Part shown: positions 1 to 64,000 of the stretch, piece after piece
Position numbering within the stretch: the stretch's first letter is position 1
Layout of the letters: every line of letters starts with the position of its first letter
Assembly: GCA_005877815.1 (NCBI GenBank)
Contig: VBOG01000078.1
Coordinates: forward strand, 13,291 to 77,290
From: Nitrospirota bacterium
Lineage (GTDB): Bacteria; Nitrospirota; Nitrospiria; Nitrospirales; NS-4
Length of the DNA stretch: 64,000 nucleotides
Direction: 5' to 3'
The notes under the pieces: model-generated
Told to the model about the DNA's origin: nothing
Database searches by the model: none
The model's input: only the letters and a program-made list of their open reading frames with translations
Position numbers and translations under genes: made by a program

Positions 1-551
1 GTTGCATTTTGATACAGCTTCGCGATGTCGGTCTGGACTGACAACTGAGCAAGTTCGCGGAACAAGGCCTTGGAGGGTGCCGGGGTGGCCTCTGCAAAAC
101 TGTCTTCCATGGTGCTGAGCGTACCTTCGGCAGCTTTGAAGTAGGCCTTGACGGCGTCCCAGAGAAGCTTCAAATCCTTCATCTCGTCCCGCTGGGATTT
201 CGTCACGCGTTTCTTTTCACTTGCGGCGGCGACATACGCCTCGAGCGGTTCGAGCGTGGATTTTTTCAAGGCCGCGAGCGGTTTCGTCGCGACATCGAAC
301 TCCGTTTTGTTTCTTGCGCGGGCGGCGTCAAGGAGACCATTGTGGTACACCCCGAGCTTACTGCCGGCCGTCGCGACATTCGCCAACGCAACAGTCGAAT
401 CGCCGTACACCGTCTGAAGTTTTCCACGAACCTGTAAAAGTCCGTACACACCGAGGAGACCGACCACGGCGATGATCGCGCCGACGATCGAGAACCCGAG
501 CATCAGCTTTGTTTGTGTCCTCAGGTTCAAAAATCTGTTCTTCAGTCCCAT
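1..551 (-). CDS. methyl-accepting chemotaxis protein, N-terminal part (PilJ-like position); runs off window start
   Basis: Own translation from ATG 551..549, with AAGGAGGAG 5 nt upstream: MGLKNRFLNLRTQTKLMLGFSIVGAIIAVVGLLGVYGLLQV... This gives a short N-terminus, one TM helix, then a helical sensor region typical of 4-helix-bundle MCPs. The frame is open to position 1. It lies downstream of the receiver and CheW genes. Confidence 0.7.
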   Translation of the reverse strand, partial: MGLKNRFLNLRTQTKLMLGFSIVGAIIAVVGLLGVYGLLQVRGKLQTVYGDSTVALANVATAGSKLGVYHNGLLDAARARNKTEFDVATKPLAALKKSTLEPLEAYVAAASEKKRVTKSQRDEMKDLKLLWDAVKAYFKAAEGTLSTMEDSFAEATPAPSKALFRELAQLSVQTDIAKLYQNA

Positions 552-647
552 AGATTCTCCTCCTTAACCTCTTCTCCGGTGGACCTGGGCGGACCTTGGG
601 GTCTCGCCGTTAATCCACTGTTGGGGAATCAATATCTTCTAAATGGT

Positions 648-1145
648 CTAGGCCGAGCCTTCGGTCTCCACGCGTGCCAGAAGCGTTGGCACTTCCAAGA
701 CACCACCGAGCCGATCTTCGATGCGGAGCACCGCTGTCACGAAGGGATGCGCCACGTTCGATCCATTCTGAGGAGCCGGCAAAAATTGGTCCGGCTGGAC
801 AGTCATGATTTCCGGCGACTGATCCACCAATACGCCGACCTGATGTTCGCCGTGCCGAATGACTACTGCGAATGCCGAAGGGGCGGTGCTCGACAGATCG
901 AGGATCGTGCGAAGGTCAACGAGAGGAATGATCACGCCGCGAAGATTGGTCACGCCTGCTAGGACAGTCCCCATCCCGGGGACGGGCGTGACCGCCTCGA
1001 CAGCAAACACTTCTCGAACGTTCCGAAGGTCAATGGCATACAGACCACCGGCGATGCTGATCAGACAGACACGTGAAGGGACTTCCGCCCGGACCGGCGC
1101 ACCAGCGGGTTCAACCACCGAGACAGGGTTGGGAGTGGGTTCCAT
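648..1145 (-). CDS. CheW-like coupling protein (PilI-like position)
   Basis: 165 aa. CheW-domain pattern ...ISIAGGLYAIDLRNVREVF...VTNLRGVIIPLVDLRTIL... Sits between the receiver and the MCP. Confidence 0.85.
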   Translation of the reverse strand: MEPTPNPVSVVEPAGAPVRAEVPSRVCLISIAGGLYAIDLRNVREVFAVEAVTPVPGMGTVLAGVTNLRGVIIPLVDLRTILDLSSTAPSAFAVVIRHGEHQVGVLVDQSPEIMTVQPDQFLPAPQNGSNVAHPFVTAVLRIEDRLGGVLEVPTLLARVETEGSA

Positions 1146-1164
1146 TGTGCCGACCCTTATACGA

Positions 1165-1530
1165 TCAGTTCACCAGTGCCTTTTTGACGGCAGCGAGTAA
1201 TTCCTCCGACTTGAACGGTTTGACAACATACGAGTTGGCACCTTGCTGCTGCCCCCAGAACTTATCGCTCTCTTGACCCTTTGAGGTGCACAACATCACC
1301 GGAATGTTCTTAAAGCGCTCGTCATTCTTTAGGTCGCGGCAGGTCTGGAATCCATTTCTTCCCGGCATGACGACGTCCAGTATGATAAGGTCAGGACGGT
1401 CATTGACCAGTTTTTCCTCCAACTTGTCTGAACTCAGGTAGGTTACGACTTGGTAATTGGCCGACTTCAGGTAACCCTCGATGAGCTGCAACTCAGCGTA
1501 CACATCGTCCACGACAACAACCTTGCTCAT
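1165..1530 (-). CDS. stand-alone response-regulator receiver, PilG/PilH type
   Basis: Receiver motifs VVVVDD ... DLIILDVVMPGRNGFQTCRDL ... KFWGQQQGANSYVVKPF resemble PilG/PilH-type CheY proteins. The ORF track starts at GTG 1563. ATG 1530 follows AGGAGGTGAAGGAG and is preferred. Confidence 0.8.
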   Translation of the reverse strand: MSKVVVVDDVYAELQLIEGYLKSANYQVVTYLSSDKLEEKLVNDRPDLIILDVVMPGRNGFQTCRDLKNDERFKNIPVMLCTSKGQESDKFWGQQQGANSYVVKPFKSEELLAAVKKALVN

Positions 1531-1620
1531 GTCTCCTTCACCTCCTGAATCAGTTGATTTCACGTAACGTTGTCACCTTAGAGACTGTTTCGTTCCCCAT
1601 TAGGGCTATACAAGGTCCAC

Positions 1621-1655
1621 ATGGTAGGAAGATTGCCGCCCTTTGTCAAGCAATT
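1621..1655 (-). promoter_or_regulatory. candidate sigma70-type promoter for the receiver-CheW-MCP operon
   Basis: Minus strand reads AATTGCTTGACA-17 nt-TACCAT inside an AT-rich island. The 12-nt AATTGCTTGACA recurs upstream of the HTH-pilM operon (57071..57082). Confidence 0.35.
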
Positions 1656-1834
1656 AAGTGCTGTAAGTATATTAAGTACACTTCTTTGCCCTGCTTCACC
1701 GCATTTCTCCGCCCGTCTCGGCTCCGGATTCTAATATTTTTGCTGTCTGTCCTCTAGGGGAAACTGTGGGATGCACTTGTCGGTCCTGTTGACAGGCTCG
1801 TTGATGTTCATGTTTATTGGCACTGGAGATTGCG

Positions 1835-2239
1835 ATGAACGCGAGCGGCATCATCAGTACAGTCACTCGATTAATGGGACCTCTCACGGAGTTGTACCAG
1901 CAACAAAAAGCGACGAGTTCGCATCCCCTCAAGCCGGCCTTGGCCATTGTACGGGAATATGAGAGCGCCGTGTATGAGTTTCGCGATCAACGGCTCCCGG
2001 GGCCGGTGAAGGGCGTCAGCGAGTTATTGGTGGAGTCTGTCGATGCCTTCGAGGCCGGACGCGTGTTGGACGCTGGCCGCGCTGTCATGCTGGCTCTTGA
2101 GCAGTTCGAGGCGGCTGGGAAGGAATCCTCCGTCATCGTCACGCCTGAACAGGCACAACTGATTGGTCAGTTTCGCACGAGGCTCTTCAAAATGGTCGTG
2201 CCGTCTGCCGAATTGAGGCAGAAACGAATTGACCTGTAA
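1835..2239 (+). CDS. hypothetical protein
   Basis: ORF with GGAGA 5 nt before ATG 1835 (the track start at 1817 is TTG). No family recognised. First of three tightly spaced co-directional ORFs. Confidence 0.5.
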   Translation: MNASGIISTVTRLMGPLTELYQQQKATSSHPLKPALAIVREYESAVYEFRDQRLPGPVKGVSELLVESVDAFEAGRVLDAGRAVMLALEQFEAAGKESSVIVTPEQAQLIGQFRTRLFKMVVPSAELRQKRIDL

Positions 2240-2251
2240 CGAGCGATACGC

Positions 2252-2617
2252 ATGGAATTTATCGGAACCGTCGAGTTTTCGGAGAACGGCAAGCGCGGGA
2301 ATCCCGTGGCTCTGTACGTGCAGCAACAGGACGGTGAGTATCGCATCAGTTCTCGCTTGCCTCAATGGACGCATATCGTTGGAACGGGAGCGACCGTCAA
2401 TAAGGCTGCCGGCGACTATGAATTGAGGTTAAAGGCGGCGGCATCCACGGCAGTGTATGACGGGCCGGCTTGGAATGCCGGCATTAAAGCGGAGAAACCG
2501 GCCTCTCCCAAGCCGCCTGCAGCCGCAGCCCCTATGAAAACTGCCTCTGAAGGTTCCCCACCCGCGCCGCCCCCTCAAGAGACGCCACCCTCTTCTCAGA
2601 CTCCGTCGTCCAGTTGA
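2252..2617 (+). CDS. hypothetical protein with Pro/Ala/Ser-rich C-terminal tail
   Basis: 121-aa ORF starting 12 nt after the previous stop. Low-complexity tail ...KPASPKPPAAAAP...PPAPPPQETPPSSQTPSSS. No family recognised. Confidence 0.45.
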   Translation: MEFIGTVEFSENGKRGNPVALYVQQQDGEYRISSRLPQWTHIVGTGATVNKAAGDYELRLKAAASTAVYDGPAWNAGIKAEKPASPKPPAAAAPMKTASEGSPPAPPPQETPPSSQTPSSS

Positions 2618-2627
2618 GCCGTCTGGC

Positions 2628-3185
2628 ATGACTTGTCCTCGTTGCGCTCAGAAGAATGAGAAAACCGCCGCGTATTGCAGCGCCTGCGGCCAGCAGATCA
2701 GCTTTACCCCTGTCGCATCCCCGGTGGTGGATTGGTCTCTCTGGCGACGCTTTGTGGGTCCTCGTGCCGACTATTACTTGAAACGGTTCGAGACATTTCA
2801 GAAAGGCACATCCGACCGGTTTCGCCCGACCTGGAATTGGCCGGCGTTCGGCGTCGGCTGGCTCTGGTATCTCTATCGAAAGATGTATCTTCACGCTGCC
2901 GTGTTCCTTTTTGGAGGCTTGCTTCCAATGGTGCTCGGTGCGGGCTTGGCAGGCGTCGTGATTTGGAACGTGTTTGCCGCCGTCAGCGCGAATTTTCTCT
3001 ATTACATGCACGTCAAGCTCTCGTTGGCGAACATCGAACGTCGAGCCGGGACGGACACGTCAATCCGCGATCAGCTCATCTCCGATCTGGGCGGCATTCA
3101 ACCGTATGTCTGGTGGTTGGCAATGATTCTCATGGTAATCGCGATCGTCCTCGGAATTTTGGAGGCGCCTCCTTCCACCCAATAA
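2628..3185 (+). CDS. zinc-ribbon plus DUF2628-like membrane protein
   Basis: N-terminal CPRC...CSAC zinc ribbon. Then RPTWNWPAFGVGWLWYLYRKMY and further hydrophobic helices, which is typical of DUF2628. Confidence 0.6.
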   Translation: MTCPRCAQKNEKTAAYCSACGQQISFTPVASPVVDWSLWRRFVGPRADYYLKRFETFQKGTSDRFRPTWNWPAFGVGWLWYLYRKMYLHAAVFLFGGLLPMVLGAGLAGVVIWNVFAAVSANFLYYMHVKLSLANIERRAGTDTSIRDQLISDLGGIQPYVWWLAMILMVIAIVLGILEAPPSTQ

Positions 3186-3250
3186 GGGTCCTGTCATGAA
3201 GAGCCCTGCCTGATTCGTCAACGTATTGTCTATGTTACAATATCCTGTCC

Positions 3251-5110
3251 ATGCCGCCGTCGATTCATCCCGTTCAGCTCATTTCGGTTCTGCGCTTGAA
3301 ATCGCTGACGCCGGCCATCATCTTTCTGACCAGCCGACGCTCATGCGATGAGGCTTTGCAAAGCTTCGGCCAGGGCGGCGTGAGCATTTCGCCTGCCCGC
3401 CGTGAAGGAATCACGGCCGTCCTCGAAGAACTGACGGTCGAGTATCCAAGCATTCAGGATCATCCGCTGCGGGAAATCGTCACAACCTATGGGGTGGCCG
3501 CGCATCATGCGGGACATCTCCCGTCATGGAAGATTGCGGTGGAGGAACTCATGCGGCGCGGGTGTCTCGACGCGGTGTTCGCGACCACGACATTGGCGGC
3601 GGGCGTCGACTTTCCGGCGAGGACGGTCGTCCTGACACAGTCCGGCGTAAGGCGGGACCAAGACTTCACGGACTTGAGCGTCGCGGAAGTCGGACAGATC
3701 GCAGGGCGCGCCGGCCGACGCGGCAAGGACAGCGTCGGATTTGCCATTGTCACACCATCACCGTATATGGACCTCGGCGTCCTCGTGCGGGGGCTGACCG
3801 GGCGACCCGAACCGCTGGACAGCCAGTTTGTGATTTCGTATCCCATGGTCCTGAACCTTCTCAAGGCACATCCTGTCGATCACATCCAATCCATTCTGGC
3901 CAAGAGCTTCGCGCAGTATCAGCTCAATGAACAGGCGGAACGCCTCGAGTCACGTCATGAAAAGATCCACGATAAGTTGGTCTCCTATGCTCCGCGTGAG
4001 TGTTCCGACTGGCTGACACAGTGGAACGCCTACGATCACGCGACACGCCAAGCCGCGCAGAAATTACACGCCCGACGACATGTGCCGCCTGAAGTCTCCG
4101 AACGTCTGCCCTACCTCACGCCGGGGCGCCTCGTGACGTTTCCGCGATTTCGAGGGGTGGTGCTGCGATCTTATCGCAGCCGCGGACAGCACCGTGACAT
4201 GGTGACCGTGCTGCGAAACGGAGGCACGGTGGCCGAATCCGCGGTGGCTGATATCACGTCTGTCGGCAGCCGCTGCTTCGACTTCACACCGGCCCCTGCG
4301 TTCCCTTGGGCGAACCAGGAAACGCTGGCGTGGCTGAATCAGCAATTGGAGAGCTTGCCGAAACAGTCCCCCGCGATGGTGATGTCACCCGTGATTCCTG
4401 AGGAGAGCGGCGACGACCTGGTCAAAAGTCTGGGCGACCTGTTTCCCTGCCCGACGTGCCGGTGTCGCCCCACCTGCGCAAAGGAATTCAATGCGGCGAA
4501 CAAGCTGAAGCAGGAGGCGTTGCACAACGCGAGATCGGTGCAGTCCCTACGGACCGGCCTGTGGCACAAATTCCAAGAGCGCGCCGACACGCTTCATGAG
4601 CTGGGGTATCTGGATGCCGGATATAAATTGACATCAGATGGCGATTGGGCACGGCTGATTAGGATTGATTATTCCCTGTTGATTACGGAACTCATTCGCG
4701 CTCACGCGTTCAACGGGGTCAGTCCCCCAGTGCTCGCCGGACTGATGGCGTCTATTTCTTACGACAATGATCGCCCGTCATCATTCCCCCGCATCACAGC
4801 TGCGCTGGCCGCGCTCGTCACGGTCGCGCGAAGGATGGCTGACGCGCTGGCCGTCCATGACGATCCGCCCCTGCTGCGCGCCGATGTCGGCGGGCTGGCG
4901 GAGCAGTGGGTCGGCGATCCCACTATCACGTGGCCGCAATTATGTCGTGGCACGTCCGCCGCCGAAGGGGATGTCTATCGTATCCTTTCGCGGACCCTGG
5001 AGTATCTCTCGCAAATCCATTCGCTGCATGCCACGCACGCTGAACTCGGCGCGGTCGCGGCGCAAGCCATGGACCGGATACGGCGAGGCGTGTTGGAGGA
5101 ACTGCCGTGA
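3251..5110 (+). CDS. Ski2/HelY-like helicase, C-terminal half only (RecA2 + helical/ratchet + DSHCT-like region)
   Basis: Begins at the RecA2 strand (AIIFLTSRRSCDE). Has AAHHAGHLP, ATTTLAAGVDFPARTVV and GQIAGRAGRRG (helicase motifs IV-VI), plus a DSHCT-like tail (...EGDVYRILSRTLEYLSQI...). No Walker A or DExx motif is present. Confidence 0.8.
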   Translation: MPPSIHPVQLISVLRLKSLTPAIIFLTSRRSCDEALQSFGQGGVSISPARREGITAVLEELTVEYPSIQDHPLREIVTTYGVAAHHAGHLPSWKIAVEELMRRGCLDAVFATTTLAAGVDFPARTVVLTQSGVRRDQDFTDLSVAEVGQIAGRAGRRGKDSVGFAIVTPSPYMDLGVLVRGLTGRPEPLDSQFVISYPMVLNLLKAHPVDHIQSILAKSFAQYQLNEQAERLESRHEKIHDKLVSYAPRECSDWLTQWNAYDHATRQAAQKLHARRHVPPEVSERLPYLTPGRLVTFPRFRGVVLRSYRSRGQHRDMVTVLRNGGTVAESAVADITSVGSRCFDFTPAPAFPWANQETLAWLNQQLESLPKQSPAMVMSPVIPEESGDDLVKSLGDLFPCPTCRCRPTCAKEFNAANKLKQEALHNARSVQSLRTGLWHKFQERADTLHELGYLDAGYKLTSDGDWARLIRIDYSLLITELIRAHAFNGVSPPVLAGLMASISYDNDRPSSFPRITAALAALVTVARRMADALAVHDDPPLLRADVGGLAEQWVGDPTITWPQLCRGTSAAEGDVYRILSRTLEYLSQIHSLHATHAELGAVAAQAMDRIRRGVLEELP

Positions 5111-6123
5111 CGCGCAACGACCTCGAACGCGCGCTTGCGGAACTTCCTTTCCGGCTGTTGCGGCGGTTGGCGCGCAGCACTGTGGGTCCGCATATCCTTC
5201 GGAGCGGGAAACGCCGGATGATTCACGCGATCCTTGCCGTGTCGGAAACCAACCCTGAACGGATCGACGCGGCGATCAGGACTGCACGTGCAGAACAACA
5301 GGCGATTGAGGCGGTCCCCGCGATCGTTCCAGATGCTGACGCCGCGCAGAAGAATAAACCGGTGGACCTCGGCACCTTCCTGGAAGGCCTCGGGGTCCCG
5401 GAGCCCAAACCATTCGTGCCGGATCCCTGGCAGTTGGAAGCGCTCGACGCGCTCTTGCAGGGCGACGTCATCGTGAGTGTGCCCACGGGAAGTGGCAAAA
5501 CCTATGTCGCCGTCGAGGCCACGCGACGTGCCATGATGGAGGACCGGACAGTCGTCTACACCTCTCCGCTCAAGGCACTCTCGAACACCAAATTCACCGA
5601 GTTCAAGAAGATCTTCGGCCCAGAATCCGTGGGCATTTTAACGGGAGACCGCCGGGATAACCCTCAGGCCCCCATTCTGATCATGACGACGGAGATCCTC
5701 CGCAACCTCCTGTATGATGCGGCCGGCGGGGAAATTGACCTGCGCCTGGATACCCTCGGCCTGGTGATCCTGGATGAGAGCCAGTTCCTGGCGGACCCAG
5801 AGCGCGGTGTCGTTTGGGAAGAGACGATCATCTTCTGCCCGTCCCAGGCACGGTTGCTTCTGCTGTCCGCATCCATCGGCAATCCTCAGGAACTCGCTGC
5901 CTGGCTGACCAGCATTCGACCCTATCCTTGCCATCTCGTTCGCCATCAACATCGCTCGGTTCCGCTCCGCGCAGGATATCTGCATCCAAGCGGCAAGCTC
6001 ACCCCGTTATTCCGGACTGTCTCCATGCCGCCGTCACCATCCCAGGCTGTCCTCCATCCCGAGGCCAAACGCCTCTTCACCCAATATGAAGAGGACACTC
6101 TCCACACAAGGCGGTCCGGATGA
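5107..6123 (+). CDS. Ski2/HelY-like helicase, N-terminal half only (RecA1 / DEAD-like domain)
   Basis: WQLEALDAL, VPTGSGKT (motif I), TSPLKALSNTKF, LDESQ (motif II), LLSAS (motif III). The GTG start overlaps the upstream stop (GTGA at 5107..5110). Confidence 0.8.
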   Translation: MTRNDLERALAELPFRLLRRLARSTVGPHILRSGKRRMIHAILAVSETNPERIDAAIRTARAEQQAIEAVPAIVPDADAAQKNKPVDLGTFLEGLGVPEPKPFVPDPWQLEALDALLQGDVIVSVPTGSGKTYVAVEATRRAMMEDRTVVYTSPLKALSNTKFTEFKKIFGPESVGILTGDRRDNPQAPILIMTTEILRNLLYDAAGGEIDLRLDTLGLVILDESQFLADPERGVVWEETIIFCPSQARLLLLSASIGNPQELAAWLTSIRPYPCHLVRHQHRSVPLRAGYLHPSGKLTPLFRTVSMPPSPSQAVLHPEAKRLFTQYEEDTLHTRRSG

Positions 6124-7223
6124 CACGACAGCAACTATTTGCACTGTGTTTTTTCGGGGTGCTGCTGGTGCTGCTGTACCAGATCGTGGTGATCTTCAGC
6201 CCTTTCCTTGTCCCAATCTTGTGGGCGGCGATTCTCGTGAGATTGTCATATCCCTTGCATGCTCGACTGACTGTCTTTGTGCGGGGACGCGACACGATTT
6301 CGGCGACGGCCCTCACGGCCGCCGTCATACTGCTGGCGGTCTTGCCGGTTGTGTATATGGGGGTTCTTCTCGTTCAGGAGAGCGTGAGCGCCTACGAAAG
6401 CGCGACAACCTGGATACAGTCCGGCGGGATGAAGCGACTGCCGGAATATCTTTCAAGACTTCCGCGGGGCGGCGCACTACAAGAATTGATGGGGCGTGCG
6501 GTGGTGACCAACGTTCATCTCGAAGAGGCGTTCTTGCAAGGCACCAAAACCTTGAGCGTCTACCTCTTATCCCAGGTCGGCGATTTGGCGAAGAACGCCT
6601 TCAATCTCGTCATGTCTTTTCTCGTGATGATTTTTACGTTGTTTTTCTTCTTCAAAGACGGGCACCGCCTGTACGAAACATTCTACCGGTTGATCCCGCT
6701 GGAGGAGACGCACAAGCATCAGATTGTCACCAGACTCGATATGACATTGACCGCCGTCATGCGAGGGATCGTCGTCACCGCGATCGCGCAAGGTCTCTTG
6801 GCGGGCACCGCCTACTGGTTTTTGGACGTGCCATTTCCGATCATCCTCACGTGCCTCACCGCGCTGCTGTCGTTGCTGCCCTTTGGGGGCACGGCTCTGG
6901 TATGGGTGCCCGTCGCGATCTATCTGTTCACGGTGGGGCCACTATGGGCAGGTATCGTGATGCTGGTATGGGGCGTGGTAGTGGTCACCATGGCCGACAA
7001 TTTCCTCAAGCCCTTGTTAATCGGCAAGGGGGCGGGGATCCCGACTCTCTTTCTATTTTTTGGGATCCTGGGAGGCCTCGCAGCCTATGGGTTCATCGGC
7101 CTGTTTCTCGGCCCGATCCTCATTGCGATCCTGTTCACCGCCGTCCAGATTTACCGCGAGGAATACCAGGACGAGCAGGCGCCCTTTAAGGCCAAGAGTG
7201 AGGACCCTCCTCAGCGTTCCTGA
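6120..7223 (+). CDS. AI-2E family (PerM/UPF0118) transporter
   Basis: 367 aa, multi-TM. C-terminal signature ...LPFGGTALVWVPVAIYLF...ADNFLKPLLIGKGAGIP...GFIGLFLGPILIAI. The start overlaps the helicase stop (ATGA at 6120..6123). Confidence 0.85.
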   Translation: MTRQQLFALCFFGVLLVLLYQIVVIFSPFLVPILWAAILVRLSYPLHARLTVFVRGRDTISATALTAAVILLAVLPVVYMGVLLVQESVSAYESATTWIQSGGMKRLPEYLSRLPRGGALQELMGRAVVTNVHLEEAFLQGTKTLSVYLLSQVGDLAKNAFNLVMSFLVMIFTLFFFFKDGHRLYETFYRLIPLEETHKHQIVTRLDMTLTAVMRGIVVTAIAQGLLAGTAYWFLDVPFPIILTCLTALLSLLPFGGTALVWVPVAIYLFTVGPLWAGIVMLVWGVVVVTMADNFLKPLLIGKGAGIPTLFLFFGILGGLAAYGFIGLFLGPILIAILFTAVQIYREEYQDEQAPFKAKSEDPPQRS

Positions 7224-7254
7224 TTCGCATCTGTCTGCCGGCATGAGAGAAAGA

Positions 7255-8352
7255 TTATGGGCCGGGAAGCGTTTGAGGGCACGCAACTGGAATTGCATCA
7301 TCGTGCGGATCTGCATAGATTTGATCGGCCAAGGTTTTTGCGAGTCCTGCCGTGATCTCCTGCTGAAGCATGCGCACCGCGCGTTCGGACGCTTCACGGT
7401 AACTCAGGTGTCCCTCACGCCCCGATCTCGTCGTCCCTCCGATGACCTGCCGTGTGCCGGGGTTGACGACCATGAAATCCGCGCACCAACGGACGTAACG
7501 GAATTGAGGGTCCGGCAGGTTCAAGGGCCAAATGTGGGTTTCGCCTTTCACCAGTAAATCGGCATTCGCCGGTACGCGCGTTGTGGGAGTCACATTTTCG
7601 GCCGTCATCGGAAAGCCTTCGCGGGTCAGACCTTCGAGAATGGCGCGTGTCACCGCCTCCACGTGATCGCCGCGTACCTCGAGAGAAATCCGAAGCCGCT
7701 CACGGAGGAAACGTTCGAGATCAGCATTCAGCCCTGACACCGAATAGGAGCTCTCCATGCCCTGCCCGCCAATGATCCGCAGATCGTTATTGATGGCCGT
7801 CCGTACGGATAGCGCTCTCGCTGCGCGCCGCAGTCCGCGGAGCGCCAGAAGTTTGTCCTCGCTACGCGACGACGCCAGATCACGCTCGATGGCCTCGTCC
7901 AGTTCGACAATTCGGCCCTGCAGCGCTTTTCGTGCCGTGCCGCGATGCATGACGGCCAGCGCCGAATAGAGTCCTGTCTTTGGATGCTGCCAGGTTTCGG
8001 CCACCGTGACATTTTCAAGGACTTTGTCTGTGGACACCTTGGTGGTCGTATCCAACATCAGCCGCCGTTCCGTCTGCGGGCTGCCCCTCCCTTCCCGGCT
8101 CGTATAGGACTCGATATCCTGCGTTTGACTGGTCACATCGGCCTTGAAGACCCGTGAGATCGCCGCATAGGCACGCTCTTCAGCAGCCGGCTTCGCGTCA
8201 GCCTGTCCGACGCCAATGATAAACTGATCGGCGGGATACGCGGCGGCCCGATTCTCGGTGACCCAATCGGGAGCCTTCACTCCCGCGCAGGCGGCAAGGA
8301 CGCATGCAAGGATCACAGTCATACACGCCCGCTGGACGGTATCCGCACTCAT
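7255..8352 (-). CDS. LPP20-domain lipoprotein with extra C-terminal domain
   Basis: Lipobox VLAACAG. N-terminal region ...AAEERAYAAISRVFKADV... resembles the LPP20 family. Overlaps the upstream gene by 4 nt. Confidence 0.55.
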   Translation of the reverse strand: MSADTVQRACMTVILACVLAACAGVKAPDWVTENRAAAYPADQFIIGVGQADAKPAAEERAYAAISRVFKADVTSQTQDIESYTSREGRGSPQTERRLMLDTTTKVSTDKVLENVTVAETWQHPKTGLYSALAVMHRGTARKALQGRIVELDEAIERDLASSRSEDKLLALRGLRRAARALSVRTAINNDLRIIGGQGMESSYSVSGLNADLERFLRERLRISLEVRGDHVEAVTRAILEGLTREGFPMTAENVTPTTRVPANADLLVKGETHIWPLNLPDPQFRYVRWCADFMVVNPGTRQVIGGTTRSGREGHLSYREASERAVRMLQQEITAGLAKTLADQIYADPHDDAIPVACPQTLPGP

Positions 8353-9818
8353 TCCATGACCCGCGTCGTGATGAACCGCTTCTGGCCCTCTTGCACGGTC
8401 ACCCCCCGCACTACCTGCTTCTCCAGGACGCCAAAGCCTCCGGTGTAGCGCAATTCGACCTCATAGGTCCCCGGAGGCACCCACAAGCGGCCAAGTTCAA
8501 TGCGGTCGGGAAGCGTCCCCCAGCTTCGTTTGTCCGCTTCCTCCGACGCGATCGCCACCATGTGGGCAAGCGCGCCGGCAATGGCCCCTGCCAACTCCCC
8601 CCCCTCCTTCTTCCCCACGGCGCTGCGGATCCCGCGGCGAACCCCTTCCGCCGCCGCATACTTCCATGCGGCGCGAGCCACGGCTTTCACCGTTGTCCGG
8701 ACGACGCGTTCGTCCAGATCTTTCACCGCGATGGCCGTGATGTCCTCCATGGTCGCCAATCTGGCTTCATAATACGAGTTCCCGCCGCCGGCAACTGCTT
8801 CGGCACCGGCAACCGCGGTGCGTCGTGGCACAAACTTCGGCACCGCCAACCTGATCACGTGGCCCGTCAGTCCGTACAGAACGCTTTCGGCGGCGCGGGA
8901 ATCTGCACCGGAACTCCGGCGCGTCCCGACTTTCGTCGCCAGCACGACGGCCAGCGCCTCAGGACTAAATGGAACGTCGATGAAGAGGTCCCGCTTTAGC
9001 GGCGCGCGTCCGGCATAGGTCACGAAGACAAGTTCGGCCATTCCACGTGTGCCGGCCTGCGGCTGCCAGATGACTCCGGGAAACATCCGCCTATAGCTTT
9101 CGTACTCGTCCAAGAGTCCCAGTGCTTCCGTGATTCGTAAAAGGTCCTTCCGGAGCAGGTCCGGAACCTCCGTTCCATATAGCTTCCGACTCTGCTCGAA
9201 AGCCTCAAAGGAAAGCCGGTAGGCGACAAGCGCCTCAGACAGATTACCGGTGGCTTCATAGAGCACGCCGCTGAGATAGCGGGCGAAGGGATCTTTGGTG
9301 TAGGTCATCGCGCCGTGATTGCGATCACCCATCACGGTCAACTTATGGTCTACTTTCCGCGCTTCGACCAACGCCTCATCCCACAGGCCGAGCTGGACAT
9401 AATTCATCGCCATGAACACGTTCAGCATCACCTTCTCGAAATCCTCACCCTCGTAGGGGAGCGCGTTATCGGTCGTCAAAAAAGCGGCGGCTTCCGCGCT
9501 GATACGCCGGGTGTACAGAGCTTCCGAAAGTTCTTCGGCCTTGGAGAGCGAGACGTTGCTTTCCTGGTACCGGCCCGCGAGATGTTGCAGCATGCCCTTG
9601 TCCATTAAATACAGGACGGTGCTGCGGCTACCGTACGTGCCTTCCTGCTCTTCCAGGATCGCGAGCCCTTCACCGGGGCGTCCGGCCTGAAGAGCATGAT
9701 CCACCTGCGCATAATGGTTGCCGCTCAGGCCGCAGCCGTCGAGACTCGTGAGAGAGATGAAGATGAAAAGAAAGAGCGTCAGCCGCAGACGGCCAAGAAT
9801 GGCTGAACGCGTGAACAC
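8349..9818 (-). CDS. TPR-like lipoprotein (COG3014-like)
   Basis: Signal peptide and lipobox (SLDGC). Helical-repeat N-terminal half (...YLMDKGMLQHLAGRYQESN...YVQLGLWDEALVEARK...YLSGVLYEATGNLSEALVAY). The family call is from memory. Confidence 0.55.
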   Translation of the reverse strand: MFTRSAILGRLRLTLFLFIFISLTSLDGCGLSGNHYAQVDHALQAGRPGEGLAILEEQEGTYGSRSTVLYLMDKGMLQHLAGRYQESNVSLSKAEELSEALYTRRISAEAAAFLTTDNALPYEGEDFEKVMLNVFMAMNYVQLGLWDEALVEARKVDHKLTVMGDRNHGAMTYTKDPFARYLSGVLYEATGNLSEALVAYRLSFEAFEQSRKLYGTEVPDLLRKDLLRITEALGLLDEYESYRRMFPGVIWQPQAGTRGMAELVFVTYAGRAPLKRDLFIDVPFSPEALAVVLATKVGTRRSSGADSRAAESVLYGLTGHVIRLAVPKFVPRRTAVAGAEAVAGGGNSYYEARLATMEDITAIAVKDLDERVVRTTVKAVARAAWKYAAAEGVRRGIRSAVGKKEGGELAGAIAGALAHMVAIASEEADKRSWGTLPDRIELGRLWVPPGTYEVELRYTGGFGVLEKQVVRGVTVQEGQKRFITTRVME

Positions 9819-9832
9819 AGCGCCGATGGCGT

Positions 9833-10477
9833 CTAGAAGATAACGCGCTTACGTTCGATGACTTTCTTGATTTTCTTCTGGCCGAACCACGTCTTGACGT
9901 TGTTGGAGAGGTCGACCATTTCAAGATCCACCTGGTAGAACATGGCCTTCGTCCCCTCGGCCTCGTCGAGGATCGTACTGATGGACCCACGCAGCAGGTA
10001 ATCCGCGCCCAACTCTTTTCCGGGTGCTTTTTGAGTGGCTTCCAGTGCGTGCGTCGCCTGATCGCGGCGCTCTGCGCGAATCTCCTCGCGCTCCCCTTTG
10101 CCGGCAATGAAGGTCACGCGCTGTGAATTGGTCAATTCTCGCTCGAGATCGCTGATGAAGGTCTGGACGCTGATGTGCTCGTGGCTACGATTCACGACGG
10201 TGCCGACGACGACGACTGGCCGTCCGCCTGTTGCCTTCGTCGACGCATCCAGCCAGGGGCGCGCCAGGGCGTCCTTCACCATCTCTTCCGCTACCAACCG
10301 GGAATCGGTATCGTTCCACCGCCCGCTCAGATCCGTGACCGAAGCCGCATCCACCCGCGAGACCGTAGTCGAGGCGCATCCTGTCGCCAGCAACAGGGCC
10401 GAGAGCACGCATCCGATAACAAGGTATGGAGTCTTACTGTGCGCCACGTTTGTCCTCTTCCTGTTGCAACCGTTCAA
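9833..10477 (-). CDS. LpoB-like (COG3417) lipoprotein
   Basis: Lipobox LLATGCAS. ...GRWNDTDSRLVAEEMVKDAL...VVVVGTVVNRSHEHI...FISDLERELTNS... resembles the LpoB fold family. The track start overlaps the upstream gene by 44 nt, so the true start may be an internal GTG. Confidence 0.6.
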   Translation of the reverse strand: MNGCNRKRTNVAHSKTPYLVIGCVLSALLLATGCASTTVSRVDAASVTDLSGRWNDTDSRLVAEEMVKDALARPWLDASTKATGGRPVVVVGTVVNRSHEHISVQTFISDLERELTNSQRVTFIAGKGEREEIRAERRDQATHALEATQKAPGKELGADYLLRGSISTILDEAEGTKAMFYQVDLEMVDLSNNVKTWFGQKKIKKVIERKRVIF

Positions 10478-10997
10478 AGGCCTTTTCCGCGTTCTTTCTC
10501 ACGAAGTCTCTGGCCGCCGTGTTCAATTCCTTCATTTGTCCGACGCTTTCTTTGAAGGACGCGAGATCCATTTTGGCCAGAGAGTATACGGTCAATCCGC
10601 CCTTTTCCTGCTTTTCCCAACGATCAATGACCGACACGCCCGAGAGGTGCGCCGACACGAACGTCTTGAGGGCGCGTTCGATATGCTGCTCCTCGCTCGA
10701 CTTTGTGAAATCGCCAGTTGTGGTCGAGGCGGCGTAGTCCCGCATGAGATAGGAGGTGTACGTGTCCACATATTTCGAGAGGTCGGCACGCGCGCGGTTG
10801 TCAGCGGCTTCCTTCGCCAGAGGTTGGTTGCGCACGCCCGTGACCGCGCCGACCCCATAGAAGGCTTTGCTGTTCTTTTCATTCATGTACCCGCCCCCCT
10901 TATCCACCCATTTGGGCGTTCCGGAACATGCGGCGAGCATGAATATCGGCACGAATAAGATGGCCCACACCCGAATGAGTCGTAGAAACCCGCTCAT
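10434..10997 (-). CDS. LPP20-family lipoprotein
   Basis: Lipobox FMLAACSG. ...AFYGVGAVTGVRNQPLAKEAADNRARADLSKYV... ATG 10997 (AAGGGGGG upstream) is preferred over the track start at 11036. Confidence 0.6.
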   Translation of the reverse strand: MSGFLRLIRVWAILFVPIFMLAACSGTPKWVDKGGGYMNEKNSKAFYGVGAVTGVRNQPLAKEAADNRARADLSKYVDTYTSYLMRDYAASTTTGDFTKSSEEQHIERALKTFVSAHLSGVSVIDRWEKQEKGGLTVYSLAKMDLASFKESVGQMKELNTAARDFVRKNAEKAFERLQQEEDKRGAQ

Positions 10998-11093
10998 GTC
11001 AGACCCCCCTTTCGTATCAGGGAAAAATGCTAACATGCAGTCACCTAACTGTCAATTCTCTTCCCGCGGATTAAAGCAGAGGCATCTCGCTTC

Positions 11094-11112
11094 GACTCGT
11101 CGTTGACGAGTC
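11094..11112. promoter_or_regulatory. perfect 8-bp inverted repeat (candidate operator)
   Basis: GACTCGTC-gtt-GACGAGTC. The right arm overlaps the -35 hexamer of the candidate plus-strand promoter. Lies in the divergent region between the lipoprotein cluster and the small-ORF/acs unit. Confidence 0.35.
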
Positions 11113-11131
11113 CGGCTAACACTTGTAAGAT
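11103..11131 (+). promoter_or_regulatory. candidate sigma70-type promoter
   Basis: TTGACG (11103..11108), 17-nt spacer, TAAGAT (11126..11131). Lies 35 nt upstream of the small ORF. Confidence 0.4.
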
Positions 11132-11166
11132 TGCGCCAATTTTGTAGATAGATATGAAGGAGCATC

Positions 11167-11340
11167 ATGGAGCAACCGATTAAAATCGAAGATGGCGTCA
11201 TGTATATCAAGGACTTCTATCTTCAGGACCCGCAGGCGGCTGCCATTCTGGCCACCTATCCTGAGGCGAAATGGCCTGAGATGACTCGCCGTGCGCTGAA
11301 GATCGGTCTCCATTATCTCAAAGCTGGTGCAGAAAATTAG
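11167..11340 (+). CDS. small hypothetical protein (57 aa), not in the ORF track
   Basis: Own translation: MEQPIKIEDGVMYIKDFYLQDPQAAAILATYPEAKWPEMTRRALKIGLHYLKAGAEN. GAAGGAG lies 5 nt before the ATG. Non-repetitive composition. 43 nt upstream of acs. Confidence 0.45.
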   Translation: MEQPIKIEDGVMYIKDFYLQDPQAAAILATYPEAKWPEMTRRALKIGLHYLKAGAEN

Positions 11341-11383
11341 TTTCGATGAGCAGAACCTTCTGAGAACACGGTGAAGGAGCGAC

Positions 11384-13273
11384 GTGGACGAACGAGTTGA
11401 CAGCTTTCAAAAAGTTGACGATGTCTTCTATCCAACAGCCGAAACGCTGGAGCATGCCCGGATTAAGGACTATGACGCCGCCTACAAGGAATCCATCCGG
11501 GACCGGTTGGTTTTTTGGGAGAACGCCGCGCGCGAATTAGAGTGGTTCAGCCCTTGGACACGCGTCCTCGAGTGGAATTATCCCTGGGCGAAATGGTATG
11601 TCGGCGCCACCTGTAACATCACCCACAACTGTTTGGATCGGCATCTGACGTCGGGCAGAAAAAACAAAGTCGCGTTGATATGGGTGGGCGAGGACAATAC
11701 GGAGCGGTTCTTCACCTATGGAGAACTGTACCGGCAAGTCAGCCGCTGTGCCAACGCTCTCAAAGCATTAGGCATCCGGAAAAGCGATCGCGTTGCCATC
11801 TACCTTCCTAAAATCCCCGAACAGACCATTGCGATGTTGGCCTGCGCCCGGGTCGGGGCGATCCATACCGTCGTGTACTCGGGATTCAGCGCCCCCGCTC
11901 TCGCCAGCCGCCTAGAGGACAGCCAACCGCGTCTCATCATTACCGCCGATGTCGGGTATGACCGTGGCAAGGTGATCCCGCTGAAGCCCGTGGTGGATGA
12001 CGCGGTTGCGAACTCCCCGTTCATCGAAACGGTGGTCGTCGTGCGGCGCGAAAAAGGCGGACCGGCGTTGTCGGGCCCGAAAGAGCTTGATTGGGAAGAC
12101 TGGCTAAAAAGGGAAGCACCTTCGTGTCCCGCCGAGGTCATGGACGCAGAAGATCCGTTGTATTTTTTGTACACGTCCGGCACCACGGGTAAACCGAAAG
12201 GCGTGCAGCACGTGCATGGCGGCTATATGGTCGGCACTTATCTGACCACGAAGATCGTCTTTGATCTCACAGACGACGACATTTATTTCTGCGTCGCCGA
12301 CCCCGGCTGGGTCACGGGCCACAGCTATATCGTGTATGGCCCGCTGCTGAATGGCGCGACGATTCTGATGGCGGAAGGCAAACCGGACTATCCCAACCCC
12401 GGCCGGTGGTGGCAGTTGATCGAACGGTACGGCGTCACGATTTTCTACACGACCCCGACTGCGATCCGGCTGCTGATGAAATACGGAGAGGAATGGCCGA
12501 AGAAGTACGATTTGAGCAGCTTAAGAATTCTCGGTTCCGTCGGCGAACCGATCAATCCGGAAGCCTGGCGCTGGTATCACCGCGTGACGGGCAGCAAGCT
12601 ACCGATCATGGATACCTGGTGGCAGACGGAGACCGGGATGATCCTGGTCACGCCGCTCGCCTGCACCAAACAAAAGCCGGGATCGGCTGCGCGACCGTTC
12701 CTGGGCATCGAGGCGGATGTCGTCGACCGCGAGGGCAAGTCGCTGCCGCCGAATACCGGCGGCTTTGCCGTGATCACCTCGCCTTGGCCGGCCATGATGC
12801 GCACCATCTACAAAGATCCCGAGCGGTATAAGGTGTACTGGAATACAATTCCCGGGTGTTACACGGCGGGAGATGTATGCCGCAAGGACGATGATGGCTA
12901 CTTCTTCTTCATGGGGCGAGCCGATGACGTCATCAAGGTTGCCGGAAACAGGATCGGTACGGCAGAGGTGGAGAGCGCACTGGTCAGCCATCAGGCGGTG
13001 GCTGAAGCCGCGGTGATCGGGAAACCGCACAAGACGGCGGGTGAGTCCATCAAGGCCTTCATCATTCTCAAACAACGCTTTCAAGAATCTCCAGAACTGA
13101 TTCAAGCCTTGAAAGATCATGTCAAACATGAATTGGGAAAGATCGCCGTCCCGCACGAGATCGAAATCGTCACCGGCCTGCCCAAGACCCGCTCGGGAAA
13201 GATCATGCGGCGAGTCCTGAAGGCGAAAGAGCTGGGCCAGAATCCGGGCGATATTTCCACGCTGGAAGAATAG
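11384..13273 (+). CDS. acs: acetyl-CoA synthetase (AMP-forming)
   Basis: 629 aa. YTSGTTGKPKGV AMP-binding motif, ...WWQTETG..., ...PKTRSGKIMRR C-terminal motif. GTG start after GAAGGAG. Confidence 0.9.
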   Translation: MDERVDSFQKVDDVFYPTAETLEHARIKDYDAAYKESIRDRLVFWENAARELEWFSPWTRVLEWNYPWAKWYVGATCNITHNCLDRHLTSGRKNKVALIWVGEDNTERFFTYGELYRQVSRCANALKALGIRKSDRVAIYLPKIPEQTIAMLACARVGAIHTVVYSGFSAPALASRLEDSQPRLIITADVGYDRGKVIPLKPVVDDAVANSPFIETVVVVRREKGGPALSGPKELDWEDWLKREAPSCPAEVMDAEDPLYFLYTSGTTGKPKGVQHVHGGYMVGTYLTTKIVFDLTDDDIYFCVADPGWVTGHSYIVYGPLLNGATILMAEGKPDYPNPGRWWQLIERYGVTIFYTTPTAIRLLMKYGEEWPKKYDLSSLRILGSVGEPINPEAWRWYHRVTGSKLPIMDTWWQTETGMILVTPLACTKQKPGSAARPFLGIEADVVDREGKSLPPNTGGFAVITSPWPAMMRTIYKDPERYKVYWNTIPGCYTAGDVCRKDDDGYFFFMGRADDVIKVAGNRIGTAEVESALVSHQAVAEAAVIGKPHKTAGESIKAFIILKQRFQESPELIQALKDHVKHELGKIAVPHEIEIVTGLPKTRSGKIMRRVLKAKELGQNPGDISTLEE

Positions 13274-13282
13274 CCCGCTTTT

Positions 13283-14554
13283 CTAAGTCCCTCGTGCTTC
13301 CACCGTTGTCGCAGCATCCACATCAGTCTTGTTCACATCGGTTTTCGGCAGGAACGGCACGATCACAAACGCGCCGAGTGTGAACACCCCCGCCACGATA
13401 ATCAACGGCGTGATGTTCTGATGGAAGAGTCGTTCATAGAGATACGCACCCGTGACCTGCGACAGTTGGCCCGCCGCATTATAAATCGACATCAACCCCG
13501 CAAACGTAAATCCCGCCGCTTGAGGCGGGCACACCGCGGCCGCTAGGCTGAGGAGCGTCAGCATGGGGATCATGCTCAGGATGCCGGTCGTAAAATACAG
13601 AATCACCGCGCTCGTCTTATTCACGAGCAGCAGGTAGGCCAGCGTCGTGCCGGATCCCAGCACGATACTGAGATAGACCAGGGTCTTATTGGGATAGCGG
13701 TCCGCCAGATAGCGTCGGTAGACGAATGCACCGATGACCGCCCCCACCGACGCAATCGCCGTCAGTTGCCCGATGAAATATTGTTCGAAGTTCAGGTGAT
13801 CGACCATGTGGTAAAACAACGGCGTGCCGAAGCTCGGCGTGAAGTTCCAGAAAGCCAGAAACCCGGCCACGATCCAGAGTGTCCGGGATTTGATCGCCGA
13901 CATGAGCCCGTGGCTGGTTGAACGCAGCGCCCCCAGATCGAGTCGGGACTTCTCCTCCCTGACAAGGAAGGTCGTGGCGATCACCACCGCCGCCGGAGCA
14001 CCGGCAACAATCAAGGCTGCGGTATGAAGGGCGCCTGCCGGCGAGAGAACTTGGCTCAACCAGCCTCCAACGACGCCGGACGTGATTGCCGCGATGTTGA
14101 ACCACATCCACTGCTGACTTTGAAATTGTTTGATCAACCCCGTCTTCTGGCCGTTCTCCACCATTAAGGCATCCACGAGGACATCGGAGGACGCGATCCC
14201 TAGCGCCGTCAGCAAGAGGGCCAGGACGATCATATTCGGCGTGGTCAATCCTGTCAGCCAGAGAAAGCCGCCGGCAGCAAGCCCGTTCATGACGAAGAGA
14301 TAGCTTTTCCGTCGATAGCCGCACAGTGGAATGAAATCGCTCAATAGGCCGTACGCGGGCTTGATGATCCACGGGACGGTCAGCACCGCGAGCAACCCAG
14401 CAACCTGATCAGTCGTCAGTTCCAGGGACTTCAAATAGAACATCAGCGGTTGACTGATCAGCGCTCCCGCCTGCCCGATCCCTTGGGCAAAATACACCAG
14501 CCCAAAATAGATCATGAGACGGTGTGTCTCAGGCGTACGACGCTGGTCAGCCAT
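13283..14554 (-). CDS. MFS transporter, folate-biopterin (BT1) family-like
   Basis: 423 aa, about 12 TM. ...LTVPWIIKPAYGLLSDFIPLCGYRRKSY... matches the BT1-type signature as I remember it. Confidence 0.7.
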   Translation of the reverse strand: MADQRRTPETHRLMIYFGLVYFAQGIGQAGALISQPLMFYLKSLELTTDQVAGLLAVLTVPWIIKPAYGLLSDFIPLCGYRRKSYLFVMNGLAAGGFLWLTGLTTPNMIVLALLLTALGIASSDVLVDALMVENGQKTGLIKQFQSQQWMWFNIAAITSGVVGGWLSQVLSPAGALHTAALIVAGAPAAVVIATTFLVREEKSRLDLGALRSTSHGLMSAIKSRTLWIVAGFLAFWNFTPSFGTPLFYHMVDHLNFEQYFIGQLTAIASVGAVIGAFVYRRYLADRYPNKTLVYLSIVLGSGTTLAYLLLVNKTSAVILYFTTGILSMIPMLTLLSLAAAVCPPQAAGFTFAGLMSIYNAAGQLSQVTGAYLYERLFHQNITPLIIVAGVFTLGAFVIVPFLPKTDVNKTDVDAATTVEARGT

Positions 14555-15397
14555 CTAACCCCGTCTCAAGGTGATCACGGCAATTTCCGGCCGGCAAAAT
14601 AGGCGGATCGGCAGGTGACTGGTTCCGATGCCCCGGCTGACGTACATCCTGGCCGACATCCCGTCGAACCATCCCGACCCATAGGGCTCCGTTCCGTCCG
14701 GAAGCCACAGGGGACCGACCCCCGGCACACGGACTTGCCCTCCGTGCGTGTGTCCCGCCAGCACGAGATCAAAGCGAACCGGATCGGCCTTAGGAAAGAT
14801 TTCAGGGGAATGGCTCAACAAAATAGCGAAGGGTGTCCGCTGCATACCCCGCAGCGCCTGGACGAGCTTATCACGTCCGGTTGACGGATCATCCACTCCC
14901 ACGAACGATATCGTATCCAGCCCCTTGCCGAGGCGCCCGCCTTCATTGATCAGCACGGCCGCCCCCGCTTCGCGAAACAAGGTGCGAAACGCATCGTCAC
15001 CGCTCGCCAATCCGTCTTCATGATCGTGATTGCCAAGAACCGCCCACAGTCCGAACGGTGTATGAAGCGCCGAGAGTTCGCGTAAGAACTTCTGCACTCC
15101 AGCCGGATCGCTGCCGCTGAGCATAAAATCGCCCGTGATGACGACGACCCCTGGCCGGAGGTCGCGTAGCAGCCGAAGCGTTTCGCGTTCACGCCTTCCA
15201 TAGACGCCGATATGCACATCGGAGAGATGAGCGATGGCGAGCCCATCGAACTCTGCGGGCAAATGCTTGAATCTAGCCTCGTGCCGCGTGACTTCGATCC
15301 AATACGGCTCGATGGTCCAGGCATACAGCAGAAGGAACAGACAGAGCAGCAGAAGAACTCGGACGGCGAGAACGGTCCGCCTCGATTGGCGTTTCAC
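14555..15397 (-). CDS. membrane-anchored metallophosphoesterase (YaeI-like)
   Basis: N-terminal TM helix, then the motifs HLSDVH, ITGDF, GNHDH, SHSP, GHTHGGQ. Confidence 0.8.
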
Positions 15398-16830
15398 GGA
15401 TGATCGAATAGGCCCAATTGCATTTCCTCGGCTTTCGTGAACGGAATGGGATAATTCTCTGTGAAACAGGCGTTACAGTATCGTTCCCCCGAACCGGGCG
15501 CGGCGGTCAGCATGCCTTCGAGGCTGAGATAGGCGAGGGAATCGGCCGTAATATATTTGCGGATTTCTTCAATGCGATGGGAAGCCCCGATCAGCTCTTT
15601 TTTGCTGGGCGTGTCGATGCCGTAGAAGCACGGCGAAATGACCGGCGGTGAGGAGATACGCATATGGATTTCTTTGGCGCCCGCATGGCGGATCATCTTG
15701 ACGATCTTCCGGCTGGTCGTGCCCCGCACAATGGAATCGTCCACGACGACGACGCGCTTCCCTTCCAACACCTCCTGAACCGCATTGAGCTTCACCTTGA
15801 CCCCGAAATGCCGGATGCGCTGTTCGGGCTCGATGAAGGTCCGACCGACATAATGGTTTCGGATCAGCCCGTTCTCGTAGGAAATGTGCGCGCCTTCCGC
15901 GTAGCCGAGCGCCGCCGGGACGCCCGAGTCAGGGACCGGAATGACGATGTCCGCCGGCACGTGCGATTCCTTCGCGAGCTGCCGGCCCAGGGCCTTTCGC
16001 GTGGCATAGACGGTATGTCCGTATATCTTACTGTCCGGTCGCGCAAAGTAAATGTGTTCGAAGATGCACATCGCCGGCTTGGCTGTCGGAAAGGGAAAAA
16101 ACGACTGCACCCCCTTGTCGTCTATCAGGAGCAGTTCTCCGGGTTCAACATCCCGAACCGTCTCGGCCCCGATGAGATCGAACGCGCAGGTCTCCGATGC
16201 CACGACCCACGCATCCTTGACCTTGCCCAACGACAATGGGCGGAACCCATAGGGATCTCGGGCAGCAATCAAGGCATGATCGGTGAGTAGCGCGATGGAG
16301 TAGGCGCCGCGCACCTGATTGAGCGCATCGATCACTCGATCGAGCAGCGTACTCAGGCGCGAATGTGCCATGAGATGGACGATCACTTCGCTGTCGGTGG
16401 TGGATTGGAAGATCGAGCCGTAGGCTTCGAGTTCGTTGCGCATCATCTCGGCGTTGATCAGATTGCCGTTATGCGCAAGCGCCAAGTTGCCAAAGGCAAA
16501 ATTGACGACGAGCGGCTGCGCGTTCTTGAGATCGCTGGAGCCGGCGGTCGAGTAGCGGTTATGGCCGACCGCCGAGCGGCCTGGAAGTCGCTTCAGCCGG
16601 TCCTTCGTAAACACATCGGCCACCAGGCCCATGGCCTTTTCCTGGTGAAATTGCTGCCCGTCGTTGGAGACGATGCCGGAGCTCTCCTGCCCCCGATGCT
16701 GGAGCGCGTACAAGCCGAGATACGTCAGATTCGCCGCTTCTTTGTGGCCGTAGACGCCGACGACAGCACATTCCTCATGAAGCTTGTCGGGCGACGGCAG
16801 CGAGGGGACGTGCATAGGAATCTCTCTCAT
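15394..16830 (-). CDS. purF: amidophosphoribosyltransferase
   Basis: 478 aa. N-terminal ...[10 protein letters not shown] (Ntn Cys), PRTase loop [15 protein letters not shown]-terminal Cys ligands. 4-nt overlaps on both sides. Confidence 0.9.
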
Positions 16831-19094
16831 GCGTCGCGTCCTTCAGCAGACGGCGTGGACGCCATCAGGTTCGCCAGCGCACTCCGCCAGCCTTCAGCCA
16901 GCGCCTGACAAGGCCTGTCAATCCAGGTCGTCGTGGTTCCCCGTTCATCGCAGATCGCCATCACCAGGTGTGCTCCTCCCACAGCTCCAATCTGTTCCAT
17001 CGGCACTGCCGCCTCACGGCCTAGTTTCTCGAATGCTCGCAGATCTGTCGATTTGACCGAGACGACGATCCTGGATTGAGACTCTCCGAACAGAAGACTG
17101 TCTCGCCGGAGTCTTTTTTGCTTCAGAACGATCCTGGCGCCGCACGCCGGTTCGGAAGACAGGCAGGATTCCGCGACCGCCACCGCCAAGCCTCCTTCCG
17201 AACAATCATGCGCGGAACGGACCAGCCCTCGATCCACTGCTGCCAGCAGCAGCCGCTGCACTGCCCGCTCGCGTTCCAAATTCAGGACCGGTGGCGTGCC
17301 CTGCTCCCGCGAGTGAACACACCGAAGATATTCAGTTCCTCCCAGATCCTCGCCGGTTTCACCGATGAGAAGAATCTGGTCGCCTTCTCCTTTAAAACCC
17401 GGCGTGACGGAACGGTCGGCGTGTTCCAAAATCCCCACCATGCCGATACCGGGCGTTGGATAGATCGACAGACCGCCTGTCTCATTATAAAAGCTCACGT
17501 TCCCGCTCACCACTGGTATTTCTAAGGCCCGGCACGCATCGGCAATGCCCTCCACGGCCAGAACAAATTGCCACATGATGTCCGGGCGCTCGGGATTTCC
17601 GAAGTTCAGACAGTCGGTGAGGGCGAGCGGACGCGCGCCCACACAGACGAGATTGCGCGCGGCTTCGGCGACCGCGCTGGCCGCGCCGATGTAGGGGTTC
17701 AGAACGCAATACAAGCTGTTGCAATCCGTGGTCACAGCGAGCGCTTTGTCAGTCCCTTTGAGACGCAACACGGCCGCGTCCGCCCCCGGCCGGACCAGCG
17801 TATTGGTCTGAACCATATGATCGTACTGCTCGAAGATCCAGCCTTTATGCGCGATCGTGGGAGAGGTCAGGAGAGTCTCGAGGACGGTATTGCAATCCTT
17901 GGGCTCTGCGATCACCTCGAGCTGAAGCGATTGAAGATGATCCTGATACGGCGGGGCTGCGGCCGGACGCTCGTATTTAGGCGCGTCGTCGGCCAAAGCC
18001 CTCGCGGGGACCTCGGCCACCGTCACTCCCTGATCTTTCACGCGCAGCATGCCGTCTGCGGTGACACGGCCCACGACAGCGGCAGCGAGATCCCACTTTT
18101 TGCAGATATCCAATACGTCACCTTCCCGTCCCGGTTTGGCGACGAGCAGCATGCGTTCCTGCGATTCGGACAGCAACAACTCATAGGGCGTCATCCCGGG
18201 CTCGCGCCGCGGCACACTCGCCAGTTCCAATTCGATGCCGGAGTCACCGCGGGAGGCCATCTCGCATGAAGAGCTCGTCAAGCCCGCCGCGCCCATGTCC
18301 TGAATCCCGATCAGCAGATCTTTGTCCATGAGCTCCAGGCACGCCTCGATCAGCAGCTTTTCAGTGAAGGGGTCGCCGACCTGCACCGTGGGCCGCTTCG
18401 ATTCCTCTCCTTCTTCAAACGAGTCGGAGGCCATCGTCGCGCCATGAATGCCATCCCGGCCGGTCTTAGCCCCAATGTACAGGACGGGGTTGCCCTCACC
18501 TACCGCACGCCCCAGAAAAATTTTGTCCCGTCGCGCGATGCCGAGACAGAACACGTTCACCAAGGGATTCTTATTGTAGATCTCATTGAAACAGACTTCG
18601 CCGCCCACGGTGGGGACGCCCACACAATTTCCATAGCCGGCAATGCCCGATACGACGCCACGAAAAAGATAGCGGTTCTTCGGCCTGTCCAAGGGTCCGA
18701 ACCGTAGAGCGTTCAACAGGGCAATCGGCCGTGCGCCCATGGTGAAGACGTCGCGCAGAATCCCGCCGACGCCAGTGGCGGCACCTTGATATGGCTCGAT
18801 GAACGATGGGTGGTTGTGGCTTTCCATCTTGAAGACGGCGACGAGCCCGTCACCGATGTCGATGACTCCGGCATTCTCACCCGGCCCGTGGACGACCTGG
18901 GGACCTTCCGTCGGCAAGCGCTTCAGAAAGGCCCTCGAGCTTTTATAGGAGCAGTGCTCGCTCCACATCACCGAGAACATTCCGAGCTCTGTGAGATTCG
19001 GCTCGCGCGCCAAAATAGCGATGATTTTCTGGTACTCCTCCTCGGTCAGTCCATGCTGAGCAATAAGTTCTTTCGTCATCAGTGGATGGGTCAT
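16827..19094 (-). CDS. purL: phosphoribosylformylglycinamidine synthase subunit PurL
   Basis: 755 aa. ...[11 protein letters not shown]..., ...ESHNHPS..., duplicated AIR-synthase-like domains. Confidence 0.9.
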
Positions 19095-19969
19095 AACTGT
19101 CCAACGAGATAGAGGTGACCGGTCGGCTGCGGCATGCCGCCTTGCGGCTCCATGCTGACCGCAAATTTCTTCACATCCCCAGGCACGCTGTCCACCAGCA
19201 TCCGGCCCTTCCGGCCAGCGTCGGTGTCGAAGGTGCCAGCGCTGACGGGTCTGTCCATGATCGCCCAGAGCTGATAGGTCTTCCCGGGTGGAAGGGAGGG
19301 CATGTTGAATGCATAGAAGAACGCTTTTCGGTTCTGTGGGTCGAACAAGAGAAATCCTCCGGCCGATTTGGCCTGCAGGCCGCTCAGCGCGACGACCTTC
19401 ATGTTCGGCGATCGCATAAACGTCATGATTTCCTCGCGCTGGGCCACCTCTTTCCGGAGGTCGGCCGTTTCCCGGTCGCGTTGCGCTATTTGGGCGCGCA
19501 AGTCGCTCAATTCGCCACGCAACGTCGTTTGCAACTGCTGGCGTTCCGCCAGGACCTTCTGCATGTCAGTCCGCAGGGACAGCACATAGACCGTCATGCC
19601 GATCAGAAGCACCACGCATGCAAGGCCAAGCGCGGGACGAGCGAAGAGGCCGAAGAATCCTCCGAAGGCCGGAGCGCGTGGAGTGTGCTCGATGGCAGCC
19701 GACATCTTCACCGCTTTTTCACGGTCGGACTCCGTGTCGGGAAAATCCCGGCGGAATGCCTGCATGAGATGGGACTTTACCTGGTGAGGCACCGGCTGTG
19801 ATCTCAAGCCATACGGCAGCAACGCCGCGACCTCTTGGTACTCCGCCAGCGCTGCGCGGCACTCCTGACAGCCGGATGCGACATGAGACTCCAAGGCGGC
19901 ACGTTCTTGGGGCTCCAAGGCTTCAATGGCATACAGCGCCACAGCCTCTTCAAATTGTTCATGTCCCAT
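19091..19969 (-). CDS. anti-sigma factor (zf-HC2 N-terminus, one TM helix, RskA-like C-terminal domain)
   Basis: [13 protein letters not shown] motif, TM helix [18 protein letters not shown]-terminal ...GKTYQLWAI...[10 protein letters not shown]. The stop overlaps the purL ATG (ATGA at 19091..19094). Confidence 0.7.
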
Positions 19970-19976
19970 GGTCGAG

Positions 19977-20561
19977 TCAGCTCCTCACAGGACGGAGGGC
20001 GGTTCTGAGCTTGTTCATGCCAAGCTTGATCCGCGTCTTGATCGTGCCGATAGGTTCCTTCAGTCGCGCCGCGATTTCGGTATGTGTCAATCCTTCGTAA
20101 AACGCCAGTTCGACCGCCTGTTGTTGGGCAGCCGGCAACTCGGACAATGCACTTTCCACGAGCACTCGTAATTCCCGATCGGCGTAATCGTCGAACGGAT
20201 CGGGAGCGCCGCTTCTCACCCGTTGAACGGTCTGCTCATCGGTTCCACGGCTGACATCCCGCGCGCGAGACGCGCCTGCGCGCAGGCGATCGATTGCACG
20301 GCTACGGGTCAACGTCACGAGCCAGGCCATCGGAGATCCACGTTGCCCCTCGTAGCGGTCCACCTTCCGCCAGGCCTCGACATACACCTCTTGCAATAGC
20401 TCAGCCGCGTCGTCCCGATTGTTCAATACTCGTACCGCCAGCGCATAGAGAATTGGGCTCGTCTGCTCGTAGAGCTGATCGAACGCCCGAATGTCGCCCT
20501 TGGCCACCCTGGCTAAGAGCGCAGCATCAACGCAGGAAGCCTGATTACGCGAAACTTCCAT
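19977..20561 (-). CDS. ECF-type RNA polymerase sigma factor
   Basis: 194 aa. Region 2 (...LLQEVYVEAWRK...) and region 4 (...YEGLTHTEIAARLKEPIGTIKTRI...). Confidence 0.85.
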   Translation of the reverse strand: MEVSRNQASCVDAALLARVAKGDIRAFDQLYEQTSPILYALAVRVLNNRDDAAELLQEVYVEAWRKVDRYEGQRGSPMAWLVTLTRSRAIDRLRAGASRARDVSRGTDEQTVQRVRSGAPDPFDDYADRELRVLVESALSELPAAQQQAVELAFYEGLTHTEIAARLKEPIGTIKTRIKLGMNKLRTALRPVRS

Positions 20562-20606
20562 GTCCAGTCTGAATAGACCGCCCAGCCAATGTAAATGGAG
20601 ACCTTC

Positions 20607-20615
20607 ATTATACCA
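20607..20615 (-). promoter_or_regulatory. candidate extended -10 promoter element for the ECF sigma operon
   Basis: Minus strand reads TGGTATAAT (TGn + TATAAT), about 45 nt upstream of the sigma-factor ATG. No good -35 element. Confidence 0.3.
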
Positions 20616-20694
20616 ACACTACGATTCCACTAGCCAGCGAGATGTCTGACGCGGCGAACGGATTGTCCGGGAGGACGCAAAGGCTTATGCTTTC

Positions 20695-20722
20695 TTGACT
20701 ATTAGTACTCCAAATATATAAC
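20695..20722 (+). promoter_or_regulatory. candidate sigma70-type promoter for the haemoglobin gene
   Basis: TTGACT (20695..20700), 16-nt spacer, TATAAC (20717..20722), in an AT-rich island. Confidence 0.4.
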
Positions 20723-20800
20723 ATGAGATCGTCACGGCCATCCCATCATGGCCGAAGCCATAACCGGACGTCACGTCGTCCAATTTCCCGGGAGGCATGT

Positions 20801-21286
20801 ATGAAAACAACCCTCATTGCTTCATCCGTGGTCTTCAGCTGCGCCGTCGTATCGATGGGGTGTGCAAGCGATATGAAATCATCAACGTCTGGTTACGATG
20901 AGGGCAGGACAAGCAATCGGATTGCGCCGGCCTCGTTGTACGACAGACTGGGAGGAAAGCCCGCCATTACCGCCGTCATTGACGACTTTGTCGGCCGCGT
21001 CGCTGCAGACAACCGCATCAACGGGAAGTTCGTGAACGCGAACATTCCTCATCTCAAAATGATGCTCGTGGAACAGGTCTGCCAAGCCTCTGGCGGACCC
21101 TGCACCTACACGGGTCCCGACATGAAAACCATCCACGCCGGCATGCAGATTACCAATGAGCAGTTCGACGCCCTCGTGGGGGATCTCGTCGAAAGCCTGA
21201 ATAACTTTCACGTCGGCGAACGGGAGAAAGAGGAGATCTTGAGCGTGCTAGGCCCCATGCGAAAGGACATCGTGACCGCCATGTAA
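20801..21286 (+). CDS. group-1 truncated haemoglobin (trHbN-like) with lipoprotein signal peptide
   Basis: ...LYDRLGGKPAITAVIDDFVGRV...INGKF...HLKMMLVEQVCQASGGPCTYTGPDMKTIHAGMQITNEQFDALV... ATG 20801 follows GGAGG. N-terminus MKTTLIASSVVFSCAVVSMGCAS contains a lipobox. The track start at 20723 is rejected. Confidence 0.8.
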   Translation: MKTTLIASSVVFSCAVVSMGCASDMKSSTSGYDEGRTSNRIAPASLYDRLGGKPAITAVIDDFVGRVAADNRINGKFVNANIPHLKMMLVEQVCQASGGPCTYTGPDMKTIHAGMQITNEQFDALVGDLVESLNNFHVGEREKEEILSVLGPMRKDIVTAM

Positions 21287-21382
21287 CGACTGCACCTGCC
21301 CCGGATGCCGACAGCCATAGAAAGTTGCTATGATGCATCTGTCAGGACATCCGGACATCCGCATTCAACGAAGGGAGTTACG

Positions 21383-21757
21383 ATGAAGGCACTATTGACC
21401 GCAGCATTGCTCGTCGGTGTAATCATCGCCTTGGGACCGGCGAATGCATCGGTAGACATGGGGAAAGGCGCACCAGTCTTGAAGGCGGCCGCAGGGTCCA
21501 AAGCGGACGCGCACATCGCCGAAGGCATTGACCACTACAATCAAGGCCATTGGGATGTGGCACAAAAGCATTTTTCCGAAGCCGCGAAAGCCGACCCACA
21601 GTCGGCCGAAGCGCACTATGATTTGGCGTTAGCGCTGGATAAAGCCGGCGATCACAAGGCTGCCACTGAACATTTCAAGACGGCCTACGATCTCGGAAAG
21701 AATAACCCTGAGATTCAGAACTCGGGGATTCTGAAGGCCCACCTCAAAATGAAGTAA
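21383..21757 (+). CDS. secreted TPR-repeat protein
   Basis: Signal peptide MKALLTAALLVGVIIALGPANA. TPR-like repeats (...QGHWDVAQKHFSEAAKADPQSAEAHYDLALALDKAGDHKAA...). ATG 21383 follows AAGGGAG. Confidence 0.6.
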   Translation: MKALLTAALLVGVIIALGPANASVDMGKGAPVLKAAAGSKADAHIAEGIDHYNQGHWDVAQKHFSEAAKADPQSAEAHYDLALALDKAGDHKAATEHFKTAYDLGKNNPEIQNSGILKAHLKMK

Positions 21758-21781
21758 TTCTCGTGTCATCCTGGAGATCGC

Positions 21782-21806
21782 GGGAGCCGGCAACAGACCG
21801 GCTCCC
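21782..21806. terminator. GC-rich hairpin between convergent genes (possible bidirectional terminator)
   Basis: GGGAGCCGG-caacaga-CCGGCTCCC, a 9-bp perfect stem. No clear U-tract on either side. Confidence 0.45.
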
Positions 21807-21824
21807 CATCCCTAGCTCGTGAAG

Positions 21825-22145
21825 CTAGAAGTTGTCTTTCGGGGATTGGCCGACGCGGAGCTGCTCGAAGACCGTAATCACGGGAGACGAGACGAGCAGA
21901 TCGGCAGCTTGTTTCAGCAGATTTTGAAGACGAGGCGTGGCGAAGTGCTGATCGAGCACTTCTTTTGAGGCCCAGCGCTCAATTGTTATGAAGAGCGATG
22001 GATCCTCAAGCGAGCGATGGAGACTGTAGTGGAGACAGCCTTCTTCCAGGTGCGTCGCACGGACGTTTGTCCGCAGCTCCCGCTCGAGCGCCGCCTCGCA
22101 TCCAGGCTTGGCTTTTCCCTTGCCGATCACGGTCAGTTCAGCCAC
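21825..22145 (-). CDS. ABM-domain (YgiN-like) putative monooxygenase
   Basis: 106 aa. ...CLHYSLHRSLEDPSLFITIERWASKEVLDQHF... is the typical antibiotic-biosynthesis-monooxygenase fold pattern. Confidence 0.7.
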   Translation of the reverse strand: MAELTVIGKGKAKPGCEAALERELRTNVRATHLEEGCLHYSLHRSLEDPSLFITIERWASKEVLDQHFATPRLQNLLKQAADLLVSSPVITVFEQLRVGQSPKDNF

Positions 22146-22159
22146 TGATAATCTCCTTC

Positions 22160-22888
22160 TCAGCCGGCCGTCACGTTCGGCCTGCTCTTCAGCGCGTCCA
22201 GCAACGACAGGAGGATGAGCTTGCCGTCCTCGTTGCCAAGGATCGCTTCGGCGCAGCGCTCGGGATGAGGCATCATGCCCAGGACGTTTCCCGCCGCATT
22301 CGTAATGCCTGCAATATTATCGATAGATCCGTTCGGACACGCGTCCTGCATGACGTCACCGTCCGGCGTGCAGTAGCGAAACACGATGCGTTTGGTGGAG
22401 ATCAGTGTGGCGAGCGTATTGGGATCGGTGTAGTAGTTGCCTTCCGCATGGGCGACCGGGAGCTTCAGGACTTGACCTGGGGCACAACGAGCGGTGAACG
22501 GCGTGGCGTTGCTTTCGACGCGTACATGAACATCCCGGCACACGAACGACAGTGAGGTATTCCTCAGCATCGCGCCAGGCAGGAGACCAGCCTCCAATAA
22601 GATTTGGAAACCGTTGCAAATGCCCAGGACAAAGCCTCCCTCCGCAGCAAAGCTCGTGACCGCTTCCATGACCGGTGAAAACCGTGCGATGGCGCCAGTC
22701 CGAAGATAGTCGCCATAGGAAAAACCGCCGGGAATGAGGACGGCATCGAGCGGTGGCAGTACCGAAGTCTTGTGCCAGATGAACTCCGCAGAGGCCTCAA
22801 GGACTGTGCTGACGGCATGGTAGCAGTCCTGATCGCAATTCGATCCCGGGAAGACAATGATGCCGATGCGAGGGCCAGAATCAGTCAT
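22160..22888 (-). CDS. purQ: phosphoribosylformylglycinamidine synthase, glutaminase subunit PurQ
   Basis: 242 aa. ...GICNGFQIL (nucleophile Cys) ...MMPHPER. Confidence 0.9.
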
Positions 22889-22912
22889 ACCGTGTACGAT
22901 TGCCGGATCGTG

Positions 22913-23155
22913 TCAATCCTGCAGTTCAAACCGATACTCTTCGATGACGGTATTCGCGAGCAACGTTTCACAGAGCATCTTCAGTTGTGTCTCGGCGGCA
23001 GGTCGGTCGGTCGTCGTCAACTCGAGCTCGATGAACTTGCCGATTCGGGCCTCCTTCACGCCTGTCTGTCCCAAGGCTTCAATCGCATGCAGCACCGCCT
23101 GTCCTTGGGGGTCCAGGATTCCGCGCTTCAAGGTGATGAACACTCTCGCTTTCAT
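22913..23155 (-). CDS. purS: phosphoribosylformylglycinamidine synthase subunit PurS
   Basis: 80 aa starting at the internal ATG: MKARVFITLKRGILDPQGQAVLHAIEALG... The ATG overlaps the purB stop (ATGA). The longer track ORF (to 23254) is rejected. Confidence 0.85.
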   Translation of the reverse strand: MKARVFITLKRGILDPQGQAVLHAIEALGQTGVKEARIGKFIELELTTTDRPAAETQLKMLCETLLANTVIEEYRFELQD

Positions 23156-24483
23156 CGCCGGGAGCGATGCCTCCCTGTGCGGGCTCCATCCGCTCCGAAG
23201 ACGCGCTTGAAGATGGTGCCAATCTCCCGTGTATACGCCTTCGGGTCGAGACACACATCAATGGCAGAGGGCGAAAGATGGCGCGTGATAAACGCGTCCT
23301 TCTCGACGATATCCCGAAACGAGGCCGTCCCCTTCCAGGCCTCCATGGCAAGGCGCTGAACGGCTTCATAGGCCATGACTCGCGGGGCCCCACGGCGGAC
23401 GAGCTCCAACATAATACGTTGTGAATAAATGACCCCTCCGGTGAGATCCAGGTTCCGGCGCATCCGTTCCGGATACACAACCAACTGCGAGATCAAGTCC
23501 GTGAACCGCGCGAGCATGTAATCCACCAAGATCGTACTGTCTGGGATGATGACACGTTCCACTGACGAATGGCTGATGTCGCGTTCGTGCCAGAGCGCGA
23601 TGTTTTCCATCGCCGCGAGGCTGTTCGAACGCACGATCCTGGCCAAGCCGCACAGATTTTCCGAGATGATGGGATTGCGCTTATGCGGCATCGCCGATGA
23701 ACCTTTTTGTCCCGGGGTGAACGGCTCCTCCGCCTCCAACACTTCGGTTCGCTGCAGATGCCGAATTTCGGTGGCGAACTTCTCGATGCTCCCGGCGAGG
23801 AGCGCGAGCACGGTGAGATAGGCCGCATGTCGGTCGCGCTGGATGATCTGGCTCGAGGCCGGGGCAGGCTTGAGACCGAGGTTTTTGCAGACATAGGCCT
23901 CCACTTCAGGGGACAGGTGGGCGAAGCTTCCCATCGCGCCTGACAACTTGCCGTACGCAATGCCTTCCCGCGCCTCCCGAAACCGCTGCCGGTGCCGTTT
24001 GATCTCGTCATACCAGATCGCCAGCTTGAGGCCGAACGTGATCGGCTCGCCGTGAATGCCATGAGATCGGCCGATCATCAGCGTGTCGCGGTGCTCGATG
24101 GCGCGAGTCCGAACGACCGCCAGCAGGCTGTTGATGCCCAGGAGGATCGCATCGGCCGCTTCCACCATGAGCACCGCGAGCGAGGTGTCCACAATGTCCG
24201 AAGACGTCAGGCCCATATGCAGATACCGTGCGGCGGGCCCGGCCTGCTCCGAAATGGATTCGATGAAGGCGATGACGTCGTGTTTGACGACGCGCTCCAA
24301 GGCTTCGATACGCGCGGGATTCACGCGTGCCTTGGCACGGATGCGCCGAAGCGCGGACGCCGGAATCACTTTCTTTTTGACCAGCGCCTCACAGGCCAGA
24401 AGCTCCACGCGGAGCCATGTCTCATATTTCTTCTGAGGTTCCCAGAGGGCCTTCAGCGCGGGACGGCTGTAGCGATCAATCAT
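23152..24483 (-). CDS. purB: adenylosuccinate lyase
   Basis: 443 aa. ...GLTSSDIVDT..., ...GSSAMPHKRNP... fumarate-lyase signature. Confidence 0.9.
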   Translation of the reverse strand: MIDRYSRPALKALWEPQKKYETWLRVELLACEALVKKKVIPASALRRIRAKARVNPARIEALERVVKHDVIAFIESISEQAGPAARYLHMGLTSSDIVDTSLAVLMVEAADAILLGINSLLAVVRTRAIEHRDTLMIGRSHGIHGEPITFGLKLAIWYDEIKRHRQRFREAREGIAYGKLSGAMGSFAHLSPEVEAYVCKNLGLKPAPASSQIIQRDRHAAYLTVLALLAGSIEKFATEIRHLQRTEVLEAEEPFTPGQKGSSAMPHKRNPIISENLCGLARIVRSNSLAAMENIALWHERDISHSSVERVIIPDSTILVDYMLARFTDLISQLVVYPERMRRNLDLTGGVIYSQRIMLELVRRGAPRVMAYEAVQRLAMEAWKGTASFRDIVEKDAFITRHLSPSAIDVCLDPKAYTREIGTIFKRVFGADGARTGRHRSRR

Positions 24484-24925
24484 GGGCGACCGGCGGCGAC
24501 GTCTCCTGCGCTTTCACGCGCAGACGAGGGTCGTCACGAAGAATACGATCGAGAATGCCGTTCACGAATGATCCTGACTGATCGTCGCCGAACGATTTGA
24601 CGATCTCAATGGCTTCGTTCAGAGTGACTCGCGCCGGCACATCCGGCATATGCAAGAATTCGTAGACCGCCATGCGGAGGACAGCGCGGTCAATGAACGC
24701 CATGCGGGAGACCGTCCAGTTCTCGGCGTACCGACCGATGAGCGCGTCCAGTTCCCGTGCCTCGGCCATCACCCCCTTCACCAACTCCTCGGCAAATCTC
24801 CGCGCCTCGGCATGCACCGACATGCCGGCCCAAAAATCATCCAGCCACGCGGACGTTTCATGATGGATGTCCCACTGAAAGAGGATCTGCAACGCAAGTT
24901 CTCGTCCTTTGCGTCGAGGGCTCAT
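24476..24925 (-). CDS. nusB: transcription antitermination factor NusB
   Basis: 149 aa. ...RKGRELALQILFQWD... ...AVLRMAVYEFLH... ...VNGILD. Confidence 0.85.
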   Translation of the reverse strand: MSPRRKGRELALQILFQWDIHHETSAWLDDFWAGMSVHAEARRFAEELVKGVMAEARELDALIGRYAENWTVSRMAFIDRAVLRMAVYEFLHMPDVPARVTLNEAIEIVKSFGDDQSGSFVNGILDRILRDDPRLRVKAQETSPPVAHD

Positions 24926-25476
24926 CGGCTCTTCTTCCGCATCGATGCCTTGCCCATGCGTTTTCCCGGCAACCGCCTCATGAGATTCGCCATTTCCAAC
25001 GCCGCCTGTCCGGCCTCATATCCCCTGTTACACTCCATCACACCAACAGCCCTTGAGCCGGCATCACGCACCAGACCCCGGCCACCGCCGGACCGTGCCT
25101 CGGCCTGCTCAACGGTATCCGTGGTCAACACCCCGAAAATGATCGGGACGTCGTGCTCGTACGCTGCGCGCGCGATGCCCTGGCTCACCACTGAACTGAT
25201 ATACTCAAAATGCGGGGTCTCGCCCTTGATCACCGCCCCTACGCAGATGATGGCTCCATACCGCCTTGAACGTGCCAGCCGGGACGCGACAGGAGGGATT
25301 TCGAACGCGCCGGGGACGAAGACGACGTCGATGGCCTCTTCCTGTACTCCACCCGCTCGAAGCGCCCGCAGCGCCCCTTCGAGGAGCCTCTTCGTGATGT
25401 CTTCATTGAACCGGCTCCGGATGACCGCGAACCGCAGACCGGCGGCAGAGCCGGTTCCCTCAAGAGTCCTAGGCAT
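24922..25476 (-). CDS. ribH: 6,7-dimethyl-8-ribityllumazine synthase
   Basis: 184 aa from ATG 25476: ...RFAVIRSRFNEDITKRLLEGA...VFVPGAFEIP...GAVIKGETPHFEYI... The upstream extension of the track ORF (to 25764) overlaps ribBA and is rejected. Confidence 0.85.
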   Translation of the reverse strand: MPRTLEGTGSAAGLRFAVIRSRFNEDITKRLLEGALRALRAGGVQEEAIDVVFVPGAFEIPPVASRLARSRRYGAIICVGAVIKGETPHFEYISSVVSQGIARAAYEHDVPIIFGVLTTDTVEQAEARSGGGRGLVRDAGSRAVGVMECNRGYEAGQAALEMANLMRRLPGKRMGKASMRKKSR

Positions 25477-25495
25477 GTATCTCTTTCCGAATGCG

Positions 25496-26764
25496 TCAGA
25501 CCTTGTCGAGGAGGTGACCAAGTTTGGCCTTCTTTGTCTGGAGGTATCGGACATTACTGGCTTGGGGAGAGATTTCGATCGGCACCCGCTCCACCACCCG
25601 CAGGCCATACCCTTCCACGCCCACAATCTTGCGGGGATTATTCGTGATGAGCCGAATTTTGTGCAACCCCAATCCGACAAGGATCTGGGCCCCGATCCCG
25701 TAATCTCGAAGATCCGCCTTGAAACCCAAGGCGAGGTTGGCTTCGACCGTATCCTTGCCTTCATCCTGCAGCTTGTACGCGCGGAACTTGTTCACCAGCC
25801 CGATCCCACGTCCTTCCTGGTTCAGATACAGCAATACACCTTTGCCAGCCTTCTCGATGATCTGCATGGCCTTGTGCAGTTGCTCCCGGCAATCGCATCG
25901 GAGTGAGCCCAGCACATCCGCCGTCAAACAGCCGGAATGGACACGCACCAGCACCTCGTCGGTCGGCTTGATCTCGCCCTTCACCAAGGCGACATGAGCC
26001 CCGTGATCCAACTCATTCTCAAACACGTGCGCGGTGAACTCGCCGAAGATCGTCGGCAGCTTGGCCTGGGTGACTTCATGAACGAATGTCTCACGTTGCA
26101 TGCGGTATTCAATCAGGTCCTTGATGGTCACGAGCTTGAGGTGATGGCGTTTCGCAATCTCCTGAAGCTGAGGTAGCCGCGCCATCGTCCCGTCCTCGTT
26201 CATGATCTCGCAGATCACGCCGGCTGGCGTGAGCTCTGCAAGCCGTGCAAGATCCACGGAGCCTTCAGTCTGCCCCGCGCGCTTCAGCACACCGCCCTTA
26301 TCGGCACGGAGCGGAAAGACATGGCCGGGCCTGGCCAGATCCACCGGCTTTGTCTTGGGGTCGACCGCAGTGAGAATGGTCGTCGCCCGATCTTTCGCCG
26401 AAATGCCAGTCGTAATGCCGCGCCGGGCATCGATCGATACGGTGAAGGCTGTCCCAAATGCGGCGGTGTTCTCCGTGACCATCAGCGGAAGCTGAAGCTT
26501 GTCCACATGTTCCGGCGGCAGCGCGAGGCAGATCAGCCCGCGAGCATGGGTTGCCATGAAGTTGATCGCCTCCGGCGTCACCTTCTCGGCTGCCATGACG
26601 AGATCGCCTTCATTCTCACGATCTTCATCGTCGACAAGAATGACCATATGGCCCTTCTTGATTGCGGCGATGGCGTCCTGAATGGCGTCCACTTTCACCC
26701 CAGCTCTCCTTGCACAAGACCACGAAAATCTTCGCTCTGTTACCGAGACGTCAGTGTACTCCAT
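25496..26764 (-). CDS. ribBA: bifunctional 3,4-dihydroxy-2-butanone-4-phosphate synthase / GTP cyclohydrolase II
   Basis: ...[21 protein letters not shown]... (RibB) and ...[20 protein letters not shown]...[11 protein letters not shown]... (RibA). The start is ATG 26764 or GTG 26698. The track start at 26863 would overlap narK. Confidence 0.85.
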
Positions 26765-26777
26765 TTTGCCTTGGAAA

Positions 26778-27965
26778 TTAAAGGGAGTGACGGCTGTGCA
26801 CTGGCCGCCAGAAGAGCGCCATGACGGGGACGATGAGGATGCAGGCCACCGCAAACATTGCAAAGCCAGTGGCGTACGTTCCCGTGAGGTCTCGGAAGAC
26901 GCCCAATGCCGAGGGCACCAGGAATCCGCCGATCCCCCCCGCCGCGCCGACCAACCCCGAGATGGCGCCGATCTCCCGTCTGAACCGCTGCGGCACGACT
27001 TGAAAGATCACCCCGTTTCCCATTCCCAAACACATCATCGCGAGAAAGACCGTGGAGAGCGCGAACGATAGTGGCAGCAGCATGGCAGTGATGCCGATCA
27101 GCACGGCAATAACAGGATAGAGCACGGCGAGCACACGAAGACCGCCAAGGCGGTCGGCGATGAAGCCTCCGACGGGGCGAAACAAACTCCCCGCCAGCGC
27201 ACAGGCCGCCGCTGTCCATCCCGCCTCGATATGCGTGAGCCCGTACTGGTCGAAGAAGAAAATGCTGAGGTAGCTGCTGAGACCCACAAATCCACCGAAT
27301 GTGATGGCGTAGAGTAGGCAAAACCAATAGGTGTCGGGTTCATGGAGCATCCGGCTAAAATCCATGCGGTGATCGCTTCCCCCCTCCTCCGCGATACGGT
27401 CTGAGGCCAACATCCGGTACAGGCATGCGATCAGGAAGACAAGTGGGATCATCATCCCGAAGACTGCGTGCCAGCCAAACCTCACGGCAAGAAGCGGAGC
27501 CAAGGCAATGCTCACGATAGCGCCACTGTTCCCCGACCCCGCCACACCCATCGCCAGCCCCTGATGCTGAAGTGGATAGGCGCGGCTGGCTAATGGCAAT
27601 GAGACGGCAAAGCTCGCCCCTGCGATGCCAAGCAGCAGCCCCACTCCGAGGATCTGCGGGAATGTGGTCGCGACCAGCCACGCCCACATCAACGGGATGG
27701 ACATGGCAAGCATGGTCACAAAGCCGGTACGGCGAGGGCCGAACCGGTCCGAGAGGATGCCAACGACCACACGAAAAAGCGATCCGCCAAGCAGCGGCAC
27801 CGCAACCATCAAACCTTTTTCCGTCGCCGTGAGTGAAAAGTCTTCTGCGATAAAGATTCCCAGCGCGCCGATGAGCATCCAGGTCATGAAGCTGACCTCG
27901 AAGTGCAGCCACGCGGCCAACAGCGAAGGCCAATGGCCGCTGCGAAGAGCCGCTTGAAGGGACAC
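26778..27965 (-). CDS. narK: MFS nitrate/nitrite transporter (NarK/NNP family)
   Basis: 395 aa, 12 TM. ...[23 protein letters not shown]... and ...[14 protein letters not shown]... NNP-type signatures. GTG start. Substrate specificity is not resolvable from sequence. Confidence 0.7.
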
Positions 27966-28090
27966 AGGGAGTTCTCCGTGAGGAAATGTCTTATAGCCTA
28001 CCGGAAAACCGATCGCAACCTGAGGCCAAACGGTGTGGTTTCAGTACCATGAGTCCTTTATAATAGAAGTTTGACCTTGAGTCCTCAGGC

Positions 28091-29113
28091 ATGGCGAATC
28101 CACCGCGCGATCAACAAACCCCAGAGAACGAAGACCCTGACCTCGACCAGGACGAGTCCGACCTTCCGGACGAGACGCTGGCGATCGAGCCGATCGTCGA
28201 GGAGGTGGATGAATCGGAATTCGCTCTGCCGGAGCCCGGCAAGGACAAAGCAGACAAGGCCGTTGCTCCGTACGATCCGGTGCGGCGGTATCTGGCAGAA
28301 ATCCGCCGCTATCCCTTCCTCAGCAAGGAAGAAGAATTGCGGCTGGTTCATGACTTCCAAACGACCGGCAACCGCGACTCGGCGGTGAAGCTGATTCTGT
28401 CCAACTTGCGGGTCTCCGTGTCCATTGCCGCCGAGTACTTCCATTCAGGAGCCGACCAACTCGACCTCATTCAAGAGGGAAATGTCGGCCTGATGCAGGC
28501 GATCCGGAAGTTTGACGCATCGAAGGGCGTGCGCTTTTATTCCTACGCCGCCTGGTGGGTCCGCGCCTATATTCTTCGCTACCTGCTCAACAATTACCGG
28601 TTGGTGAAGATCGGGACCACCCAGGACCAACGCAAACTGTTCTACAACCTCAACAAGGAACGACGAAAGCTTGAACACGAGGGGTTCATTCCCGATGCGA
28701 AGCTTCTTGCCGATCGCTTGAATGTCCGCGAGCGCGAAGTCGTGGAGATGCAACAGCGGATGGGAAGTTGGGATATCTCCCTGGACGCGCCGCTAGGGCC
28801 GGACCAGGACGATACGCTGATGGACGTCCTCCCCTCGTCCGGCCCCTCCGCAGAGGAGAACCTGGCGAGCGAGGAACTCCGGGAATTGTTCCGTCACAAA
28901 CTCGCTGCTTTTGCGGCGACACTCGACGACCGCTACGCAGACATCCTCCGGAATCGGATTCTGTCCGATACTCCGCTGACGTTGGATGACATCGGGCAGA
29001 AGTACCATATCTCGCGAGAACGAGCCCGCCAGTTGGAGGAAAAGATTATCAAGCGGCTACGGGAATTCATGAAGAAGGAAGTCAAGGACTTCGAACTGCT
29101 GAGGCCAACCTGA
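28091..29113 (+). CDS. rpoH: RNA polymerase sigma-32-like factor with acidic N-terminal extension
   Basis: Regions 2-4 of the sigma70 family. RpoH-box-like ...KIGTTQDQRKLFYNLNK... About 60 aa of Asp/Glu-rich sequence precede region 1.2. Confidence 0.75.
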   Translation: MANPPRDQQTPENEDPDLDQDESDLPDETLAIEPIVEEVDESEFALPEPGKDKADKAVAPYDPVRRYLAEIRRYPFLSKEEELRLVHDFQTTGNRDSAVKLILSNLRVSVSIAAEYFHSGADQLDLIQEGNVGLMQAIRKFDASKGVRFYSYAAWWVRAYILRYLLNNYRLVKIGTTQDQRKLFYNLNKERRKLEHEGFIPDAKLLADRLNVREREVVEMQQRMGSWDISLDAPLGPDQDDTLMDVLPSSGPSAEENLASEELRELFRHKLAAFAATLDDRYADILRNRILSDTPLTLDDIGQKYHISRERARQLEEKIIKRLREFMKKEVKDFELLRPT

Positions 29114-29125
29114 GGGCTCCGAGAA

Positions 29126-29551
29126 TCAGGCCGGCTTCGCAGAGTGCTCCATCACGTGCCGCACCTTCTGGAGCAGACCATCAGGTGAGAACGGCTTATG
29201 AAGAAAATTGGCGCCTGGTTCGATAATGAACTGGCCTTCCTGCAACTGAATCTGCCGCGTACTGTCCGCGTGGCCTGAGACATAGAGCACCGTCATTTCG
29301 GGCCGGTTCGATAAGAGACGGGCTGCCAGTTCCAACCCGTTCATGCCCGGCATTTTCACGTCCGTCAACAGCAGATCGATTCTGCCCGTGTGCTCCTTGG
29401 CAATGCGCAACGCCTCAAGGCCGTCGCTGGCCTCCAGAACCGTGTAGCCGTTGTCCTGCAGCACTTGCACCATGATGATGCGAACCACCTCCTCATCATC
29501 CACCACCAACACGGTCTGGAAGGTGCGGTCGTGTTCTACGTTGGCACTCAC
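29126..29551 (-). CDS. stand-alone response-regulator receiver
   Basis: 141 aa. VLVVDDEE...DLLLTDVKMPGMNG...KPF. No output domain. Confidence 0.8.
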   Translation of the reverse strand: MSANVEHDRTFQTVLVVDDEEVVRIIMVQVLQDNGYTVLEASDGLEALRIAKEHTGRIDLLLTDVKMPGMNGLELAARLLSNRPEMTVLYVSGHADSTRQIQLQEGQFIIEPGANFLHKPFSPDGLLQKVRHVMEHSAKPA

Positions 29552-29633
29552 GAGGTCACTCCATCATGAAGGGATCTTGTCCAAAACAAGTACCGTCGCA
29601 GTCCGTCAGAGTGGACTCAAGCCGAGGGGACTC

Positions 29634-30041
29634 CTAGGGAGTCACCGGCGAGTCAAGGACTTTTCGAACTTTCGTGGTGAGCCGATCCGGCGTGAAGGGC
29701 TTTTGTAAGAAGTTCGCCCCGCGCTGCAAGGCCATTTCATTGACAGTCGCGCTATCGGTGTGACCGGAGATATACAGGACCTTCACGCCTGGTCTCAAAG
29801 GCATCAGTCGCTCGGCCAATTCCCGACCGTTCATCTTTGGCATTTTAATATCCGTCAGGAGCAGATTGATCGGACCCGTGTGCTCATTGGCAATGCGCAA
29901 CGCCTCGGGACCGTTGCTTGCTTCGATCACGGCGTACCCGCTTGCCTGGAGGACATGTAAGACAAACTTCCTGACGATCTCGTCATCATCGACAAGAAGA
30001 ATCATCTCGGTATTTTTGGCTTTGTCCTGTTCCCCGTCCAC
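29634..30041 (-). CDS. stand-alone response-regulator receiver (paralogue of 29126..29551)
   Basis: 135 aa. ILLVDDDE...NLLLTDIKMPKMNG...KPF. About half the residues are identical to the neighbour. The 18-nt run GGCAATGCGCAACGCCTC is shared at DNA level. Confidence 0.8.
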   Translation of the reverse strand: MDGEQDKAKNTEMILLVDDDEIVRKFVLHVLQASGYAVIEASNGPEALRIANEHTGPINLLLTDIKMPKMNGRELAERLMPLRPGVKVLYISGHTDSATVNEMALQRGANFLQKPFTPDRLTTKVRKVLDSPVTP

Positions 30042-30116
30042 TGTCCCTTCCTTTCGCCAGCGGCGTTGTTCCGGCCGTATGATAATTCAAAACCTAGGAC
30101 ATTCGCCATTCCCTTT

Positions 30117-30992
30117 TTATTTCGCCGGATGTGCGGCCGGTCGCACCTTGCCGAGTTCGGCAGAGAAGGAGGAACAGGTCCCCATCAGGACTCCGGCGAC
30201 AATAAGCGCGCTCCCCAGCCAGGCGACCGCATGCATATACTCCCCTAATACCAGCCACGCAAGCCACGCCGCAAGCGCGGGCTCCAGCGCGAAAATCAGG
30301 GCCACGCGCTGAGCCGGAACATGCGCCTGGGCCCAGACCTGCACCACAAACGCCACCCCGGTCGCCAGCGCCCCCGTGATGAACAGCGCGGTGAGGAAGG
30401 TCGGCGTCATTGCCACGGACAGCGATGGTAACCCCCATCCGAGCCCGGCAGGCATGAGCGCCATTGTGACCATCACGAGCTGCCAGAACGTAAAGGACGC
30501 CGGGTCGGTCCGGCGGCTGAACCGTTCAATCGAGATGATATGCATCGCGAAGGCGGCGGCGCAGGCCAGAGTGTACATATCGCCGGCATTGACGCCCGCA
30601 AAGGGCCTGACAAGCAACCATAAGCCGGCGACCGCGAGGGTGAGGGCGATCCACAACCTTCTCGTCAAACGGCCCATGAACAGGGGCACCAACACCACGT
30701 ACAGCGCTGTGATGAACGCAGAATTGGAGGCGGTGGTCTCCTGAAGCCCGACGGTCTGCGTCACATATCCCACCAACAGAAACGCCGACGAGATCGCCGC
30801 CGCTCGCAATGTCTCAAAGTCGGACCGGAGGGCGTACCGGCAGGCGAGAATTCCGCCCCCGACGACGACGACGCTCACCAGGAATCGCAACTCAAGGAAG
30901 ACAAGCGGCGGTGACTGGACGAGCGCCAATTTGGTCGCGGGAAATGTGGCCGCCCAGATGAACGTCGTCAGGAGCAGCGCGAGATGGGGCAT
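30117..30992 (-). CDS. EamA/DMT-family transporter
   Basis: 291 aa, 10 TM, with the duplicated EamA-type topology. Confidence 0.75.
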   Translation of the reverse strand: MPHLALLLTTFIWAATFPATKLALVQSPPLVFLELRFLVSVVVVGGGILACRYALRSDFETLRAAAISSAFLLVGYVTQTVGLQETTASNSAFITALYVVLVPLFMGRLTRRLWIALTLAVAGLWLLVRPFAGVNAGDMYTLACAAAFAMHIISIERFSRRTDPASFTFWQLVMVTMALMPAGLGWGLPSLSVAMTPTFLTALFITGALATGVAFVVQVWAQAHVPAQRVALIFALEPALAAWLAWLVLGEYMHAVAWLGSALIVAGVLMGTCSSFSAELGKVRPAAHPAK

Positions 30993-30996
30993 TCGG

Positions 30997-31455
30997 CTAC
31001 TGAACCAGCACCGATGCGATGACCAGGGCAGTCAACAGCACCAGGATGGCCTGATAGAGGAGGACGCTGCGATCGCCGAGCCATGCATGTTGCCAGCTTT
31101 TCGGATAGAGCGCAGTCCCCGTAAGATATCGGCCTTCCTCATACAGCCCGATGGCCTGCTCGATCCTGATCAACGCTTGCTTGGCCAGACGATGGCGTTC
31201 GGCTTGCTGGAGTATCAGAGCGGCCATGGTCCCGTTGAAAAGAACAACCCCGACGCAGGCCATGGCTTTGAGGAGGGGACTCCTGGCCGCCGGTACGACC
31301 GGGACGAACAACAACACCACAACCAACGTGGCGCCGCCGAATGCGGTCAGCCATATCATCCGCTCGCGCCGACGAAACACTTCCTCCTTGTACCATGGAT
31401 ACAGCCGGTCCAACACTTCGCGTCGCTTCTGCTCTTGCTGTAGTTCCCCTGTCAT
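30997..31455 (-). CDS. hypothetical membrane protein
   Basis: 152 aa, 3-4 predicted TM helices, no family recognised. Packed between the GlnE-like gene (4-nt gap) and the EamA gene. Confidence 0.5.
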   Translation of the reverse strand: MTGELQQEQKRREVLDRLYPWYKEEVFRRRERMIWLTAFGGATLVVVLLFVPVVPAARSPLLKAMACVGVVLFNGTMAALILQQAERHRLAKQALIRIEQAIGLYEEGRYLTGTALYPKSWQHAWLGDRSVLLYQAILVLLTALVIASVLVQ

Positions 31456-31458
31456 GGA

Positions 31459-33060
31459 TCACATCAAGGCCCTGACCCCGACAGGGCGCGTGCGTCGAGG
31501 CCTGATCTCTCCGGCGAGCACCCGAACAAAGATGTCGTGTATTCTTTCCGCGTGGCGGGCGTAATCGCGCCGGAACAACTCTTCCGCTTGGGCCTCCTCG
31601 GCATCCTTGTACCCCAACCGCAGCGCGCACACATGCAATTCGACAGGATCGGCGGATAAGGTGTGCGTCTGCTGTTCTTCCACCATCTGCAGCTTATGCT
31701 CCACGTTCCGGAGGAACCAATACCCATCGAGCAGAAACCGGTGCTCGCCCGGCCCGATGAGTCTGGCCCGGAACAATTTGCCCAACGCTTTTTCAGTATT
31801 GCGTTCTTGAACAGGCATGGCAGCGCCGAACATGGCCTGCAGAGTCTGGACCGCCAGTTCCACCTCGCGAATGCCACCGCGTCCAAGCTTCACGTTTCGT
31901 TCGGATTCTTCCCGAGCGACCATCTTCTGATCAATCAACCGTTTGATCCGCATGACCTCCGCCAAGATGGCCTTCGGTTGCGCCTTGCGGTAGACAAAGG
32001 TCCGGATGACCTTCAGAAAGCTCTTCCCGAGGGCTTTATCCCCGGCGACCGGGCGGGCTTTGATCAGCGCCAATCGCTCCCAGGGCTGTCCCCGCCCGCC
32101 TTGGTAATATCGGCCGTATTCCTTGAGCGACCCGACGATCGCTCCCGCTTTTCCCTCCGGCCGCAGCCGCAGGTCCACACGAAACAGATAGCCTTCATTC
32201 GTGACAGCGGACAGCGCATTGGTGACGTCTTGCGCCAGGCGGCGAAAATACTCGGCACGAGGCAGCCGTGAAGTCTTCCCGCCGCTCTTCGTTCCGGTCG
32301 TCGTCGCCGCGTCGGACCCGCACAGATAGACGAGGTCCACATCAGAACTGAAATTCAATTCCTCCCCGCCCAATTTCCCCATCCCCAGCACCGTGAATCC
32401 GGTGCGCGCATACCCGTACGCCTGAGCCAGTCCTTCCCTGCAGACCGCATATGCCTGCTGAATGAGGACGTCAGCCAGATGCGACAATGCCGCCGTCGTT
32501 TCGCGAACCGACGCCTTGCCCAATAGATCACGGATCCCGATCGCGAGCAACTCCCGTCGTTTGAATCGCCGAAGCGCGTCCAATTGACGTGCGTGCGACC
32601 GCAACGAGCCGAGCGTCGCACGGAGGTCCTTTTCCAGCACACGCCGCGATCGGCAGCGATCCAGCACCTCAGGTCTCGCGGCCCAATAGAGGTATTCCGG
32701 ATTCCGGATCAAGCTTTGAGAAAGAAAGGGGCTGGACCCGAATACGGTCATGAGCAGATGCAGCATCGCCGGGGAATCGTGGAGGGAGGAGAACAGTGCG
32801 ACTTTGCTTGACGACGCCTTCGCAAACCGCTCCAGATAGTCAAGCGCCTGGTCAGGGTCGGCAGAATCAGCGGCCTCGTCCAGCACCGCCTCGACCAGAT
32901 CCGCCAAGCGCTGCCGTGCCAAGGGATCGTCCGCGAGCGCTTGCAAATTGGCATCGGCGCGCGCGCAATCACGGAATCCGTATGGGCGCAGAATGTCGGT
33001 GACGGCATGCGCTCCTAGTTCCGGTGAGAGAAGCAATACGCGCGGAGAAGACCTGGGCAT
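31459..33060 (-). CDS. GlnE-family nucleotidyltransferase, single-module protein (resembles one half of GS adenylyltransferase)
   Basis: ...VLGMGKLGGEELNFSSDVDLVYLC... NTase motif followed by the GlnE helical domain (...RVDLRLRPEG...). Only one module in 533 aa. ATG 33060 is preferred over the track GTG at 33132. Confidence 0.75.
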   Translation of the reverse strand: MPRSSPRVLLLSPELGAHAVTDILRPYGFRDCARADANLQALADDPLARQRLADLVEAVLDEAADSADPDQALDYLERFAKASSSKVALFSSLHDSPAMLHLLMTVFGSSPFLSQSLIRNPEYLYWAARPEVLDRCRSRRVLEKDLRATLGSLRSHARQLDALRRFKRRELLAIGIRDLLGKASVRETTAALSHLADVLIQQAYAVCREGLAQAYGYARTGFTVLGMGKLGGEELNFSSDVDLVYLCGSDAATTTGTKSGGKTSRLPRAEYFRRLAQDVTNALSAVTNEGYLFRVDLRLRPEGKAGAIVGSLKEYGRYYQGGRGQPWERLALIKARPVAGDKALGKSFLKVIRTFVYRKAQPKAILAEVMRIKRLIDQKMVAREESERNVKLGRGGIREVELAVQTLQAMFGAAMPVQERNTEKALGKLFRARLIGPGEHRFLLDGYWFLRNVEHKLQMVEEQQTHTLSADPVELHVCALRLGYKDAEEAQAEELFRRDYARHAERIHDIFVRVLAGEIRPRRTRPVGVRALM

Positions 33061-33120
33061 GGTGGCATTATACCGTGGAAGCCGAGCGGGCACGAGGGAC
33101 GATCCGGTATAGTACCGGCC
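33061..33120. promoter_or_regulatory. divergent promoter region with -10-like hexamers abutting both start codons
   Basis: Plus strand: TATAGT (33108..33113), then 7 nt, then ATG 33121. Minus strand: TATAAT (33072..33067), then 6 nt, then ATG 33060. No Shine-Dalgarno motif before either ATG. The -35 regions are poor. Confidence 0.35.
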
Positions 33121-35283
33121 ATGACTCCTCACGCATTATGGCGTGCTCTCCTTGCCCGTCCCTGGGCTCTTGGGACGGACACGATTCGCGCCTACTGCGC
33201 CGGAATGCCGCCGGAGTACCGTGGACGATTCTCGGTCGAGACGATCGCCGAACATCTTCGGCTACTGGAAGATCTCAAAGACACGCCCATGCGTGTCCGT
33301 ATTACGCCGTTCGAAGAGGGGACTTTTGAAATCGTCATCGCGGCGCGCGATTATTTCTCTGAGTTTGCGATCATCACGGGGCTGCTGGCCGCCTTTGGAT
33401 TCGATATTCAGGAAGGCTTCATCTCCAGCGCTGAACGCTACATCCTGGATCTCTTTCGCGTACGGTCCCTTGGTTCACAGCGTTGGAACAGCGAGACGCA
33501 GAGTCAGTTTCAGGATGAGTTGACCTGGCTCGTCGGCCTGCTTGCCGAGGACCGCTTTCAAGAAGCGCGAGGACATGTGAACCGTCGTCTCACGGAAGCA
33601 CTGAGCGGCCGGGACGTCGCGGCCGCGCGGCTCGGACCTCTCGATGTTCAGTTCCGGAATCAGACGACGCGACCCTGGACCATGATGGAGCTCACCGGGA
33701 AGGATAGCCCCGGCTTCCTGTACGCCTTGGCCAATGCCTTGGCTCTTCGAGGCATCATCATACATAACGCCTACGTCCGCACCACGGCGCACGAGATCCA
33801 CGATCGGGTCGGCATCACCGATCGTCACGGCCGCAAAATCACGGGCACACGGCTCCAAGCCGAACTCCGCATCACGACGGTATTAATCAAGCAATTCACC
33901 CACTATTTGCCATCCGCACCGGACCCTGCCAAGGCCCTCGCTCACTTTGATGGAATGCTCGACCAGCTCCTCGCCGATACGCGAGCAGGCCGCATGCCCG
34001 CCTTTCTGCGCGAAAAAACCACCTTGGACTTTCTGGCCCGCTTGTTCGGGACAAGCGATTTTCTGTGGGAAGATTTTCTGCGGCGCCATCTTGACACCCT
34101 GCTGCCTGTCCTCCAAAAGCCAGGCCCAGTTGTCCGAGACCGGAATGAGTTGGCGCGCGATCTCCGCAAGCAACTTCGCCCGGCGACGACGTACACGGAA
34201 CGTAAAGAGATGTTGAACGCCTTCAAAGACCGGGAGTTGTTTCGCATTGATATGGCGCACCTGGCCGACCGCAACACTCGTCTGGAGCCCTTTTCCCTCG
34301 CCCTCTCCGATCTGGCGGAACTGGTCCTCGAAGAAGCGTGCCATGTGTGCGTCACCGAGCTTCACGTTGAATACGGCACACCGCGCATGTCCAACGAACG
34401 ACCCTCGCGGTTTGCCATCTGCGGTCTGGGCAAATTCGGCGGACGGGAAATGGGATATGCGTCCGATATCGAAGTGCTGTTCGTCTATGACGGGACCGGA
34501 GTGACTGACGGACGGACCTCTCTGGAGACCAGCGAATACTTTGAACGCCTGTCGCAAATGCTCCTGCATGTCATCGAAGCGAAGCAGGAAGGCATTTTTC
34601 ATCTGGATGTTCGACTGCGGCCGCACGGGGGAAAGAGCACCCTGGCGAGCTCCTTCGATGAAATGGCCCGGTACTACGCCAGGTCAGGCCCGGCGGCCGC
34701 GTTCGAGCGCCAAGCCCTCATTAAGCTGCGCTGGGTCGCAGGTCATCGCACCCTGGGAATGCGCGTCGAAAGGCTTCGGGACGCGCTTGTCTACAGTGAA
34801 GCGTCATTCGACATTAAAGCTGCGCTTGAACTACGAGCACGTCAGTCGGCGGAATTGGTTGGCCTCAGCGAAGTCAATGTCAAGTTCAGCCCAGGAGGGC
34901 TCGTGGACATCGAATATGCCGTGCAGTATCTGCAGATCATGCATGGCTCTCGTCATCCGGGCCTTCGCACGCCCACGACGCTTGCGGCTCTGTCGGCGCT
35001 TCGTAAGGCGGGGTTGCTGTCGGCGGCGGAGGAGACGGGACTGCGCGACAGTTATCTCTTTCTACGCCGGGTGATTGACGCCATGCGGATCGTCCGGGGA
35101 AACGCCCGGGACCTCGTGCTGCCTCGCTTGGACTCGGAGGAGTTTACCTTTCTGGCTCGGCGGCTTGGCTATCATGCGCCCCGCTGGAGCATTGGCACCG
35201 CGAAGCTACAGCGCGACATGTATCACCATATGTCATGGACTCATCGTTTCTTTAGATCGCGGTTTCGAAGCCCTTCCGCCTAA
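33121..35283 (+). CDS. ACT-ACT-like N-terminal region fused to a single GlnE-family nucleotidyltransferase module
   Basis: C-terminal 450 aa: ...ICGLGKFGGREMGYASDIEVLFVY..., ...HLDVRLRPHG... (GlnE module). N-terminal 270 aa: FEIVIAARDYFSEFAIITGLLAAFGFDIQEGFI... and WTMMELTGKDSPGFLYALANALALRGIIIHNAYVRT...DRVGITDRHGRKI, which resemble the ACT domains of GlnD. Confidence 0.75.
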   Translation: MTPHALWRALLARPWALGTDTIRAYCAGMPPEYRGRFSVETIAEHLRLLEDLKDTPMRVRITPFEEGTFEIVIAARDYFSEFAIITGLLAAFGFDIQEGFISSAERYILDLFRVRSLGSQRWNSETQSQFQDELTWLVGLLAEDRFQEARGHVNRRLTEALSGRDVAAARLGPLDVQFRNQTTRPWTMMELTGKDSPGFLYALANALALRGIIIHNAYVRTTAHEIHDRVGITDRHGRKITGTRLQAELRITTVLIKQFTHYLPSAPDPAKALAHFDGMLDQLLADTRAGRMPAFLREKTTLDFLARLFGTSDFLWEDFLRRHLDTLLPVLQKPGPVVRDRNELARDLRKQLRPATTYTERKEMLNAFKDRELFRIDMAHLADRNTRLEPFSLALSDLAELVLEEACHVCVTELHVEYGTPRMSNERPSRFAICGLGKFGGREMGYASDIEVLFVYDGTGVTDGRTSLETSEYFERLSQMLLHVIEAKQEGIFHLDVRLRPHGGKSTLASSFDEMARYYARSGPAAAFERQALIKLRWVAGHRTLGMRVERLRDALVYSEASFDIKAALELRARQSAELVGLSEVNVKFSPGGLVDIEYAVQYLQIMHGSRHPGLRTPTTLAALSALRKAGLLSAAEETGLRDSYLFLRRVIDAMRIVRGNARDLVLPRLDSEEFTFLARRLGYHAPRWSIGTAKLQRDMYHHMSWTHRFFRSRFRSPSA

Positions 35284-35720
35284 AACTCCTTGTACGGAAG
35301 CCATTTGCCGTTCATCGTAATTTTCACCCGCGCCTCGCCCTGGGCACCGGTCACTTTTTCCATATCCATCGTAAAGTCAATTGCGCTCATGATGCCGTCG
35401 CCAAACATTTCATTGGCCATGTCGCGCAGCGAGTCGCCGTATACGCCAACGATTTCCATCAATCGGTACTTGAACGGATCGGTCGTGATCGGAAAGTCGG
35501 TTCGCACCGGAAACCCCGAGACCGCATGCGCCACTTCCAACGTCAGTCCGAGCGCCGCCGCGAGCTTTTTCTCTTCATCCGGCCCAAGCCGCTGTTGTCC
35601 ATTGAGCACGGCGGCCATGTAGACGGGGTTCCTGCCCACGGCCTGCCCCAAGGCTTGAAAGGTCATCTTTTCTTCCTGTCGTTTATTCCGAATGATCGCC
35701 AACGCCTCCATCCTATCCAT
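35280..35720 (-). CDS. cynS: cyanate hydratase (cyanase)
   Basis: 146 aa. C-terminal ...SAIDFTMDMEKVTGAQGEARVKITMNGKWLPYKEF is the canonical cyanase catalytic domain. N-terminal HTH-like half. Confidence 0.9.
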   Translation of the reverse strand: MDRMEALAIIRNKRQEEKMTFQALGQAVGRNPVYMAAVLNGQQRLGPDEEKKLAAALGLTLEVAHAVSGFPVRTDFPITTDPFKYRLMEIVGVYGDSLRDMANEMFGDGIMSAIDFTMDMEKVTGAQGEARVKITMNGKWLPYKEF

Positions 35721-36549
35721 GGATTCCTCCTGTGTGATGACTCATTGCCTCCGCTGGACGGTCGCATCTGCGCGACCGTTCCACCAGGAAATGGATAATG
35801 TGGTTTCGAATCTTATAATAATGCGGGTGTTCAATGATCGAGGTCCGGCTTCTCGGCCGCGGGATGGTGATGTCTACGACTTCCGCAATCTCGGCTTCCG
35901 GCCCGCGCGTCATCAGCATGATCCTGTCGGACAACAAGATCGCCTCATCCACGTCATGCGTGACCATGAAGACCGTGTTTCGTGTCCGCATCCAGATGCT
36001 GACGAGTTCCTCCTGAATCGCCCCGCGCGTCAAGGCGTCGATCTGGGCAAAGGGTTCGTCAAGCAGCAAGACTTTCGGCTCGACCGAAAATGCGCGAGCA
36101 ATGCCCACGCGTTGGCGCATCCCGCCAGACAGCATGGCCGGCCGCTTCGAGGCGGCGTCGGTGAGGCCGACCATCTCGATGTACTTCAGCACGCAGGCAT
36201 GCACCTGGGTCTGTGCCCACGCAGGATGCGCCGCCTTCACGGCCACACGAATATTCTCATAGACCGACATCCACGGCATGAGGGCGAAATTCTGAAACAC
36301 CACCATTCGATCCAATCCCGGCGCATCAATCTCTTTGCCGTCGAGAACGACTCCGCCCGCCGACGCGCGCTCCAGTCCGGCGATGATGTTGAGGAGCGTG
36401 CTCTTGCCGCAACCCGAATGTCCGACCACCGTGACAAACGTGCCTTGATCAATGCCGCACTGCACGTCTTTGAAAATGCATTGCATGCCCCTGCCGCTGG
36501 GATCGGGGAAATATTTGCTGACGTACGAGACTTCCAAGAACGCGCCCAT
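35713..36549 (-). CDS. ABC transporter ATP-binding protein (NrtD/CynD, nitrate/cyanate/bicarbonate type)
   Basis: 278 aa from ATG 36549 (AGGAGAG upstream). GHSGCGKST Walker A, LSGGMRQR signature, LLLDEPF Walker B. The longer track ORF is rejected. Confidence 0.85.
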   Translation of the reverse strand: MGAFLEVSYVSKYFPDPSGRGMQCIFKDVQCGIDQGTFVTVVGHSGCGKSTLLNIIAGLERASAGGVVLDGKEIDAPGLDRMVVFQNFALMPWMSVYENIRVAVKAAHPAWAQTQVHACVLKYIEMVGLTDAASKRPAMLSGGMRQRVGIARAFSVEPKVLLLDEPFAQIDALTRGAIQEELVSIWMRTRNTVFMVTHDVDEAILLSDRIMLMTRGPEAEIAEVVDITIPRPRSRTSIIEHPHYYKIRNHIIHFLVERSRRCDRPAEAMSHHTGGIHG

Positions 36550-36557
36550 GGGCTCTC

Positions 36558-37367
36558 CTATTCTATGTAGGCGATGGCCCTGGCCAGCCGGGTGAACCCC
36601 GCGTCCAGGATCAGCCCGACGACGCCAATCACCAAAATGGCGAACATCACGCGAGTCAGCGAAAGATTGTTCCATTCATTCCACACGAAGTACCCGATGC
36701 CGGTGCCCCCCACCAGCATTTCGGCCGCCACGACCGCGACCCAGGCGCTCCCGATGGAAATGCGGAGGCCCGCCACGATAGTCGGTGCGGCCGCCGGCAG
36801 AATGACTTTGAAGAACCTTCCCCACCAGGACAACTGCAACAACGCGGCCACGTTGAGATAATCGCGCTTAATCGCGCTCACCCCGAATGCCGTATTCGCC
36901 AATGTGGGCCAGAGGGTGGACATGAAAATGACGAGAATCATCGCCCCCGTCGCGTCCTTGATGGTGTACAGAAACAGCGGCATCCAGGCCAGCGGCGAGA
37001 TCGGCTTGAGGATCTGAATATACGGATTCGCCGCCTTGAGCAGGATGGGATTCAGTCCCAGGATGACACCCAAGAAAATCGCGACCACCGACGCCAGACT
37101 GTAGCCGATCGCCACGCGACCCAGACTGGAGAGCACTTGAAAGCCGATCCCTTTATCGTTCGGACCGCGGTCGTAGAATGGCTCAGACAGCATTTCCCAC
37201 GTCACCGTGGCCACAGCCGCTGGTCCCGGAAGGCCCTGGGTCCGGCCTCCTCCCGACGGCGTGGAGGCCAATTGCCACACGAACAGGGCGGCGAACAGCA
37301 GGAGCGCCGAGAGCGCCACGGCCCGAAAGGTTTCATTTGGAACAGCCAACGTCATGACATCCTCCAT
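36558..37367 (-). CDS. ABC transporter permease (NrtB/CynB type)
   Basis: 269 aa, 6 TM, with a BPD-transporter loop region. Follows the binding-protein gene. Confidence 0.85.
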   Translation of the reverse strand: MEDVMTLAVPNETFRAVALSALLLFAALFVWQLASTPSGGGRTQGLPGPAAVATVTWEMLSEPFYDRGPNDKGIGFQVLSSLGRVAIGYSLASVVAIFLGVILGLNPILLKAANPYIQILKPISPLAWMPLFLYTIKDATGAMILVIFMSTLWPTLANTAFGVSAIKRDYLNVAALLQLSWWGRFFKVILPAAAPTIVAGLRISIGSAWVAVVAAEMLVGGTGIGYFVWNEWNNLSLTRVMFAILVIGVVGLILDAGFTRLARAIAYIE

Positions 37368-38638
37368 TACGTCCGGCGTATCGCAAAGCTATTCACATAG
37401 TCCTCCGGCCGCTCCGGATCGAACACCTTCCCATCCGCAAACCGATGCGTTTTCATGTTGTCCTTCGGTGCCTTGTGGCCCATCGCCTGCATCACCTCCC
37501 GGCAGCTCGATGTGAGATAAACCTCCTCGGCGATCTTCCGGTAATTCACGTCACCTTTGATGTATCCCCACCGCTTCATCTGCGTCAGGATCCAGATGGC
37601 CATCGAATGCCAGGGATAGGGATCGAAGTCGATTCGATCCGGAACCGTACGCGTGTTGCCGAGACCATCAGGGAAGGTGCCAGTGAGAATCTGCTCCAAC
37701 ACTTCCACCGGTTGGTTGAGATAGTTCTTCGGCGCGATGGCCTTCGCAATGTCCTTCCTGTTCGCTTTATCAGAGGCGTGCTCCGTCGCATCCACGATGG
37801 CCTTCAGCAATGCCTTAAAGCTGTTCGGATTGCCCGTCGCAAACTCCTTCGAACAGGAAAAGGCGCAACATGGGTGTCCGTCCCAGATGTCCTTAGACAG
37901 CAGGTGGATAAAGCCAAACCCTTCGAAGACGGCCCGTTGATTGAAGGGGTCGGGCCCCAAATAGCCGTCCAGATTGTTGGCGCGTAGGTTCGCGACCATT
38001 TCGGGCGGCGGCAGCACGCGAATCTGTACATCCTTGTCTGGATCCACTCCGCCCTCCGCGAGATAGTAGCGGAGCAGAAAGTTATGCATGGAATAGTCGA
38101 ACGGCACGGCAAATTTGAATCCCTTCATGTCCTTGGGCGCCTTCACCCCTTTGTGCTTGAGATGAAGCGTGATGGCCTGCCCGTTGATGTTCTCGATGGC
38201 CGGCATGAGAAACGGCGCCGATTGCGACCCCACCCCCATGGTGATTGCCAGCGGCATCGGCGTCAGCATGTGCGTCGCGTCCGTCTGCTTATTCAGGGCA
38301 AAGTCACGGATCATGGCCCATCCCGAGGCCTTGAGGACTTCCACGTTCAGCCCGTATTTCTTATAAAATCCTAACGGCTCGGCCATGATCAACGGCGTCG
38401 CGCAGGTGATCGGAATGAATCCAACCTTGAGGTCGGCCTTCTCCGGCTTCCCAGGAGCATCCGCCGCCCATGCCTGGAGATCGTTCAGCGGCAAGATGTC
38501 CTTGATGATCGCGAGGGCGGCGGCCGCCCCTACCAGCTTGAAGAATTCCCGGCGGCTTCGTCCCTGACCTTCGAAAAGGCCGTATAGCACGGCGCCCTCA
38601 ACCAGTTCGGCCATTCGCTCGTTCGGTTCCGTATCCAT
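37367..38638 (-). CDS. periplasmic substrate-binding protein (NrtA/CynA type) with twin-arginine signal
   Basis: ...GRSRREFFKLVGAAAALAI... Tat motif, NMT1/NrtA-like body. ATG 38638 follows AAGGAGG. Cyanate versus nitrate/nitrite specificity is not resolvable here. Confidence 0.8.
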   Translation of the reverse strand: MDTEPNERMAELVEGAVLYGLFEGQGRSRREFFKLVGAAAALAIIKDILPLNDLQAWAADAPGKPEKADLKVGFIPITCATPLIMAEPLGFYKKYGLNVEVLKASGWAMIRDFALNKQTDATHMLTPMPLAITMGVGSQSAPFLMPAIENINGQAITLHLKHKGVKAPKDMKGFKFAVPFDYSMHNFLLRYYLAEGGVDPDKDVQIRVLPPPEMVANLRANNLDGYLGPDPFNQRAVFEGFGFIHLLSKDIWDGHPCCAFSCSKEFATGNPNSFKALLKAIVDATEHASDKANRKDIAKAIAPKNYLNQPVEVLEQILTGTFPDGLGNTRTVPDRIDFDPYPWHSMAIWILTQMKRWGYIKGDVNYRKIAEEVYLTSSCREVMQAMGHKAPKDNMKTHRFADGKVFDPERPEDYVNSFAIRRT

Positions 38639-38654
38639 GTGACCCTCCTTGAGC

Positions 38655-38690
38655 AATAAAAAGGCGCCAGCATGCCTGTATGCTGGCGCC
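38655..38690 (-). terminator. intrinsic-terminator-type hairpin placed just 5' of the cyn/nrt binding-protein SD (5 nt from U-tract to GGAGG, 16 nt to ATG; candidate attenuator)
   Basis: Minus-strand RNA: GGCGCCAGCAU-ACAGGC-AUGCUGGCGCC-UUUUUAUU. An 11-bp perfect stem with a hexaloop (A at position 1, G at position 4). About 110 nt after the glnA stop. Confidence 0.65.
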
Positions 38691-38746
38691 CTTGCCAGGG
38701 CCGCCCCTTTCTCCACCACCATGTGGCCAAGAGGCGTGTGATGACT

Positions 38747-38785
38747 GGGACGACGACCGGATCGTCATTGGTCCGGTGCCATCCC
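38747..38785 (-). ncRNA. long imperfect hairpin in the glnA-cyn/nrt spacer with apical AAUGAC loop
   Basis: Minus-strand GGGAUGGCACCGGA...UCCGGUCGUCGUCCC (about 14 bp, one bulge). The apex can close as C-G around the hexaloop AAUGAC (A1/G4). Folded by eye only. Confidence 0.3.
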
Positions 38786-38799
38786 GACTTTTCTAGAGA

Positions 38800-40209
38800 C
38801 TACACGTCATAGTAGAGGAAGAATTCATAGGGGTGCGGACGAAGCCGCATTGGATCCACCTCTTTCGTCCTCTTGTAGCTAATCCAAATATCCACGACGT
38901 CCTGCGTAAAAACATTTCCCTTTAACAGAAAGGCATGGTCCTTTTCCAGGTTCCGCAGCGACTCCTCCAAGCTTCCCGGCATGGTCTTGAGCTTGGCCGC
39001 CTCGTGCGGCTCGAGATCATAGAGATCTTTTTCCATGGCATGGCCCGGATCAATCTTGTTTTCGATGCCGTCCAATCCTGCCATCAGCATGGCGGCAAAC
39101 GCATAGTAGGGATTGGTGGCTGGGTCGGGGAAACGGACCTCGATCCGCTTCGCCTTCGGATTCGGCACATACATCGGGATGCGGATCCCGGCGCTCCGAT
39201 TCCGGCTGGAATAGGCGAGATTCACGGGCGCCTCGAACCCCGGCGTCAGACGCTTGTACGAGTTCGTGGTGGGATTCGTAATGGCCGCCAGGGCGGGCGC
39301 ATGTTTTAAGATGCCACCGATGTACCACAGGCACAACTGGGAAACGCCGGCGTACTCCTTGCCGGCAAAGAGCGGCTTCCCATCCTTCCAGATGCTCTGG
39401 TGTGTATGCATGCCGGACCCATTGTCACCGAACAGCGGCTTGGGCATGAACGTGACAGTCTTGCCGTGTCGCCGGGCTACATTTTTAATGACGTACTTAT
39501 ACATCATCATCTTGTCGGCCATGGTCGTCAGCGTGTCATACCGAAGGTCGATCTCCGCTTGCCCTGCCGTCGCGACCTCATGATGGTGTTTCTCGATCAT
39601 GATACCCATCTTTTGCATCTCATCGACCATCTCACTGCGAATGTCCTGCTGGGTATCAATGGGTGGAACAGGGAAATAGCCTTCCTTATGGCGCGGTTTG
39701 TTGCCGAGGTTGAAGCCCTCTTTGCCGGAATTCCAGATGCCTTCGTCCGAATCGATGAAGTAGTAGCCGCTGTTGCTCGTCTGATCGTAGCGCGCGTTAT
39801 CAAAAATAAAGAACTCGGCTTCCGGTCCCCAGTACGACACATCGCCGATCCGCGTAGACTTCAGATACTTTTCCGCCTTTTGCGCCACGAATCGGGGATC
39901 CCGGCTGTAATTTTCGCGCGTGATGGGATCGACGACGTTACAGATCATGCTGAGCGTCGGCATGCTCGTAAAGGGATCCATTACGGCAGTCTTCGTGTCC
40001 GGCACGATCATCATGTCGCTGTTGTTGATCGCCTGCCACCCACGAATCGATGAGCCGTCGAATCCCGAACCGTCGGTGAAGACCGAATCCGTCAATTCTT
40101 CGATCGGGATCGTGAAGTGCTGCCACGTTCCCGGAAAATCGACGAACTTCAAATCCACCATGATGGCCTTGTGTTTTTTTGCCAGCTCCAGCACTTCCTT
40201 CGCAGTCAT
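38800..40209 (-). CDS. glnA: glutamine synthetase type I
   Basis: 469 aa. ...FDGSSIRGW..., ...[16 protein letters not shown]..., adenylylation-loop ...[10 protein letters not shown]... with the Tyr retained. Confidence 0.95.
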
Positions 40210-40248
40210 ACCGCCCTCCCTCCGTACATAAAATAAGCCTCTGTTCTC

Positions 40249-42927
40249 TCATGGCAACGAGGTTCGTTGCACGACCGGACGCCCCGCCCGATCTCCTCCG
40301 AAGAATTGTTCGATTCGCGTCGTGATCTCGGCGCTGATGGCGTCGCAGCGGTCCTGCGCCTCAACTTTCTCGCCGCCCTCATCCGTCACATAAAAGACAT
40401 CCGCCACCTGGTCGAGTTTCGTGGCGATCCTTGCGGCATGCACCGAAAGACCGAGATCAAAAATGGTTTTTGTCAGTACGTACAGCAGCCCCTGCCGGTC
40501 GTCGGCAAAGACGTCGATGATGGTATACCGATCCGACGTCTCATTGTCCACCTGCACGACCGTGGGTTCTCGAAGGGGGACACCCTGTCGGCCGGCGCCG
40601 AAACGCGTTGCCTCCCGGAGCAGTTTTTCCACGTCCATGCGACCTTCCAGGACCGCAATGATGCTCTCGCGTATGTCGCCGGTGCGCCGCGTCTCCGGGC
40701 CTTCCGGGTAGTCCGGATCGAGCACATGGAAAACGTCCACCACCACGCCGTCAGCCAGCGTCATGATCTGTGCATCGAGAATCTGTACGCCCCTTGATGC
40801 CAACACACCCGCAATCTTTGAAAAGATGCCAGGCGTCAGGCTGTCGCGAGTGTAGACGGTATATTCCGTCGCGTTGATTCCAGGATGGTGCTCGGCATCC
40901 ACCAGCACGGTGGCGTCATTGAGCCTCCATAACCATTCCAAATGGGATGCGATCCGCTCCACGGTCAGGACGGAGAAAGCCCGATCCGGCCACGCTTCAA
41001 GCTGGCGGGTCAACCATTGCACCGGCAGGCGATCCTCCAACCGCTGGAGCACAGCTTTCCGGACTTCCATCTTTCGAAGCCGATCCTGCTCCGTCGCCTC
41101 GCGTCCCTCTTCCCTGGCCAACTCAGCGAGCGTCTTGAGATACAGCTCGCTCAACAGCGTCTCCTTCCACTTGGTGAAGACGTCCGGGCCAACGGCGGAG
41201 ATGTCGGCGGCCGTCAACACGTACAACTTCTTCAATGCCTCGGCCGTGCCGACCTCACGGGCAAACCGCAGCACGACCTTGTCGTCGGATGCGTCCCGCC
41301 GAAATGCCGTATTTGACATGAGCAGGTGATGGCGGACCAGGAAGGCCAGCAGTCGGGTCTCATGTTCTCCCAAGCCGAGACGCGCGGCGGTCTCCCGTGC
41401 GATCCGTTCTCCGACCACACTGTGATCTTCACCCTGTCCCTTTCCCAGATCGTGGAGCAGCACGGCGAGGTACAGCACTTCTTTGTGTTTGATTTCCTGA
41501 TAGGCCTGACCGAGCATGCCAGGCGCCACGCCCAGTGTTTCGGCTTGGCCTAGCGCAAGCAGACTGTGATGGTCCACGGTGTACTTGTGATAGGCATTGA
41601 ACTGCATGAGGCCACGAACCGGTCCGAAGGCAGGGATCATGCGTTCCAGGAGGCGCACGCGATGCATGCAGGCGAGGCTGTCGGCGGCGGGCGCTGTCCC
41701 GTCGAGCATGGAAAGAAATGTACGGCATGCGTCCGCACTGCGAAATGCCGCATCGGGGACCGTCCCCAGCCGCTCGGAAAGATCCTGCAGCAATTCGTCG
41801 GCGATCGCGAGGCCATAAATCTGACCAAGTTGAAAAAGCCGTAGCACTCGGGCATCGTCCTCCAGGAATTGCTTCCGCAGAGAGACCGGTACGGTGATCT
41901 CATCCCGCGTGATCGCAAAATACGTTTCGATCTGACGGGCCGGCAGCCAAGCCGAAAGCCGCTGCCAGAACGACTTGACCATGGCCCGTGAGACGAATTG
42001 CCCCGTCACGTCGGCCACATGCGCTGAATGCCGATAGTACTGCTGCATGAACTGCTCGACCGACAACAGGTGCGGCGCGTTCTGAAAGCCCCAGGCAGCC
42101 GCGATCCTGATCTGTTCATCGAAGGTGAGGATGTCCTGGGCACGCCCGGCATGAAAATGCAGTTCATTGCGGATGCGCCAGAGGAAATCCTGGGCGGCCT
42201 TGATCGACACGGCATCACCGGTGGCCAGGACGCCCCGTTCAGCCAGCGCTTCAAAAGAGGGCGTACCGTAGCGGGCCAGTGCCACCCACTTCAGCAAATG
42301 TAGGTCTCTCAGGCCTCCCCGACTCTTCTTCAGGTTGGGCTCGAGCAGGAAGGTCGTCGCCCCGAAACGCCCATATTCACGCCGGCGCTCTTCAAGCTTT
42401 TGCAGGATGAATTCCTGTATCGCATTCCCTGTCACCTGTTCCCGGAAGGTCAGACTGAACTGCTGAAACAGGGTCGCATCCCCGGCAATAGATCGGGCTT
42501 CCATGAGCGACGTTCGGATGATCAGTTCGGCCCGCCCCATCGCCAAGCAGTCCCCGATGGTCCGTAAGCTATGGCCGACTTGAAAGCCTAAATCCCACAG
42601 GGCGTGCAAGACCTTCGTGGAGACAGAGCGGGCGAACTCTTCCCGGTCAGGACCATACAGAAACATGAGATCGATATCTGAATATGGCGACAGCTCCCGA
42701 CGACCATAGCCGCCCAGGGCGACAAGACAGACACCTTCCGGCGCGACGCCTCCAACGGCCTCACGGAATACCTCCATGAGAATGTCATCCGTCAGCGCCG
42801 TCAAGGCCCGCACGATATCCGTGCCGCCGCTTCCCTGACGGTGCGCCGCTGCAATGGCGGAACGCCGGGATTCGAGCCTCTCCCGTGTCCACACTTCCGG
42901 CGCGCCGATTTTCAGCGCTTCTCCCAT
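40249..42927 (-). CDS. glnD: [protein-PII] uridylyltransferase/uridylyl-removing enzyme
   Basis: 892 aa. NTase (...ALGGYGRRELSPYSDIDLMFL...), HD domain (...LHDLGKG...), two C-terminal ACT domains. Confidence 0.9.
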   Translation of the reverse strand: MGEALKIGAPEVWTRERLESRRSAIAAAHRQGSGGTDIVRALTALTDDILMEVFREAVGGVAPEGVCLVALGGYGRRELSPYSDIDLMFLYGPDREEFARSVSTKVLHALWDLGFQVGHSLRTIGDCLAMGRAELIIRTSLMEARSIAGDATLFQQFSLTFREQVTGNAIQEFILQKLEERRREYGRFGATTFLLEPNLKKSRGGLRDLHLLKWVALARYGTPSFEALAERGVLATGDAVSIKAAQDFLWRIRNELHFHAGRAQDILTFDEQIRIAAAWGFQNAPHLLSVEQFMQQYYRHSAHVADVTGQFVSRAMVKSFWQRLSAWLPARQIETYFAITRDEITVPVSLRKQFLEDDARVLRLFQLGQIYGLAIADELLQDLSERLGTVPDAAFRSADACRTFLSMLDGTAPAADSLACMHRVRLLERMIPAFGPVRGLMQFNAYHKYTVDHHSLLALGQAETLGVAPGMLGQAYQEIKHKEVLYLAVLLHDLGKGQGEDHSVVGERIARETAARLGLGEHETRLLAFLVRHHLLMSNTAFRRDASDDKVVLRFAREVGTAEALKKLYVLTAADISAVGPDVFTKWKETLLSELYLKTLAELAREEGREATEQDRLRKMEVRKAVLQRLEDRLPVQWLTRQLEAWPDRAFSVLTVERIASHLEWLWRLNDATVLVDAEHHPGINATEYTVYTRDSLTPGIFSKIAGVLASRGVQILDAQIMTLADGVVVDVFHVLDPDYPEGPETRRTGDIRESIIAVLEGRMDVEKLLREATRFGAGRQGVPLREPTVVQVDNETSDRYTIIDVFADDRQGLLYVLTKTIFDLGLSVHAARIATKLDQVADVFYVTDEGGEKVEAQDRCDAISAEITTRIEQFFGGDRAGRPVVQRTSLP

Positions 42928-42929
42928 GG

Positions 42930-43298
<369 letters not shown>

Positions 43299-43336
43299 CT
43301 AGTCAATGATCTTCTAGAAGGACGAGCGCTCCGACC

Positions 43337-43373
43337 AAAAAACGGCTGTGCCGACGACAGTGGTCGCCGGCAC
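43337..43373 (-). terminator. weak terminator-like hairpin between amt and the P-II gene
   Basis: Minus strand GUGCCG...CGGCAC, then agccg, then UUUUUU. The imperfect stem and the 5-nt gap before the U-run keep confidence low. Confidence 0.3.
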
Positions 43374-43517
43374 GCGATGATGCTCGCAAAACAGCGCCTT
43401 CGCCCATGGGACGAATGGGCTGGTTGCGAGACTCCCGAGGATACTCCGAGTGTCGGAAAAAATCATCATAGCCGAAGCGTCCTGTCCAGACAACCACCAT
43501 CTCACACGCGCCGCTTC

Positions 43518-45023
43518 TCACGATTCCTGGGCGCGTACCCGGATAGGGAATGCTGCAGTCTGCGGCTGCTGCTCAGGATAGCCGAAGATTCCGTGTTCGC
43601 TCATATCCAACCCCTCAAGTTCCTCCTCGGGACTGACCCGAAGCCCGATCGTCACCTTGATGATATAGAAGACCAGCAGGGACGCCACAAAGACAAAGGC
43701 GAACGAGGCCAGCACTCCGCCCAACTGCACCAGGAGCTGGTGAAATCCTCCCCCATAGAGCAATCCGGGCTGTCCGACCACCAGCAACTTGACCCGCTCC
43801 GGCGTGGCAAACAACCCATTCGCCAGCGTACCCCAAATTCCCGCCATCCCATGGACCGAGATGGCACCAACCGGATCGTCAATACTCCAGCGGTCCACCG
43901 CCAGCACACCTAGGACGGCAATGGTCCCCGCGACTGCTCCGATGACAACGGCCGCGCCGGGATCGACAAAGGCGCACGAAGCGGTGATGGCAACAAGCGC
44001 CGCCAGCGCACCGTTCGCCGCCATGGTCATATCGGGATTGCCGATCACGATCCATGCCACGAACAACCCGGCCAGGACTCCTGAGGCTGCGGCTAGGTTC
44101 GTGGTCAACGCCACATATGCGAAGTAACCGGGTTCTGGGTTCATGGCAGAAAGGGTGCTGCCCGGATTAAACCCGAACCAGCCGAACCAGAGAATGATCG
44201 TCCCGAATATCACCATGGGAATGTTGTGGCCAAGAATTGCCGTCGGCTTGCCGTCTTTCGTGAACTTCCCGATCCGCGGACCGAGTAAGATGGTGCCTGC
44301 GAGCGCGGCCGAGGCGCCTTGAAGATGCACGACGGTCGAACCGGCAAAATCTTGCATGCCTATTCCCGCCAGCCAGCCTCCTCCCCAGATCCAATGCCCG
44401 ACCACCGGATAGATTGCCGCCGAGAAGATCGTTCCAAACAGAAGGTAAACGATCAGCTTGGTGCGCTCAGCCATCCCGCCCCACACAATGGCCAATGAGA
44501 CGGCGCAAAAGACGACTTGAAACATGTACTTCGCGCCGAGCGACACGCTGCTATAGGACAGCGAGGCAAAGACCTCATTAATCTTGTCCCCCGCCACATC
44601 CAGAAACCATCCGCTCGTGCCGACAATAGCATTGCCTGCACCAAAGCAGACCGCAAAACCGACAGCCCAAAATGTGATGGAGGCGATCGCGAATACGAGA
44701 AGATTCTTCATCGCGGTGTGCCCCGCATTCTTTGCCCGTGAGAATCCACATTCGAGCATCGAAAAGCCCGCCTGCATGAACATCACCAGGACTGCCGCAA
44801 CGAGCACCCAGACGGTATCGAGCGAGATGTCCTGCTTCGTCGGCGGAGCGTTGGGAACCGCTTCAGGTGATGATACAGCCGCGCCAGGTTCAGCGGCTTG
44901 GGCCAACAGCGCGGGAACTGGGGCGAAGACTTCAGAGATTGCTTGTGCGAATACCGGTCCGCTCATGATACCCACACACGCGATTACCAACACACTGTGC
45001 AATACAGTTGGTCGTGATGTCAT
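43518..45023 (-). CDS. amt: ammonium transporter (Amt family)
   Basis: 501 aa from ATG 45023 (AGGAGAG upstream). Signal-like N-terminus, ...DFAGSTVVHLQGA..., ...HGMAGIWGTLA... Amt signatures. The track start at 45122 would overlap the upstream gene. Confidence 0.9.
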   Translation of the reverse strand: MTSRPTVLHSVLVIACVGIMSGPVFAQAISEVFAPVPALLAQAAEPGAAVSSPEAVPNAPPTKQDISLDTVWVLVAAVLVMFMQAGFSMLECGFSRAKNAGHTAMKNLLVFAIASITFWAVGFAVCFGAGNAIVGTSGWFLDVAGDKINEVFASLSYSSVSLGAKYMFQVVFCAVSLAIVWGGMAERTKLIVYLLFGTIFSAAIYPVVGHWIWGGGWLAGIGMQDFAGSTVVHLQGASAALAGTILLGPRIGKFTKDGKPTAILGHNIPMVIFGTIILWFGWFGFNPGSTLSAMNPEPGYFAYVALTTNLAAASGVLAGLFVAWIVIGNPDMTMAANGALAALVAITASCAFVDPGAAVVIGAVAGTIAVLGVLAVDRWSIDDPVGAISVHGMAGIWGTLANGLFATPERVKLLVVGQPGLLYGGGFHQLLVQLGGVLASFAFVFVASLLVFYIIKVTIGLRVSPEEELEGLDMSEHGIFGYPEQQPQTAAFPIRVRAQES

Positions 45024-45069
45024 AGCGCCACTCTCCTTTTGCGAACGGCACCTCCGTTGCTTCCAAACA

Positions 45070-45936
45070 TCAATAATTGATGTCGAGTTGCACGGTCCAC
45101 TTCCACTGGCCATTGATGACATGGTCGTTGAACCAGACTGGACCGGTCAGGAGACTGATGTCTTTGGTAAAGTAGTGATACATTCCGAAGCCACCGCCCC
45201 CGATGAAGTTTTTCCCGCTGGCGTAGTCCGCGGCAAACACCCACTTGTTGTACTCGTTGCCTTCCTTATCTTTGACTTTCCAGAACCCATAGTCGTATCC
45301 GACCATGCCGCCGGCATTATCCAATTCGCCGCTGGCCCCGGCTATGCAAGCCAGTGCGGGATTTCTCGGGTTGGGTTTGCATCCTCCCTGCCGCATCAGG
45401 ACTGAATCAGGATTACCGTAATACCCGCCACCATGGATTCTGCCGAAGGAGCCGAGTGTTTTACCGACAATAATATCGATAATGTCCATGTTAGTGACTT
45501 CGCTTTTCGTCCCGACGTTAAAAATGCCCACATTGATGGCCGGGAACCAGGTACCGAACGCGCCCTCGGGCGTGCCGATTTTAGCGTTGAAGAGTAACGA
45601 ATTGCCGATCGACCGCATGACGGGACTGATGCGCGTGCCTGGAAACAATCCATCAATCCCGACTTCCATCTGGAGTTTTTCAAAGGGCAGCACGCCGACT
45701 GTCAGACCCACATCCGTGGGGAATGAATCGAATTGGCCGTTCGCCAACTCTTCCTGCGTTCTCGAAAGCCGAAAGTAATTGTCCACCCCGATGTGCCACA
45801 CATTAAACGGTTGCACGTCTGATGTGGCCGGGGTCCAGTACGTCGTCGAGGGAGTGGCATAGGCCATGCTTGCCATGCACACTCCCGACAACGTCGTCAC
45901 CATCGCGGTCTTCAGAATTCGCGTCATCATCTTCAT
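45070..45936 (-). CDS. putative outer-membrane beta-barrel protein (family not recognised)
   Basis: 288 aa from ATG 45936 (GGAGG upstream). Signal peptide ...CMASMAYA. Gly/Tyr/Asn-rich alternating segments and a C-terminal ...WKWTVQLDINY aromatic end typical of OMPs. First gene of the amt string. Confidence 0.5.
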   Translation of the reverse strand: MKMMTRILKTAMVTTLSGVCMASMAYATPSTTYWTPATSDVQPFNVWHIGVDNYFRLSRTQEELANGQFDSFPTDVGLTVGVLPFEKLQMEVGIDGLFPGTRISPVMRSIGNSLLFNAKIGTPEGAFGTWFPAINVGIFNVGTKSEVTNMDIIDIIVGKTLGSFGRIHGGGYYGNPDSVLMRQGGCKPNPRNPALACIAGASGELDNAGGMVGYDYGFWKVKDKEGNEYNKWVFAADYASGKNFIGGGGFGMYHYFTKDISLLTGPVWFNDHVINGQWKWTVQLDINY

Positions 45937-45995
45937 ACTGTCGCCTCCGTCGTGCTCATGCAGAAGGTTGTCGTGCGGTCGCTTTCGCTGCAATC

Positions 45996-46043
45996 CGCGA
46001 CATCGTTGTCACGCGTCAGAAGCCGTTCGGCATTGAATCGGCT
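45996..46043 (-). ncRNA. tandem hexaloop hairpins matching the ANTAR RNA-target architecture
   Basis: Minus-strand RNA. P1 (46043..46021): AGCCGAUUC-AAUGCC-GAACGGCU (8 bp, one bulged A). Linker UCUGACG. P2 (46013..45996): CGUGAC-AACGAU-GUCGCG (6 bp, including a G.U that would be a C.A mismatch on the other strand). Both loops have A1 and G4. Confidence 0.45.
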
Positions 46044-46064
46044 CAACTGCTTGGAATCGTCTCG

Positions 46065-47804
46065 CTACCAGCCCCTGTACCGATTGGTGATCGGCATCCT
46101 CCGATCCTTCCCCAAGGCTCGAGGGGTGATTTTGACACCCGGAGGAGACTGGCGGCGCTTATATTCACTGCGATCCACCAGAGACAGGACTCGCTCCACC
46201 GTGACCCGGTCGAAGCCGAGACTGGCCAGATCGCCGACACCCTGATCCTCTTCCACATAGCCTTTGATGATAGGGTCCAAGATTTCATAGGGCGGCAGAG
46301 AATCCTGGTCCGTCTGGTTGTGACGTAGTTCGGCTGTCGGCGGCCGGACAAAGACGCGTTTCGGGATGACGGGGTCCGGATCGCGCGCATTGCGCCATCT
46401 GGCCAGTTCATAGACTAACGTCTTGGGAACATCCTTGAGGGCGGCAAAGCCACCGGCCATATCGCCGTAGAGCGTGGCATACCCGACGCTCATTTCGCTC
46501 TTGTTGCCGGTGGTGAGCACAAGCCATCCATACTTGTTCGACAACGCCATCAGCACCGTGCCACGAATTCTTGACTGTAAATTTTCCTCCGTTACATCCG
46601 GACGCCGTCTTTTGAAGACAGGAGCGAGAACGGATCGAAAAGCCTCAAACATGGGAGTGATCGGGACCACATGATGGCGGATACCGAGACTGACCGCACA
46701 CGACTCGGCATCTTCGCGTGAGTCTTCGGAAGAATAGACTGAGGGCAGGTAGACGCTCACGACGTTGGATGAACCCAGGGCATCGGCGGCCAGCACCGCA
46801 GTGAGTGCTGAGTCGATGCCACCACTGAGACCCAACACGACCGTCTTGAAGCCGTTCTTCCCTGCATAGTCCCGGATGCCGAGCGCCAGCGCTCGATAGA
46901 CTTCTTCCAGAGGCGAGGGCAATGCAGGGAGGCCACCATGAATCAATGATCGGACACGGCGGCGATGCCGAGCTGACACGACCACGCGCTCCACAGAAGC
47001 CCCCTTCCGCTCAAGCATCCGGTGCTTTCTCCGTCGCTGAGGATCATGCATCCGGGCGCGCGCGACGGCGTCCACATCGACGTCGGCCACAACCAGGTCC
47101 TCTTCGAACGCCCGTCCGCGGGCGATCGTCCGTCCGGCCTGATCGATCACAAGACTATTGCCGTCGAAGATCAGTTCATCCTGGCCTCCGACGAGATTGA
47201 CGTAGGCAATCGGAACAAGATTATCCATGGCGCGCGTCGAGAGCATTTCCTCCCTGACGCGCAACTTCCCTCGCTGGTAGGGAGACGCGCTGATGTTGAT
47301 GATCGCTTCCGCGTCTCCAACCAAGGCTTGAGTCCGCGTTGGACCCTCCGGATACCAGATATCTTCACAAATATTGACACCCAGCGTGATGCCGTTGAGG
47401 ACGATGGTCAGACTCTTGCGAGCCGACTGGAAATACCGGTTCTCATCAAACACACCGTAATTGGGAAGACAGGTCTTATGTTGAACGGCCACGACCCGCT
47501 TATTGCAGATAAAGGCGGCGGCGTTATAGAGATCTACCTTCCGATCCACAAAGCCCACCACGGCGGCAATCCCCCGAACCTTTGCGGTGAGCTGATCGAG
47601 GATCCTGATGTTGTCGGTAATAAAAGAGGGCCGCAGCAGCAGATCTTCCGGAGGGTACCCGGTCAATGTCAGCTCAGGAAAGACCACGAGATCCGCCTTC
47701 GCCTCTTGCGCCGCTTCCATTGCATAAAGGACTAGGCGGGCATTGCCGTCCAGATCTCCGACCGTGGTATTGATTTGCGCCAACGCGAGCCGCAGCATCC
47801 GCAT
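46065..47804 (-). CDS. nadE: glutamine-dependent NAD+ synthetase
   Basis: 579 aa. N-terminal CN-hydrolase domain (...FPELTLTGY...NICEDIW...) plus a C-terminal NAD-synthase domain (...LGLSGGIDSAL...). Confidence 0.9.
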   Translation of the reverse strand: MRMLRLALAQINTTVGDLDGNARLVLYAMEAAQEAKADLVVFPELTLTGYPPEDLLLRPSFITDNIRILDQLTAKVRGIAAVVGFVDRKVDLYNAAAFICNKRVVAVQHKTCLPNYGVFDENRYFQSARKSLTIVLNGITLGVNICEDIWYPEGPTRTQALVGDAEAIINISASPYQRGKLRVREEMLSTRAMDNLVPIAYVNLVGGQDELIFDGNSLVIDQAGRTIARGRAFEEDLVVADVDVDAVARARMHDPQRRRKHRMLERKGASVERVVVSARHRRRVRSLIHGGLPALPSPLEEVYRALALGIRDYAGKNGFKTVVLGLSGGIDSALTAVLAADALGSSNVVSVYLPSVYSSEDSREDAESCAVSLGIRHHVVPITPMFEAFRSVLAPVFKRRRPDVTEENLQSRIRGTVLMALSNKYGWLVLTTGNKSEMSVGYATLYGDMAGGFAALKDVPKTLVYELARWRNARDPDPVIPKRVFVRPPTAELRHNQTDQDSLPPYEILDPIIKGYVEEDQGVGDLASLGFDRVTVERVLSLVDRSEYKRRQSPPGVKITPRALGKDRRMPITNRYRGW

Positions 47805-47818
47805 CCGTGATCCTCTTT

Positions 47819-47860
47819 AAAAGAAAACGTCCTCAGACCCTCAGGGAAGAGTCGGAGGAC
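47819..47860 (-). terminator. terminator-type hairpin 14 nt upstream of the nadE start (candidate attenuator)
   Basis: Minus strand GUCCUCCGAC-(12 nt)-GUCUGAGGAC (10 bp, one mismatch) followed by GUUUUCUUUU. The nadE SD (AGAGGA) and ATG follow immediately. Confidence 0.45.
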
Positions 47861-47870
47861 GACATCGTCC

Positions 47871-47930
47871 AAACACAAACGGCGCCTTTCCTTATTGAAT
47901 CCGGCAACCGGATCAGCAAGGAAAGACGCC
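47871..47930 (-). terminator. strong intrinsic terminator after the ANTAR regulator gene
   Basis: Minus strand GGCGUCUUUCCUU...(inner AUCCGG-uug-CCGGAU)...AAGGAAAGGCGCC (13 bp, one G.U) followed by GUUUGUGUUU. Confidence 0.6.
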
Positions 47931-47940
47931 GTCGTCAGTC

Positions 47941-47960
47941 GCAGCACCACACTGTGCTAC
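47941..47960 (-). ncRNA. 7-bp hairpin with A1/G4 hexaloop just 5' of the terminator
   Basis: Minus strand GUAGCAC-AGUGUG-GUGCUGC. Lies 32 nt after the regulator stop and 10 nt before the terminator stem. Confidence 0.3.
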
Positions 47961-47992
47961 GGCGGGACTTTTACCAGAGGACTCCTAGGGTG

Positions 47993-49258
47993 TCAAGGCT
48001 TTTTTTCCCCTATTCGCCTATCCAATTCTCCGGCAAGGAGAATCGCCTCGGCAATGTCCCTCATTGAACGGCGGGTGTCCATGCTCTGCCGTTGCATCAG
48101 ACGGAAGGCCTCTTCTTCAGAAATCCGCTTGCTCTGCATCAGCACGCCCTTCGCCCGTTCGACGGTCTTGCGGACAGCGAGCGCTTCCTGCATCTCGAAA
48201 GACTTCTCCATTAAGCTGGTGTTTTCAATGGCAATCGCCGCCTGATTGGCCACCGACTGAAGGACCTTGCGCTCCTCCTGTGAGAACAAATGCTCGTGGG
48301 CCGTATAGCTGTTGATGACTCCGATCGGCTTGTCCTTGACCAACATCGGAACGGACAGGAGAGAGCACAGACCTTCTTTCCGGGCAAGGTCGGAGTACAT
48401 ATAGTCCGGATCCTTCGTCACGTCCAGCACCGCGATCGGTCTGCGTTCCTTGAGAACACGCCCGCTGATACTTTGGCCTACTTTCAAATTCGGCTTGCTT
48501 CGATACATCTCACTCAGGCTTTGCGTCGCCGCGATCTTTAGCTCATCTCGTTCCGGGTCCAAAAGCATGATCGAGCACGTCGTCGAGCCCATCATCTGAG
48601 CCGTCATGCTCACCAACAGGTGGAGGATTTCATCGAGCAATCGGCCCGAAGTGATGGTGGCGCTGACCTCGGAGAGCGTCTCCACCTGGCGCGCCTTCCT
48701 CGTGACTTCGGCGTGCAATCGCGCCGTCTCAATCGCCCCACCGACCTGCCGTCCGATGGTGGTCATCAATGCGACCTCGTGCGGGCGATGGCGATGAGGC
48801 TGCTTGTGCTGGAGGTTAATGACTCCAATGATATCGTGCTTCACGATGAGGGGAACGGACAGAAATGCCTGGTGCCGATCCTCCGGCAGGTTGTGGAACA
48901 TCTTAAACCGGGAATCGTCGCTCGCATTGCTGGCGATTGCAACTGTCCGGCCCTGTTGTGCGACCCAACCCGTGATGCCTTCGCCCAGCCCCAACCGGAC
49001 CCGACCGATGAGTTTCGGATGGGGGTTCAAGGAGGCTTTCAGCACCAGCTCGTCTTTATGCGAATTCAGCAAGTAGACAAGGCAGGAATCAGCCTTCGTC
49101 ACCTGCACGGCGATGTCCATAATGTCACGGAGGACGCAGTCCAGATCCAGATTGCCGCTGACCGTTTCGGCGATCTGATGAAGGATCTCCGCTTCACGCG
49201 TTTTTTCCCGCAGCAATCGGCGAAGCGTCGTGTCGGACGCCTCTTCGGTTCGCTTCAT
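47993..49258 (-). CDS. GAF-GAF-ANTAR RNA-binding antitermination-type regulator
   Basis: 421 aa from ATG 49258. Two GAF domains (...ADSCLVYLL...GEGITGWV...; ...CSIMLLD...GQSISGRV...). C-terminal ANTAR ...ALAVRKTVERAKGVLMQSKRISEEEAFRLMQRQSMDTRRSMRDIAEAIL. The ATG overlaps the aroB stop (ATGA at 49255..49258). The longer track ORF is rejected. Confidence 0.8.
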   Translation of the reverse strand: MKRTEEASDTTLRRLLREKTREAEILHQIAETVSGNLDLDCVLRDIMDIAVQVTKADSCLVYLLNSHKDELVLKASLNPHPKLIGRVRLGLGEGITGWVAQQGRTVAIASNASDDSRFKMFHNLPEDRHQAFLSVPLIVKHDIIGVINLQHKQPHRHRPHEVALMTTIGRQVGGAIETARLHAEVTRKARQVETLSEVSATITSGRLLDEILHLLVSMTAQMMGSTTCSIMLLDPERDELKIAATQSLSEMYRSKPNLKVGQSISGRVLKERRPIAVLDVTKDPDYMYSDLARKEGLCSLLSVPMLVKDKPIGVINSYTAHEHLFSQEERKVLQSVANQAAIAIENTSLMEKSFEMQEALAVRKTVERAKGVLMQSKRISEEEAFRLMQRQSMDTRRSMRDIAEAILLAGELDRRIGEKKP

Positions 49259-50457
49259 GGACGTGACACCCGACCATCCCGGTCGGCGCGCGGCGACGCC
49301 GTCCTCAGAGCCATCAGGATGTCCGGCTCGCTCACGGGCTGCACCACGACCTTGCCAATCGCAGTGGGCAACACGAAATGAATGTGCTTGTCCGACACTT
49401 TCTTGTCCTGTCGCATCGCGCGAAGGACGGCCGCCGGGCGGTATGGCGGGCGCTCGACAGGAAGCCCTGCGCACGACACCAACGCTCGAATCCGATTTTC
49501 CACATCAATCTCGGCCAATCCTAGACACCGCGCCAGACCAGCTGCCCAAACCATGCCAATCGCCACAGCCTCACCATGTTGGTAGCGGCGATACCCGCTG
49601 AGGGTCTCCACAGCATGGCCCAAGGTGTGCCCGAAATTAAGGATCCGACGGCGGTCCCCTTCGCGCTCGTCCTCCGCGACAACCTCCGCTTTAGTCCGGC
49701 AACAGCACGTGAGGATTTTTCGAAGGACCGGAGGATCCAACCCCATCGCTTTCTCCATGTGAGCTTCAAGAAACTCGAAAAAGCCTTCGCTGCCTATCAC
49801 CCCATACTTGATGACTTCAGCCATTCCAGCCCGGTAATCACGCGCGGGAAGGGTGCAAAGCGCCGCCGGATCGACGAGAACGAGTTTTGGCTGATAAAAG
49901 GCTCCGATCAGGTTCTTCCCCATGCGGTGGTTCACCCCTGTCTTCCCCCCAATGCTCGAATCAACCTGAGCGACCAGCGTGGTGGGTACTTGCGCGAGAG
50001 GAATACCTCTGAGGTACGCAGAGGCAACAAACCCGCCGAGATCCCCTATGACCCCGCCACCAAGCGCCACGAGCCAAGTCGATCGCTCGCATCGCCTCTT
50101 GACCAATTCATCCAAGACGGCACTAAACCACTTCAACGATTTGGCCTGCTCGTTGTCCGGCACGATCAGCGTAACGGTCTTGAAGCCTGCCCGACACAGA
50201 CTGCGCTTCACCCGGGTGCCATATAGCCGGCGGACTGTGGAATTCGTCAGCACTACCGCGGATTGGCCGGCATGGAACGCAGCAAGCCGATCGCCCACGC
50301 CATCGAGCAGGCTATCTTGAATGAGAATGTCGTAGGCGCGATCAGAGAGGGCGACCGGGATGCGCGACACCTCGCCTTCAGTCGGAACTTCAATGTGACG
50401 TTGCACGGTCATGGTTGGAGAATCAGGAGGCGCGGTGTGCATCGTTCCACGGATCAA
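49255..50457 (-). CDS. aroB: 3-dehydroquinate synthase
   Basis: ...LVALGGGVIGDLGGFVAS..., ...GKNLIGAFYQP..., ...NFGHTLGHA... The track start is TTG 50457. ATG 50442 or ATG 50412 (MTVQRHIEV...) is more likely. Confidence 0.85.
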   Translation of the reverse strand: MIRGTMHTAPPDSPTMTVQRHIEVPTEGEVSRIPVALSDRAYDILIQDSLLDGVGDRLAAFHAGQSAVVLTNSTVRRLYGTRVKRSLCRAGFKTVTLIVPDNEQAKSLKWFSAVLDELVKRRCERSTWLVALGGGVIGDLGGFVASAYLRGIPLAQVPTTLVAQVDSSIGGKTGVNHRMGKNLIGAFYQPKLVLVDPAALCTLPARDYRAGMAEVIKYGVIGSEGFFEFLEAHMEKAMGLDPPVLRKILTCCCRTKAEVVAEDEREGDRRRILNFGHTLGHAVETLSGYRRYQHGEAVAIGMVWAAGLARCLGLAEIDVENRIRALVSCAGLPVERPPYRPAAVLRAMRQDKKVSDKHIHFVLPTAIGKVVVQPVSEPDILMALRTASPRADRDGRVSRP

Positions 50458-51617
50458 AACTGTCGGACGTATTCCTGATAGGAGTCGTAATTCCGGCGCA
50501 TCTCCTTCATATTGTCCCCACCGAACTTTTCGAGCATCGCGGCAGCCATCTCGTATGCTACGACGGCCTCCCCTACCACTCCAGCCGCCGGCACCGTGCA
50601 GATATCCGACCGTTCAATGGTCGCTTCGACAGGCGCCTTCGTCTCGATGTCCACGCTTTTCTTCGGGTTATAAAGAGTCGAGATGGGTTTCATGGCTGTC
50701 CGCAGTACAATGGGCTGTCCGTTGGTGATGCCACCCTCCAGACCCCCAGCGTTATTTGAGCCCCGGATAAAGCCCTTCGCGGGCTCATAAAAAATGTCGT
50801 CATGCACCTCGGACCCGAACCTGCGCGCCGCCTCAAATCCCATGCCGACCTCAACGCCCTTCATCGCCTGGATACTCATTAACGCCATGGCTAGACGGCC
50901 CGTCAGACGGCGGTCCCATTGCGCATAGCTACCGAGACCAAACGGCGGACTCGTGACGACGACCTCGAAGATGCCGCCAAGCGTGTCACCCTTGTGCTTG
51001 GCTTCCCTGATACGTTCGACCATGTGAGTCGACGAGGTTTCATCGGGGCAGCGAACGTCCGAGGCTTCCGCCTTCAGAAACAGCTCTTCCACGGTCACCT
51101 TCTCCCCAATGCTGGCCTTTACGCCGCCGATCTCGACCGTGTAGCTATAGACGTGCATGCCAAATTCGGCAAGGAGACGTTTTGCGATGCCCCCGACGGC
51201 GACACGAATGGCAGTCTCGCGGGCACTTGCCTTTTCGAGAACGTTTCTGATGTCGCGATGATCGTACTTGATAGCCCCGACGAGATCGGCATGACCAGGG
51301 CGGGGGCACGTGACCACCTTCTCGGTGGCTGGCGGACCTGGCTCGGCCGCCATAATCTCCTTCCAGTTTTCCCAGTCCTTATTCGCAATCTTCAGCGTGA
51401 TGGGATTGCCGAGGGTCAGACCTTTGCGAACACCGGAGAGGAATTCCACCCGGTCCTGCTCGATCCGCATACGACCCCCCCTGCCATAGCCCTTCTGTCG
51501 CCGGGCGAGGTCATGGTCGATGTCAGCTGCCGTCAGAGGAAGGCCGGAGGGAACTCCTTCGAGGATGGCCATGAGGCTTTTGCCATGGGATTCACCGCCG
51601 GTGAGATAGCGCAGCAT
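50454..51617 (-). CDS. aroC: chorismate synthase
   Basis: 387 aa. MLRYLTGGESHGKSL..., ...GRSSARETA-like..., ...GGISNG-like motifs. Confidence 0.9.
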   Translation of the reverse strand: MLRYLTGGESHGKSLMAILEGVPSGLPLTAADIDHDLARRQKGYGRGGRMRIEQDRVEFLSGVRKGLTLGNPITLKIANKDWENWKEIMAAEPGPPATEKVVTCPRPGHADLVGAIKYDHRDIRNVLEKASARETAIRVAVGGIAKRLLAEFGMHVYSYTVEIGGVKASIGEKVTVEELFLKAEASDVRCPDETSSTHMVERIREAKHKGDTLGGIFEVVVTSPPFGLGSYAQWDRRLTGRLAMALMSIQAMKGVEVGMGFEAARRFGSEVHDDIFYEPAKGFIRGSNNAGGLEGGITNGQPIVLRTAMKPISTLYNPKKSVDIETKAPVEATIERSDICTVPAAGVVGEAVVAYEMAAAMLEKFGGDNMKEMRRNYDSYQEYVRQF

Positions 51618-51642
51618 AGAGAGCCATCATAAAGCACCCGTG

Positions 51643-53622
51643 TCAGTCCTTCAAGATCGTCGGGGTCACGAAAATGAGCAGTTCCGTGGTGGTATTTGTG
51701 ACCCCCTCGTTTTTAAACAGCCATCCCAGTACCGGAATTCGGTTGAACCAGGGAATGCCTTGCGTGGTGTCCGTTTTCTGCTCTTCGAAAATACCACCGA
51801 GCACGGTCGTCTCTCCATCACGCAAGAGAATTTCCGTGGTGGCTTCCTTCTTGTCTATCGTAGGACCCGCCGACGACACACTGGCCCCGATGGAGTTCTT
51901 GGTGGTCTTGATTTCTAGCCGCACAGTATTATCATTGACGATGATGTGAGGGGTCACGTTTAAGGTCAGCGTCGCATCGACAAACGTGGTTTGTGTACCT
52001 TGGAGGGACGTGGTTTGGAACGGGACCTGGCTGCCCTGTTCGATCTTCGCCGGTTTGTTGTCGAGAGTAATAATCTTCGGCGCAGATACGGTTTTGCTCA
52101 AGCCCAGTGACTCTCCGGCGGACAGCCGAAGGTCCAATGTTCCGGTAGTGCCGAAGAATTTACCAATGGTCAGCCCGATGGCGCTTGTCGGCACCGCAGC
52201 TGCTGCGGTCGCAGGAAGATTCACCAGCCAGGTTTGCTCTCCGGGCGCCGTGGCATTACCAAACGTGGCGCCGGATCCCGCCGGAAACGTCCCCAGCGTA
52301 GTGCCAACGGTTGACTTGCCTCCCTGGGACAGCACCGGCGTAATGAGCCAGTTGACGCCCAGGCCTCTCGCGAAGCCCCGACTGGCTTGGACGATTCTCG
52401 CTTCGATTTGAACTTGAGAGGTTCGTTGGTCCAGATCGCGAACGATTTTGGCCACCTTGGTGACATTCGACTCGATGTCTCGTACGATCATGGAATTGGT
52501 GCGCGCATCCGTCTTAATTTCTCCACGGGGACTCAAATTGCTCTTGGCGACATCGAGGACTTTCGAAGCATCTGCATAGTTCAGATAGACAATGCGTGTC
52601 ACCATGGGCTCCGCCTTCACCATGGCATCTTTGGTCTTCGCCGCTTCGTCTTCGAGCTTGGTGATGTTTTGCAGCGTGTCTACCCAAATAAGGTTCCCCT
52701 CGCGCACCTGACCAAGTTGGTTCAGCTTGAGAATGAGATCGAGAGCCTGATCCCAGGGAACACTCAGCAACTTCAGGCTGATCTTGCCCTTGACCGCCTC
52801 TCCAACGATCATGTTGTGCCCGCTCACGTCGGCAATCAGTCTCAACACGCTGGTGATGTCAGCGTCTTGGAAATCGAGTGAAATCCGCCGTCCGGTGAAT
52901 CGTTCTGTTCCCGGCACCGCACTCGAAGGGGCTGTGAGCCGGCCTCCCATTGCCGGGCCAACTGGAGGAGTGGGAACGTTGGGAGTGGTCGTGACGGGTT
53001 GGAGACTCTCGCTCACCGGTTTCTCCTGCACCAGCGGACTGAGAGATTCCTGTACCTTTGGCGTCACGGCCGGGTCCGTCAGCGTAATTCGGAGGTTTGA
53101 TCCGGTCTTTTCGACGGTGTACGGGACCGCCCTCGAGAGGTCAAAGACGAGGCGGACTTTTTGCTGGGGTTGAACGTGGGATCCAATGCGGATTTGTTTG
53201 ATCAAAGGATGCCCAACCAGCATCGTATTCCGCTTCGTGCCATTGAGAACGTCCGCCAGATCCACGACGATCCTATTTCCTTCGAGCCTCATGACCTGGT
53301 ACGACAAGTCGCCATCGCCTCTGATGACAACCGAAACGGATCCGCTCTGGCGTTGGATTTCGATGTCTGTGAGGGTCTTTGCGGATGGCGCTTCTCTGCG
53401 TCCTTCGGATTCAATGGGATCTGGAGGAACGAGCGGTGTCGAGTCCTTCTCCATCGCAACAGTGGGATTCGGCTTCGTCTCCACAGGGGATGCGGCAGGC
53501 ACGGCCATGTCGCTCTCGGGTTCTTTGTTCGTATTCATCTCTGTTGAGGCGCAGCCAGAGCCGATGGCTAGGACGCCTGCGCTCAACAATGTCAGCAATG
53601 TTTGAGACGCCGCGTTTTTCAT
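51643..53622 (-). CDS. pilQ: type IV pilus secretin PilQ
   Basis: 659 aa. Lipoprotein-like signal (GSGCAS), AMIN domain (...VVIRGDGDLSYQVMRLEGNRIVVDL...), secretin C-terminal domain (...GIPWFNRIPVLGWLFKN...LLIFVTPTIL). Confidence 0.85.
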   Translation of the reverse strand: MKNAASQTLLTLLSAGVLAIGSGCASTEMNTNKEPESDMAVPAASPVETKPNPTVAMEKDSTPLVPPDPIESEGRREAPSAKTLTDIEIQRQSGSVSVVIRGDGDLSYQVMRLEGNRIVVDLADVLNGTKRNTMLVGHPLIKQIRIGSHVQPQQKVRLVFDLSRAVPYTVEKTGSNLRITLTDPAVTPKVQESLSPLVQEKPVSESLQPVTTTPNVPTPPVGPAMGGRLTAPSSAVPGTERFTGRRISLDFQDADITSVLRLIADVSGHNMIVGEAVKGKISLKLLSVPWDQALDLILKLNQLGQVREGNLIWVDTLQNITKLEDEAAKTKDAMVKAEPMVTRIVYLNYADASKVLDVAKSNLSPRGEIKTDARTNSMIVRDIESNVTKVAKIVRDLDQRTSQVQIEARIVQASRGFARGLGVNWLITPVLSQGGKSTVGTTLGTFPAGSGATFGNATAPGEQTWLVNLPATAAAAVPTSAIGLTIGKFFGTTGTLDLRLSAGESLGLSKTVSAPKIITLDNKPAKIEQGSQVPFQTTSLQGTQTTFVDATLTLNVTPHIIVNDNTVRLEIKTTKNSIGASVSSAGPTIDKKEATTEILLRDGETTVLGGIFEEQKTDTTQGIPWFNRIPVLGWLFKNEGVTNTTTELLIFVTPTILKD

Positions 53623-54460
53623 TCGTTCACCTCTTTCAACCGCTGCAGGAGCTCGACCTCACGGGTCGTCTTTTTCCCATTCACGTCTATGCTCGGCTCG
53701 GAAATAATAATCCGCTTTTCCGTGATGGATTTGATGACCCCGTTATTCGTGCCATTAACGTCCCATCTCTCACGGTATATCCCTTTCCATCCGGCGTCTG
53801 AATCAGTGCATAGTAGCCATACCCACCCGAGATTATTCCCACAAGCTTCATGTCTGTGATCTCGACCCGCTGAAGAGGTGGCAAGTCGCGCCGGGACTGA
53901 TCCACCTTGATTAGCTTGATCATTGATTGAAATGGGTCACGCCTGCTCTTAGGATCGTAGGAATATTCCTCGGCGGGCGGCGGTTCCTCTTTTGTTGCGG
54001 GCGCGACCTGCGCGCTTATTGTGCTATTGTCGTTTGCCACAGGCGTGGCCGAGGCCGAAGTTCCAGCCAGACTAGATGATGGCTTGACCGACTGCACCCC
54101 GGGAAGGATCACCGCCGTGCCGGTTGAGGCACTGGACTCAGCCGTCGCGGTTTGCGCCGAAGGTGTCGTGGATGTTCCCTCCATGGAGGCGACCGGCATG
54201 GGTACTTGTGGATTCGCGGTTGCCGGTGGAACGTTTGTGGACGTTCCGGCAGGTTTCGCTGTCGATGTAGCTGGTGTCGATTTCAGCGGCGGCGGAGCGG
54301 AGTCATCCTTCTTGAAAAACGACATGGCCAGTAACACCTCGGACCCGGCAGGTTCTGAGGAGGCGGCCACAGGGTGAAAAAGCAGACACACTGCAAACAG
54401 CCCTGCAAGGCCGTAGCTATTCAAGGTACTGTGAATCTTCATGGGGGAATGACCCATCAT
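53619..54460 (-). pseudogene. pilP: pilP with a single-base frameshift (or sequencing indel) at a G-run
   Basis: Frame A (54460..53687) ends ...GYTVRDGTLMARITG...*. The other frame from 53762 reads DVNGTNNGVIKSITEKRIIISEPSIDVNGKKTTREVELLQRLKEVNE*, the expected PilP C-terminal domain. Its TGA overlaps the pilQ ATG (ATGA at 53619..53622). One extra G in GGG 53762..53764 would restore a single ORF. Confidence 0.6.
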
Positions 54461-55117
54461 TTATTTCTTCGCTGGCGCAGAGGATGCCGCATCGGCCTTC
54501 GCCTTCTCGGCTGCTGCCGCCTGTGCGAGCATCGCCTCAGAAGGGGATGCAAACGCCGTTAATTCGAATGAAGTCTGGATGGATATATTACCCCGCTCGG
54601 TCTTACCGTTGCCCATCTTGATTTTCGACACGTTGATGATACGAGGCAGCTTGCCGATACGGTCAAAAAACAGGGCCAAGGTATGGTACCCACCACTCAT
54701 CTCCACCGACACGGGAAGCCTGACAAAGAGTTTGGAAGAATCCTCGGCCCGGGTCCCCGGCTTCCAGAGTTTGAAGTTAAGCCCGATGCGTTGCCCTAAA
54801 TCAGAAATTTGCTTGAGCAGCATTGCCACTTCCTCCTCCGGAGGCAGCTGCTCCTGATTCTTGGCCAGCTGCTGCTGCAACTGGGCGTGCACTCGTTTCA
54901 ACTCATCTAGGTGCGCGACTTTCGCCCGGTTGGTCTTGATCTCCTCATCCATTTTGCCAATCTCGACCCGCAGGACGCCGAGATCCTCTTGGTACGGGCT
55001 CTCGACGAGGAAATAGAACAGGGCGGCAATAGCAACAACCACGAGGCCCATCAAGGCCAGCTTCTGAGCCATGGGGATCGCCTTGAAGGTCGCCATGTCC
55101 AGAAGCTTCAGTGTCAT
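54461..55117 (-). CDS. pilO: type IV pilus assembly protein PilO
   Basis: 218 aa. N-terminal TM helix, coiled coil, PilO-like C-terminal domain. Position between pilN and pilP. Confidence 0.75.
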   Translation of the reverse strand: MTLKLLDMATFKAIPMAQKLALMGLVVVAIAALFYFLVESPYQEDLGVLRVEIGKMDEEIKTNRAKVAHLDELKRVHAQLQQQLAKNQEQLPPEEEVAMLLKQISDLGQRIGLNFKLWKPGTRAEDSSKLFVRLPVSVEMSGGYHTLALFFDRIGKLPRIINVSKIKMGNGKTERGNISIQTSFELTAFASPSEAMLAQAAAAEKAKADAASSAPAKK

Positions 55118-55671
55118 GACATCCCCTTCATCGTCACTTTTAATTTGAACTGATAGACGGGAATGCTGTCTTCGGTGGTCTGCCGGCTTTCATCCAACAG
55201 CACAGATACGAAATAATTCGTCCGCTGAAGGTTCTTCACGAATTCCACTACGTCATCATTGGACAGCGCTCTGCCATCCAAAGTGATCTGTGCACCCATC
55301 TGATCCAATCCGGTCAGCCAAACTTTGTACGGATCGAGGCTTTGGCTGACGTAATCAAGGAGTCTGACAGGACCACCCTGATTTTTTCGGAGCTGTTCAA
55401 TGATCCGATTCTTATCTTCTAAAAGTTTTTTCTTCTTTTCATAGTCGTCTACCTCAGCGACTTTCTTCTTCAGGGACGCCAGCTCCACAGTCTTGGCCTC
55501 TTTCTTCGCGGTTTGCTGTGCGATTTCTTCGGTGAGCATTAACCACCGATAGCCACAGGCTCCGAGCACAACGATCAGCACGGCCACCCCAAGAAGGATC
55601 TGAATGCGAGCTTCATCCCCGGGGGTTGATTTCTTTGTCCGAGTGACGGGCAAGAGATTGATTTTAATCAA
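55114..55671 (-). CDS. pilN: type IV pilus assembly protein PilN
   Basis: 185 aa. Canonical MIKINLLP N-terminus, TM helix, coiled coil. Confidence 0.75.
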   Translation of the reverse strand: MIKINLLPVTRTKKSTPGDEARIQILLGVAVLIVVLGACGYRWLMLTEEIAQQTAKKEAKTVELASLKKKVAEVDDYEKKKKLLEDKNRIIEQLRKNQGGPVRLLDYVSQSLDPYKVWLTGLDQMGAQITLDGRALSNDDVVEFVKNLQRTNYFVSVLLDESRQTTEDSIPVYQFKLKVTMKGMS

Positions 55672-56729
55672 CGGTCGCTCTCCCGTCTCAGCGCTAGTCC
55701 GACAACTACCGCTGCGGCAGGCGCAACTTCGGCAAGCGCTTCAGGGCCCATCTTCAAAGCTGTGACGTCAAGGGATTTAAAAGGGTCTGCGACGGTCGTG
55801 TCGATCCCAAGCTGTTCGGCGATGCGCCCAGGAAGCGTTTTGACGTTCGCACATCCACCGCACAAAACAATCCTGGAAAGATCTTCATATGAAGACGTCG
55901 TCCTGAAGTAATCGAATGACCGCCCGATTTCCGTCGCGATTTCTAGATCTACGGCTGCGATCACTGCATCCAATGCCGCATTCTTCGCCGTCGAATGGCC
56001 TTTCTTTGCCGTCTCGGCATCTTCATACGTCATGCCAAGATCTTGCATGATCCGCTCGGAGTAGCGGTTGCCGCCGATCGTGATGTCCCGGGTGAATGCC
56101 GAGACACCGCCTTTGAGGATATTGATATTCATGACACTCGCACCAACGTTTACAAGGGCGGTCAACTCGTTAGGCAATGTTTCATAATTCACGCAGTACA
56201 TGTTTTCGATCGCGAATGCATCGACATCCACGACTTTGGGAACCAATCCCGCTTCTCGCACGGCATTGGCATAGTCGTTCAACTTATCCTTCTTGGTCGC
56301 CACGAGGAGTACGGACATTACTGGTTGCCCTTCAGCAGAGCCTTCCTCGGTGCTTAAAATATGGAAGTCGAGATAGACGTCGTTGATGTCAAACGGAATG
56401 TATTGTTCGGCCTCAAATTTGATCTGGCGTTCTAAGTCCTGTTCGGGCATAGGCGGTAAGGTGATCTTTTTGACGATGACCGACGTACCTGAAATGGACA
56501 GCGCGACTTCCTTTTGTTTGAGTTTTTGGTCGGCGGCGATCGCCTTGATGGCCGAGACGACTTCGAGGCCATCCATAATCGCCCCGTCCACGATCGTTTC
56601 CGTCGGCAAGGCCTTGTTTGCGAATCGTTCGACGAAGTACTTCCCTTTGGACTCCTGCAACTGGAGAACCTTGATGGACCCGGAACCGATGTCCAGTCCG
56701 ACGAGATTGCCTTTGGAGCCAAAGAACAC
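55668..56729 (-). CDS. pilM: type IV pilus assembly ATPase-fold protein PilM
   Basis: 353 aa. ...LVGLDIGSGSIKVLQL..., actin-like fold motifs. Confidence 0.85.
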   Translation of the reverse strand: MFFGSKGNLVGLDIGSGSIKVLQLQESKGKYFVERFANKALPTETIVDGAIMDGLEVVSAIKAIAADQKLKQKEVALSISGTSVIVKKITLPPMPEQDLERQIKFEAEQYIPFDINDVYLDFHILSTEEGSAEGQPVMSVLLVATKKDKLNDYANAVREAGLVPKVVDVDAFAIENMYCVNYETLPNELTALVNVGASVMNINILKGGVSAFTRDITIGGNRYSERIMQDLGMTYEDAETAKKGHSTAKNAALDAVIAAVDLEIATEIGRSFDYFRTTSSYEDLSRIVLCGGCANVKTLPGRIAEQLGIDTTVADPFKSLDVTALKMGPEALAEVAPAAAVVVGLALRRESDR

Positions 56730-56747
56730 GTTTGCTTCCCTCGAGGT

Positions 56748-56993
56748 TTAGTTTGAAGTACGCCGACGAATCAGGCTCTTGATTTCCTCAATATTCGCGG
56801 TTGTATATAGTCGCCAGTTGCGCCAATCCCGCGATGGCAAGGAAATTAGCCCTTCGCGTTCCCAGCGATACAACGTCGCTTTTGAAATATCGAACAGGTG
56901 ACAGACCTCAATCGTAGAAAAACACCTTGCGGATCGCGTCCGACCAGCGGGCGAGTCCGTCCACGTCTTTTTCTTCAATTCGCCGACTTTCAC
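56748..56993 (-). CDS. small excisionase/MerR-superfamily HTH protein
   Basis: 81 aa. ...FSTIEVCHLFDISKATLYRWEREGLI... HTH_17-type motif. 18 nt upstream of pilM. No integrase nearby. Confidence 0.55.
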   Translation of the reverse strand: MKVGELKKKTWTDSPAGRTRSARCFSTIEVCHLFDISKATLYRWEREGLISLPSRDWRNWRLYTTANIEEIKSLIRRRTSN

Positions 56994-57048
56994 ACCGTCA
57001 CCAACTCCAGTAGTCCTAAAGCACTAGGTAAGCATACTATAGCACTTA

Positions 57049-57082
57049 AGTATAATTAGTATAATTTCAATGTCAAGCAATT
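57049..57082 (-). promoter_or_regulatory. candidate sigma70-type promoter for the HTH-pilMNOPQ operon
   Basis: Minus strand AATTGCTTGACA-16 nt-TATACT in an AT-rich island. Shares AATTGCTTGACA with the promoter at 1644..1655. Confidence 0.4.
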
Positions 57083-57099
57083 TTATGCAGGGTCAAATC

Positions 57100-57117
57100 T
57101 GTCGGGATTTGTCGGGA
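57100..57117. repeat. direct repeat TGTCGGGA x2 with 10-nt period upstream of the pil promoter
   Basis: Plus strand TGTCGGGAttTGTCGGGA (minus strand TCCCGACAaaTCCCGACA), 24-41 nt upstream of the -35 hexamer. One helical turn apart, so a candidate activator site. Confidence 0.3.
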
Positions 57118-57188
57118 GAATGCGAAAACAGGCGCCCAGAGGCTTACGACCAGTCCGGCTCAGGCGGCGAGAATATCTATGTTTGAAA

Positions 57189-58658
57189 TCAGTACGAACG
57201 TTTCCGACGGCTGGCGGATGGAATATTCAGTTCCATACGATACTTAGCTACTGTGCGGCGGGCAAGGACAACATTTTGGGCCTGCAATCGCGCCACAATC
57301 TCCTGGTCCTTCAGTGGACGGACCGGGTCTTCCTGGTCGACCATTTTTCGGATCATCTCTCGGACCGCGACTGAGGAAAGTTCGACCAAACCCTCCTGCG
57401 AGCGCGGGATGCTCGCATTGAAGAAGTATTTCAATTCGTAAATGCCCCGTGGGCAATGCAGGTATTTATTGGACGTGACACGACTGATCGTGGATTCGTG
57501 CATAGACACATCTTCGGCTACGTCACGGAGGATCATGGGACGAAGATACTGCACGCCATGCTCGAAGAATGGCTCCTGAAATTTGACGATGCTCTCCACG
57601 ACGCGCGCGATCGTCTTGTTCCGCTGTTCGATGCTGCGCATCAACCACTGCGCGGACCGCAACTTCTCATCAAGAAACGCTCTGGTGGTGTCGCTCGGAT
57701 CACGCTTCCCGACTAGAAAGCGCCGATAGTAGGAGCTGATGCGAAACCGCGGAATACCGTCATCGTTAAGCATGACGATCCAAGCGCCGTCCGACTTCAC
57801 CACATACACATCAGGAATGATCGCCGAGCTGTCGGAAGAGTAAAAAGGCCGCCCCGGCTTGGGCTCTAGCCCCTCGATAATCTTGGTCGCGTGCACAACC
57901 GCCTCGACCGAAGCACCGAGCGCTTTTGCAATGGCCGGATACCGTTTCCGCTCCAGATCAGGAAGATGGTTCACTACCATCGCTTCTACGAGAGAACCAC
58001 TGAGCCCAAGCTGTTCGATCTGAATGGCCAAGCATTCCTTGAGGTCTCGGGCAGCAACTCCAGAGGGATCAAATCCTTGCACGACCTTCAGCACCTGCGC
58101 GGCGCGTGCCGGAGTCATATTATCCGTATTGATCAAACTCGCGAGAGAGACCCGTAAATAGCCGTCTTCATCGATATTCCCGATTATGGCACGTGCAATC
58201 TCGAGATCTGTTTTGTCCAGCGGAGAAAGAGCCAATTGCCAGAGGAGGTGCTCTTCCAGCGTCGTCCCCTGTGCCATGGTCTGATCAATGGAAGGCATCT
58301 CGTCGCGTCCGACCCGCGGCGCCTCCACGTCGCCCCATTTACGATCGTCATCGAAATATTCATCCCAACTCGATGCTGAATCGTCACGCTCGCTGGCCGC
58401 CGTATCGCTTCCGGCGGTAGGTTCGGGTTCATCGCCTTTTGTCGGGCCCACCGTGTCATCGCTCGGTCCGGTATCGGTTTCGGCATCTTCGAGTTCCGGG
58501 CCGGCCTCTTCGAGCATGGGGTTTTCTTCAAGTTGTTGTGTCAAGGCCTCCTGGAGCTCCAACCGGGATAGTTGCAGCAGCTTGATGGCCTGCTGCAACT
58601 GCGGCGTCATCACGAGCTTCTGCGATAAACGGAGCTCTAATCTCGGCTGCATTCGCAC
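57189..58658 (-). CDS. rpoN: RNA polymerase sigma-54 factor
   Basis: 489 aa. N-terminal ...LQQAIKLLQLS..., acidic region II, C-terminal RpoN box ...ARRTVAKYR... Confidence 0.9.
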   Translation of the reverse strand: MRMQPRLELRLSQKLVMTPQLQQAIKLLQLSRLELQEALTQQLEENPMLEEAGPELEDAETDTGPSDDTVGPTKGDEPEPTAGSDTAASERDDSASSWDEYFDDDRKWGDVEAPRVGRDEMPSIDQTMAQGTTLEEHLLWQLALSPLDKTDLEIARAIIGNIDEDGYLRVSLASLINTDNMTPARAAQVLKVVQGFDPSGVAARDLKECLAIQIEQLGLSGSLVEAMVVNHLPDLERKRYPAIAKALGASVEAVVHATKIIEGLEPKPGRPFYSSDSSAIIPDVYVVKSDGAWIVMLNDDGIPRFRISSYYRRFLVGKRDPSDTTRAFLDEKLRSAQWLMRSIEQRNKTIARVVESIVKFQEPFFEHGVQYLRPMILRDVAEDVSMHESTISRVTSNKYLHCPRGIYELKYFFNASIPRSQEGLVELSSVAVREMIRKMVDQEDPVRPLKDQEIVARLQAQNVVLARRTVAKYRMELNIPSASRRKRSY

Positions 58659-58663
58659 TCTCC

Positions 58664-59425
58664 CTACAGACGAAATCCCTCTCCGAGATACACTTCCCGA
58701 GCCCGCTTGCTGTTCACCAAGTCTGCCGGCGACCCCTCCTCAAGAACCTCCCCTTCGTTGATGATATACGCACGGTCGGTGATGGACAAGGTCTGTTGGA
58801 CGTTATGGTCGGTCATCAAAATTCCGATATTTCTGGTTCTTAAGCGTCGTATGATGTCTTGGATATCGCCGACGGCAATGGGATCAATGCCAGCGAAGGG
58901 CTCATCCAGCATCAGAAAGTGCGGCCGCATCACAAGCGCTCTCGCGATTTCAACTCGTCGCCGCTCGCCGCCGGAAAGGGTGAAGGCCTTACTCGTACGA
59001 ATATGATCGAGACCGAGTTCGACCATTGCTGTCTCCATGCGTTCCTGACGTTCGCTCTCCGTCACATCCAGCAATTCGAGTACCGCCGTCAAATTCTGTT
59101 CAACGGTCATCCGCCGAAATACGGAAGATTCTTGGGGCAGATATCCAATACCCCGGCGCGCACGCTGATACATCGGCAGATTCGTGATCGGCTCTCCGCG
59201 CAGCAACACGTGACCGCTATCCGGGACCGTCAATCCGACCATCATGTCGAAGACCGTCGTCTTGCCAGCACCATTCGGCCCCAACAAACCGATAATCTCG
59301 CCAGGCTTCACCGCCAAACTGACGCCTTTGACGACCTGGCGACTACGATAGGCCTTCGCCAGTGAGCGTGCTTCGAAAGTCAGCGAGTCATCCTCTGGCA
59401 GCACCTCGCCATTAAGTTCATTCAC
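58664..59425 (-). CDS. lptB: LPS export ABC transporter ATP-binding protein LptB
   Basis: 253 aa. [36 protein letters not shown]. Sits between lptA and rpoN. Confidence 0.9.
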
Positions 59426-59979
59426 TTGGGTGCCGATCCTGCTTCAGTGATCACGACCCGGCTCCCGCCTTCGACAATGCTGCGATCTTCTTTGAGAAAC
59501 ATCGTCATTTTCACCCCGGTGACCCGATATCCTTCCTCCCAGACTTCAGGGTCGCCGGTAAGTATCAATTTGTCATCCCGCTGGTAATAAAAGGCCTTTT
59601 TGGATTTGGACTGCTTTCCACCCTGGCGGATGACCACATTGCCGGTCGCTTCGATTAGCGACACGGCACGATTGCCGAACGTTGGCAGGTCCGGAGATCC
59701 GGCAGTCCGCGGCGGCATCTTGTCGGGCTTAGTGCCCGGTTGGGCATTGGGTTCAAAGTACATGGTCATCTGATCGGAATTCATCACAAACCCCGTTTTC
59801 TTCATAACCACTTTGCCTTCGAAAAAAGCGGTACTCTCCTGATTTTTGAACACGAGCGACTGCGACGTTATGACGATGTTATTGCTGGGGGTTGCGGAGG
59901 AGGAATCCAACGGGGGCGCCGCCGAGACCAGCCCTCCCCATAGCAAGACAAAAGCGCTAACGAACCTCCACATGGACAT
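59422..59979 (-). CDS. lptA: LptA (OstA-like) periplasmic LPS transport protein
   Basis: 185 aa. Signal peptide, OstA_N-like beta-jellyroll repeats (...ITSQSLVF...FEGKVVM...GNVVIRQG...). Conserved lptC-lptA-lptB order. Confidence 0.7.
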
Positions 59980-60538
59980 CCCGCCTGACCCTCATCTCTC
60001 TATTTGGGAGGAGCGTATCCATGCCTTGCCCCACGATTTCCAACCGAGGACCCGTGATCCTGACGGCGTCATCCGTCCACAGACGATGCTCCTCATTCGC
60101 CCATGCAATATGAGGCGTATAGATGGTGAAGCCATCTTGAAGGACGACTGCGAGATCTCCTGAACGCCGGCCGATCACGAAATCCTTGGATGCTGTGTTG
60201 ATCGTCCCTTCATCGCCCTCGACGGTCATGGAGACGCCATCACGCCCCGTGAGGGTGACGGTTACGTCTGTCAGAACGGCCTTGGCTTCTGTCTCGGACA
60301 TCCGCGCTTGTTTGGCGTGGATTTTCCAGTCGACTAGACCATCCTTGTTCTGGACAAATGAAAATTCATGTAATCCGGAATCCCCTCCATTCGGCAATAC
60401 TGCAACAGAAACAGGTGGGACACGACGGGAAGGCCCGGAAGCAACGAACGCGACAATCGTCGTGAGAATGGCGACAATGACGACGAGCAACCCAATCCTT
60501 GCCAGCCGCACTCCTGAATAGACGGATTCGGCGTACAT
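59957..60538 (-). CDS. lptC: LptC-like LPS export protein
   Basis: 193 aa from ATG 60538. N-terminal TM anchor (LARIGLLVVIVAILTTIVAFV), then a beta-rich domain. The track start at 60730 would overlap rplQ. Confidence 0.6.
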   Translation of the reverse strand: MYAESVYSGVRLARIGLLVVIVAILTTIVAFVASGPSRRVPPVSVAVLPNGGDSGLHEFSFVQNKDGLVDWKIHAKQARMSETEAKAVLTDVTVTLTGRDGVSMTVEGDEGTINTASKDFVIGRRSGDLAVVLQDGFTIYTPHIAWANEEHRLWTDDAVRITGPRLEIVGQGMDTLLPNREMRVRRDVHVEVR

Positions 60539-60632
60539 GCCGCTGACTATAACATACCGGTTCGTGACATTTCTATGGAACGTACCGCACGATAAGTGCC
60601 GAGCAGCAGGCGGGGATCTTTTTGTCAGCGCA

Positions 60633-61088
60633 TCAAAAGGTGGCGGCGGTTGTCTCCTGCGATGTCGACTTGGCTCCCCTGACGCTGGTCCCACGATCCT
60701 CCTTGGACTCTGGACTCTTTTTCTTGTCAACTCCGCGAGCTACCAACTCGATAACGACCATTCGCGCGGCATCCCCGATACGCCGCCTGGTTTTGATGAG
60801 CCGCGTATAACCGCCCTTTCGTTCTGAAAACCGTCCTGCCAGATCGCTAAACACTTTGGTCACGACGGATTTGGTTCTGACATATGACAATGCTCGGCGC
60901 CGCGCGTGAAGATCACCTTGCTTCCCAAGGGTGATGATCCTGTCGGCAATGATCCTGAGTTCCTTGCCTTTCGCTTCGGTGGTCTCAATCCGCTCGTGCT
61001 GCAATAATGATGTTACGAGGCTCCGAAACAGCGCCCGACGATGGTGTGTATTCCGCCCGAGCTGGCGGCCGCTTTTTCCATGTCGCAT
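60633..61088 (-). CDS. rplQ: 50S ribosomal protein L17 (with Lys/Glu/Ser/Thr-rich C-terminal tail)
   Basis: [24 protein letters not shown]... canonical L17 N-terminus from ATG 61088. Confidence 0.9.
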
Positions 61089-61095
61089 GCGCGGG

Positions 61096-62112
61096 CTACT
61101 CCTCTCGCTTGTCCCCAGAGACACCGTCTGAAATGTGGTCGAGCTTCATGCCGAGGCTCAGTCCCATCTCTGTAAGAATCTCCTTGATCTCGTTAAGTGA
61201 TTTCTTGCCGAAGTTTTTGGTCCGCAGCATATCGGCTTCCGTCTTCTGCACCAGATGGGCAATCGTTTTGATATTGGCGTTCTTCAAGCAATTTGCGGCC
61301 CGGACCGATAATTCAAGTTCATTGACACTTCTGAGCAGGTTTTTGTTGCTTTCCGTAATCGACTCGGACGCCATAGGCCTGCTGATGGTTTCTTCCATGT
61401 CTTTGACATTGATAAAGATGTCGAGATGGCCGCGTACGATTAACGCCGCCGCAGAGAGGCTGTCTTCGGGAGAAATGCTCCCATCGGTCCAGATTTCAAG
61501 GATCAGTTTGTCGTAGTCGGTCATCCGGCCGACGCGGGCGTTTTCGACAAGGTAGTTGACGCGCGTGACCGGTGAGTATAACGCGTCAACAGGAATCACA
61601 CCGATTTCCATCTCTTCATCTTTGTTTCGCTCAGCAGGAACATATCCACGCCCTTTTTTCACGATCATCTCCATGTCGAGCATGGCCCCCTTGTCTAGGG
61701 TCGCCAGATGGAGATCAGGCGTCAGGAGTTCGATGTCCCCGTCGTGCTCAATGTCGCCTGCTTTGGCGACACCCGGCCCTTTTTTCCGTAAGCGAATCGT
61801 TTTTGTCTTGTCGGCGTGAAGCTTGAGCCGGATCTTTTTGACATTCAGGATGATATCCGTGACGTCTTCCGTGATTCCTGGGATCGTCGAGAACTCGTGC
61901 AATACGCCTTCGATTTTCACGGAGACGATCGCTGCCCCCGTCAAGGAAGACAACAGCACGCGGCGTAAAGAGTTTCCAACGGTCGTTCCGAATCCACGTT
62001 CGAACGGTTCGGCGGTAAACCGACCATATGTCGCCGTCAACGTTTCCTTGTCGACTTCGGCTTTCGTGGGGATCTGAAAATCACGCATCCCCTTCTGCAT
62101 CGTGGTCTGCAT
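61096..62112 (-). CDS. rpoA: DNA-directed RNA polymerase subunit alpha
   Basis: 338 aa. ...[20 protein letters not shown]..., C-terminal domain ...[16 protein letters not shown]... Confidence 0.95.
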
Positions 62113-62163
62113 ACTCGCTCCCTTTAGCGGCGGTTCATGGATGGCCCCGTTTAGTCGCGCAGA

Positions 62164-62790
62164 TCAACGCGAATAGAGGTCCACCACCAATTGCTCATTG
62201 ACCGGGACGGCGATCTCTTCCTTGGTCGGTAAGCCCCGAACCGTCCCCTTTACATTCGCTTTGTCGAGATCCAACCAGACCGGCACTCCCCGTCCATCCA
62301 CCCCTTCGAGTGCAGACGCGATCGGCAGAATAGCCCGACTACGCTCTTTGACCTCAATCACATCGCCCTCACGCACCAGGAAGGACGGCTTATTCACCTT
62401 CCGTCCATTGACCTGAAAATGTGCATGATTGATCAACTGACGCGCTTCCGCCCGTGACGCAGCGAAGCCGATGCGGTACACAACATTATCAAGTCGCTGC
62501 TCCAGCAATCGAAGCAGGTTTTCCCCCGTGATCCCCTGCTGGCGCTCAGCTTTCGAAAAGATGCCTCGAAACTGCCGTTCAAGAATGCCGTATGTCCGCT
62601 TCAGTTTCTGCTTTTCGCGAAGCTGTGTACTGTACTCAGAAGCCCTCGGGCGCGCTTGCCCATGCTGCCCGGGAGGAAACGCCCGCCGTTCCACGGCGCA
62701 CTTCTCCGTCATGCACCGAGAGCCCTTGAGAAAAAGCTTCACCCCTTCACGACGACACAACCGACAGACGGGACCGCGATATTTAGCCAC
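62164..62790 (-). CDS. rpsD: 30S ribosomal protein S4
   Basis: GTG 62790 follows GGGAGGAG and gives (M)[15 protein letters not shown]..., the canonical S4 N-terminus. The track start at 62805 lies inside the SD. Confidence 0.9.
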
Positions 62791-62834
62791 CGAACTCCTC
62801 CCCACCGAACATATTCGAACGCACGCCTTCTCCC

Positions 62835-63218
62835 TTAGACCCTTCGCCGTTTCGGCGGACGACAGCCGTTATGCGGAATCGGCGTGACATCGCGAATCAT
62901 ATTAATACGCAAGCCGGCGGACTGCAGCGCGCGAATCGCCGATTCGCGACCCGACCCCGGCCCTTTCACATATACGTCAAGTTGCCGCATACCGTATTCC
63001 ATGGCTTTTTTTGCAGCGACTTCACCGGCGCGCGTAGCAGCAAAAGGGGTGCTCTTTCTTGAGCCCTTGAAGCCTTGGTTGCCCGCGCTCGCCCACACGA
63101 CGGTGTCCCCACCCATATCCGTGATCGTCACGATCGTGTTGTTAAATGACGCTTGGATATGTGCCACCCCACTCTGCACGACTTTTCGTTCCCGCTTCTT
63201 CCCTTTTTTGACGCCCAT
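62835..63218 (-). CDS. rpsK: 30S ribosomal protein S11
   Basis: 127 aa. ...[18 protein letters not shown]...[10 protein letters not shown]... Confidence 0.95.
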
Positions 63219-63227
63219 CGTCGCTCC

Positions 63228-63608
63228 TTACACCGTCCTAATCGTTTTTCGAGCTTTGCCCATTCCCTTCGGACCTTTTCGAGTCCGGGCATTCGTCTTG
63301 GTCCGCTGTCCCCTGACGGGCAGGCCCTTGCGGTGCCGGAGGCCGCGGTACGCTCCAATGTCAATCAATCGCTTGATGTTCATCGACACTTCTTTGCGCA
63401 GGTCGCCTTCCACTTTATGCTCCCGCTCGATAATCTCCCGCAGCTTCACGATTTCATCCTCGCGGAGATCTTTGACACGGGTCGTACCGTCCACCCCAGA
63501 CTTCTTCAAAATCTGACGCACCAGCGCACGGCCGATCCCATAAATATATGTGAGCCCTACGTGGACTTGCTTGTCCCGAGGAAGGTCAACCCCGGCAATT
63601 CGTGCCAT
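63228..63608 (-). CDS. rpsM: 30S ribosomal protein S13
   Basis: 126 aa. [13 protein letters not shown]...[21 protein letters not shown]... Confidence 0.95.
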
Positions 63609-63668
63609 ATCGAAATCTCCAAACCAACAAACGTTTCAATCCAATGCCTTCACGACACTAGGATCCCT

Positions 63669-63782
63669 TTATCCCTGCCGCTGCTTATGCCTCGGATTCG
63701 CACACAGCACGCGGAGGATGCCACGACGGCGAATCACTTTACACTTCGAGCAGATCGGCTTCACTGATGATTTTACCTTCAT
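63669..63782 (-). CDS. rpmJ: 50S ribosomal protein L36 (not in the ORF track)
   Basis: Own translation: [37 protein letters not shown], 37 aa, between rpsM and infA. Confidence 0.9.
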
Positions 63783-63798
63783 GGCCTCGCATACCTCT

Positions 63799-64000
63799 TC
63801 ATTTGAACCTGTATGTGATACGGCCGCGCGTCAGATCGTAGGGCGATAATTCCACTGTCACCTTATCGCCCGGGAGAATCCGGATGAAATGCATCCGCAT
63901 TTTCCCTGAGATGTGGGCGAGAATTTTATGACCATTGTCCAACTGTACCCTGAACATCGCGTTCGGTAGCGTCTCCGCAACCGTGCCCTGCACCTCAATG
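63799..64000 (-). CDS. infA: translation initiation factor IF-1, N-terminus beyond window end
   Basis: ...[66 protein letters not shown]. The frame stays open to position 64000, so the listed Met at 63993 is internal. Confidence 0.9.

Follow-up and report, generated by a model that had tools for sequence, protein, structure and literature searches.

Two adjacent hairpins in the RNA between nadE and a porin-like gene of a Nitrospirota bacterium are, judging from sequence comparison, probably an mRNA binding site of the GAF-GAF-ANTAR protein whose gene lies 2 kb upstream, and one of at least three such predicted sites in the window (the whole stretch of 64,000 nucleotides analysed). ANTAR targeting of the hairpins is a well supported prediction, and in Nitrospirales the core genes of nitrogen assimilation appear to be under this regulator's control. 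The hairpin structure, its conservation, paralogous terminator-linked sites and the synteny of the locus are directly observed. An earlier note on this DNA had proposed an ANTAR-type RNA target tied to the adjacent GAF-GAF-ANTAR gene and to nitrogen genes, and this seems to be borne out by covariation, the loop G4, two further sites, synteny and the porin leaders of relatives. In what follows the site between nadE and the porin-like gene is site 2, with site 1 upstream of nadE and site 3 after glnA (Table 1).

Table 1. Features of the locus, in window positions, with the basis of each assignment (P1 to P3, hairpins; T1 and T2, terminators; SD, Shine-Dalgarno sequence).
Feature	Position	Strand	Basis
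GAF-GAF-ANTAR one-component regulator gene	47993..49258	-	Pfam GAF x2 + ANTAR
Sigma-70-type promoter of nadE operon: -35 TTGACA 47996-47991, -10 TAAAAG 47973-47968	47968..47996	-	sequence + orthologues
Site 1 dual hairpin: P1 GUAGCAC[AGUGUG]GUGCUGC 47960-47941; P2 GAC[GACGGC]GUC 47936-47925	47925..47960	-	best match to model R1 in window
Terminator T1: 5' strand ACGGCGUCUUUCCUU (overlaps P2 loop and 3' strand), 3' strand AAGGAAAGGCGCCGU, then UUGUGUUU	47871..47932	-	minimum free energy (MFE) fold, RNAalifold
Third hexaloop hairpin P3 GGAC[GAUGUC]GUCC 47870-47857, and terminator T2 CGUCCUC...GAGGACG plus UUUUCUUUU 47861-47819	47819..47870	-	fold, RNAalifold
nadE, glutamine-dependent NAD synthetase, first gene behind site 1	46065..47804	-	Pfam
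Site 2 P1, AGCCG-A-UUC [AAUGCC] GAA-CGGCU	46021..46043	-	sequence; part of MFE; orthologous stems covary
Site 2 P1 arms and loop: AGCCGAUUC 46043-46035; AAUGCC 46034-46029; GAACGGCU 46028-46021		-	sequence
Site 2 linker UCUGACG, 7 nt	46014..46020	-	sequence
Site 2 P2, CGUGAC [AACGAU] GUCGCG	45996..46013	-	sequence; core GAC[RNNGNN]GUC nearly invariant, 21 orthologues
Site 2 P2 arms and loop: CGUGAC 46013-46008; AACGAU 46007-46002; GUCGCG 46001-45996		-	sequence
SD GGAGG 45948-45944, GCGACA 45944-45939 and ATG 45936-45934 of porin-like gene	45934..45948	-	sequence
Porin-like beta-barrel gene	45070-45936	-	AlphaFold model
amt	43518-45122	-	Pfam
PII	42930-43277	-	Pfam
glnD	40249-42927	-	Pfam
glnA	38800-40209	-	Pfam
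Site 3, after glnA: P1 CCAC[AUGGUG]GUGG 38726-38713; P2 CUGGC[AAGGGC]GCCAG 38698-38683	38655..38726	-	sequence
Site 3 terminator AAGGGCGCCAGCAU..AUGCUGGCGCCUUU 38693-38660, U tract UUUUUAUU 38662-38655		-	sequence/fold; overlaps P2
NMT1/SsuA-type ABC substrate-binding protein gene, first behind site 3	37367..38638	-	Pfam + NCBIfam

As read from the sequence, site 2 is the minus-strand RNA 46043-45996, with two hairpins whose loops of 6 nt (AAUGCC and AACGAU) both have A1 and G4, a P1 stem of 5+3 bp with a single bulged A, and a P2 stem of 6 bp including U46011.G45998. An ANTAR target has been defined as two hairpins of at least 3 bp with A1/G4 hexaloops and a variable linker (Ramesh et al. 2012, PMC3369931), and the stems of site 2, with a linker of 7 nt, accord with that definition. 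The nadE stop codon TAG (46067-46065) is 21 nt before P1 and the porin ATG 59 nt past the end of P2 (45996); all the distances given in the earlier note for this hairpin pair are correct, and Pfam agrees with its identification of nadE, amt, PII, glnD, glnA and the GAF-GAF-ANTAR gene. Neither in the window nor in the orthologues inspected is P2 followed by a hairpin plus U tract, and the remark that no U-tract terminator overlaps the second hairpin is right for this site. A third hairpin of the window near site 2, GCGGAUUGC..GCGACCGC, was considered as a conserved switch and set aside: it shares just 3 nt with P2 and is not kept in the near-identical relative L062.

Dual A1/G4 hexaloop hairpins with stems of at least 3 bp number 17 in the window and 17.6 +/- 4.8 in dinucleotide shuffles. 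Significance was not claimed from a pattern that is at chance frequency, a caution already attached to the A1/G4 loops when they were first noticed. The 130-nt nadE-porin spacer folds no better than its shuffles (z = -0.19), and its MFE structure includes P1 with P2 displaced by a shifted tetraloop variant. The signal above chance comes from comparison with relatives, and not from the pattern within the window.

By hand tally, roughly 23 of about 27 distinct Nitrospirales spacers between nadE and OMP (outer membrane protein, here the porin-like gene) contain the hairpin pair. When 21 orthologous spacers are aligned, P1 is 93.9% paired, four of its seven pairs have changed on both sides, and its covariation scores 0.296 (shuffles 0.183; slid partners at most 0.138); the P2 core GAC/GUC is almost invariant and so uninformative for covariation. 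Both loops are 6 nt long, without gaps, in 21/21, and G4 is invariant in both (21/21). Position 1 is A in both window loops, but across the orthologues it is 11 A and 10 G in P1 and 7 A and 14 G in P2, making the lineage consensus a purine (R) rather than the published A1. The comparison of nadE-OMP spacers that had been proposed as a check thus upholds compensatory changes in P1 and an invariant G4 but not the retention of A1. Most orthologues have P1 and P2 0-7 nt apart; in L003 the linker is 25 nt. G.U pairs occur in the orthologous P1 stems also (e.g. 13 within six inner pairs), which points to a sense-strand RNA structure, as had been argued from the G.U pair of P2; a DNA-level element is disfavored, since G.U pairs are A.C mismatches on the other strand.

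Within this family site 2 of the window is the most divergent member, its P1 being bulged and lacking the CAC/GUG closing pairs that almost all relatives have. Its 48-nt P1-P2 segment is identical in the close relative L062, where the 32 nt directly after P2 are replaced. No hairpins are present in three lineages (L076/L151 and L148), in which the nadE-porin spacer is 34-38 nt, so the element is dispensable; retention by most lineages, with compensatory P1 changes and an invariant G4, implies that selection on it is ongoing.

A covariance model, R1, was built from site-2 orthologues only with the window left out. It gives the window's site 2 a low score of 14.2 bits (E 0.079, rank 2 in the 128 kb searched, with P1 misaligned), and its best match (16.5 bits, E 0.021) is a second dual hairpin at 47918-47962, just downstream of the ANTAR gene, that is site 1. 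The ANTAR-nadE spacer is also found by R1 in at least 18 relatives' loci, as non-seed matches. Because a model of the orthologues of one site detects the other, site 2 would be of the same class as the terminator-linked sites.

From its sequence, site 1 (47819-47996) would be a canonical ANTAR antitermination leader, with promoter, P1, P2, a T1 that overlaps P2, and U tract. The promoter's -35 box, TTGACA, shares bases with the regulator's stop codon, and 15 orthologues keep the pattern TTGACA-N17/18-TATAAr. The MFE fold of the leader gives T1 (z = -6.2), and both T1 and T2 are recovered in the RNAalifold consensus of 14 leaders. Among the site-1 loops listed, G4 is present in 14/14 for each of P1, P2 and P3, and position 1 of the P2 loop is always G. 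Site 2 had earlier been taken for the leader of the OMP-amt string; it is instead internal and intercistronic, part of an operon whose most likely start is the promoter ahead of nadE, and it is site 1 that has the canonical leader.

Site 3 is conserved in five relatives (L005, L006, L071, L072 and L085). The substrate-binding protein gene behind it (37367..38638) is followed by permease and ATPase genes. In the amt-PII spacer a candidate fourth site, GGC[GAAGGC]GCU at 43393-43404, was rejected, the MFE structure putting those bases in another hairpin. Beyond the window, the porin gene in L064, L087 and L088 has a leader of its own consisting of promoter, dual hairpin and terminator, and in deltaproteobacterial metagenome-assembled genomes (MAGs) with a GAF-ANTAR-nadE neighborhood the porin gene is likewise behind a leader with promoter, dual hairpin and terminator.

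The window has one ANTAR domain by tblastn, in line with the earlier claim that the protein of 47993..49258 is its sole ANTAR protein, and the GAF domains of this regulator are similar to those of PtsP and NifA/Nlh1 (PDB and NCBIfam similarities). The porin-like, amt, PII, glnD and glnA genes (38800..45936, minus strand) are all downstream of site 2. The porin-like gene belongs to no Pfam or NCBIfam family; its AlphaFold model is a medium-confidence beta-barrel that matches generic barrels only. Synteny of aroB-ANTAR-nadE-OMP-...-glnA is conserved in relatives, and the order ANTAR-nadE-(OMP)-amt/PII-glnD-glnA is kept across Nitrospirales, including Nitrospira sp.

Rfam at gathering thresholds yields nothing in the whole window, and a permissive search with Rfam 15 around sites 1, 2 and 3 gives only sub-threshold unrelated matches (e.g. 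narK on the wrong strand, Ref64 and NsiR1). Since no relevant match is obtained even at the terminator-linked sites 1 and 3, Rfam probably lacks an ANTAR-target family. A simple promoter/terminator scan missed T1 and T2 (their loops exceed 8 nt) and the nadE-operon promoter (whose -10 is TAAAAG), and is therefore uninformative on site 2.

In the mechanism proposed, the sigma-70-type promoter that overlaps the regulator's stop codon would drive a long nadE-porin-amt-glnB-glnD-glnA transcript. In the site 1 leader the second hairpin of the dual hexaloop would be mutually exclusive with an intrinsic terminator, and a third hexaloop hairpin and second terminator would come after T1. Active regulator, with GAF domains like those linked to nitrogen status in PtsP and NifA, would bind the hairpins and keep P2 closed, with RNA polymerase then reading through. 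Site 2 may be a second control point of the same protein, over the genes downstream of nadE; we infer the binding of the protein and the signal it senses, and, for site 2, the step regulated. Terminators accompany only about 30% of ANTAR-motif matches, and the rest are proposed to act on translation (PMC3369931). Because site 2 is without a terminator, regulation there would most likely fall on the initiation of porin translation. The 3' half of P2 could, in many relatives, alternatively pair with the segment from SD to AUG, and stabilization of P2 by the protein would then free the porin gene's ribosome-binding site.

In the window, GCGACA (45944-45939) is complementary to UGUCGC of P2 (46002-45997), and the RNAalifold consensus of 15 relatives' leaders has a longer form of this P2-SD/AUG helix, with AUGGUGUCGCC paired with GGCGRCAC..CCAU. 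The duplex energies in those clades are -15 to -17.6 kcal/mol. In the window the helix has no more than 6 bp, and its -11.1 kcal/mol is reached by 13.6% of shuffles too. L005, L009, L149 and L150 lack the helix, and changes in the alignment of 15 are one-sided only. Constrained partition-function folding gives small and inconsistent changes in the SD-AUG region; with P1 and P2 imposed on the window RNA, this region does not become more open (0.45 to 0.35). Sequestration of SD and AUG by the 3' half of P2, supported in some clades and unsupported in the window and in L005, L009, L149 and L150, is kept only as the leading candidate.

Several features of site 2 could also be accommodated if it were a vestigial copy, what is left of an ancestral porin leader that was promoter-proximal like those in L064, L087 and L088 and lost promoter and terminators once the porin gene lay directly behind nadE; the protein may still bind, with regulation gone in this lineage. 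The missing terminator, a low-scoring window P1 that departs from the family consensus, complete loss of the element in some lineages, and the failure of constrained folding to affect SD accessibility in the window would all be in keeping with this. It is unlikely, given that most lineages keep the element with the marks of ongoing selection already described, that the window and L062 share all 48 nt next to 32 that were replaced, and that both window loops still have A1 and G4. Rather less probable again is a generic intercistronic structure unlinked to the ANTAR protein, with the hairpins stabilizing or processing mRNA (e.g. RNase protection of nadE or of the downstream segment). An intercistronic position with a start 7-21 nt past the nadE stop, the lack of a terminator and an unremarkable overall folding energy are what such a structure might have, but generic stabilizers need no pair of hairpins with loops of exactly 6 nt, an invariant G4 and R at position 1, and a model of this element cross-detects the terminator-linked sites beside the ANTAR gene.

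That the hairpins are chance inverted repeats, or palindromic DNA sites for a DNA-binding protein, is very improbable. The equal frequency of such hairpins in shuffles fits chance, but comparative data already disfavor both, the pair being conserved in most orthologous spacers. The stem sequences vary yet stay complementary, the opposite of a DNA palindrome that binds protein, and the G.U pairs, as mismatches on the other strand, are a further argument against a DNA element. A target of the GAF-GAF-ANTAR protein is the preferred reading.

Like the targets of EutV (Enterococcus faecalis eut), NasR (Klebsiella nasF) and AmiR (Pseudomonas amiE) (PMC3369931), those described here are two adjacent short hairpins with hexaloops and a variable linker, with G4 in the loops, A1 in the window, and the ANTAR protein encoded beside its targets. 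The intrinsic terminator overlapping P2, whose 5' strand marks the attenuation subclass, is another shared feature, present at sites 1 and 3 and absent at site 2. Differences are that site 2 is terminator-less and intercistronic, not part of a 5' leader, that loop position 1 is A or G across orthologues, and that the regulator is a one-component GAF-GAF-ANTAR protein, whereas EutV is a response regulator, NasR has a NIT domain and AmiR a pseudo-receiver. GAF-GAF-ANTAR architecture was stated to be uncharacterized by Ramesh et al. 2012 (PMC3369931), no characterized GAF-type ANTAR regulator was found in the literature searched, and a term search of a 2025 review found no GAF-GAF-ANTAR example.

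A functional parallel is GnfK/GnfR of Geobacter sulfurreducens (Ueki and Lovley 2010, PMC2995071), where GnfR, an ANTAR protein studied by experiment, regulates nitrogen-fixation genes: ANTAR protein, nitrogen genes and leader terminators are common to both, binding here being predicted. The GnfR site CAGGCAANGGCGCC is a GGC[AANGGC]GCC hexaloop hairpin almost identical to P2 of site 3, CUGGCAAGGGCGCC (13/14 match, overlapping the site 3 terminator); this conserved sequence is not present at site 2. GnfR-like sites also occur with the deltaproteobacterial porin homologues, behind sigma-54 promoters. Unlike GnfR, a phosphorylated response regulator in a sigma-54 cascade, the regulator here has a GAF-GAF sensor and sigma-70-like promoters, and unlike its nitrogen-fixation targets the genes here are those of assimilation (nadE, amt, glnB, glnD and glnA) in a non-diazotrophic nitrifier lineage; glnB is not GnfR-dependent in Geobacter sulfurreducens (PMC2995071).

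Matches to the ANTAR motif in front of genes for PII, ammonium transporter and glutamine synthase were on record already (Ramesh et al. 2012, PMC3369931), and with GnfR (PMC2995071) this means that a circuit of the present type is not, as had been supposed, undescribed. The predicted regulon of Desulfotomaculum acetoxidans in that work is similar in having several ANTAR sites per genome, before PII, ammonium transporter and glutamine/glutamate synthase genes; regulons of that type are predictions in other phyla. Neither Nitrospira nor nadE was found in the supplementary text searched. Dual hairpins without terminators, proposed to act on translation initiation, are known from actinobacterial and mycobacterial ANTAR RNAs (PMC8164766; bioRxiv 10.1101/660928). 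In those RNAs the overlap is with the ribosome-binding site or start codon and the effect of binding is repression, whereas the hairpins of site 2 overlap neither (47 nt to the SD, with the ATG further still) and binding there would, if anything, undo a sequestering helix of long range. In the literature searched, no description of the GAF-GAF sensor type, of a Nitrospirales host or of nadE as an ANTAR target was found, nor any paper on ANTAR-based control of Nitrospirales nitrogen-assimilation genes.

A more encompassing reading, tentative and on balance doubtful, is that the GAF-GAF-ANTAR protein might, as a one-component regulator, sense nitrogen status (through glutamine and/or 2-oxoglutarate on its PtsP-like/NifA-like GAFs) and be the master post-initiation regulator of Nitrospirales nitrogen assimilation (nadE, porin, amt, glnB, glnD, glnA, and cyanase or ABC-transporter operons), in the place held by NtrBC/sigma-54 in proteobacteria. 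Site 2 would then be an intercistronic terminator-less switch in which protein-stabilized P2 releases a long-range helix over the next gene's SD and start codon, which, if true, would make it a way of ANTAR action that is new.

Nitrospirales are nitrite oxidizers and complete ammonia oxidizers of global importance. The window and its relatives define a testable regulon for an abundant GAF-GAF-ANTAR architecture, in which each locus has three or more RNA sites, two of them with canonical terminators, and the predicted targets are core ammonium assimilation genes plus NAD synthetase. The locus would allow direct tests of the ligand sensed by the GAF-ANTAR protein, of whether G is tolerated at loop position 1, and of action at terminator-less intercistronic sites, and the motif could improve nitrogen-regulon annotation in metagenome-assembled Nitrospirales and related deltaproteobacterial genomes.

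The dual hairpin of the nadE-porin spacer (site 2) was as the earlier note had described it, hairpins and distances being borne out by the sequence, gene identities by Pfam, and the single ANTAR gene by a tblastn search with an ANTAR domain, which found no second such gene in the window. The same-strand genes are, by Pfam, pilQ, aroC, aroB, the GAF-GAF-ANTAR regulator, nadE, a family-less gene, amt, PII, glnD and glnA. By its pattern itself, site 2 is not above chance: dual A1/G4 hexaloop hairpins with stems of at least 3 bp number 17 on the two strands of the window versus 17.6 +/- 4.8 in dinucleotide shuffles. Folding of the 130-nt spacer is no better than that of shuffles (z = -0.19), the minimum-energy fold having P1 and, in place of P2, a shifted tetraloop variant, and Rfam searches gave no match at gathering thresholds and no relevant match at E <= 10. 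The case for site 2 is one of comparison with related sequences.

For this, the analysis covered 141 loci drawn from collections of genomes and metagenomes, together with 10 found by exact protein look-up. Homologues of the family-less (porin-like) gene place the organism in the Nitrospirales. By a hand tally, the same two hairpins are present in the spacer in roughly 23 of about 27 distinct Nitrospirales lineages. In an alignment of 21 orthologues that excludes the window as well as L062 and L063, which are nearly identical to it, gaps are confined to the linker, P1 pairing is 93.9% and four of the seven P1 pairs have both-sided changes, with stem variants such as CCGCAC/GUGCGG, CUACAC/GUGUAG and CUCGUAC/GUGCGAG. 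The P1 covariation score is 0.296 versus 0.183 for column shuffles (0 of 500 reach 0.296) and at most 0.138 with slid partners, and the G.U pairs of P1 favour an RNA of the coding strand. The P2 core, GAC/GUC, is almost constant among these orthologues and so uninformative either way on covariation. In both loops position 4 is G in all 21 and position 2 is A in 19, while position 1 is divided between A and G (11 and 10 in P1, 7 and 14 in P2); the lineage-specific loop consensus is, on this and the site-1 alignment, R-A-Y-G-N-N and not A-N-N-G-N-N. The 48-nt P1-P2 segment is identical in the window and L062, the next 32 nt downstream being replaced. Three lineages (L076/L151, L148) have a spacer of 34-38 nt lacking the hairpins, from which it follows that site 2 is dispensable; in these lineages nadE and the porin gene evidently share a transcript.

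When a covariance model built from the 21 orthologues was run on the window without filters, the top match was not site 2 but a dual hairpin (site 1) in the ANTAR-nadE spacer (47918-47962 (-), 16.5 bits, E 0.021). Site 2 came second (14.2 bits, E 0.079), its P1 misaligned because the window P1 is without the usual CAC/GUG closing pairs. At least 18 relatives have coding-strand copies of site 1, which was outside the model's seed, and a promoter, TTGACA-N17/18-TATAAr, is kept before it in relatives. Its anatomy is canonical, folding of the leader is far above shuffles (z = -6.2), and P1, T1 and T2 were recovered by RNAalifold from 14 leaders. The lone extra hexaloop hairpin guarding T2 departs from the two-hairpin rule for ANTAR binding. 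As a separate observation, the gap that separates the ANTAR gene match from site 1, ~30-60 nt in other relatives, is ~880 nt in L085 (2122-3000) and L086 (1806-2684), where a gene or element may have been inserted.

Features of the three dual-hairpin sites
Feature	Position	Strand	Detail
Site 1, ANTAR-type attenuator leader as a whole	47819-47996	minus	before nadE
Site 1, promoter -35	47996-47991	minus	TTGACA; overlaps regulator TGA stop
Site 1, promoter -10	47973-47968	minus	TAAAAG
Site 1, P1	47960-47941	minus	GUAGCAC[AGUGUG]GUGCUGC
Site 1, P2	47936-47925	minus	GAC[GACGGC]GUC
Site 1, terminator T1	47932-47879	minus	then UUGUGUUU; 5' strand ACGGCGUCUUUCCUU overlaps P2 loop and 3' strand
Site 1, third hexaloop hairpin	47870-47857	minus	GGAC[GAUGUC]GUCC
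Site 1, terminator T2	47861-47819	minus	CGUCCUC...GAGGACG + UUUUCUUUU
nadE ATG	47804	minus	
nadE stop	46067-46065	minus	TAG; 21 nt, then site-2 P1
Site 2, P1	46043-46021	minus	AGCCGAUUC[AAUGCC]GAACGGCU; 5+3 bp, bulged A
Site 2, linker		minus	7 nt, between P1 and P2
Site 2, P2	46013-45996	minus	CGUGAC[AACGAU]GUCGCG; 6 bp, one U.G pair included
Porin gene ATG	45936-45934	minus	59 nt after P2; SD GGAGG ahead of ATG
Site 3, P1	38726-38713	minus	CCAC[AUGGUG]GUGG
Site 3, P2	38698-38683	minus	CUGGC[AAGGGC]GCCAG
Site 3, terminator	38693-38660	minus	14 bp; 5' strand overlaps P2; U tract 38662-38655
NMT1/SsuA-type ABC substrate-binding protein gene	38638	minus	SD, then ATG

A third dual hairpin (site 3, 38655-38726 (-)) follows glnA and precedes an ABC transporter operon. 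The real transporter start is probably the ATG in the table, since the longest ORF (start 38722) crosses the terminator. Site 3 is kept after glnA in five related loci (L005, L006, L071, L072, L085), where P1 is GGGUC[RNNGCN]GACCC. In the window the site-3 P2, CUGGCAAGGGCGCC, comes very close to the GnfR site of Geobacter. Sites 1 and 3 share the architecture described for EutV, NasR and AmiR (PMC3369931): P2 and the terminator would be mutually exclusive, bound protein favouring P2 and hence read-through. Sub-threshold Rfam matches at the two sites, to the Enterococcus sRNA Ref64 (47873-47933 (-), 22.5 bits, gathering score 44.3) and to nitrogen stress-induced RNA 1, NsiR1 (38656-38718 (-), 21.1 bits, gathering score 39), probably reflect only the hairpin-plus-terminator shape.

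Site 2 has no terminator. Among the ANTAR-motif hits of one study only ~30% had one, translational control being suggested for the others (Ramesh et al. 2012, PMC3369931). RNAalifold of 15 site-2 leaders gives P1 and a predicted long-range helix in which the P2 loop and 3' strand (AUGGUGUCGCC) pair with the SD end, spacer and start codon (GGCGRCAC..CCAU); its duplex energies in those relatives, -15 to -17.6 kcal/mol, are equalled by few shuffles, and it would explain the uniform P2 loop, GAUGGU or AAUGGU, of those clades. Against a translational switch as the general mechanism are that changes in this helix are one-sided only in the 15 leaders, that in the window it is down to 6 bp (UGUCGC/GCGACA; -11.1 kcal/mol, a value that 13.6% of shuffles also reach), that it is absent from L005, L009, L149 and L150, and that, when P1 and P2 are imposed in partition-function folding, opening of the SD-AUG region is no more than slight in some relatives and absent in the window. 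Binding of the regulator at site 2 is a prediction from comparative sequence that is likely to hold. Control of the porin gene at the level of translation, though the leading mechanism, is put forward tentatively and is nearer doubtful than probable. The main alternative is that an earlier leader has partly decayed and site 2 is its remnant. Fuller leaders stand before the porin gene in L064 (porin identity 83%), L087 and L088, with their own TTGACA/TATAxx promoter, a dual hexaloop hairpin and terminator(s).

The deltaproteobacterial MAG loci L043 and L058 have the GAF-ANTAR-nadE neighbourhood and a porin leader, GCAC[AAUGAU]GUGU-GAA-AAC[AGUGAC]GUU, with an overlapping terminator. In other deltaproteobacterial and related loci a sigma-54-type promoter precedes GGC[AANGGC]GCC, the motif reported as the Geobacter GnfR site, and a terminator, all of them ahead of porin, amt or PII genes. 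Among Nitrospirales loci reaching far enough, the regulator is as a rule syntenic with the genes of the cluster. In L142 (Nitrospira sp.) and L144 (Nitrospirota) the cluster is aroC-aroB-GAF-GAF-ANTAR-nadE-amt-PII-glnD-glnA, from which the porin gene and site 2 are absent; hexaloop hairpins and a terminator are ahead of nadE, and more hairpin-terminator units follow glnA, before cynS or a sigma-54 activator. Those of L142 (18095-18445) comprise promoter-like sequence, four hexaloop hairpins and two terminators before the cyanase gene (cynS) and a formate/nitrite transporter gene, similar hairpins in L144 (18175-18400) preceding the activator gene; with such differing targets, the regulon seems to vary by lineage.

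The porin-like gene (45070-45936 (-)) has no Pfam or NCBIfam family; it has a signal peptide and is modelled as a beta-barrel (pLDDT 64). In Nitrospirota, Thermodesulfobacteriota, Acidobacteriota, Fibrobacterota and others (loci L011-L141) it is linked to genes for Amt and PII, which suggests a putative dedicated outer-membrane channel for ammonium or a related nitrogen compound. The window amt (43518-45122 (-)) is only 33-38% identical to the same-position amt of most relatives and scores close to the NCBIfam 'marine subtype' model; with several relatives having no amt, or two, at that position, the slot is variable. The amt-PII spacer (43270-43520 (-)) folds strongly (MFE -103.5 kcal/mol, z = -2.97), and its 10-bp hairpin, GUGCCGGCGA..UCGUCGGCAC, then AGCCGUUUUUUGG, may terminate or attenuate transcription between amt and glnB; convincing ANTAR-type hairpins were not found in it.

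The regulator carries two GAF domains, with the ANTAR domain at its C-terminus (Pfam). The first GAF resembles that of PtsP/EI-Ntr (3ci6, E 9e-18), the second those of Nlh1 and NifA (4g3k, E 1e-10; also 9qq6), and the ANTAR domain matches the response regulator 6wsh, Rv1626-type 1s8n, NasR 4akk and AmiR 1qo0, with NCBIfam in agreement. The only annotations of its more than 7,000 homologues are "GAF domain-containing", "GAF and ANTAR domain-containing" or "signal transduction protein with GAF and PtsI domain". Glutamine and 2-oxoglutarate are signals for the GAF domain of PtsP, and 2-oxoglutarate for that of NifA; from these ligands it is reasonable to suppose, by analogy and no further, that the regulator may sense a nitrogen-status signal.

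Site 2 has the structural features that define ANTAR targets, i.e. a hairpin pair with hexaloops and G4, a linker, and an ANTAR gene nearby, and departs from that definition in the A or G at position 1 among its orthologues, in lacking a terminator, in being intercistronic and in the sensor type of the regulator. The suggestion in the earlier note that such a nitrogen circuit was undescribed went too far: motif hits ahead of genes for PII, ammonium transporter and glutamine synthase, and the conclusion that control of nitrogen metabolism by ANTAR regulons is widespread, precede it (Ramesh et al. 2012, PMC3369931), as does GnfR of Geobacter, an ANTAR case studied by experiment (PMC2995071). Nitrospira was not found in the text-form supplementary files of the former, full-text literature searches found no paper tying ANTAR to Nitrospira, nadE or amtB, and the passages of a 2025 review reached by term search have GAF only among listed ANTAR architectures, with no worked example. 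As of 2012 the characterised ANTAR proteins included none of GAF or PAS type (Ramesh et al. 2012, PMC3369931). The value of the finding is that a well-defined multi-site regulon is exposed.
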